DNA from: Pecten maximus
Lineage: Eukaryota
Assembly (NCBI RefSeq): GCF_902652985.1
Contig: NC_047016.1
Coordinates: 31,310,001-31,374,000 of the forward strand
DNA length: 64,000 bases
Direction of reading: 5' to 3'
A program made the translations under genes and the position numbers. The notes below the pieces were generated by a model, which saw only the letters and a program-made list of their open reading frames with translations, was not told the DNA's origin and did not search any database. Positions within the stretch are counted from its first letter, which is position 1. Every line of letters starts with the position of its first letter. Shown here in pieces: positions 1 through 64,000 of this stretch.

Positions 1-2680
1 TTGTACATGTAACTCACCCAATATTGTATATGTAACTCACCCAATATTGTACATGTAACTCAACCAATCTTGTACATGTAACTCACCCAATATTGTATAT
101 GTAACTCACCCAATATTGTATATGTAACTCACCCACTATTGTATATGTTACTCACCCAATATTGTATATGTAACTCACCCCAATATTGTACATGTAACTC
201 ACCCAATATTGTATATGTAACTCACCAACTATTGTACATGTAACTCACCCAATATTGTACATGTAACTCACCCAATATTGTATATGTAACTCACCGAATA
301 TTGTATATGTAACTCACCCCAATATTGTATATGTAACTCACCCAATATTGTATATGTAACTCACCCAATATTGTATACGTAACTCACCCCAATATTGTAT
401 ATGTAACTCACCCAATATTGTATATGTAACTCACCCCAATATTGTATATGTAACTCACCCAATATTGTATACGTAACTCACCCAATATTGTATATGTAAC
501 TCACCCCAATATTGTACATGTAACTCACCCAATATTGTATATGTAATTCACCCCAATATTGTATATGTAACTCACCCAATATTGTATATGTAACTCACAC
601 AATATTGTACATGTAACTCACACAATATTGTATATGTAACTCACCCCAATATTGTATATGTAACTCACCCCAATATTGTATATGTAACTCACCCAATATT
701 GTATATGTAACTCACCCAATATTGTATATGTAACTCACCCCAATATTGTATATGTAACTCACCCAATATTGTATACGTAACTCACCCAATATTGTATATG
801 TAACTCACCCCAATATTGTATATGTAACTCACCCCAATATTGTATATGTAACTCACCCAATATTGTATACGTAACTCACCCAATATTGTATATGTAACTC
901 ACCCCAATATTGTACATGTAACTCACCCAATATTGTACATGTAACTCACACAATATTGTACATGTAACTCACCAAATAGTGTACATGTAACTCACCCAAT
1001 ATTGTATATGTAACTCACCAACTATTGTACATGTAACTCACCCCAATATTGTACATGTAACTCACCCAATATTGTACATGTAACTCACACAATATTGTAC
1101 ATGTAACTCACACAATATTGTATATGTAACTCAACCAATATTGTACCTGTAACTCACCCCAATATTGTACATGTAACTCACCCAATATTGTATATGTAAC
1201 TCACCCCAATATTGTATATGTAACTCACCCCAATATTGTATATGTAACTCACCCACTATTGTATATGTAACTCACCCAATATTGTATATGTAACTCACCC
1301 AATATTGTATATGTAACTCACCAACTATTGTATATGTAACTCACCCAATATTGTATATGTAACTCACCCAATATTGTACATGTAACTCACCCAATATTGT
1401 ATATGTAACTCACCCAATATTGTACATGTAACTCACCCAATATTGTATATGTAACTCACCCCAATATTGTATATGTAACTCACCCAATATTGTATATGTA
1501 ACTCACCCAGTATTGTACATGTAACTCACCCAATATTGTATATGTAACTCACCCAATATTGTACATGTAACTCACCCAAGTATTGTATATGTAACTCACC
1601 CAATATTGTATATGTAACTCACCCAATATTGTATATGTAACTCACCCAATATTGTATATGTACTCACCCAATATTGTATATGTAACTCACCCAATATTGT
1701 ATATGTAACTCACACAATATTGTACATGTAACTCACCCAAGTATTGTATATGTAACTCACCCAATATTGTATATGTAACTCACCCAATATTGTATATGTA
1801 ACTCACCCCAATATTGTATATGTAACTCACCCAATATTGTATATGTAACTCACCCAATATTGTATATGTAACTCACCCAATATTGTATATGTAACTCACC
1901 CCAATATTGTATATGTAACTCACCCAATATTGTATATGTAACTCACACAATATTGTATATGTAACTCACCTAATATTGTATATGTAACTCACACAATATT
2001 GTATATGTAACTCACCCAATATTGTATATGTAATTCACCCCAATATTGTATATGTAACTCACCCAATATTGTATATGTAACTCACCCAATATTGTATATG
2101 TAACTCACCCCAATATTGTACATGTAACTTACCCCAATATTGTATATGTAACTCACCCCAATATTGTATATGTAACTCACCCCAATATTGTATATGTAAC
2201 TTACCCCAATATTGTATATGTAACTTACCCCAATATTGTATATGTAACTCACCCCTATATTGTACATGTAACTCACACAATATTGTATATGTAACTCACC
2301 CCAATATTGTACATGTAACTCACCCCAATATTGTATATGTAACTCACTCCAATATTGTATATGTAACTCACCCCAATATTGTACATGTAACTCACACAAT
2401 ATTGTACATGTAACTCACCCAATATTGTACATGTAACTCACACAATATTGTATATGTAACTCACTCCAATATTGTATATGTAACTCACCCCAATATTGTA
2501 TATGTAACTCACACAATATTGTACATGTAACTCACACAATATTGTATATGTAACTCACCCCAATATTGTATATGTAACTCAACCAATATTGTATATGTAA
2601 CTCACCCCAATATTGTACATGTAACTCACTCCAATATTGTATATGTAACTCACCCCAATATTGTACATGTAACCCCAACC
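1..2680. repeat. Minisatellite, 23/24-bp unit CCC(C)AATATTGTA(T/C)ATGTAACTCA, >100 copies, runs off the window start
   Basis: Directly visible periodicity (e.g. TTGTA at 1 and 24). The ORFs at 2059-2767 are 8-aa repeat translations of the 24-bp variant. Confidence 0.98.
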
Positions 2681-3268
2681 ATTATTGAATATGTTACCCC
2701 GTCCTCTATATTTCATGTATCCAAACCTATTGTTGTGGCCCCGCCCATTATTGTTTATGTAACTCATCCACTGTTGTTACCCCACCCACAATCTTACATG
2801 CTGACCCTAAATGTTTGTCCCTGTTTTGAGCGAGACTGCTACACTAACTGTGGTAGAACTATCTGTAAGATAAAACTTTTCATTATACAAATGTTTTGAT
2901 TTTAGAGATTAATACCTATCGGAGCACGTGCATGAAACATGATGTACAAGTCAGTGCAATACATGCTGTGAAAATTAGGTGAACATATACATTGATTAGC
3001 GGTGTCTCTATTTCTATATTGCGCGCACCTGCTTATCTTTAAACATGTCTGCCTAGTTTAGACAGCAATTCGACTTTTATCTACCTCCAAATGTGTTAAT
3101 TATAGGGCTATCCACGGACGCAGACTACAAAATCACATACCCATGCATGAAGCATTGCGCTTATGAGAAAATGTAATTAATGGCAAGTCATTTTTATAAT
3201 TTAATATTGAATAACATATATCGTTTATCTGTGTATATTCTCATATTGACATAATCTTGAAATCATCA

Positions 3269-3510
3269 GTGAAATATTGATTAATATGGGTTGTGTGTGC
3301 TTCATAACAGTGAAATATTTATCAATATGTGGTGTTTGTGTGTGCGTTACATAACCGTGAAATATTGATTTATATGGGTTGTGTACGTTACATAACCGTG
3401 AAATATTGATTAATATAGATTGTGTATGTTACATAACCATGAAATATTGATTGATGTGGGTTGTGTATGTTACATAAAAGTGAAATATTGATTAATATAG
3501 ATTGTGTGTG
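3269..3510. repeat. Short minisatellite, ~41-bp unit, ~6 copies
   Basis: (G/A)TGAAATATT recurs at 3269, 3310, 3357, 3398, 3439 and 3480. Confidence 0.9.
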
Positions 3511-4217
3511 TTGCTTTCAAAGATAAAAGTTAAAGAAAATAGCAGAAGTGTGTGGAGCCTCTAACATTTTTGGCGATGTAGCATTACGTTAGTCGTCTCT
3601 GCTGCGAGTAGAAGAAAGAGTTACCGCCCTTGCAACATAAAAATTTCCAGTGGAATGAGACGGAGAAAGATAGGACACTCCGAGTCACCCAGTAGCGCTG
3701 TGTAGATATATACCCTTATCTCTGGCCACCATCTCTGAGGAGGTATATCTCTCTTGGTATGGAAACCTTGGTGTAACAGCGCCTTATGACCACAGAAATA
3801 CTATATAACTGTATGTAAAGGTGACAATGTTTTGTTTGATTTAGAAACCAACCTCTCAAAGTTCGCGAAATGATCCCTACACAGGTGGCGTCTCAATAAA
3901 AGCTCGTTAAATGTTAATATAGCTACAGCGAGAAGATATGAGAGTGGTTTTTTAAACCTAATAATCTCTTTCTAAATGTGGTATCTCAAGTAAGTTTTAA
4001 ATATGGAAACTGCTAACTGTTGGCTTGATTTAGTTTAAATATGTTCGTATTATCAGGCGCTTCAGTTGGTTGGATCGAAAGTTCGCCTGGGACCGGTAAC
4101 ACCAAAAGATGACCATTTTAATCGTTATTTCAAGTTTTATAAATTTGAAAATTCTGCCCAATGTTTATTGCTCAGGACAAATCATAACATCGGGTTTTCT
4201 GATACAGTTACAGTATA

Positions 4218-4500
4218 GGGTGGTCGGCTGATATAGCGGTTACACACTTGCCTTCACCTAGGCGGCCGGGGTTCGATTCCCCGATCTGACATACAAAGGT
4301 ATATGAGGTCAACTATCCGACCATAAGGGTTTTCTCCGGCGGGTTCTCTGGTTCAACCTCTCACAATAAAACCACTTACGCACTTCCCTCCCGGTTAACA
4401 AGAGTGACTGATTCCAATACACAGGTCTCATTAAAAGTGAACTGACACATACCATTGAACTTGTGGAGACGGATATACGTATCTTACGTCCTTTATTTAT
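4218..4500 (+). mobile_element. tRNA-derived SINE with V-domain-like core (degenerate)
   Basis: Box A-like TGATATAGCGG (4229-4239) and box B GGTTCGATTCC (4270-4280). The following GGGTTTTCTCCGGCGGGTTCTCTGGTT resembles the V-SINE core. The 3' end is approximate. Confidence 0.7.
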
Positions 4501-5507
4501 TGTATATGTAGGCCTTGTCAATTTTAGAATGAAAACTTAAAAAAATAAAGCATATATTAAATAAATGAATAAATAGAAATAAGTAAAAATAAATAAATTT
4601 TAATAAATAAATAAATATACATCTACTAACTACAATCAGCTAGGTTAATTGACGAAGAAACATACACACACACCTTGATTTGAATTAATAGATTTACTAC
4701 CATTCAGATAACAATACTTTTCTCGTATAGTGCCGAGCGGCTGTCGTATATATTACGGCGACCTGAGAGGAACACACGTTATCTTATCCGTAACAAACTC
4801 ATTCATCATCGGATATCCGGAGGAAGGAACGAGATAGTGAGAAATTTAGACTGATATTTTTGACACTTACAAGATATTTAGAAGTAAAGCAGGTGTTTTA
4901 TATATATATGTATATTTTCTAACCTGTACGGGGTGAGATAATATATTCAGTCAACCACTTTATACCCGGATATGACGTGTGTACACTCATCTGTTAATTC
5001 TTACACCAGAATGTTTCAACCATAAAACATTTCGACGGAAGCATTCGTAATAATCGGCAAGCATTTCGGTGACATCGTCGTTAGTGATGTGAGACCTTTT
5101 TATGTAAAATGCAAGATTGCCTCCCTTGACTCTGTTTACAAAAGGTTATTGTGTATTTTCGTTTTGTTCAAAAGCCTACCAGCCAGCAAGGTAGACTCAC
5201 ACAAATGAAAAGATATTTGTCGGTGATTTTTTTTTTGTATTGTATGCTACAGAAATGTAATGTAATTGGAAGGAAAACATAATTAAAATATAATTGTTTA
5301 ACTTAGGCACCTTCAAAAACTTTAAACTGTTAATTGTGGTTATTCTTGTTTGTTATTTTGGTCAACTGGTGGTCGAATTGTGTACCAAAGTGATTGTTAC
5401 CCGAGTCCGCTTAGGTCTGCCACAAAACTATTTGTCTTTATGAAGTATTTAGATATACATGTATATCCCATATATATAAGATTATTTGTATCAATATCTT
5501 ATAAAAT

Positions 5508-5599
5508 CTCTCTCTGTCTCTCTCTCTCTTCTTTCCCCCTCCACCTCCCCCTCTCTTCCCCTTTCTCTCCGTCACTCTCTCCGTCTCCCTCCCCTTCTG

Positions 5600-5630
<31 letters not shown>

Positions 5631-5632
5631 AT
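5508..5632. repeat. Imperfect (CT)n / pyrimidine microsatellite
   Basis: Directly visible; explains the SL-rich ORF at 5350-5682. Confidence 0.9.
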
Positions 5633-5639
5633 TTCTTAT

Positions 5640-5796
5640 AAAATTAGATTGTAAATATGTAAATAAAACTGCCATCATGTGAATTTTCTCTCAATGTAAA
5701 ATTGTATCGGGAGAGGGCTTAATATAAGTTGGAAAACTTGTACCCAATCCCTTTGTAACAAATTGTAAATTACAAATAAAATATGTTTAAATCAAA
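5640..5796 (+). mobile_element. Possible 3' UTR/tail remnant of a CR1/L2-type LINE
   Basis: GGAGAGGGCTTAATATAAGTTGGAAAACTTGTACCCAATCCCTTT followed by AATAAAATATGTTTAAAT resembles recalled bivalve CR1-type 3' ends. No RT sequence is visible. Confidence 0.35.
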
Positions 5797-5936
5797 CTGG
5801 TGGTCCATATGGTTGCGGTTTGAGTTCGTGAATTTACAGAAATATTGCTACTAAATTATGAAAATCAATTTGTGTTTGATTTTCGTGAAATTGACGGAAA
5901 AAATTCTACCAGCACGCGAACGAAAAACAGAAGATA

Positions 5937-8931
5937 AAACAAGAAATATCTTTTAAAAAGATAAGCGGCATAGTTTTAATTCTGGTGGTTATAATGTAAA
6001 ACTGCTGTTCAAGTAAATTAACGAACAAATGCGTTTCAGCACGGATAACAAAATTATGTCAGTTTGAATCATTTTTGGTGATAATAAAACTGCATTTGAA
6101 TCAGAAATATAATGTTATTAATGTGTCATTTGAAAAGATACATCTACTTATTCAGCTTGCATTCAATATTAGCTTTGTTTCGTTTTAACTGCATATCTTC
6201 CATTTTGCATTTACCGCTACATTGACCAATCACATACTTCATCTTCACCAGTAACGCCACCTGTCGCGTTATATCCGGGGCCAAAAGTATACCGAAAAAC
6301 ATTGTAGCCTAACTTGGTTAGCATAATTAATACCTGTACAATTTAATGTCTGTACACTTCATTAAACTTCGCCTCGAAAATACAGTGACACCAGCCATGT
6401 CTACCAAATTCATCATTCTGACTGACAATTTACAGAGTTATCTACCTTTATATCAATGTTGTAATCACGTGTTGTACGTAAAACACATACACGAATTTCA
6501 CAAATAAACTATCATTTTCCAATCCACGCGTCGACGATTTTAACGTCTGCGTATAGCTTCTGGTTGTACCCTGGCTGTGGAATACTGGGATCGTTACGAC
6601 GATAGTACTATTACTGGCGAACAAGGACCTTTAAACATAATCTAAAAAGGTTACATAGGTCACTGCTGTGTGGTCACTTTCATTTATTGGGCCCGAAAGG
6701 TTAGGATGACCTTGTCACAGTGCTTTGTTCGTCTCGTCCGCCGTGCTATATGTGCGTAAACTTTTCATAAATCACACTTCTTCTCAAGTTCTACCTGTAG
6801 ATTCTGCTTAAAATTGCCTGAAATGATCATAAAAATGGTTCTTAAAAGTATTCATTCGCAAATCAAAGATTGTCGCCATTTTGAAAAAAATACATATCAA
6901 ACTTCTTCTCCAGTTCCACTCGTGCTATTGAACTGAAAATTGGTGAGTAAAGCCGACTAAGTCTTGTTATTTTTCGCCAGTCTAAAAACTTATATACGGC
7001 AGCTTCGACAGCCATTCTGAAACATGATTGCGTATTTAAATGTAATACTGCTAGTAAATATTTGTTCGTATTTAACGATAACTATTTCATTGAAACATCT
7101 AATTTGAATGATTACAAGATTAAAACATATTTTATCTTATTGTGTTTCTAACATTGAGTTTGTCAAGGCCGTCTTCACAAAGCATTCAAAACTCGCTCAT
7201 TATCAACAAAGTTAGAAGAAATAACAGAAACGCGATGTAACCGCATTTCTTTTAACCTCACAATTACATGCTTTTTTGATACACTTTATTTTCTGCTAGT
7301 TACTTTTCCTTTGATATGCTAGGGCCGCGTTGGCCGCTTTTGTCTGGGGCATTACTTACATGTGTTTGGTCCTGTGAAGTGCCTGGTACCCACATTAGTA
7401 TGTCCGGTCCATCCTCTCATCTCGTGAGTACACGTCAGAGAGCAGCCACTGTACCAATACCCGCCAGTCAGTTCCGGTGACACTGCATAGGAGCTGTAAC
7501 TTCGTAATTTATCTACTACCTGAACTTTGGAGGCGAGCAAAAGCAAATGCATGTAAATAAATAGCAATGATGTTCAATAGATTATCAATTATATATATAC
7601 TTTGTTGCTCTGATAGGGAAGAAGCGGAGACCAAAAGTTCTGACATACAAATACAGCCAACAGAAGTTAAAAATGCATTAGTTTAACTGCCACTCATAAT
7701 TCTATATCACTACCTAGTGTTACCGAGACCTTTCGATGGTCACTTTCCGTCTTGGTTGACTCTAGATGCCGCCTCTTCATCTTTCTAACTTGACATCGTG
7801 TGGGATCTAGCATTTGGCTTGAAATCGACAGAGGTTTTTGACAGTTTTATAATAAATCGAAATATGATTAAATTTTGGCACTCGTAGAATAAGATTTCCA
7901 GCTACGCCACCTGGTCATATTGCCAAATATTCCCCATGCCGTTTGCGTTTACCGTGGTTCAAACGGTTGGACCAAAGTTGTTCGTTTATGGAATAAAACG
8001 GACCTGGTGATTGTATATTGTTTTCAGACGAGCCTCGACAACGACTTCTAAGTCCTGTATCATCATCTGCAGATCCGTCAAGATATATGCCGGAAATATT
8101 ACATTTAATAACAGATGAAACGGAACTTACTTCATTGAATAAATTCATTATTGATATAAATGAGATCATTAATGCGCAATACTGATGTCCATCCTGTTTT
8201 ACCATGTATCATTGTTATCCATTTGTTAATGAACAATTGAACGAACAGGTCCCGGAGTGTATAATTTGCCGCAATAAAATGTGATAATGTATCTTATCTT
8301 GTACTTGAAAACAGAAGTCATTTATTCGTTGTCCATCATCACTATTTTTTTTAATGCAACTAGCTCAAATTTACTAAATCTGTTAAAACGACAGCGGTAG
8401 TTACGTGATATCTTGGTTTATCATCAACTGTGACGTCATTCAAACCAAACAAAATACCTAGGATCGAATATACCGAAAATACTAACAAGAAAATGAGCTT
8501 AATCATTTCAATTTACAATAAAATGTCTTCACGGTTTTTTTTATTATTATTTTTTCGGCATAGCCGTATAATATTCTTTTGGCCCCGGATATGATGCGAC
8601 AGGTGGCGTTACTGGTTAAGATAAAGTATGGGATTGATCAATGTAGCGGTAAATGCAAAATTCAGATATGCACTTAAAAACGAAACTGAGTTATGATTGA
8701 ATGGAAGCTGGATAAGTGGACGTTTCTTTTCAAATGACACATTAATATAATTATATTCCTGATTCACTCAAATGCAGTCTTATTATCACCAAAAATGATT
8801 CAAACTGATATAATTTTGTTATTCGTGCTGAAACGCTTTAGTTCGTTAATGTATTTCACAAGCAGTTTTACATTATAACCACCAGCATTAAAACTATGCC
8901 GTTTATCTTTATTTAAAGATATTTCTTGTTT
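5937..8931. mobile_element. ~3-kb non-autonomous element bounded by ~350-bp inverted repeats (5937-6287 and 8576-8931)
   Basis: The arms are reverse complements with scattered mismatches, e.g. CCAGTAACGCCACCTGTCGCGTTATATCCGGGGCCAAAAG vs CTTTTGGCCCCGGATATGATGCGACAGGTGGCGTTACTGG. No transposase ORF is recognised inside. Confidence 0.8.
6683..7343 (+). mobile_element. Degenerate Helentron-associated (HINE/pearl-like) element nested in the inverted-repeat element
   Basis: Starts TTTATTGGGCCCGAAAGG, has a GTC-rich stretch and two diverged internal repeats (ACTTCTTCTC...AGTTC at ~6776 and ~6901), and ends in a GGGCCGCGTTGGCC hairpin plus TTTTGT. The family match is from recall. Confidence 0.4.
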
Positions 8932-9411
8932 AAAGATATTTCTTGTTAATTCATAAAACTATTTTATTTGTATAGTATACGTTCCTAAGCGGTGCTGCCA
9001 CTGTATGTAAAGCAGAGCGCACATTCACGTGCATAACTACCTGGACGAGAATCACAGAGTGACATCCGACCCGCCTGTTTCTGACATAATCGGCGCGTCT
9101 GTACTGGCCAATATATGAATATCAAATCCTTATCTCTCTCTTGCATCAGCCCGAGCGGAAAGCCAAATGCACCATCAGGATCCTTACAGATAGATTTCAG
9201 TGTTTAGTGTGTTTCTCGCTTTATGGAATACTGATATATTTTCTCTGCCATGCTTCCTCGCAGTAGCAACTATTCTCAAGGACGTTTTTATACTGGGTCT
9301 GCTATCTGTTAAATACTGCTCTGTAGACAAGTTCGCTGTCAAAACACTGCCAGATTCTTATCCTGTCTAAAGTCCTGTGGAGCAGGAATACTTACAGACT
9401 GGACTATATCA

Positions 9412-9457
9412 ATGGCAAAAAATCAAAAAGATAAAAAAAAGAGAGCGAAAAAAGTTG
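9412..9457 (+). other. Candidate upstream exon end, ATG-initiated basic micro-ORF (MAKNQKDKKKRAKKV) followed by a GTAAG donor
   Basis: ATG at 9412 reads open to TTG|GTAAGG at 9457/9458, in unique, relatively CpG-rich sequence (~8985-10150). Confidence 0.35.
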
Positions 9458-11214
9458 GTAAGGTGTTTTTTCCTTCTTATTTAAGAGACTTTTTGGTGGT
9501 TTCATGAAAAAAGATGCATTTTCGGAAAAGACAACGTGCATTTTAAACACTGCTTCCAATGGATCGGTTTAAACTGGAATTTACCAGGATTGAGTGGCGT
9601 AGACGTACGTCTTAGCTGATTGTGTTTCAAGTACTTGTGGATATTAAAGGGTTTTTTTCGAAGGGAAATGGAATATGCCTCTCAGGAAAATGTATTTCGG
9701 TGGAATGCATACTACTTGTGATAATTAATTAACAAGGTGTTGATTTCACGTGGAAGTGTTAATTAGAAAGTGATTCTATCCCGTTGATGTACTAATGTTA
9801 GTCCAATTACCGTAGTAACCGACCCGCGGGGAGAGGCCGTCTCACGGAATGGTTGCATACTGCGCGTCATAACAGCTACGCGCGTGTTTACACCAAGTTA
9901 CTCAGAAAACGGGTACCAAAAATAGACAGAAGGCGAATCGAGAGGAGCCGTCGCGTGAGAGAGGGGGTCTTTCCCTACAGACTTGGTTTACCGGGGGGAC
10001 TGGAGTTTTATTTACCAATAGGGGCCGGGGCACGCCCAAAATGGAGCGACATCAAACATAAGGTAAGGTTCAGAATCCGGATTTTCTTGAACGGAAACGT
10101 TTTTACCAATTACATTGTTGTGCAAAAGGTCAAAGGCATACAAGTTCGTTAATGATGAACACATGCTAGATTCATATGCTGCCTGTTTAAAGATCGTTAT
10201 TTTCTCGAGTGGTCGAGGTTACTACGTAAATCACACCTAGTTTTGTTAACGATGTATTTCACATGTAAACATTTCAGTGTGGTTTTGATATATACTGTTA
10301 TTATGAGAGAATGGAACGAACCTATATGTAAAACACGTGTAAATACACACAGTGATAATTTTCAGAGAATGTTGTATTGTTGCTATGAAATATGATACAA
10401 GTCCTGTATGGTGGCTGCACTCTCAACTCTACCCCCTCTCTCAACTCTACCCCCTCCCCTTCCTCGTGTTCCACTCAGCGGATGATCGTGGCAAACATGT
10501 CGAGCTTGGAGAATGATTCATAAATTCTTGAGCTATTTTTAGTGATAAACAACCCGACTAATTGCGTTTCCTGACAAATTAGCTATGGATTTATTTTTTG
10601 CGATGTAATCCAGGTGCTTCAGAGTCAGCTGTCGAGTTCAAGGGATATGTTGGGTAATTTTAGTATCATAAAGAATCAAAATGCAAGCAACTGAAATAAT
10701 ATTATTTTTGATACAAAGCCATTTTATGAGGGCTCTATGCTGATTTGTGTATCGGTATAGCAAGTGTTTTAGAGATGTGTTTTATGGGAAGGAAACTTGT
10801 TCTCTCGTCTCATTAGTTTAGACATTTAATGCGTGTACATGCATTTTCACCATGTCATACGCAAATGCCACATTCTCTAACCAATGTTTTCGCATTGGTA
10901 TCGATGACACATCTATAACCTCTAGTACCTAAGTGGCACACCCCTTACCCTCATCCCACCTCACTATCGTACACATCATACCTATCATACACTACTGTAC
11001 ATAGGTTACACGACACACACAAACCTAACTACATAACCTTATAATCTGATATACCAAACTCCATCATACCAACCTTAAACATATCCCGACCTGTCAGATA
11101 CATCTCACTCCCTAAACCCGGCGAGAGTTGTGTTGGTGGGGTACGATTTGTAAGGGACTAAATGTGAGAGTTGTATGCGAAACATTTGTAATGGGGATCT
11201 CGTCCCAGACTCCA

Positions 11215-12750
11215 TAAATCACACCCTGTCTCACACAACTCACACTCCGTCCTACACAACTCATGCCTCGTCTTACAAAGCTCACGTCCTACACAACTCA
11301 CACGCCGTCCTACACAACTCACACCTAGTCTTACACGACTCACGTCCTACACAACTCACACGCCGTCCTACACAACTCATGCCTCGTCCTACACAACTCA
11401 TGCCTCGTCTTACACAACTCATGTCGTCCTACACAACTCACGCCACGTCTCACACAACTCACACACCGTCCTACACAACTCACACACCGTCCTACACAAC
11501 TCACATACCGTCCCACACAACTCACGCCACGTCTTACACGTCTCACGTCCTACACAACTCACACTCCGTCCTACACAATTCACAACCCGTCCTACACAAC
11601 TCACACCACGTCTTACAAAGTTCACGTCCTACACAACTCACACGCCGTCCTACACAGCTCACGCCACGTCTTACACGGATCACATCCTACACAACTCACA
11701 CGCCGTCCTACACAATTCAAAACCCGTCCTACACAACTCCCCACATAACACACATCCAACTCTAAACAATAGACTTTTATCCCACACAACTCACATCACG
11801 CCCTACACAACTCACATCTCATCCTAAACAACTCACATCTCGTCCTAAACAAATCATACCTCGTCCTACACAACTCACACTCCGTCCTACACAACACACT
11901 CCGTCCTACACAACTCACATCTCATCCTAAACAAATCACACCTCGTCCTACACAACTCACACCACGTCTTACACACCATACACACGGCCTTCCACAACTC
12001 ACACCCCGTCCTACACACCATACACACCGCCCTACACAACTCACACCCCATCCTACACAACTCACACCCCACCCTACACAACTCACACCCCACCCTACAC
12101 AACTCACACCCCATCCTACACAACACACACACCGCCCTACACAACTCACAACCCCGTCCTACACACCATACACACCGCCCTACACAACACACACCCCGTC
12201 CTACACACCATACACACCGTCTCACAAACCTCATTACACCACACACCATACACACCGCCTACAACTACACACCATACACACCGTCCTACACAACTCATAC
12301 ACCGCCCTACACAACACACACACCGTCCTACACAACACACACACCGTCCTACACAACACACACACCGTCCTACACAACACACACACCGTCCTACACAACA
12401 CACACACCGTCCTACACAACACACACACCGTCCTACACAACACACACACCGCCCTACACAACTCACACACCGCCCTACACAACATACACACCGCTCTACA
12501 CAACACACACACCGCCCTACACAACACACACACCGCTCTACACAACACACACACCGCCCTACACAACACACACACCGCTCTACACAACACACACACCGCC
12601 CTACACAACACACACACCGCCCTACACAACTCACACACCGTCCTACACAACATACACACCGTCCTACACAACATACACACCGTCCTACACAACACGCACA
12701 CCGCCCTACACACCATACACACCGCCCTACACAACTCACACCCCGTCACC
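11215..12750. repeat. C/A-rich minisatellite, 21-bp unit CACACCGTCCTACACAAC(T/A)CA
   Basis: Visible periodicity; the ORFs here are 7-aa repeats (HTPSYTT, CVCCVGR). Confidence 0.95.
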
Positions 12751-13505
12751 CCGTCTCGCTCAAAAGCATTGTACACACTGTCCAGTGCCTATCACTCTTT
12801 CATTACTCTTATATAAATGAAGTGTCGTTTCAAGTTCATTCGTACATTCACGAGTACTGCAATACATAACGCACGTGTACTGCACGTACATGACTCAGCA
12901 CAAGTTGTCTGGTTTTTAACCCGATCATATCGGATAACGTGTTAGTTATCCCAAGAGTAAGAAACCTGGCCAACTGTTTATATATCTGCTTTATGTATCG
13001 CCGATGGAAGGTTTTCCATGTCGATACGTTTGGCTACAAAGAACGATACGTACCTTCAGACCTACTTTTCCCGGTCATATATCTACATGATATCTCAGAA
13101 ATATCTTACTAAGTTATATATACATATAAATGGTGATTGCTTTCTGATAGCATTCCTGACAACGCAAAGGGGCTATAGTTTGAAAACCAGAAACGAATTA
13201 CGAGAAGTCAGTCTTTGTCAAAAGACTCGCATTGGTCGTGGCTACGCAAATAAACACATCTTTATACTATACTAGGGGTATAGAAAATATTATCATTGAC
13301 AAAAAATATAGAAAGTAAATTGACAAAAGAAGATGTATTTATGTCTAATATGCTTTATTATTTAATGTTTTCTGAATGTATAATTAGAGCAACAGCGTGT
13401 CTTCGTGAGGTGCCTTAAAACAAATTGTGATTATATATGTATATGTGAACATGTATAATAATTATAATTGAAGACAAACAACAGAATAAATACAGATCAA
13501 AATGA

Positions 13506-13694
13506 CATACTATATCAATTACTTTACGAATAATTCACGAAAAACGCGCAGTTACGTATCCCGGTATCTGAATTATGTGAAGATGCTGTTTGAGCCAAAA
13601 CGACTGTATGTGTCAGTAGGTTTTGGGGTGTTTTGGCATGCTTACAGAAGAAATGATATGTCTTTACTAAACTGTAAATGTCTCTGTCAACCTT
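13506..13694 (+). repeat. ~190-bp dispersed direct repeat, copy 1 (copy 2 at 15626-15812)
   Basis: Shared blocks CAATTACTTTACGAAT, AAAACGCGCAGTTAC, AAACGACTGTATGTGTCAGT, TTTTGGCATGCTTACAGAAGAAAT and TCTCTGTCAACCTT. Confidence 0.92.
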
Positions 13695-14234
13695 AGGTGC
13701 ACTAAAACACATTGTAATAATCTATATAAACATGTGAACTTTTTGTGACAAACTAACCACGTACAACCCGAACGCGCTGTAACACACGAACGCGCTGTAC
13801 GGTAACCAACGAACGCGCTCATTCGTAACTACTCGGCCGATTCCGTACCTTGTTTAGATGACCGTAGAGATACGGCCGAGTGTTCCGAGTGGGACGCGCT
13901 GTAACTCATGGACGTGTTGCCTCATCCCTATATCATTACGGTGCTGTATTATTCAATAATCTATAAATAAATCTAATCCGATAATCAAAGGACCTTGTAA
14001 CAAACATGCTGATAAATGTAATGGAAAATTTACTGGCATCAAAGATGAACCTTTATCATATATAGATAAACAATGCGATAACAGCAATGTACCTATATAT
14101 ATATATATATAAAGGATCAGCGTATACCAACACTATAGAGGCAATAAAGCTCTGATTAATCTATCGAGAGAGCCAATATGGAAATCACGAGATAACAATG
14201 GTAAGTCTAGAGCCAGACAACAGAGTGAATGAAG

Positions 14235-15622
14235 ATATCACGATTCTAAAGACAAACAGAAAATATAGAGATAATAACTATAACCCAGAAACAACAACAG
14301 TAAATATAGAGATAATATGTATAATCTAGATACAAATAACAGAAAATCTAGGGATAGTAATTATAATGTAGATACAAAAAAAAAAAAAAAAACACGAAAA
14401 AATAAAGATAATAATCTAGGGTCAAACAACAGATTATATAGAGATAATTATGATAACCTAGGGACAAACAACAGTTTATATAGATATACTAATTGTAACC
14501 TAGACACAAACAACAGTTTATATAGAGATAATAATTATAATCTTGAGACAAACAACAGTTTATATAGATATACTAATTGTAACCTAGAGACACACAACAG
14601 TTTATATAGAGATCATAATTATAATCTTGAGACAAACAACAGTTTATATAGAGATAATTATGATAACCTAGAGACAAACAACAGTTTATATAGAGATAAT
14701 TATGATAACCTAGAGACAAACAACAGTTTATATAGAGATAATAATTATAATCTTGAGACAAACAACAGTTTATATAGATATACTAATTGTAACCTAGAGA
14801 CAAACAACAGTTTATATAGAGATAATAATTATAATCTTGAGACAAACAACAGTTTATATAGAGATAATTATGATAACCTAGAGACAAACAACAGTTTATA
14901 TAGAGATGATTATGATAACCTATAGGGACAAACAACAGTTTATATAGAGATAATAATTCTAATCAAGATACATAACAGTTTATATTGAGATAATAATTAT
15001 AATCTTGAGACAAACAACAGTTTATATAGAGTTGATTATGATAACCTAAAGGGACAAACAACAGTTTATATAGAGATCATAATTATAATCTTGAGACAAA
15101 CAACAGTTTATATAGAGATAATAATTATTACTTAGAGACAAACAGCAGATTATATAGAGATAATATTTATTATTTAGAGACAAACAGCAGATTATATAGA
15201 GATAATAATTATAATCTAGATACAAACAACAGATTATAGAGAGCTAATGATTATTACTTAGAGACAAATAGCAGATTATATAGAGATAATAATTATAATC
15301 TAGAGACAAACAACAGATTATATAGAAATAATAGTTATAATCTAGAGACAAACAACAGAAATATAGAGATAACAATAAAAACTTGAGACAAACAACATAT
15401 TATTTAATCATAATTATTACAACCTAGGGACAAACAGCAGATTATACAGAGATAATGATTTTTATCTAGAGACAAACAACATATTATATAAAGATAATAA
15501 TTTTAACCTAGAGAATAACAACAGATTATATAGAGATGATAATTATAATCTAGAGACAAAAAACAGTTGTATAGAGATAATTATAATTTGAAGGTAAACA
15601 ACAGAAAATTTAGAGCTGATAA
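14235..15622. repeat. Minisatellite, 42-bp unit GAGACAAACAACAGTTTATATAGAGATAATAATTATAATCTT
   Basis: Visible periodicity; ORF 14317-14925 is the 14-aa repeat ETNNSLYRDNNYNL. Confidence 0.95.
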
Positions 15623-15625
15623 TCT

Positions 15626-15812
15626 CATACTATACCAATTACTTTACGAATTAATCATAAAAACGCGCAGTTACATATCCCGGCATCTGGATTATAATGG
15701 AGCCGCTGTTTGAGCTCAAACGACTGTATGTGTCAGTGGTTTTGGGAGGTTTTGGCATGCTTACAGAAGAAATAATATGTCTTTATTAAACGGTCATTTC
15801 TCTGTCAACCTT
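15626..15812 (+). repeat. ~190-bp dispersed direct repeat, copy 2
   Basis: Colinear with 13506-13694, with several substitutions and small indels. Confidence 0.92.
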
Positions 15813-16100
15813 TTGTGTAGCAGACTTTAACCCCTTTTGGTATCAAACCCAGAAAACAATTGAATGATATATATATATTTATAATCAAGATGCATCATAT
15901 TATAAGGTAGGTAAAGAATTCATTTCGGCGTTCATTTTAGCAGAGTGGGGGGGGGGGGGGGGGGGGGGGGGGGTGTATTTTTTATTTTTTACTTTGGATG
16001 ATATTACAATGAGAGATAATACTAGATAAATGAGTTGACATAGTTAAAGTAGAAGGCTGTTTCTTTTACAAGTACGGGCTTGGCACAATTCATATCTCAC

Positions 16101-16138
16101 GGTCCATATCTATATATATATATATATAGATATGGACC
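16101..16138. repeat. Perfect 38-bp palindrome GGTCCATATC(TA)9GATATGGACC
   Basis: The sequence equals its own reverse complement. Confidence 0.95.
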
Positions 16139-17189
16139 ATGGGTTGGGGATTCAAGTCTGTGTAAAGTTAGCGGCCAAAGGCTATAACAAATTTTTCCAC
16201 ATCCTCATAGTTAGTGTAATGAGATAAGTATATGTATCTCGCTAATTCTTATACATTTAGGCGCATGCGAGTTAAACGTTCTATTTAACGAAAGAGCGTA
16301 ACTGCGTGAACATCCGGTGACTGACGAACCAGATACCTGTCCATGTGTGTTTGTCATCACCGAGCGCCAAATCAGAGGGAGGATAGTATATACGACCTAC
16401 AGGTCGACCACATCTATCTACACATCTCGTACATTCATCTTAACTCGTATTTATCGTACACGATGTATGAAATACTAAAATGAAGCATTAAATAAGTCTA
16501 TTGACCAGAAAGAATTACCCATAATCCCGATTGGTTGCGTTGGTATTTATGTAACAAGCAGCACGAATGTTAATCAAGATGGCGCCGACCAATCAAGTTA
16601 TAATACACGGATGGCGCACATCAACCTTCAGGCACTGACACCACGCGAGCTAGTCTTCTCGAGTTGATATGCCAAACATTTACGGAATTAATAACATTTG
16701 CCAAAACAATTTTTTGTTGAGAAATTGACATCAATAGGTGTAAGAGTCATCAATTCTGTAGTGTAAAACTCTCGTCTGCTCGCGGGGATGTGAATTCGCG
16801 CCATATTCCAGGGACGAATTCAATTGTTTTTGTTTACAATCTCAGTGCTTTGATTGTTTTCCCTGTGGAGGGGTCGGAACGAGGGTGAAGATAGGGGATG
16901 ATATATATAAATAAGTTTCGGTCTTTGTATGCAAGCACCTAAAGGACGGTTATGATCGAGGGAGGAGGTGGTTAGGTAAGGAAGGATGGGTACAAATATA
17001 TCCCAATGGGTTTGGCACTCTGTCAACACAAATAGTGTTAGGCAGGCCTCAGTCGCGTGCACAAGATATTTATATACGTGGTAGTAGTACAGAGACGATA
17101 TGTTGGCCCCATCTCCGTCTCATTATCACAATATAGGAGGAAAAGTACAATCAACCATTTATTATGTATTTAAACACTAAAATATAAAC

Positions 17190-18150
17190 TCAGGGTTGTA
17201 TATTTCAACTTCTTTCTGTCCAAACAGTACAAACCCGGGGTTGTTCATTTCAACTGCTTACTGTCCAAACAGTGCAAACCCGGAGTTGTACATTTCAACT
17301 GCTTACTGTCCAAACAGTGCGAATCCGGAGTTGTACATTTCAACTGCTTACTGTCCAAACAGTGCAAATCCGGAGTTGTACCTTTCAACTGCTTACTGTC
17401 CAAACAGTGCGAACCCGGAGTTGTACATTTCAAATCCTTACTGTCCAAACAGTGCAAATCCGGAGTTGTACATTTCAACTGCTTACTGTCCAAACAGTGC
17501 AAATCCGGAGTTGTACATTTCAACTGCTTACTGTCCAAACAGTGCAAACCCGGAGTTGTACATTTCAACTTCTTACTGTCCAAACAGTGCAAATCCGGAG
17601 TTGTACATTTCAACTGCTTACTGTCCAAACAGTGCGAACCCGGAGTTGTACATTTCAAATCCTTACTGTCCAAACAGTTCAAACCAAGAGTTGTACATTT
17701 CAAGCCCATAACTGTACATTTCAAACACATAGTTGCACATTTTAACCCGTAGTTGTGCATTTCAAACCCAGAATTGTATAATTCAAACCCCTAGTTGTAC
17801 ATTTCAAACCAATAATTATACATTTCAAACACATAGTTGTACATTTTAACCCATAGTTGTACGTTCATCTCCATACTGTCCAAACAGTGCAAACCAAGAG
17901 TTGGTCATTTCAAATCCCTAATTGTACATTTCAACCCCCCCACCTGTACATTTCAAACCCCTAATCGTACATTTTAAACCCCTAGTTGTACCTTTCAAAC
18001 ACATACTTGTACATTTCAAACCCCTAGTTGTACATTTCAAACCCGGAATTGTACATTTCAAACCCAGAATTGTACGTTCAACTCCATACTGTCCAAACAG
18101 TACAAACCCAGAGTTGAACCAACAATTAAAACCCACATTTGTACATTTGT
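17190..18150. repeat. Minisatellite, 45-bp unit (17190-17700) grading into a related ~21-bp unit (17700-18150)
   Basis: CGGAGTTGTAC recurs every 45 bp. Downstream units AGTTGTACATTTCAAACCCCT share the TTGTACATTTCAA core. Confidence 0.95.
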
Positions 18151-19759
18151 AATCTAAAACCCTTTCTGTCCTTTTCTATACCTTTAACCTTTACCAATTA
18201 ACACAAGTGTACAATATAACCATCAAAACGTAATAACAGTTGTATATTTTTGACCCCAGGAAAACGCATTCAGAGTGATATATTTTAACCCATTTCTCTC
18301 ATCTTACAGCTATGTGATAAATAACAGCGTTCAGTATTCCTCGATGTTGATTGAATAGACAAAATCTATCCCGTTGTCACTTTATGGGAGTCGCATAACC
18401 TAGAAAGTCTGGCGGGTAATGGCACGATGGATGAAAAGACGCTTTCCCTTCCGGCACTCATGATTTTATTGTCTTTGTATTTTTTTAAGTGGCGTCATGT
18501 AAATATTTCCTTTCGTTCGTACCTAGCCATGGTATCATCGGATCTGCTGAGTTCAAGTCACAATTGTGTTTACAAATTGATTGTGTCTTTTCCATTGTTG
18601 ATCTATTGCCAGTATAACAGTTATAGTTAGTCTGTTAAAATCCTTTGTTTTGACCTAATTTCTTATGCTTTTGCATTTACGATAGTAAAAGGCCTTGTCA
18701 TATAGATATTGTTATACTTTAGGAGATTACAGATTTACAGTAGTAAACACATAAAGGCTGCTGTGAATTTATTACATTTTTAATCGGAATACACGAAATG
18801 GTTAATGAAGAAGATCTTTTTCAATCGACGAATGTTCTAAATTGTGAGATAAGAATGACTTTCATCGCTGTTGAACATACCTCCTAGACATTTTCAATGG
18901 TTTATAAAGAAAGCTTTAAATTTGTGGGCTTGGCATCGTGAATGAGTACTAGCGGTAACAGAGTGGATCGCATTCTAAAAATAAAACTGTAGATTACAGA
19001 GTTATAAGTCTAAGTGATATTTATGTATGTGTCTGTTTTTCCAACGATCCACTGCAGGCTTGGCTGTACATTGTGTTGATGGACGAGTTTTAAATAGATG
19101 TGTTACCGATACTGACGTCATCATTCGTTCGCCTGATTTCGAATCTGAAATGGACCTATATAAACGCAGATTTCTGTAAGAGAGGATTATGTATTTCATT
19201 CTGGAATTTAACAAAATGCATTTACATTATCATGAATGATCACTTTATTACATCGAACTTATCCCAGGCAACTTTTCTTTCGTGGATTCAAGATATTCTT
19301 GGGTACGTCACCTAAAGAAATGGTGGACTTAGATTTCAACTTACTTCGTTATACAGTGTATCTATTTTCGTTAGGCTTTATGCACTGCGTTTGTGAACAG
19401 CATATTATATAAATTAAATATTAGATACAGTACTAGATACAGTATATGTAAAGTTAACTGAAAATAAAACTGTATCATTTATCAGTTTTGTCCATCTCGG
19501 ACTCTTGAGTGATGTGTTTATTTTATGTTTACGTTCATCTTGACGATTGATTAATGGTATCTGGGTGATTTTTACTAATAGGATGTTTTGTCGATATTCC
19601 ATGTTATCCGATATATAGATAAAGATGCATTCGTTATATAGATATTACAATTATTCTAAACAGTACATTTTTCATCATTACAGATACGAAGATGCCCTAG
19701 TTTTGTGTGAATGGCCTTAAGGCCTTCACCATGTTAACGCTGGCCTGAGGTCGGAGCGG

Positions 19760-22700
19760 ATGAGCCATAGTCACGGAGAATCAAGCCATTCCCGCGCTTC
19801 CGAATCGCCCGCACTTAACCCAGCCTCAAGCGACCGTAGCCTTACGCCAACTGATGATGCCAACAATCCAGTCAGTGAAGTCCTGTTTTGCAGCTCAGCC
19901 GCTATCTTCAATCCTAAAATTGAAAAAGCTTACCGCAATGAAACCAATCGACCACCACGACTTGCCACACCTCTCAGGCTCGTAACGCTTCCAGAGGACC
20001 AGCCGATACCCCAGAGCAAACCCGGTCGTGCGCCAAACACTTCCAACCCACGCAACCCCGTCGAAGGAAGCAACATGGGTAACATATTTGGAAGCAAGAA
20101 AAAGAAAAAGAAAAATGCACAGAAGGAAGACGATGAGGAGATATGGAAAAAGATGGGCGCGAACGATTCTTCTACTTCGCTGCCACCTGATGCAAAGAAG
20201 AAAAACAAGAAAAAGAAAGCTAAGAAATCGAAACGTGTGGAATCCCCCTCGCCGCCAAGAGGAGGGGATGGGTCACTCAAAGGGAAGGACCCCAAACGAT
20301 ACGCAATGTACGAGCCGCAGTCAAATTCGAAGGATCCTCAGACACATGCCGTCAGGTCACGCACTCTCCCGGCACGAGTCGATCCTTCGGAATTTCGTAA
20401 AAGTATCGGCGATCCAATGGACTTCCGAATGGCAGACGATGTGTCTCCTGCTGGAAGTCCAGGTTATGCGACGCCGGAAACAGCAACACCGCCCGTTCAA
20501 AAGTCACCTGGTCCTATCTACAAGAAAATCAACGTCAACCGTGAGAGAAAGACTAAAGACAGAAGCTTACCTGATACGCCGAAAATGAATAACAAAGACA
20601 CTGCTTCACAACCAGTTGATTCAAAAACCGGTAAAGTAGCAGAAATGAAGAAGCAGCATTCGGTCCCAACTCCAGGAACTGGAAGTCCGAGACCGAGGGG
20701 ATATATCTTGCCATCCCCACCGAGTCGGCCCAAATTTTATGCGACAGAACCTGGATCAGCGAGTCCAAAATTATTAAGAGTCCAACCACAGAAACCGGTG
20801 ACGTTGAACTCTAGTAGTGATGACTCCAGTTACTCCAACAAGGACAAATTGGCGGCTCTACGTGCAAATTCCAAACCAAGAAACATGCCTCGTTCAGATC
20901 AAGCAAAGAATAACAATAGAAAAGATGTGCATGGCATTCATGTAGGAGACCCCGGCCAGGAAAGTTCGCAGGTCGACCAACAAAACCGATTAGAAGCCTT
21001 TGATATTGCTATGCAAAAAGAAAATGAGGAAAATGAACGGAACTTGAAACGAGAAGAACGCCGTAAAAAGGCGGCAGTTGCAGACATGCAAGCTGCACCA
21101 AACCTCGAGGAATGTCAAAAGATTAAAGAAACTGTAGTCGAGGCAGTTGAATCTCGTATCACCGAATCAGAGAAACACGAAGTTACATCCGGGCCTAAAG
21201 TAGCTATTCTTTCGACTATTCCTCCTCCCGAGAAAGCTGTTTTGTCACATGTACCTCCTCCTAGTCCATCGGCCATGGACGCGTTATGTGAGGAAAATGA
21301 AGATGATGATTTGGATGATGAAAATGCCGATGACGATGATGACAGTGACAATCATGTGACGTATAGGAGAAGCAAAGAGGTCGAGGAATTCGGTGGGATT
21401 GTTTGTCAACGTCTGTCTCAGTTACTAGAGAGTCAGGATGACGGTACACTTAAGTTACAGTTCATCGAGTCAAATGACCCTTCTTCGTCATTATCGCCAG
21501 CTAGTCCATGCATGGTTATGAGTGGCGGAAGTGACCTAGACAGGGAACGAATGGAAGATGCAGGTCTCGGTTATTCAAGTATGTCTCCGCCGATGGAGAC
21601 AGAAAATGTGTATAAAGAGAAGTCGATTCCAAAAAAACTATTGTGTGTGGAGATGACGAAACCGTCGACTTTCTCTCAAAGACTAGAACGATCCTCCATA
21701 TCCACCAGATCAACTCAGGGAAGCAATTCAGCATCGGACTTGGATGGGAGGGTCAATTATCGTGATTCGAAATCGCCCAGATCTCGGGATTTTATAAGAG
21801 ATCGTCGTGAAAATGAAAGTGAAATCAGTTCGTCGGAAGAGGAGAGTTCCTATACCAGTGATTCCGAGTACTCGTCTCGTGGCTATGATGAGAAGCGTGA
21901 CCACGTGACTAGTTACAGAGAAAATGAATATTCAATACCTTGGGATTTACATCGATTTCCGCGTAGCGCGAGCTATACATCCGACGGTCTCGATATGTCG
22001 GACAGTGATCTATTCTATGAACATGAAGTTAGAAATAAACCCGATCATGCTCAAATTGCGCATGTCCAGAGAAATGCTAGACATGGCCGTAAAATGAGAG
22101 AGCAAGATATATCGGACTGCGATGACATGTCCGACGGTAGGTGGGTCGAGTATCCGCAAGAAAAATATCAAAAGGATTCACGTTTAAACAAAAGTCGGCA
22201 GGTTTCCGTAGAGGAGCTCCGAATAGAGCCAATTAGTGTTAAAAGACAACTATTTGCGCTGCCTACGCACTTATATGAAAATGACGCCAAGAACGAAATA
22301 GAGGAGCCTGAAATAAAACCGTCCTTCATATCTAGTGAAAATACATCTTCTCATATTCCAAAAAGAGGTTCAGAAATGATGAGTGACGTTATAGATGCAT
22401 ATACATCAGAGGAAATGGCTGTTACGAAACGAAAAGCACCAATTGTGCCTCCGAAACGTCAATCAACGTTAAGTGAGGAGATATTAATAGAACAGCCGTC
22501 AAATCCGTCCGCACTCGATAAATCGTTAAAGAAAATATTTAGCCAGGATGACGAAATAGAGGAAAGATACCCAGAGTTAGCTCCCCTGCATTCCCTTATA
22601 TTGGGTGTTGAAGAGGGAGGCACTCCGTCTGTGGAGCCGTTTTTTGAATTTCGACCTGGTCAGCTCCCGACGTTCACCCGCGTACCGTTAGGATCCCGAA

Positions 22701-23389
22701 GATCTCTCGCTTATTCGGAATCCGATCTAGACATGTCTGAACAGCGAGATGACATCAGCTCCGACAACATGGACGCGGATGACGAAGACGACGAAGAGGG
22801 AGGGATAGTGATGCTGGATAGGAGAGATTTGGATGACGAGGAGGTTGTGTACGGAAGGACGTACGGAGATGTAAACAGGCGCGTGGAGGTCAAAGTAAGT
22901 CAGAAAGTGTTGAACACTGCATTCCGGGAGAGTGACGATAACGATAGCGTTTTCCTCGACGAGGACGACTCTGATGTCGGCCGACGTAAACCGAAGAAAG
23001 CATGGGCGCCGCATAAATTCGACATTCCTCCTCCCCCTCCCGAGTTTGATTTACCACCCCCATCCCCACAACCTCCACCTCCTCCCTCTCCCTCACCTTC
23101 ACCACAGCACGTGGCCCAACCTCCCAACCTGGATCTGGCCTCCACATACTACGCTATCGGACCACCCGCTCAGGTGGGAGGCGTGGCGTTTGATGATGCT
23201 AGAAAACAAATGGAAGACATACATATGCAGTTACAGACTCTCAGAGATCAAATGGTCCACATGGAGAAGGACACCCCGGAGTCACCAAGGTCAAAAAAGT
23301 CACAAAGGTCAGCGGGGTCAGCGGGGTCAGCGGGGTCAGTGGGGTCGCATCGTGAAGCGAATACAGCAAGAACAACGTTGACAGACTAA
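19760..23389 (+). CDS. Uncharacterised 1209-aa Ser/Pro/Asp/Glu/Lys-rich, largely disordered protein (putative membrane-anchored scaffold), single coding exon; alternative start Met106 at 20075
   Basis: 3.6-kb uninterrupted non-repetitive ORF, more GC-rich than its flanks. Acceptor TTTTTCATCATTACAG ends at 19683 and donor-like AAG|GTACC lies at 23390/23391. No globular domain is recognised. Confidence 0.9.
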   Translation: MSHSHGESSHSRASESPALNPASSDRSLTPTDDANNPVSEVLFCSSAAIFNPKIEKAYRNETNRPPRLATPLRLVTLPEDQPIPQSKPGRAPNTSNPRNPVEGSNMGNIFGSKKKKKKNAQKEDDEEIWKKMGANDSSTSLPPDAKKKNKKKKAKKSKRVESPSPPRGGDGSLKGKDPKRYAMYEPQSNSKDPQTHAVRSRTLPARVDPSEFRKSIGDPMDFRMADDVSPAGSPGYATPETATPPVQKSPGPIYKKINVNRERKTKDRSLPDTPKMNNKDTASQPVDSKTGKVAEMKKQHSVPTPGTGSPRPRGYILPSPPSRPKFYATEPGSASPKLLRVQPQKPVTLNSSSDDSSYSNKDKLAALRANSKPRNMPRSDQAKNNNRKDVHGIHVGDPGQESSQVDQQNRLEAFDIAMQKENEENERNLKREERRKKAAVADMQAAPNLEECQKIKETVVEAVESRITESEKHEVTSGPKVAILSTIPPPEKAVLSHVPPPSPSAMDALCEENEDDDLDDENADDDDDSDNHVTYRRSKEVEEFGGIVCQRLSQLLESQDDGTLKLQFIESNDPSSSLSPASPCMVMSGGSDLDRERMEDAGLGYSSMSPPMETENVYKEKSIPKKLLCVEMTKPSTFSQRLERSSISTRSTQGSNSASDLDGRVNYRDSKSPRSRDFIRDRRENESEISSSEEESSYTSDSEYSSRGYDEKRDHVTSYRENEYSIPWDLHRFPRSASYTSDGLDMSDSDLFYEHEVRNKPDHAQIAHVQRNARHGRKMREQDISDCDDMSDGRWVEYPQEKYQKDSRLNKSRQVSVEELRIEPISVKRQLFALPTHLYENDAKNEIEEPEIKPSFISSENTSSHIPKRGSEMMSDVIDAYTSEEMAVTKRKAPIVPPKRQSTLSEEILIEQPSNPSALDKSLKKIFSQDDEIEERYPELAPLHSLILGVEEGGTPSVEPFFEFRPGQLPTFTRVPLGSRRSLAYSESDLDMSEQRDDISSDNMDADDEDDEEGGIVMLDRRDLDDEEVVYGRTYGDVNRRVEVKVSQKVLNTAFRESDDNDSVFLDEDDSDVGRRKPKKAWAPHKFDIPPPPPEFDLPPPSPQPPPPPSPSPSPQHVAQPPNLDLASTYYAIGPPAQVGGVAFDDARKQMEDIHMQLQTLRDQMVHMEKDTPESPRSKKSQRSAGSAGSAGSVGSHREANTARTTLTD

Positions 23390-24043
23390 GGTACCACTAA
23401 GGGGGGGGGGGGGGGGATACTTTTAGTGAGGTTTTTCTGATTTTTCTTTACATAAAAGAATTTATTTTTAATTACATATTTTCAGAATAATGACAAACGC
23501 AATATGTATGATTTGGTCGGTGATATGACTACCAGAAGATAGACATAAATTGGTCCAAGTCAGTCAACATTTTGGATATGCGTAGATGATATCTTACAGA
23601 TACTGCTTACACGATATGTCAAAGGTACAATGGAAAGAATACACGCGCGATGCATGAGCCTTTCCTGTCTATTCCTACCTATATATAAAGAACCTTTATA
23701 TATACACACGTTATAACATTAACACATAACTGTACTATATCATCACGTTTTCACCTATATAACTTATGACGTCATACTGTCATGGTAAAGCATGTACATA
23801 TATAACCATGGTATAACATTGTACACCGACTCATCACAACTACAGTTTTATATGTTAATGGCCTCGATAACATCTTTCTATTTTTACGATATAGCATTTT
23901 TGTCCTGCTACTGGCATCCGCATTGTCGAAATACACCCACCTCGTACATTTTGGCTGTATTCGGCAATGACAGAAAATAGTGGTATCTTAGAATCTAAGC
24001 ACGTGCGTACCGTTTAACTTTAAAATGCTTTTTGCAGAATAAA

Positions 24044-24170
24044 TAGAATACATGGTCAGTGTCTTAAACTATAAGCTGTATTTATTGCTCAAGACAGAAA
24101 GTCAAAAGTTATTCCTTTATCCTCGCCAAAATACAGCTTATATTTAAAGACACTAACCATGATTTTTCTA
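24044..24170. mobile_element. ~125-bp hairpin MITE-like element
   Basis: CATGGTCAGTGTCTTAAACTATAAGCTGTATTT is nearly the reverse complement of AAATACAGCTTATATTTAAAGACACTAACCATG; TA at both ends. Confidence 0.7.
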
Positions 24171-24686
24171 TATACAGCCGAGGTATAATACTACGGTATA
24201 TCATTGATATAGATACGGTATAATACTACGGTATAGTATCTATAAATTTACAGTATAATACTATGGTATATCATTGATATAGATACGGTATAATACTACG
24301 GTATTTTATTAGTATAGTTACGGTATAATACTACGGTATATAATTGATGTAATTACGGTATAATACTACGATATTTTATTGCTATAGTTACGGTTTAATA
24401 CTACGATATTTTATTGGTATAGTTACGGTAAAATACTATGGTATATAATCGATATAGTTACGGTATAATACTACGGTATATAATCGATATAATTACGGTA
24501 TAATACTACGGTTTATTATTGATATAATTACGGTATAATACTAAGGTATATAATCGATATAATTACGGTATAATACTAGGGTATATTATTGATATAGTTA
24601 CGGTATAATACTACCGTATACAATTGATATAATTACGGTATAATACTACGGTATATTATTGATATAATTACGGTATAATACTACGG

Positions 24687-25537
24687 CAATCTAATTAAAA
24701 TTAGACTTGTGATTTGCGCTTCTCAACGATACACTACAATACAAGATCTAACGACACCCCGTAGGAGGTCATCTCAGGATGACCTTTGAGCTCAGCCAAT
24801 CAGCGCGTCGCCTTTGAAATTTTCGGTGTGGATTTCATTCTTCGGAAGCATAAATACTTACGTAACGTTCCCGAGGTATTCCGATGGTCGATAGCAACGG
24901 TAAACAACATGGCTTCACCCACCCCGCCTCACCGAGAACACTTCAACAAATGTAATTTACAAACGTGTGCTGCCTGTGAGNNNNNNNNNNNNNNNNNNNN
25001 NNNNNNNNNNNNNNNNNNNNNNNNNNNNNNNNNNNNNNNNNNNNNNNNNNNNNNNNNNNNNNNNNNNNNNNNNNNNNNNNNNNNNNNNNNNNNNNNNNNN
25101 NNNNNNNNNAATAGTTTGAAAGGGAATAACGTGTACGGTAACGGTTTTCGAAATCCAGTTGGGAACACAGTCCGTCCTGTCGACAAGGGAAGAGGCCTAA
25201 TCATTTTGTGTTCTTCTTTCAATGTAACGTCCAGAGGATAAGCAACCTTTTTTTATTATCGTAGCCATTTGATTAGTCTACCAATAATGTTTATCAAATT
25301 TTGCGTATTTCAAATCAAGCGCTAATTTGAGTCTTCAATACTAAGGAGACGCAACCGAAGGCTCGAATAAGGCTGTTTGTCATTGGTTGATTGACGACGT
25401 CATTGAACAGTTATCATTGGCTTATGTTAAAAACTCAAAGGTCATGCTGAGATGACCTCCTACGGGGTGTTGTTAGATCTTGTATTGCAGTGTATCGTAG
25501 AGGAACGGAAATTACAAGTCTAATTTTAATTAGATTG
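24687..25537. mobile_element. Non-autonomous DNA transposon with ~103-bp TIRs (CAATCTAATTAAAATTAGACTTGT...) inserted in the 35-bp satellite
   Basis: The left end 24687-24790 is the near-exact reverse complement of 25435-25537. Flanks AATACTACGG / AAAACTACGG may be a 10-bp TSD with one mismatch. Confidence 0.9.
24981..25109. other. Assembly gap (129 N)
   Basis: Run of N inside the TIR element, so the true element length is unknown. Confidence 1.
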
Positions 25538-28500
25538 AAAACTACGGTATATAATCGATATAATTACGGTATAATACTACGGTATATAATTTATATAGTT
25601 ACGGTATAATACTACGGTATATAATCGATATAATTACGGTATAATACTACGGTATATAATCGATATAATTACGGTATAATACTACGGTATATAATCGATA
25701 TAATTACGGTATAATACTACGGTTTATTACATTTTTACCAGTGAAATATCAAAAATTATTCATTCTATATAATCGATATAATTACGGTATAATACTACGG
25801 TATATAATTTATATAGTTACGGTATAATACTACGGTATATAATTTATATAGTTACAGTATATTACTACACGGTATAATTGATATAATTACGGTATATAAT
25901 TGATATAGTTACAGTATAATACTACGGTATATAATTGATATAATTACGGTATAATACTATGGAATATAATTTATATAGTTTCGGTATAATACTCAGTATT
26001 TCATTGTTATAGTTACGGTATAATGATACAATTTTTTATTGGTTGTATTATTTCGTTACAACTTGTTACAACCGTTAACTCTCATGGCGTTCTGATGACG
26101 TCACCACGTAGCCAGTTGATAGGAAATAATATCCCAACGGAAGTTAAATTGTAATACATGTATGTGAACTGCCACTATAGGTTTCGTGCGAATTTTGAGG
26201 CTGCACAAAATCCTTCAAACCCCACGCGAAGAATATACATGTATAACCAGAATTTTTTAAAAAAAGATCGACTCCTCAATTTAAATAAGGATCACTATTG
26301 ACATCCTCTAATTTTAGAACACGGCTCAAATATTAAGATCCCCGACTATTCAAATATCGACATCCTCATTTTCATTTTTAGAAAGGTCGACTCCTTAAAT
26401 ATTGACAACCTCAAATATTGATATACTCAGATTTTAAAAAGTGATTTTAATTGATAATACCAATTTTGATGGCATGAGTTTTACGTGTACGTGTACCGTG
26501 TTATTTACTATTTGAAATATGCCTTAGAGTATGTCTTTAATATTTGTCCGCATTCTATTGTATAATTTTGTTCGTATAAATGTGAGGAAAATGTAGTCGG
26601 TAAACCAGTTTACACTGCACACGCACATGTATGCTTAGTATTTTTCAAAGATAGGATTTTATTGAGTGGTGCTTTTCCAGTCGATTCATTGCTCTTCTGT
26701 TTTTGTTCCATTCTCGGTTTCTTTTTCAGACTAGTTTTTATCTGTAAAACCATGCAATACTCGTCGTAAAAGAGAGGGGAACTATATTCTATAAATTTGC
26801 TTTTACTTTTTTTTTCTGATTGCACCACACGATGCCGGAGTAATAACTTATGCACGTCACTGTGGATCAAAAATGTTTTATGTTTGTTAAAAGTATTTAT
26901 CTCGTTGATTTCGTTTCGTTTCTTACATTTATTTTCGTTTCTTTTAGAGATCAAGAGTCATTATAGAACAAGAGGCCAGCGAAGGGGAGGATTCTGTTTT
27001 TATATAAGAAGACGATCAAAGAATGCTTCTCGCCCACACAACAAGCGTCCTGCGAATTAGGGAGCCACCTTAGAGAAAAACTATTCATGAACACTGATGT
27101 GTCTTGTATCAATGTATATCTACTTAAATATCAGGAAAGACTGCGGGGCCCACTATGGGGTAATTATAGTGTTTTGTACTATTGCACTGCTTGGCGAGCC
27201 TGGATGTGTTGACTAATTACGAGCTTTGATGAGGGGCTCCACACAGGGTCATACTATCTCAAGTCAAATAATATATTATTCACATACGAGTTTTATTGCA
27301 TCATTTTGATGATATGGACTCTCCTGATTGATACTTCCGGTGTTATCAATATAACGATGTGTACTTTCCCAAGTAACTACGTAATACTAGCAGATTCCTA
27401 TTTTTTCTCATTTGTGATTTCTGAAATATAATCCTACGCGCGTACCATTTTTGTATTTCAAATCTATATTTTCTCTATATATGTGTATTATAAGACAGAT
27501 AACATTTAGACAACAGTAGATTCATTCCAATCTTTGTACCATATAATGTAAACGGATCACAGGATTATCGTTAATTACTTCTAGGTAGTAAGTTATGTTT
27601 CAGATATGTGAATATCACCCATTCATTGCCACAACAGACAAACGTTATGTTTACCAATTTTTTTATTAGATTTAAAAAATAAAGGAAACAATGTTGATTG
27701 GCTTATCATAAAGGTCTGCCTTATCTGAAACCCTGTACTTTTATCATGTCTATGCAGTTAGCCGTGTCCATGGAAACAAGAAAACAAAGAAGTGCTTGAA
27801 AGAGATAAGTTAATACATCGTATGGCTTCATTTGTAAATATTATACACAGACCGTAGAACTTGATTAAAACGGCACATATTTTGACCTGAGTAGGAATGG
27901 AAGATGTACGAGTTTAACATGTTGAAAAAGAATAATTTGGTAAAACGTCGATACGATTTTCCATTGACATCCTACACATAACACATAGTTGTATAATACT
28001 CCAGTTTTAATGTAGAACGTATCTCAAAAAAATATTTTAATGTTTCAAAATATTTCCCGTAAGATTCGTTTCTGAATTTCATCATAAAAGAGCGAATGAA
28101 TATCAAAATATCTAAATGTACATGAAACGATATAATTAAAACTCATATTTCTCCTTAATTGCGAGATGATATTTAAGCCCATTCCCCATAAAACTGTAAA
28201 TATAGCTTTCCATAATCCACTTGAAATTAGGAAATCAATTTAAAGCTTGGCTTGCGATAAGTAAAATGACTATAATGTCACTAAGATAAAGCGGATGTAT
28301 AAAGTTATTGTACCTTGTTACGACTTCTGTGGTCAGTATGGCGTACGGTGAATAGGAAGAAAGATAGTTCTGCATACGTCGAGATCGGCGACAAATATGG
28401 ATGTATGGGTTATCTCCCTTCGTTTGTTGGCTAGGTGAACGCCCTGTGAGAGAGTCCTATACTGGTATGTTGCCAATTCCTCCCACGTGGTTATAAATAT

Positions 28501-29109
28501 CTATTGTTTACTTTATTAATTGTGGATCAACTTTTATTTTATTTATTTACGTGGCGACATCAGTTCCATGGCTGTCTTTATATTAACGTGTGTGTGTACT
28601 TTGACGACATAATAGTATCTATAAATATCAATCAGGGCGACCTCCCTTATGTGGCGCGTTCGGTTATGTACGATTTTAGTTGTTAATTGAATAATTATAA
28701 AACGCCTGATTCGATGATATGTGTACTGCAACCATTCTAACCGTGCCGTCCATGTAAAAGAGGGTCTCAACTGGTTGTCTAATGAATAGAATAGTGTTCA
28801 TCCCTGATATTGATATCCTAAAGTCACTGAATTTGTAAAATACGTTTGAAATGTATACATCGTGTGTGTGGATTATTGCAATAACTGTTAATTATAATAA
28901 AAATGATAAAAATCTTGAATAAAATAAAACGAATTTTTACATATATAAATATATGCGAGGCTTTTTTTATTTGTATGCTATGAGTGTCAGTAATCCATTG
29001 CTCAATTCTTTACTGATATCCCTTCAACTACAAAACGACATATTTTAGTCCTCGGGAGAAAAAGACATCTTAAGATTTTTCAATACTTGGAGATTATCAC
29101 TTTGAATGT

Positions 29110-29758
29110 GGTACACCATGGTTCTCAAAAAAGACTTACGTAGTACACCATGGCTCTCAAAAAAGACTTACGTAGTACACCATGGCTCTCAAAAAAGAAT
29201 TACGTAGTACACCATGGTTCTTACGAGACTTACGTAGTACACCATGGCTCTCAAAAAAGACTTACGTAGTACACCATGGTTCTCAAAAAGAATTACGTAG
29301 TACACCATGGTTCTTAAAAAGACTTACGTGGTACACCATGGTTCTTAAAAAGACTTACGTAGTACACCATGGTTCTTAAAAAAGAATTACGTAGTACACC
29401 ATGGTTCTCAAAAAAGACTTACGTAGTACACAATGGTTCTTAAAAAGAATTACGTAGTACACCATGGTTCTCAAAAAAGACTTACGTAGTACACAATGGT
29501 TCTTAAAAAGACTTACGTAGTACACCATGGTTCTTAAAAAAGAATTACGTAGTACACCATGGTTCTCAAAAAAGACTTACGTAGTACACAATGGTTCTTA
29601 AAAAGACTTACGTAGTACACCATGTTCCTCAAAAAGACTTACGTAGTGCATGGTTAGCAAAAAGACTTACGTAGTACACAATGGTTCTTAAAAGACTTAC
29701 GTAGTACACCAAGGTTATTAAAAAGACTTACGTAGTACACCATGGTTATCAAAAAGAC
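29110..29758. repeat. Minisatellite, 31-32-bp unit TAGTACACCATGGTTCTCAAAAAAGACTTACG, ~20 copies
   Basis: Units begin at 29141, 29173 and onward. They are head-to-tail with no unique spacers. Confidence 0.96.
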
Positions 29759-30219
29759 TGGGCTATTTCAATGTTTTTTTATAGATCTACATTTTCTTAA
29801 AAACAAGATGAGCACCACAGGCCCTTTTGGTCTAAAGCTTTCTTCAATTTGATTAGCCATAGACACACAATAAATATTGTCAATGGAACCCCGTGGGTGA
29901 TCACAAGAACGATACGTCAACCATGAAGGAATATCGAGAAACCTAAAGTGTATGTCGTTCTGTCTTGAACAAATACATAGATATATACTAAGTGGATGAT
30001 TCAGGCCCATTGCGCCTCTTTTTTTTTTAAAGTTTTAGACTCATTTTACTGCGGCTATCAAACCAATATTTTTTTATTATCCTTCATAGTCCTTTATTCC
30101 ATTGTATTAGTACGTAACTATTGCCTGGCCGTCTTCAGATGATATATATATATGGCAATTACATTTACATTGACCAGGAACCTAATATATGTCCAGTATC
30201 GTACCAAATTATAACATCA

Positions 30220-30570
30220 GACAGTATAATATGACCGGATGAGGTGTCCTGCTGGATGTCTTTGGCAATATGATTCCGTGAGATCGCACTATATAGTCGG
30301 TATTATTTTTACACTTTTCAGAGTGAAATTATAAACTTAATACAAGTCAATGTAATCGGATGAGGTACCCTGCTTGGTGTCTTCAGCAGTATGCTTCAGT
30401 AGGACAGCACTATAAAGTTCGTTTCAGTTCCGCGCTATCACAACGGGACAAACACAAACATACTGCAGCCTCACTAAACACACGCACTCACTACACGCAT
30501 GTATGTCCGCACGGAGAGGACATCCTTAAATGACTATAACTATTGATAAGGCGTTACAAAACCAATCACT
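30220..30570 (+). mobile_element. Two adjacent 5'-truncated fragments of the Meta/MESC-like SINE (30220-30300; 30345-30570)
   Basis: Colinear with the reverse complement of 38190-38430, e.g. GGTGTCTTC(A/G)GCAGTATGCTTCAGT, AGCACTATAAA and the TCCTTAAA...CGTTA tail. Confidence 0.85.
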
Positions 30571-31105
30571 AAAGACGTAGTATAGTTACACAAAGAGACC
30601 TATTTTAGTTACATTATTTCTATTTTAGTTTAGTTAAATGAGTAAACAATAATAGCCTGCTCTATTCTGACCACCCCGGTTCTCAGTTTGAGGACGTGAC
30701 ATAACCTGACGTAGATTTGTATGGCGGGATGTTGTCGATGAAGGGACAACTGTAATGTAAGGAATTTAAGGAACGTTGACTAAAACTGATCCTGTTTTCA
30801 TTTATCATTTTCAGGAGTCTCATACGCATTACTCTCGTTTGATCGATTTTGAGTTAGAATCACGGTTTTGTAATCATATCGAGGTTCTGTTTTATGTTTT
30901 CAGATGCAGCATTTAAGTAGTTGATTTGTAACGTAATCAGTTTTGCGAATCTGATACGTATACAAAGAGGTAACACGCAAAGCATTGCAATGGTGTGATA
31001 TAGTCCGATGACGTAAGAACCCCAGGTAATCCTAAGACCTCGTAATTCCTCTTAAAATACGACTGAACGAATGTTAACTCTTCCGCACCTAGTTGTGTCT
31101 AAGTT

Positions 31106-31320
31106 CAATCTAATCAAAAAAATAGACTTGTAATTTCCGCTCCTCTACGATACTCTACGATACACTGACCAATGAAAACTGTTTAATGACGTCATTAATC
31201 AACCGATAACAAATAGTCTTATACGAACCTTCGATTGCGTCTCCTTGATATTGACGACTCAATTCTGCGCTTGATATGAAATACATGTACGTAAACGTTC
31301 ACAAACATAACTGGTAGACT
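31106..31320 (-). mobile_element. Diverged partial copy of the right end of the 24687-25537 TIR element
   Basis: Begins CAATCTAATCAAAAAAATAGACTTGTAATTTCCG and continues as the reverse complement of 25275-25420 (CCTTCGATTGCGTCTCCTT vs AAGGAGACGCAACCGAAGG), with an internal deletion. Confidence 0.85.
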
Positions 31321-32619
31321 GTCTTAATTGGCACCGTAAATGTCAGCAACTCAGGTTGTAGAACTCGAATAACCCACCGTGGTACAATATAAACTCAATT
31401 GTTCGTGTGCAAAAGTCTTCGGTTTTTCACTTTACACCAGATAAAAAAAAATTATAATTCTTTTATTTTTTGAAGATTTTCACATATTAAAACAATAGAT
31501 ATGGATGACAAAAATAAAAAAAACAAGACAAAGAAAAAACATACATACACACACTCTTACACATACATGTTGTGATGATCATCATCATCATATCATCTTC
31601 ATCATGTATCATATAAGTAAACATGCTACACCAGATAAAATGGTTTCCTTCATAGTTTTGGTGTTATTTCATATGTTTGTATTCGTTTCTCGGCAATTAA
31701 AACTATGCAGCCGTAATATAAATGAATAAATCTTATTTTACAACCGTTGTGAAACAAGTTTTAACAATCAGTCTTGTTTGTTTGGAAACCCAGGAAGAGA
31801 CGATCTAAAAACAGTATGTGGCACAAGGAGTATAGTATCGAATACCATACTTTTTTTTTATTGTTCCTCGACAGTTGAAGTCATTTTTTTCCAGTGTTTT
31901 CTAGTGTGTGATGTTTAATGGATAGTATTTCGGAACAATGAATTCGCCAAGGAATAGACACCACTGGGTACCTATCCTGGTATGGACGTGATGACCTTCA
32001 CCCCTGCTCCTATTGATGTTGGTGTTAGCCTTTTGCCTCTCTCGGCAGACTGATACAATACCACCACGAGACCAGTGCTCCAATCACCCGTCTCGTATTA
32101 TACACAACCACCCACATAATAGTAGTCCATCGCCTATCAATTATTGTAAAGATGATTGAATTAATAATGACTTAGAAAGTATAACAAGTTGGCAGAGTGC
32201 GATCAAACAACTCAGCGCCACTTCAGTCGCGCCATCACGCGAGCTTCAAAGCTATGCGTGAAGGTGTCACCCCGACAAAGGGCGTCCAGCTACGCTTTAC
32301 GTAGAGATAAATACCTCCCTAGTGATCCGGACGGACGCGTATGGACCTTTCCAATGTTCAGGCGTGCACTATTTACCACCTCACTTAATGACGCGTTACA
32401 GTACGCGTTCGGATAGCCAGTGTTGAGCCAGATATGTGTTTACCAAAATGACCTCCGCCATTCTTTCAATAAAAGATTAATTACTGTCAGATAATTGATC
32501 GAATCTATGGAACATAAACTTTATTATTTTGACTATGATTAAGGTATCAATCTGGTAAAATCCCACCAGTTTTCCTTCCAATTTGGTGATTAAGACTTTA
32601 TCATTTAAGGACGGCCTCT

Positions 32620-35600
32620 ATTGCGCAGTAGATACATGGTATATACATATATGTAGAGGCTGATGGTAGATATTTAAATGTAGACGGTAGAGGCCAATAG
32701 TAAAGACAAATAGTAGGGATGGATGGTATAGGTAGATAGTAAATTTTGGATATGGTAGAGGTGGTAGGTGAAGCAATATATTAGAGGTAGATGGTAGATT
32801 GTAAATGGTTGATAAGTATATGTAGGGGTAGATGGTAGATGTAGGGGTAGATGGTAGATGTAGAGGTATATGTAGGGGTAGATGTAGGGGTAGATGGTAG
32901 ATGTAGAGGTAGATGGTAGATGTTGGGGTATATGTAGGGGTAGATGTAGGGGTAGATGGTAGATGTAGAGGTAGATGGTAGATGTAGAGGTAGATGGTAG
33001 ATGTAAATGGTTGATAAGTATATGTAGGGGTAGATGGTAGATGTAGGGGTAGATGTAGGGGTAGATGGTAGATGTAGGGGTAAATGGTAGATGTTGGGGT
33101 AGATGTAGGGGTATATGGTAGATGTAGAGGTATATGTAGGGGTAGATGTAGGGGTAGATGGTAGATGTAGGGGTAGATAGTAGATGTAGTGGTAGATAGT
33201 AGATGTAGAGGTAGATGGTAGATGGTAGATGTAGGGGTAGATGTAGGGGTAGATGGTAGATGTAGGGGTAGATGTAGGGGTAGATGGTAGATGGTAGATG
33301 TAGGGGTAGATGGTAGATGGTAGATGTAGGGGTAGATGGTAGATGGTAGATGTAGGGGTAGATGTAGGGGTAGATGTAGGGGTAGATGGTAGATGGTAGA
33401 TGTAGGGGTAGATGGTAGATGGTAGATGTAGGGGTAGATGGTAGATGGTAGATGTAGATGTAGGGGTAGATGTAGGGGTAGATGGTAGATGGTAGATGTA
33501 GGGGTAGATATAGGGGTAGATGTAGATGGTAGATGTAGGGGTAGATGGTAGATGTAGATGGTAGATGTAGATGTAGATGTAGATGGTAGATGTAGGGGTA
33601 AATGGTACATGTAGGGGTAGATGGTAGATGGTAGATGTAGAGGTAGATGTAGGGGTATATGGTAGATGGTAGATGGTAGATGTAGAGGTATATGGTAGAT
33701 GTAGAGGTAGATGTAGGGGTATATGGTAGATGGTAGATGGTAGATGTAGAGGTATATGGTAGATGTAGAGGTAGATGTAGGGGTATATGGTAGATGTAGG
33801 GGTAGATGGTAGATGTAGGGGTATATGGTAGATGTAGTGGTAGATGGTAGATGTAGGGGTAGATGGTATATGTAGGGGTATATGGTAGATGTAGTGGTAG
33901 ATGGTAGATGTAGGGGTAGATGGTAGATGTAGGGTTATGGTGTGTATGGTTGGTTTGTGGGGTTTGGTATGTGGGTGTGGTGGTGTGGGGTTGAGGGTGA
34001 TGGTGATGTATATGGGTGTGTAGGGGTAGATGGTAGATGTAGGGGTTTAGGGTGATGTGGGGGTTTAATGGTATGGTAGGGGTAGTTTGGTTAGATGTAG
34101 GGGTGATTGGGGTTTTGGGTAGATGTGGGGTTGATGTTGTGGGGGTAAATGGTCTGTGTGGTGGGGTGGGTAGATGGTGCTGTCGGGGTTTGTGGGTCGG
34201 GTGGGGTGGGGTGGGGTGGGTGGGGTGATGGTGTGTGGGTGATGGTGTGTGGGGTTTGGTGGGGTGATGGTGTGTAGGGGTGTGTGGGGTGTGGTGGTGG
34301 GGTGGCGTGGTCTACGGTTTGATGTTGGTTCGTTGGGGTAGTTGTTGTGTGTGGGGTTGGTCTGTGGGTAGATAGGTAGGGTGTGTGGGAGTGTGATGTC
34401 GTTTGTTGATGATGGATGTGGGCTCTGGTAGTGTGGGGTATTGGGTAATAGGGGCTTGAAGTAGCAATGTAGTCGAATGGGTAGTGTATGAGGGTGATTG
34501 TTGTTATGTGGTGTGTGGTGTGGGTATGTGGTTGGGATGTGGGGTGTGTTGTTTGTGTGTGTGGATGTTGGTGTTCGTTAGGTGAGTAATTCGGAATGTA
34601 GGGGTCTGGTACGTTAAAGTAGCGTAGAGGTTCGTTCCGATCTGTCGCATGTCAGTAGTCAATAGGTTGAATGGTCGCTCTACGGTCATGTAGGGTCGCT
34701 GACCAGTGAAAAGGTGGTTTATGGTCGTTAGGAAACGGACATTCTGATACACTTCGATGCGTTCCTTAGATTGGGTCTCATGCGCTGAATGGATAATGCT
34801 AGAGTTCCAATGACTGTAGACTGTTAATTGGTAAGTAGCAACTCGGTGTGAACTGGAATAACCCGGTAGATTAACGTAGTGTCGTGTGATAGGGTCTTCG
34901 TTTGTTCCTGACACCGTAGAAGAGATTATGTTTAGGTTTGAAGTTCGTAGTTAAGACATAATTGACAAATACAGATCAGACGATGAGACTGTAGATGCGG
35001 GCACTTACGTGACTGTGTGTGTGTATGATCTGCATTCGTGTCATGCTGTGTTCATGTACGTCCCGATGGTAATGGTGTCTCATGTTTGGGGTTATTATAT
35101 GTGATTTCGGAATGTAGACTGTGCGGCCGTGATCTAATTAGGGGTCATGTATTTAGCTTGTTGTAATTGTTAAGTCCTACTTTCGTTGACAGGTAGGACG
35201 CACTCAGTCGTGGCACATGGTAGTTGAGTGATGTACTGTGTTATTTTGAGGCGTTGGAGTATTTTTCAGTGTTCCAGTGTGATGTGTAACTTGCGATTTA
35301 ACATGTCCCTAAGGAATCCGAAGACACCCTGAGACCTTCCTGGTCCTGACTGACACTCACCGGCACCTCTTGTCGCGTATCCTTTTGCGCTTCGCAGTGA
35401 GCAATACCATCTCGAGACTCTGGAGTCCGCTCGGGGATATAACCACAAATGTACTCCATCGCATCAATATTGCTAAATGGATAATACGTAGATTGTCAAG
35501 GAGTGACATAGGAGACAAAATTCAGGCGAACGTTCATCGCCAATAGGTCGCTCTTAAGGTTCACGGGAAAGCGTAATTCGCCTCTACGCAGGCTTGTCGC

Positions 35601-38600
35601 GTGGGGGTGGTAGTGTGGGTAATGTTTAGGCGTGTAATTACCTATTAATGAGTAAGTAGCGTTTGGTAGAGGAGAGATTGTAGATTGTCAGTATGAGCAC
35701 GCATTATAGAGTAGTTGTAGATAATTGATGAATTAGGTAGAATTAGTGACTAGATTAAGGTTATGGTAAACCGTTCTTCCAGAGGGAAGATGTAATTTAA
35801 GAGGGCTATGGATGATGTACATATATGGGTATGGTATGTAGAGTTAAGTAGACGTAGGGGTCAATGGTAGACTGTAGGGATTAAGGTAGATGTAGTTGGA
35901 TGGTAGATGTAGGGGGAAATTGGTTAGAGTAGGGTAGATGTAGATGTTGATAGATTATAGTAGGGGTAGATGGTAGATGTAGATGGTAGATGGTAGATGG
36001 TAGATGTAGGGGTATATGGTAGATGTAGAGGTAGATGTAGGGGTATGTGTGGGTATGTAATGGGGTGTGGTGAGGTAGCTGGTGATGTAGAGGTCGATGG
36101 TAGATGGGGGTAGCTGGTGTGTGTGATGGTGTGTAGGGGTGATGGTTGTAGGGGTGTTAGGTGGTAGGTGTAGGGTAGTGTGGGTCGCTGATGTAGGGGT
36201 ACTGGTGATAGGTAGTGGTAGATGTAGGGGTAATGGGATGTCGGGTAGATGTAGAGTAGGGAGTGGTAGAGTAGGGGTAGATGGGTCGTGTGGGTATATG
36301 TGTAGATGTAGAGGTAGATGGGTGTAGTGTAGGGTAGATGTGGGTAGGTAGATGTAGGGGTAGTTAGGGGGTGTGGGTAGATTGTAGATGTAGGGTGATG
36401 TGGGTAGCGGGTCGGGTAGATGTAGGTAGGGGTAGATGGTCGTGGTGTAGGGTGTGTGTAGGGGTGTTAGGGTAGGGGTCGGGTAGTGGATGTCGGGGTA
36501 GATGGTAGATGTAGGGTAGGTGTGGTGTGTCGTGGTCGATGTCGGGTGTGTGGGGGTGGTATGTAGAGGTGTGGGTGTAGGGGTCTGGTGATGGTGGTAG
36601 GGTTATGTAGGGGTGCTGGTCGATGTGGGTCTGGTGATGTAGGGGTGTCTAGGGTGGTCGGGTCTAGTGGGGTAGTGGTGATGGGTCGATGGTCGAGGTG
36701 AGGTGTGTAGTGGTCGTGGTCGTGTCGTGTGTGGTTGTGGGGTGGTGCTGTCGGGTCAGTGGTTGTGGGTATGGTGTGTAGGGTCGTGTAGTGTGGGTTA
36801 TGGTGATGGGGTCTGGTAGCTGGGGTGCTGTTGTGTGGGGTCATGGTGTGTAGGGGTTCTGGTAGACTGTGGGTAGTGGTGTTGGGTGATGGTAATGTAG
36901 GGGTAGTGTCATGGTCGTGGTAGGTTGTGGGGTGTGTGTCGGTTGGGTCGATGGTGTGTGGGGGAGGTTGTGTTGGGTAGATGGGGTTGTCGTTGTGGGG
37001 TCTGTGGTGATGTAGGTGTGTTGTGTGGTAGGGTGGGCTTAGGGGTAGTGTGGGGGTCCTGGTCAGCTGTGGGGTCGCTGGTCGTGTCGGGTCGGCTGGT
37101 CTGGTGTGTTGGTCTTGGGGGTGAGTGGTCGTGGGTCTGGTCGGTGGGGTGCTGGGTCGGGGCTGGGTACGTGTATGGTGTGGTGCTGTGGGGTGCTTAT
37201 TGTCGGGGTCTGGTGCGTGTGGTGCTGTGCTGGGGTTCATGTGCTGTGGGGTGTGGTGTGTGGGTGATGGTCGATGTAGGGGTGTGGTGTCGGGGTCTTG
37301 GTGTTGGGGTAGCTGGTGTGGGGTACTGGTCGTGTCGGGTAGATGTGTGGTTTGTGGGGTAGGTGTTGGGGTAGTGTCGGGGGGTGATGGTCTCTGTAGG
37401 GGTCTGGTAGTGGGGGTGGGGGTTTGGTCGATGTGGGTAGATGGTGTGGTCGCTGGTCGATGTCGGGTGGTTGTGTCGGGGTAGACTGGTCGAGTCTAGG
37501 TCGGGTAGTGTCGGGTCGTGTAGTGGGTGTGTGTAGGGGTCGTGGGGTGTGGGGTGTGTGGTAGTGTAGGGGTGCTGGTAGTGTCGGGGGTAGCTGGTGG
37601 TGGGGTAGTTGGGGTGTGTGGGTGCTGGTGTGTAGATGGTGTGTGGGTCTTGGTGATGTCGGGTCTATGGTGTGTGGGGTCTGGTAGTGTAGGGGTTATG
37701 TGGGGTCGTGGTAGATGGTAGGTTCAGGGTCGCTGGTCGAGTAGGGGTGAGGGTAGATGGTGTGGGGTGTGGTGGTGTCGGGGTGTGGTGTGTTCGGGTA
37801 TGTAGGGGTAGTGTAGGGTGTGGGGTACGGTGCTAGTGGTCGTGTACGGGGTCTCTGGTCGATGTAGGGGTCTCGTGGTGATGTGGGGTGGTGTGTGCTG
37901 TCGGGTACTGGGGGTAGGGTAGGGTAGATGGTAGGGTCGGTATGGGTGTGTGTGTGCTGGTGTGTGGGGTCGTGGTCGAGTCGGGGTGTCTTGGGTGCGT
38001 GGGTAGATGGTACAGTAGGGGTCATGGTGCTGTCGGGTCCTGGTCGTGTGGGTAGGGTGATTCGGGTATATGGTTGGGGGTGTTGGTGATTGCGTGGGTG
38101 TGGTGACTGTAGGGCGTGGTGTGGTCTGTGGGGTAGGTCGGGGTATATGGGGTGTGGGTGTTAGGGTGGGGTTGTAGTCGTGGGTAGTGTGGTTGTTTGG
38201 TTTGTTTTTTGTTTACGTCCTATTTCCAGCTATTCCTTTAAGGACGGCCTCCCGTGCGTGCGACATGCGCGTGTGGTGATGTGTATGTGTATTTTGGGAG
38301 GCTGCGGTATGTTCGTGTTAAGTCTCCTTGTGATAGGCCGGAACTTTTGCCGATTTATAGTGCTACCTCACTGAAGCATACTGCCGAAGACACCCAGCAG
38401 CACACCCCACCCGGTCACATTATACTGACAACGGGCAAACCAGTCGTCGCACTCCAATATGCTGAGCGCTAAGCAGGAGTAGCAACTACCATTTTTAAAG
38501 ACTCTGGTATGTCTCGGCTAGGGGACAGAACCCAAAGCCTTCCTCACAGCGGCGAACGCTCAACTAAAGGCCAAACGTGAGGCATTGTCAAGGGAGACAT

Positions 38601-51600: not shown

Positions 51601-53455
51601 TGTTTGTTTATACTTATTTATTTTCATTTCCTACAAGATTTGTGGCAGATATAGAGTAGAGTACGTCTTTACTTATTATAATAAGGGCATTTGAGAAAGA
51701 TTTCCAAAACTACATTAAGAATTCTCATATCTACTCTTAAAAAATGTCTACATTTATAGATCAATTAAGTACGTAATGCAATTATTTACCTTTCTGTATC
51801 CAAGCTACACTTGTAGAAAGAAGGTGTCTTTTGTCGATTTACTAATGGTGGAGTTGCAGTTTTCAAACCGGTTCCAAGAAAGAAAAAGGAGAAGGAAAAA
51901 AACATAAAAAGCTACAGCAGGCGGTAAGGGATAGTTAAGAAAAAGGGTGAGTTTTTCGTTTGGTATACCAACCACAGTGTTCTTTTTTTCTGTCTTATTA
52001 CTATCCTAACCCCTTCATTTTGTAATAACAGGTTTAAATTCTGTTTCAGTCTGTTCAAGTTTCCTGATTCGATGAGGGTACATCCTCATCGTTTTTCACC
52101 ATTCATTGGGAATAGACGTAGAATTTTAGAATGAAGCACGTCTTGCGAGTCTTATAGTCCTTCATTTCCTAACTGTGAAAACGATACAATTACTCCGCCA
52201 TTGGAAATACCTGTTGCATTGTTTGTCAACCGAATCAGTGATTGGAGGGCTACCCAGGATATCGACCGAAATTGAAATGTAGACTAGGGACAGTTTCCTG
52301 ATAGTTTTGAAAATAACATGATGGAAGCAAATATATTAAAAAATAAAAGGGTGAGTATAAGCCTAATTAACTACTCACATTTACTCGTCATTAACTTTCC
52401 TTTGTGTTGCCTTATGATATCGGTATCATCTGATATAAGACATTTTCCTCTGCTCCTTCACTCATTAAGATACTATACTGACAGGATAAAGAAACGCCAA
52501 TGCTGTTTAAACACATTCATTGTTGACCAATTAAGAATAATATGATCCTATAGACAGATGTTTACTTGAACTGATCTACTCATATATATATATATATATG
52601 CTTAGTGTTTAGACTATAGAATGCAATTGCATTAAATGGAATGGGTCATTTTTACAAATGATTAAGCGATGATGATGTAACGAGTGTTATCCTGTATGGA
52701 AGTAACGTATTGTCAACTCCCAACCATTAAAATGTCAGCCCACCGTATGGGTTATATCTTGTTCAGCGTGACCTAATGGAAATGCCAACTGCCTAATATA
52801 TGTTTTTATTTTTAAATATTTGATGAGTTCCTAATAACCCGGCTGATTACTATAACCGCCCCGTCCGAATCTCGCTAATACCAGCCATTGTGATACATCA
52901 AAGCGCGCCATTCCACATAACAGGACACTCCATTGATTAGAAACCATCCGAAAGTCCCTTGGTGATCGATTAGAAACTATCCGAATGTCCCATGGCGATC
53001 TCTGTCATCGGCTGTATTAATGTACACGAAGGAATCAGGAGAGCCGTCGTGTTTGCTTTCCACACACAAATACTGCTGAAGTTACAACGAGAGTAAACTA
53101 TTTGGCATGTGTAATATGGTTTATAGACTCGTATGAATTATTGTTTTATAATCTGCGAACTTAATGATGAGACGATTACCGAATCCTTATATATTTACAA
53201 AAACAAATTCCATTAAGCAAGCTATTATTCTATAATGAATCCATTCATTTTTATTTTTCTATGGTTAAAAGTTCATTAGTATACTTAGATATTAAAATAA
53301 ACATATTTGTCTAAGGCATGAAGAAAAAATTCTCATCATTAAATGCTGGAATCGCCTCTAAATACCTACGTTTGGTAATATCCGTCATATTTTGTAAATT
53401 ATATATTTGTCTCATTAAAGGTCCTTCATCATCAGGTCTTAGCTGTTGCTAGGAT

Positions 53456-53664
53456 GGTTTATTTTTGTTTATGTTGTTTAACGTCCTATTGACAGCCAGT
53501 GCCATTTAAGGACATGCCAGGTTTTGGAGATGGAGGAAAGCCGGAGTACCCGGAGAAAAACACAGGCCTACGGTCAGTACCTTGCAACAGCCCAACGTGG
53601 GTTTCGAACTGGAGAGTTAGTGATAAAGTGTCGGGACACCTTAACCACTCGACCACCGTGGCCC
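53456..53664 (-). mobile_element. Near full-length tRNA-derived V-domain SINE
   Basis: Minus strand shows GGGCCACGGTGGTCGAGTGGTTAAGG (box A), GTTCGAAAC (box B), V-like core TTTTTCTCCGGGTACTCCGGCTTTCCTCCA, and tail GTCCTTAAATGGCACTGGCTGTCAATAGGACGTTAAACAAC with an A-rich end. Confidence 0.88.
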
Positions 53665-54306
53665 AATGTTGGGATGGTAGGCCCTAAAAAGAAATCAATC
53701 AGAAAGCAAATATCCGTGAAATCACCTCCTTTTTAGTTTTACTCAATGTTAAGTTCTGGTGCAGTAACAATGAAACAAAAACATCAAGTAGGTATGGTTT
53801 TCTGCCAATTTAATCAGTGTATAGTTGTAGTATTATATACTAGCACACATACTACTTCATGTTTGAACAGCAATCATCAAACGTTAGAAAAAGATCCATT
53901 TTTACCTAGATAGACTGGAGAAAACCGACATACGTATGATACCGCAATGCATCTTAGAACTGATAGAACGTGGTCAACAAATGGAAACCTTTCGAAACAG
54001 AACCAGGAGAATAAGATCAGGCGTTCCGGGTGGGTAAGCATCTTATATTACATTCAACTTTGTTTCACTCGATTTTGAGTTCAGGTCTTCATTTTCTAGG
54101 TCAATATGTCTGCCGTTTTTTTCAAACAAAATGACCATTCTAGAATATACAATTTCGGAGTTTGTCGTTCTAAGGGGTAATGGTCAGATAACATTTCCTC
54201 AGAAGTAATATAAATATTTCATTATTTATTGATTGTTCATATCGGAAACTATTCGATACCCATATTCCGTTCTAGGAGTTTATGAATATAGACACCCTGT
54301 TGGATA

Positions 54307-54870
54307 TATAGAGGTTACCATATGAGTGGTTGTTGTATATGGTATTTCTTTAACTCGAGATCGTTATTTTTCAAAAGTTACAGAAAACACGAACTTTGCG
54401 AGTGTTTTGTGTAACTTCGGAAAAATAACTAACGAGAGTGAAAGATATACAATATACAACAACCAGGAGTTGGTGTGTGACCTGTTTCTTCCACAACAGA
54501 AAAGCTATTCTAAAACCTGACCTGTTCTGTATCAACGTGTGGTCGTTTCACAATATCAGGTAGGGTGTAATATCTTTATAGCAATAATTTGATAGAGATC
54601 TAAATATTGTTTTAAAGATATGACAAGAGCAACTGCGAACTATTTCTTGTGCATTATCATTCACAAGATCCCGTGAAGCGGCCTCCAAATGTAAGCCAAT
54701 CAAAACGAATTCAACCACGTGATTAAAAAAAGTCCCGGTTAAAGGTTACCGTGTCAACCAGTTAAAACTCAGAGTCTTTTCAACGTGTGGTATAAACTGA
54801 ATGTTATTCAACAGTTCTAATGAATACTTCATGTCTTGGGAGTTAAATAACACACACTTATTGTGGTAGA
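54307..54870 (+). mobile_element. Non-autonomous DNA element with a ~140-bp internal hairpin; same family as 44095-44192
   Basis: Start TATAGAGGTTACCATATGAGTGGTTGTTGTATATGG matches the reverse complement of 44155-44192. Imperfect foldback at 54328-54464. The right boundary is approximate. Confidence 0.6.
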
Positions 54871-56307
54871 AAATCTTGTATCTCCGCTGATAATTTATGA
54901 TAGTCGTTAATTCATTTTCAGTTAAGTGAAATTTCCAGTAAATTCTATAATCAAATATGAAATATTAAGCCGGTTAAATCAAAATGCAACGCTGAAAGCA
55001 AGATATCATACGTTACATAATATCAATATTTGTTAAAATCATAAGATCCTATTATATTTTTTTCTAATATTATATGCTGTAATCAGGCATAATGTTGTTG
55101 TTTTTTTTATTTTCGAGATATGCTTATTTTCCAGCACTTTCACAGAAAGATAGATCGTCAGCGTTTGTATTGCCCTAGGGATTCATGTAAAGGGCAAAGT
55201 CATCCTCGACCACAGATAACATATCTTGCATAGCTTAATCTTTATTACAGCCATTTAATAAGGACTGTAAGGATTTTATTGACCTTCGAACACGTAACAT
55301 ATTTTTAATAAGTTAATAAATTAATGTTGATACTTTTCAGAACAACAAAACCAAGAACCGACCAAAAGACACAACATGAAGGACTCCAACAGTCGGTCAA
55401 TACGACTTTTCAATTGGAATCAAATGACTCTGTTTTAGCCAATCAGGACGTCTGTGACATGTAATTGTATATTTTAGCAACAAGGTTAGCAAATACAGTG
55501 ATATTTTACAAGCCTATAAGTCACTACTAGAGCAAATGACGGTTGGGAATAATATCACACAAATATGGCATATAGGGTTACATTTCAAACATCAGAAATA
55601 GTCTTATTAGACATTATTTAAACCCTGAACATGACAAGACTGTTTTTATAGGAAAACATTTTCAACCGCTCTGTTTGAGATAAAGGATGCATATTTCCAC
55701 ATTTTAACTATTTGTCTTGAAAACATCCTACTTATAACTACATTGATGTATGATCTGATATATTAATATTATCACTAGGACCATTTTTATTATTAGAAAT
55801 GCCTCCCTTTACGTCATATTTGTGTAATATAAGTATTCCTATCGTGCGTTATAGACACTTGTGATCATGACGGCATGGTTCATTTTCAGGTTTGATTATT
55901 TTTATGACTTACAAGTGGTCCTTGCTGCATCTTACCACAAAGTAACAAAGTAACAATCAGCATAGACAGCTGATTATTGATTATTTAGGGAAAACTACTT
56001 GTCCAGACAAACATTTTGGTATTTTACACGACTAGTTTTGAGCAAAGTTGTGGTTATTGTTCGTTTTTAAAATCCAACATTTTCTTCCTATATAGATGAC
56101 CCTTAGTAACTGTTATGATTTGTAATTACTGTTCTGGTAACATTTATCTGTTATTACCCGTTATAAGATCTATTATCATTGACGGTTTTGTTATAGCATT
56201 GTCTTTAGTTCTTAATTATCATTGGTTAAATATAACAATTTCTACATAACCATGTTTCTCGGAATTTGCTGTTTGCTTTCCTTTATTAGATAGTATGTTC
56301 TATCAGT

Positions 56308-56528
56308 GAATGACCTTGACCTATATTCTGTTAACTTTCTATAAATGAATGACGTTGACTTATATTCTGTTAACTTTCTATAAATGTATGACCTTGACCT
56401 ATATTCTGTTAACTTTCTATAACTGAACGACCTTGACCTATATTCTGTTAAATTTCTATAACTGGATAACCTTGACCTATATCATGTTAGCTTTCTATAA
56501 CTAGATAACCTTGACCTTATTTCTGTTA
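56308..56528. repeat. Minisatellite, 39-bp unit TGACCTTGACCTATATTCTGTTAACTTTCTATAAATGAA, ~6 copies
   Basis: Units start at 56311, 56350, 56389 and onward. Confidence 0.92.
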
Positions 56529-59500
56529 TCCTCATGTCATAAAGTTATCGTGTTATAATAAGTTGCAAGAGCTGTTGCGTTTCTTTATAACATGTTATCC
56601 CTAACTAGTTATTACGGCTACCCGCCATACCCTGCGTTCTGTATGCGTTCAAGTTAACCCTGATGAGGTACTACGTTATTGCGTGTAGTGTTACACCTTT
56701 TTACATGATATTGGATCCGATACCACATGTGGAGATTTACTCTATACCATAGTATGACTAAGCTGACCCAGTTAATTATGTTGACCTTGTTTCTGTATTA
56801 TCCATTTCCTATAGGCTATTTCATCTCCTAGGTACATCTGTTTCACCAGTTTCTGGTTCATGTTTGTGTCGCTTGGTCGTGACAGATGGACATACATTGT
56901 TATCGACGACCTTGGTCCCCGTGGGCGCCCCTCATCTGCAAAATGATGGTAGCTGTGGATCCCTGATGGGTATTACACGGGTATAATGGTTTGGTGTTTT
57001 ACAAGGGATGCAATAATTGGAGCTCTATGTTTGTTTACTTGTTGATTAACCTGTCCAATACACAGGGAAGGGAGACAGATGCATTATGTAGGCTAAGTAG
57101 CTATAATATCAACGTCCACGCGGATTTGTTGATTAGATTTGTTGACTGTTTGCTCATATCATTACGTGTATACTGTTTACACGTATTTATGTGTGAAAGA
57201 ACAGGTGAAACACATCCCTGTCGAGCAGCCCTACAGAAATCGAACCAAGGCATCCGGCGTAAACATCCACGGGTCTACCAACGAAAACAAAGAAGAAATA
57301 CCCCGTCGGTATAATGACCCAAGATACCTATGTACAAGTCACACTTACCCACTTCTTCAGACATACAAATGCACTTTAAAAGATTAACATATCATCAGTT
57401 TATTTGAAATTCCATGTAAATCATAACTTTGTGATATCAACATGGTGTAAACTTACTCAGGAGTGTACTTATATCTTATCTCATTAAAAGTATGTACGAT
57501 GTCAGTCTTTCTTGTTTTAAAATTCCAACCGATTAGATAAACAGATCTGTACATTTGTGAGTTGTTATCGTTAAAGTAACACCTCCACAATCAAACAAAT
57601 AAATGAGTATTTGATAACTTCCTTAGCTTTACAACATCAATGCCACACCTACCAAATTCCTTAGTCGCTGGTTGGTGACATTAGGAAGTCAGTAGGGATC
57701 AATGATCTGTCCATAAATAAGTTGTGACGTAAGTCGAAGTTAAGACCCGAGGTGAATGGTTTGGGCGGAGACTTTTATTCTGCTTGGGGACGTGTCACGT
57801 TGAAACTAATGTTAAACTAAACAAAATAAATAGATAGTTTATCGAAATATAAACTGGCTTAACAATGAATGAATAAATAAATAAATAAATCATTAAACGT
57901 GTTATGAAACTATTTTAGTTGTGAACGATTGATATCCATTATTCAGAATTTAATATTAAAATCAAGAAATTCCTATTTAAATGGTTTATCATCATTTAAA
58001 ATCATTATGGTTATATTTGTATCGAGCTATTGATAACTTGTATATCCAATCTCCAAAATCTATTAATGTACAATTTAATGTACAAGACACACAATATATC
58101 AGCGCCTTTCAATATAATTAAGAGTTACATACAGAAGTAGTAAAACAGATTAGAATAAGTACTACATTGTATGGAAGGGCAGTTATAACAGGGACTAACT
58201 CAATTAGCCATCACAACTAAACCAAAAAACTGTCGCATACAACTTAACATTTTATGGGATTTTTCTTCTATTCGATAAAGTTCTCATACTTTTGCATTCA
58301 CTTAAGCGTCAAGCGTCATATCCATGCAGATATTAAATTTTAATTGTGTAATATTTTGAACATAAGTCTGTTACCGAAGATATTAAGTCATCTCATCATA
58401 AGTTATTTTGCTTTAAATATAGGCATAACGAAATCGTAAACTAAATTTATGGGTATAATAACGTAAGTGATAGGAATGTAGAGGATAAGTGACATTTCCA
58501 TGTCGATATTACCCGAAACTAACTTTCTTTCGCGTGCAATTTACTTTCGAGAATTTCGTAATCGACAGGAAATCGTAAAAATTAGTTACCGTGCAAATTA
58601 AGACAGAGTAAGAAAACAGTCGTTTGGATAGTTTCTTTGTTGATTCATATTACATGACTCATTATGGGCAGGTTATCCTGATGCCGATTATCTTACTGTG
58701 TTGGACCTTGCTGATTCGCGAATGTTACTCGAACATGAGATATACGATTACCACGAAGAAGTGAAATATTAGAATAATTCTCAGTATGTTATGTGGGGAG
58801 GGAGGGGGTAGGGGGTGCAACAGAGAACATCGACATAAGATCTAAACAAAAATATAGATTTACATGATGCGTGGAGACCTTTGAAATGGGTGTTCCGGGG
58901 GGGGGGGGGGGGGGGGGGTAAGCGGAATGCAAATCTAGTTCGAATCCGGGTTACGCCACAACAACCACTAGGCCAATCTAAAAGCACCAAACATGACTGA
59001 CTTCAATTCGCACAAGGAAATAAAATATTTCCAAATGAGACCAGGGTTCGTTTAAATTATTCCCTTTTTACAGGTTCTAAATATGATCAATGCATAGAAT
59101 GACGCTACAGACAAACAGAATGTATGCATGCGTGTAATTAGGTAAATTGAGACCCGATACGACTCATTTCTATGGGGATCTACAGCCAAAGGCCATATAC
59201 AAATGTAATGTTGTCTGTTTTAAAACATGGCTGTGAGCATGTAGGAATGTCACAGTGGGTGTATGGGATCAAAGAATGAGCATTATGATAATTCATTAGA
59301 GATTATCTAATATACGACTTGATTGTGTATCAGAGAATTACATGGATATCTCATTCCGTGGGAGTGGCTGATATCTCTGTTTTAATTCTTATCATATACT
59401 TGATTTGGCGTACACAAAAAACTCATAACCGAATTAAAACAGGTTATCACGATACTGAATCTGCACACCTGGCCTATAGAACACTATATAGACACACAAA

Positions 59501-60859
59501 AAGAATAAGATCGCTAAAATATTATTACCGCTTATATATGTAGATTTACAGTATATGATAGGCTCTATTTGCGAATGACGACCATTCATACAATCTCACA
59601 CAAAACAGTTTACTTACAGTGTACTGTATAATTGGCTTTTTCAATGAATTATATTTTTGCGGTTTTATCAAAGTTAATAAATAAACTATTTACTTATTCA
59701 TTTTATAAAGAAAAAAATTAACAAAATTTCGTTCTCAAAAATGTATGTGTTTATATGATAAAATTATATTGAAAGTGAATAAAAATGTACTGTATATTTC
59801 TTATGTAAATTGTATTAAAAATATGTATCTATTTTTATGAGAAAATTAGTCTTTAACTTGACATTTATATGTTTTTTTTCGTGATAGATATATACTTTTT
59901 ACTTAAACATACAATAGATATGTCTATACACAACACGTTCAGGTAATAATGTCATCATTTACTAATTATACAACTGATCAACATTCAGGCACTGAACACA
60001 TTTGAACTATTTCCTTGAACGTATTTATTTATTGATGTACAACATATCAAATCTGTTCGAGCAATCTAATGAAAATCTCTCATTACTCTACGTTATAACG
60101 TAATCCAATTAAGCCCGAGCTATCATTACATAATGTAGTGTAATGGAAAATCGGATTTTAAACAGGTTACTGTTCAAAGATCATTATAATAATAGTTCTT
60201 TTTAATATTGATACATTTTTTTTTATTTTCGAAGACAATAGAGATCATTTTATTATCGACGCCGTTATTGTGATGTTTTCGTGTCAATTTTCTATGTCTA
60301 AGGTCACATACTCTAGGTATAGTGGGGTGTAAACTGACATTGCTATTCATCGTTATACATAACCAGCCCACAGTCGCACGTAGGATTATAATTTTTACAA
60401 TATGGAATGACAAAGAGAATGTAATCAAGTATATTGTAATGTACTGCTATTCACTAGACGAGAATGTCTATTTTTCAAATATATGAACATATTTTTCTCC
60501 ACGTATTGTTCGTAAGCAGAACGCATGCGCATCCCATGAGAACCATTACCACAACCATCAAATTATAGGGCGTGGCTTATTATCCCTCGTCAAAATTCAT
60601 CATAGCTGCCGGTCGTCCTGTGCCGGAAATTAGATGTCTTTTGCTTGATCATGAATTATTCCATAGATGATAAACTTCTATAATCCTTCATGTCTGTAAT
60701 ATAAAGATTCATTCCGGAAATATATTAAATTAACCTTGTTTCTTTTAAATTTCTCTCATTGTTAAGATTAATTATTTACCACGGATCTGGTCAAATGAAT
60801 CTTAAGAGGCGGTTTATTGCAAGCAGAAGGGGATTACTACGCTGGTGTCATGACCGAAG

Positions 60860-60990
60860 CGGCTGGTCTCCGTCATTAAATTGCTAGCCGGAACCCCCAT
60901 CAAAAGGATGGGCGATATCTGCCTATCCGCGGCTTGATGATCATCATATATATATACCTATAGTTGTAGACGATTGCTTCATATTACTGC
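60860..60990 (+). promoter_or_regulatory. Candidate core promoter of the neuropeptide gene (half-CRE, TATA, Inr)
   Basis: CGTCA at 60871, TATATATA run at ~60947-60957 and Inr-matching TCATATT at 60979-60985, at canonical TATA-Inr spacing ~450 nt upstream of the ATG. Confidence 0.5.
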
Positions 60991-61436
60991 GCAGGACCAT
61001 TGGCGAGAGACGGTCTTCACATCTGAATTTTGAGCGACTACGCATTGTCACTGAAGCGGACCTATTCGTTAGTACCTCGTGTGTGTTCCCTTTACGTTAT
61101 AGTGCGTAGATACAGTGGAATTTAACCCGTGTCGCTTTCATGTTTTGATAACAAACTTGTACGCAGATAATATTTAAGTCTAATTTAAGAGTTTAATTTC
61201 GGTCGATAACTTATACACGGAGGTGTATTATCCTTTGAAGGACAGGGATTTGACAATATACCTCTGTTCAGGTCCATCAAAAACAACTGATCTGGATTGG
61301 AAATTTTAAAGTATATCTGACAGGTGTAACTAAATATCATTGTTTGCCCAGGGTTTGGCAAACAAATCTTACGTTTAAAGTAGTTGTAGCAGTACAAGTT
61401 CCGGATTATATACCTGGATAAAACTCTTACAACAAA

Positions 61437-61850
61437 ATGGCTTACGAGTACAGACATGGTGAACAGATAGTTTTTCTCGTGTTAGTATTCACGTGTTTTG
61501 CGGCGGCAGGTAATGGAAAATTTCTGGAAAGATTTTGTAAAATTAGCTGCAATCGTGGAAGAGGGGGGAATTTGTGCGGATGCAATGGCTTCCACTTTGC
61601 TGGAAAGAGAACATCATATTCAGACATTTCAGAAAATCCATCATCAAATTCCCAGAAGAATTATTTAAATAATGACTTTAGCGATATTGAAAACAATGAT
61701 GCTTTTGATGCGGAAAACCTCGAAGACATGCTGTACAAACAGAAACAGATTTTACAAGAATCAGACCAACTTCCGGTGGAACCTAAACGTCTGGAGAATG
61801 TTCGAGTTTTCATTCGCTGGCTTCTTCATAATTTAAACGAAGCGAGGTAA
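61437..61850 (+). CDS. Neuropeptide precursor, HFAamide-like (4-Cys amidated peptide)
   Basis: Strong start context AAAATGG and a hydrophobic signal peptide (IVFLVLVFTCFAAAGNG). This is followed by KFLERFCKISCNRGRGGNLCGCNGFHFA-G-KR (amidation plus dibasic site), an acidic spacer and a second KR. The family name is recalled from lophotrochozoan neuropeptide surveys. Confidence 0.88.
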   Translation: MAYEYRHGEQIVFLVLVFTCFAAAGNGKFLERFCKISCNRGRGGNLCGCNGFHFAGKRTSYSDISENPSSNSQKNYLNNDFSDIENNDAFDAENLEDMLYKQKQILQESDQLPVEPKRLENVRVFIRWLLHNLNEAR

Positions 61851-64000
61851 GAACATCTTTAAATAAGTATATATACAAATAATATCGATTGTCAATTGAA
61901 AGTAACTTTGTGCTATCAATTTAACATGTTCACTTAAAATGAACTCCGTCTTTTTAGCATGGTCCATTAATGACAAGTAGACATTTTATTTCCAACGTGA
62001 ATTTAAACGATATTAATGTGAAAAGAAGTCAGTATTGCTATTTCTTTCACGCTTGAGAAATGTGAACGATGAATCTTGTGATGATTTTCATTTCAAACGC
62101 GTGTTAATTTAAGTAGAGCTACCTAACTGGTAATACTATTTCAATATACACTTCGATCAGGATTTGTTTTTACAATTACCATTTTTTCTGTAATATGAAC
62201 ATAAATCAAATTTGATGTGTGTATGCAGTTAAGTTAATGAGAGTATTGATAGTGTCTCTGTATAGTAGTTATCTATTGATACAAATCCATATGTTTACTA
62301 ACTAGTAGAGTGCTAACCGACAATACCGCCGAGACATGTATGTGAATGATTGACATGTCCCATGCAATGGGGACATAACATAATAACAACGATATCCCTA
62401 TGTTTGAGTAGAAACCACGTTAGCAAGAGTAACACTATCTACTGTATTAGAACGTGGTAATTTCATTTCGAAAATGTAATGAATAAGTTTTGAATCTGTT
62501 TTTCAAATTATATCAAAACATGCGAGAAAAAGTGTATAAATCAATTGTGTGGCATTTATTTATATACCAGTAGGGTTCGTGAAAATCAAGTTAATTTTCC
62601 TTTATCGTCACATGATTATGCATTTACTTTTCATTTCATACTAGTCATCACTAGTCCAATTAATAATGTAGGGTATAATGTAATGAAATTAATTAATTGT
62701 CTAAGTATCATACAAAAGACATATAAGATATAAACATATACAGTGTTATAAGTCTTCATTACGCAGCGTTAGATACAGTAGAGTCAAATCTTCGTCCTTC
62801 TAGGTCTCATCTGTAATACTAGGGTTTAAAGGAGTCTAAACCCGATTACGTTACTCTTGGTTTATATTGATTATCTGGTAATTAAGTACGGTATTAATTA
62901 ACTTATCTGTATTTAATGTCACGTTTTTGAAGCAAGAAAACTCCGTTGGAATTGCTGGATGGTATTCTATCTTACTTGACTTTTTTCCCCAGCATTTGCC
63001 GTTACCGTGCATTCTGAGTTTAATTCTGTTTGAATTGTCCGATTTCAAATTTTCATGCTAATTCACTTCACTTTGTATCTTATAACATATCCTTAACCCA
63101 TTTCTCATTTCCCTTTTGATAAGTTTGATACCTGGTATCAGTGATATAAAGAAAAAAATAGCTGTATGATGCAGTTTCATGTTACGGCATAACACTATTC
63201 ATTACTATTTAAAGGTGCTAGTATTCCGTATGTTATTTGTACAATTCTTTTAGACTTCCTCCAGACTGTAGTGTTGAACATTCAAGTATACCTATATATG
63301 AGTTGTTGATATATGTAGTTCTCACCTGTATCTATCCCATGACAATATCCCAGTAATTATATTATATACAGTATATGTACCTGATCGGACACTCAGAAGT
63401 GATCCTCACCCATCCATTCTGAAGAGTGCTGGTTCCATAGAAGTGCAACACCGCCAGCGCACTGTTGGAATAGAGATTTAATCAGTCGAAAACACTAGCT
63501 AATTCCAATATATGTTTTTTATTGTCATTGTTAATGTCGCATATTTATATAAATATAAAATCAAAGTCAACTTTTAAGCTGGTGTATTACCAATCATATA
63601 CGAAAACTTACCTTTATGTCTAGGTATTACAATGTACCTGGTTAGTCAAACAGTTAACTAAATGGCATGTCTATATAGAGAACAATTACCTATATCATAT
63701 CATGACTGAGACATTCTATATTAGGACTTACCTGGCTGGTTATAAAGGGACCTACGGTTGTCGCTAAGGAAACTTTGGTTTGTAATGCAATCGTCTACAG
63801 TTCATCCTTCTGCTTTGATAGATTCCACCGTATCAGTTGCCGTATTCGGTTTATATATAGTATGATAGAGCGAGAGAAACTGACATCAAAAAGAACACAG
63901 GAATGAACGTAAAACGGGATATAGACATACGTATATTTGACGTATGTAGTGTACTACTGAAAAGCTTAATAAAATACCTATAAAATCAGCATACAGTTCC

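What the first reader, a model, noticed from the sequence alone, without database searches (positions are those of the whole stretch)
61437..61850. HFAamide-type neuropeptide precursor with a CxxxC/CxC scaffold
Seen: signal peptide, then a predicted 28-aa mature peptide KFLERFCKISCNRGRGGNLCGCNGFHFA-NH2 (61518-61601) with C-x3-C-x8-C-x-C spacing and net charge about +4. Established: G-KR gives convertase cleavage plus amidation, and CxxxC paired to CxC is the cystine-stabilised helix motif also used by defensins and scorpion toxins. Recall: HFAamide is a lophotrochozoan family known mainly from sequence surveys, and I know of no assigned receptor or function. Inference: a little-studied signalling peptide, possibly also membrane-active.
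Basis: partly seen in the sequence, partly recalled or inferred. Interest (0 to 1): 0.7.

Follow-up and report, generated by a model that had tools for sequence, protein, structure and literature searches.

The report
Scallop HFAamide neuropeptide precursor gene
This is the first coding exon of a real, spliced scallop gene for HFAamide, a small signalling peptide already known from oysters, snails and worms, which is predicted to be secreted, amidated and held by two disulfide bonds and likely acts through a receptor that has not yet been identified.

Summary
In detail: signal-like start, C-x3-C-x8-C-x-C core, HFA-GKR and charge +4 are all there. A 13,891-bp phase-2 intron leads to a second exon, giving the 158-aa Pecten maximus protein LOC117321778. 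It is a member of the published spiralian HFAamide family. 78 of 84 relatives keep the exact spacing, the oyster peptide was seen amidated by mass spectrometry, and Platynereis larvae express it in the head. A 2026 table lists its function as unknown and reports a cone-snail venom mimic. The defensin-like, membrane-active reading is weak: four cysteines rather than six, no predicted strand, family charge -1 to +5, one genomic copy, and a peptide identical in four scallop-type sequences. Best reading: an orphan neuropeptide, likely a GPCR ligand. New here: the gene structure and an apparently shared phase-2 intron (14 of 17 loci). New member of a known kind; modest interest.

The parts
61143..61436 (+). 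5' leader in the same exon as the start codon; transcript contigs begin between 61143 and 61255
   Evidence: table 8: contigs of X4, X6, X3 and X1 align from 61143, 61191, 61251 and 61255 with no unaligned lead; contigs cannot show the true start
61437..61508 (+). predicted signal peptide, residues 1-24 (cleavage after the Ala run inferred)
   Evidence: hydropathy; 16 of 24 positions identical in 4 scallop-type sequences
61509..61517 (+). residues 25-27, either the peptide's N-terminal extension or the end of the signal peptide
   Evidence: 1 of 3 positions invariant; P0005 has an acidic residue just before K28, which argues against signal cleavage there (rule recalled)
61518..61601 (+). HFAamide peptide core, 28 residues, C-x3-C-x8-C-x-C-x6
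   Evidence: 28 of 28 identical in P0003, P0004 and P0005; 13-20 of 28 in 9 more distant members, 8 of them with named sources
61602..61610 (+). Gly-Lys-Arg amidation and convertase site
   Evidence: GKR in 81 of 81 motif-bearing units (the pattern required G plus two basic residues); oyster peptide found amidated
61611..61784 (+). acidic spacer peptide, poorly conserved
   Evidence: 24 of 58 positions identical in 4 scallop-type sequences; the oyster spacer was detected by MS
61785..61846 (+). KR site and conserved amphipathic C-terminal helix up to the end of exon 1
   Evidence: 16 of 22 positions identical; F-[IVL]-x-W-L-[LM] in 10 of 87 proteins; pLDDT 92-95 over residues 121-140
61847..64000 (+). 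start of a 13,891-bp phase-2 intron (GT donor at 61847); exon 2 lies beyond the window at G000:C2:31385738, with 21 more codons and about 1.1 kb of 3' UTR
   Evidence: RNA contigs jump it and intron bins have zero depth

Best explanation
This is exon 1 of a spliced, single-copy scallop gene for the HFAamide precursor, which is predicted to be secreted and cut to a 28-31-residue amidated peptide, likely closed by two disulfides, that likely signals as a neuropeptide through a still unidentified receptor, most probably a GPCR. Shown here: the reading frame, the splice, the transcript, single copy and family membership. Shown in oyster only: cleavage at KR and amidation. Inferred: signal cleavage after Ala24; disulfides tying the CxxxC helix to the CxC after a glycine-rich turn (nested pairing is my guess, because the 8-residue loop is too short for a defensin hairpin); the His-Phe-x-amide tail as the receptor-activating end. 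A role in late larvae and juveniles (settlement, first feeding, growth) is a weaker inference of about 0.35.
For: Precursor layout and motif. Spliced mRNA-like contigs in 6 of the 6 runs laid (X1, X3, X4, X5, X6, X15), 2 of them on record as RNA. 78 of 84 profile hits carry the exact spacing although the pattern allowed loops of 4-14 and tails of 3-10. Four Cys, two Gly and the tail Phe in 81 of 81 units, His in 79 of 81. Peptide 100% identical across 4 scallop-type sequences against 24 of 58 in the spacer. One copy in the genome with three queries. Oyster amidated peptide and spacer found by MS (PMC8398477 supplement). Platynereis in situ signal in the head of 3-day larvae (PMC5747525); expression zero to 48 h, peak at 10-15 days (PMC3890597 supplement). 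Conus nerve-ring neuropeptide with a venom mimic in C. textile, a mollusc hunter, and two other species (PMC13542836). Atlas neighbours are all neuropeptide precursors, with no one family preferred.
Against: No receptor or activity was found in the papers searched, so the GPCR step is inference. Oyster expression is low in visceral ganglia and mostly larval, with some in mantle. A survey of Yesso scallop ganglia gave no hit for HFA or GFHF in its text or 6 supplements (figures not seen). The tissues of the scallop runs are coded and unknown. The oyster MS mass fits a reduced peptide with one alkylated Cys, so it does not show the disulfides. The peptide model is of modest confidence (pLDDT 67.7).
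Confidence: 0.78

Rival explanations
1. The peptide is mainly a cationic, membrane-active or antimicrobial peptide with a cut-down defensin-like fold.
For: Charge +4 and an amphipathic helix (moment 0.66 over residues 28-38). UniRef names the Capitella member 'invertebrate defensins family profile domain-containing protein'. Mantle and larval expression in oyster.
Against: Family charge runs from -1 to +5, median +2, in 81 units. Four Cys; the 8 of 80 with one more Cys have it upstream, near the signal cleavage site. No strand in either model. Beta-defensin and myticin Pfam hits are 1 of 70 members each at E 0.034. Single copy and complete conservation among scallops are unlike fast-evolving, multi-copy defence peptides (general knowledge).
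Confidence: 0.08
2. It is a secreted signalling peptide, but it acts on a peptide-gated or voltage-gated ion channel or another non-GPCR receptor.
For: The disulfide-tied helix resembles channel-binding toxin scaffolds (recalled). Peptide-gated channels exist in Platynereis and molluscs (search listing). Recruited into Conus venom.
Against: A single long peptide directly after the signal peptide with an aromatic amidated tail is the usual layout of class A GPCR ligands (general knowledge). The Atlas neighbours are such precursors.
Confidence: 0.1
3. HFAamide is a divergent member of the bombesin / endothelin / CCHamide signalling clade.
For: His-Phe-x-amide tail like neuromedin B (recalled); two-disulfide helix like endothelin in reverse order (recalled). 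Atlas rows 3, 8 and 10 are CCHamide and bombesin clusters at 0.88-0.90, which is lead level only.
Against: Bombesin-type genes have a phase-1 intron inside the peptide and a phase-0 C-terminal intron (PMC12002301). This gene has none in the peptide and a phase-2 intron, and the core is uninterrupted in 17 of 17 related loci. Endothelins are not amidated, and molluscan receptors of the clade are assigned to EP/CCHamide (PMC12969411). The SEC11-like gene lies on C17, not beside this gene on C2 (the vertebrate linkage is recalled).
Confidence: 0.06

Closest known systems
HFAamide precursors of Crassostrea gigas, Aplysia californica, Platynereis dumerilii and Capitella teleta (PMC8398477 supplement; PMC3890597) and of nemerteans, a brachiopod and phoronids (PMC8557429 supplement)
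   Same: Signal peptide followed directly by one C-x3-C-x8-C-x-C peptide with a G-x-G-G loop and HFA-GKR. The oyster-type P0012 shares 17 of 22 core residues and Capitella P0076 13 of 22. A W-L-L helix near the C-terminus is shared with oysters.
   Different: Only species-level sequence. The scallop peptide is among the more basic members and may carry three extra N-terminal residues. Some phoronid members have loops of 7 or 10 residues.
Scallop orthologues LOC110447962 (Mizuhopecten yessoensis) and the Argopecten irradians protein; own record LOC117321778
   Same: 83-84% identical over exon 1, peptide identical, same 158-aa length.
   Different: All are annotated 'uncharacterized'; none is named HFAamide by its source.
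Conus HFAamide doppelganger toxins (PMC13542836)
   Same: Derived from the same neuropeptide family; function listed as unknown.
   Different: Expressed in the venom gland with a conotoxin 5' UTR; sequences not seen because the supplement could not be read.
Cystine-stabilised alpha-beta defensins and scorpion toxins
   Same: CxxxC on a predicted helix followed by CxC; cationic.
   Different: Four Cys rather than six, an 8-residue loop, no predicted sheet, an amidated aromatic tail; no PDB match by sequence or fold.

Membership tests
HFAamide neuropeptide precursors | N-terminal signal peptide directly before a single peptide | tested here: met
   hydrophobic core at residues 11-24; exact cleavage site not predicted, no SignalP available
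HFAamide neuropeptide precursors | four Cys spaced C-x3-C-x8-C-x-C with a G-x-G-G loop | tested here: met
   matches the published alignments
HFAamide neuropeptide precursors | C-terminal His-Phe-Ala followed by Gly-Lys-Arg | tested here: met
   HFA in 69 of 81 units
HFAamide neuropeptide precursors | gene is transcribed and spliced | tested here: met
HFAamide neuropeptide precursors | amidated mature peptide present in tissue | not testable with these tools
   shown for oyster, not for scallop
HFAamide neuropeptide precursors | neural expression | not testable with these tools
   run tissues are coded; Platynereis and Conus data from papers
CS-alpha-beta defensins / scorpion toxins | six Cys in three disulfides | tested here: not met
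   four Cys in the mature peptide; the defining feature is recalled
CS-alpha-beta defensins / scorpion toxins | helix packed on a two-stranded beta sheet | tested here: inconclusive
   no strand in either model, but pLDDT is only 67.7 and 72.6; no fold match
CS-alpha-beta defensins / scorpion toxins | match to a defensin or toxin profile | tested here: not met
   no significant Pfam hit in 70 members; a UniRef automatic defensin label on the Capitella member is the one contrary sign
Bombesin / GRP / neuromedin B precursors | phase-1 intron within the peptide and phase-0 intron in the C-terminal region | tested here: not met
   feature from PMC12002301; this gene has one phase-2 intron and none in the peptide
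Endothelins | CxC before CxxxC, free C-terminus | tested here: not met
   order is reversed here (endothelin order recalled) and an amidation site is present; endothelins lack amidation

The most novel reading that the evidence does not exclude
HFAamide is an ancient, reversed-endothelin-like two-disulfide ligand of an orphan spiralian receptor, possibly in the endothelin/bombesin/CCHamide clade, and its cystine core is an older module that also occurs, tandemly repeated and without the amidated tail, in an unrelated secreted protein (P0057). Finding its receptor would tie a supposedly spiralian-only peptide to a wider bilaterian system.
Probability: 0.08. Interest if true: 0.7.

Novelty: new member of a known kind. 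Interest (0 to 1): 0.3.

Why it matters
The family is conserved across molluscs, annelids, nemerteans, brachiopods and phoronids and has been turned into a cone-snail venom component, yet a 2026 table still lists its function as unknown. The scallop gene gives a defined peptide for receptor screens in a farmed species, where a role at settlement or first feeding would be of practical use. The finding itself is an annotation of a known family, not a new system.

Tried and rejected
Pfam on the ORF, the peptide, 14 hits and all 70 aligned members gave nothing significant. PDB sequence searches gave 0 matches at E up to 10 and fold searches gave 0; a 32-residue model is too small for these to count as evidence of a new fold. 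Two word-index searches found only 4 scallop-type proteins. SEC11 linkage as a bombesin clue was negative. P0057 found no relatives, so its organism and meaning stay open; a look at the insect peptide PaOGS36577 gave no sequence to compare. Flatworm 'XHFamide' could not be compared because the supplement was unreadable. The Platynereis large-scale receptor screen is not held, so whether HFAamide was tried in it is unknown. The genomic-ORF reading (137 aa ending at 61850) was rejected as an unspliced read-through. No complex was predicted because there is no candidate receptor. Search 'HFAa' returned mostly unrelated chemistry and microbiology (30 of 162 listed).

Full report
Observation. Residues 11-24 are hydrophobic, the peptide at 61518-61601 has C-x3-C-x8-C-x-C and side-chain charge +4, and GKR follows. 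The motif is found once in the window and never in 100 shuffles. The protein search returned a 100% match named uncharacterized LOC117321778 of Pecten maximus, 158 aa, plus three scallop-type relatives.

Gene structure. The extra 21 residues come from a second exon. The donor is AG|GT at 61846/61847, the acceptor lies at G000:C2:31385738, the intron is 13,891 bp and phase 2, and the spliced frame equals P0002. Of 24 listed runs, 20 from 6 studies hold the stretch and 4 are on record as RNA. I laid 6 of them. Loose ends at 61848 in X1 and X6 read into exon 2; loose ends at the acceptor in X3, X5 and X15 read back into exon 1; the same 1831-nt contig of X4 covers both exons; flanking intron bins have zero depth. 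The transcript is about 1.6-1.8 kb, with no upstream exon in these contigs. All 7 listed differences from the genome lie in the 5' leader, and one coding difference near the exon end shows in the loose ends of X3 and X5. Three queries found one copy in the genome; the only other match was E 1.75 to the spacer.

Family. A profile of the four scallop-type sequences found 84 proteins at E up to 0.001. 78 carry the full motif, all with loop 8 and tail 6; 3 are truncated fragments that keep the tail; 3 (P0013, P0036, P0057) lack it. In 81 units from 80 of 87 proteins (six without the motif and one truncated were dropped) the four Cys, two Gly and the tail Phe are invariant and His is 79 of 81. Of 30 hits looked up, the 7 with species names are molluscs (Haliotis, Patella, Potamilus, Saccostrea, Bulinus, Babylonia) and the annelid Capitella; the rest are unnamed. 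These hits are biased towards the scallop query. Published HFAamide precursors match feature for feature: PMC8398477 (passages and supplement passages), PMC3890597 (passages and part of the supplements), PMC8557429 (one passage, supplement parts 14-15). In oyster, both the amidated peptide and the following spacer were found by MS; the mass fits a reduced peptide with one alkylation, so disulfides are not shown.

Shared intron. All 17 related metagenome loci have an uninterrupted peptide core (the search favours such loci). In 14 of 17 the frame ends at a stop preceded by G, that is at a phase-2 GT donor-like site as in scallop, against 526 of 2473 (21%) of background stops. The loci are not independent, so the binomial value overstates this. 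L026 ends at the residues after which the annotated Haliotis protein P0018 continues, which supports a real donor. I did not see this intron described in the passages read.

How it likely works. After signal cleavage (Ala24 inferred; K28 possible), KR cleavage and Gly amidation release a 28-31-residue peptide. AlphaFold with 69 sequences gives a helix over CxxxC, a turn at the Gly loop and an unstructured tail, with no strand (pLDDT 67.7; full precursor 72.6). The invariant aromatic amidated tail, complete conservation among scallops (28 of 28 against 24 of 58 in the spacer) and single copy point to a receptor ligand. Platynereis expresses it in the head of 3-day larvae (PMC5747525, one passage), rising from zero at 48 h to a peak at 10-15 days and nearly off in mature females. 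Oyster expression is larval, low in ganglia, with some in mantle. PMC13542836 (passages and section 6 part 1; supplement unreadable) reports a venom mimic in C. furvus, C. ammiralis and C. textile and lists both functions as unknown; that suggests molluscan prey have a receptor worth targeting (inference).

Rivals. For a defence peptide speak charge +4, an amphipathic helix and UniRef's automatic defensin label on the Capitella member. Against it: family charge -1 to +5, four Cys, no strand, no significant Pfam or PDB match. Kinship with bombesin, endothelin or CCHamide was suggested by the tail (recalled) and by Atlas leads at 0.88-0.90. It fails the intron test taken from PMC12002301 (passages), and molluscan receptors of that clade are assigned to EP/CCHamide in PMC12969411 (passages).

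What is in print. Searches for 'HFAamide' (7 papers), 'HFA' with neuropeptide and Platynereis, scallop terms, 'HFAa', deorphanization terms and 'HFamide' showed no receptor or function in the listings and passages that I read. The library lacks most subscription papers, and the Platynereis receptor screen was not held. The Yesso scallop neuropeptide survey PMC5996578 gave no hit for HFA or GFHF in text or 6 supplements (figures unseen). PMC13311285 has no HFA. PMC10501145, PMC10570428, PMC10396302, PMC13551398 and bioRxiv 10.64898/2026.02.02.703354 were seen as passages only and add nothing decisive; the supplements of PMC13542836, PMC12604039 and PMC10396302 could not be read and may bear on the Conus sequences, P0057 and flatworm XHFamide. 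The scan's own notes held nothing on this family or place.

Verdict. New member of a known kind; interest 0.3.

Noticed in passing
P0057 (hit; unnamed ENA record, 243 aa): Predicted secreted protein with three modules C-x3-C-x2-G-x-GG-x-L-C-x-C and one looser one, like the HFAamide core but with no His-Phe-amide tail; hhalign probability 93% over 29 columns against the family. No relatives found; organism unknown. Its N-terminal region reminded me of myosuppressin pro-regions (recall, untested).
   Followed up: partly
P0010 and L031:72-659: HFAamide precursors with two tandem peptide copies, each with its own GKR.
   Followed up: no
P0015 (Potamilus), P0016, P0019-21, P0024-27, P0031; L024, L025: A subgroup with a propeptide and a dibasic site between signal peptide and HFAamide, unlike scallop.
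   Followed up: no
window 19721-23386 (+): 1222-codon open frame with no Pfam match at E up to 10.
   Followed up: partly
window 53500-53665: Short element covered by very many deep, short RNA contigs with varied flanks in all 4 runs laid; looks like a multi-copy transcribed repeat. A similar pattern is at L008:6150-6630.
   Followed up: no
window about 32000-44000: Long low-complexity tandem arrays with GC skew up to 0.8.
   Followed up: no
L010-L013 (-) and L015-L016 (+), 30-95 kb beyond the window end: Exons that resemble extended synaptotagmin and WDR60 in head-to-head order (recalled resemblance; single exons gave no supporting Pfam or PDB hit).
   Followed up: partly
L016:7040-9999 (-) and L018:9698-9997 (-): A reverse-transcriptase frame (PF00078, E 1.9e-11) of a likely retrotransposon, and an EF-hand exon upstream of the window.
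   Followed up: no
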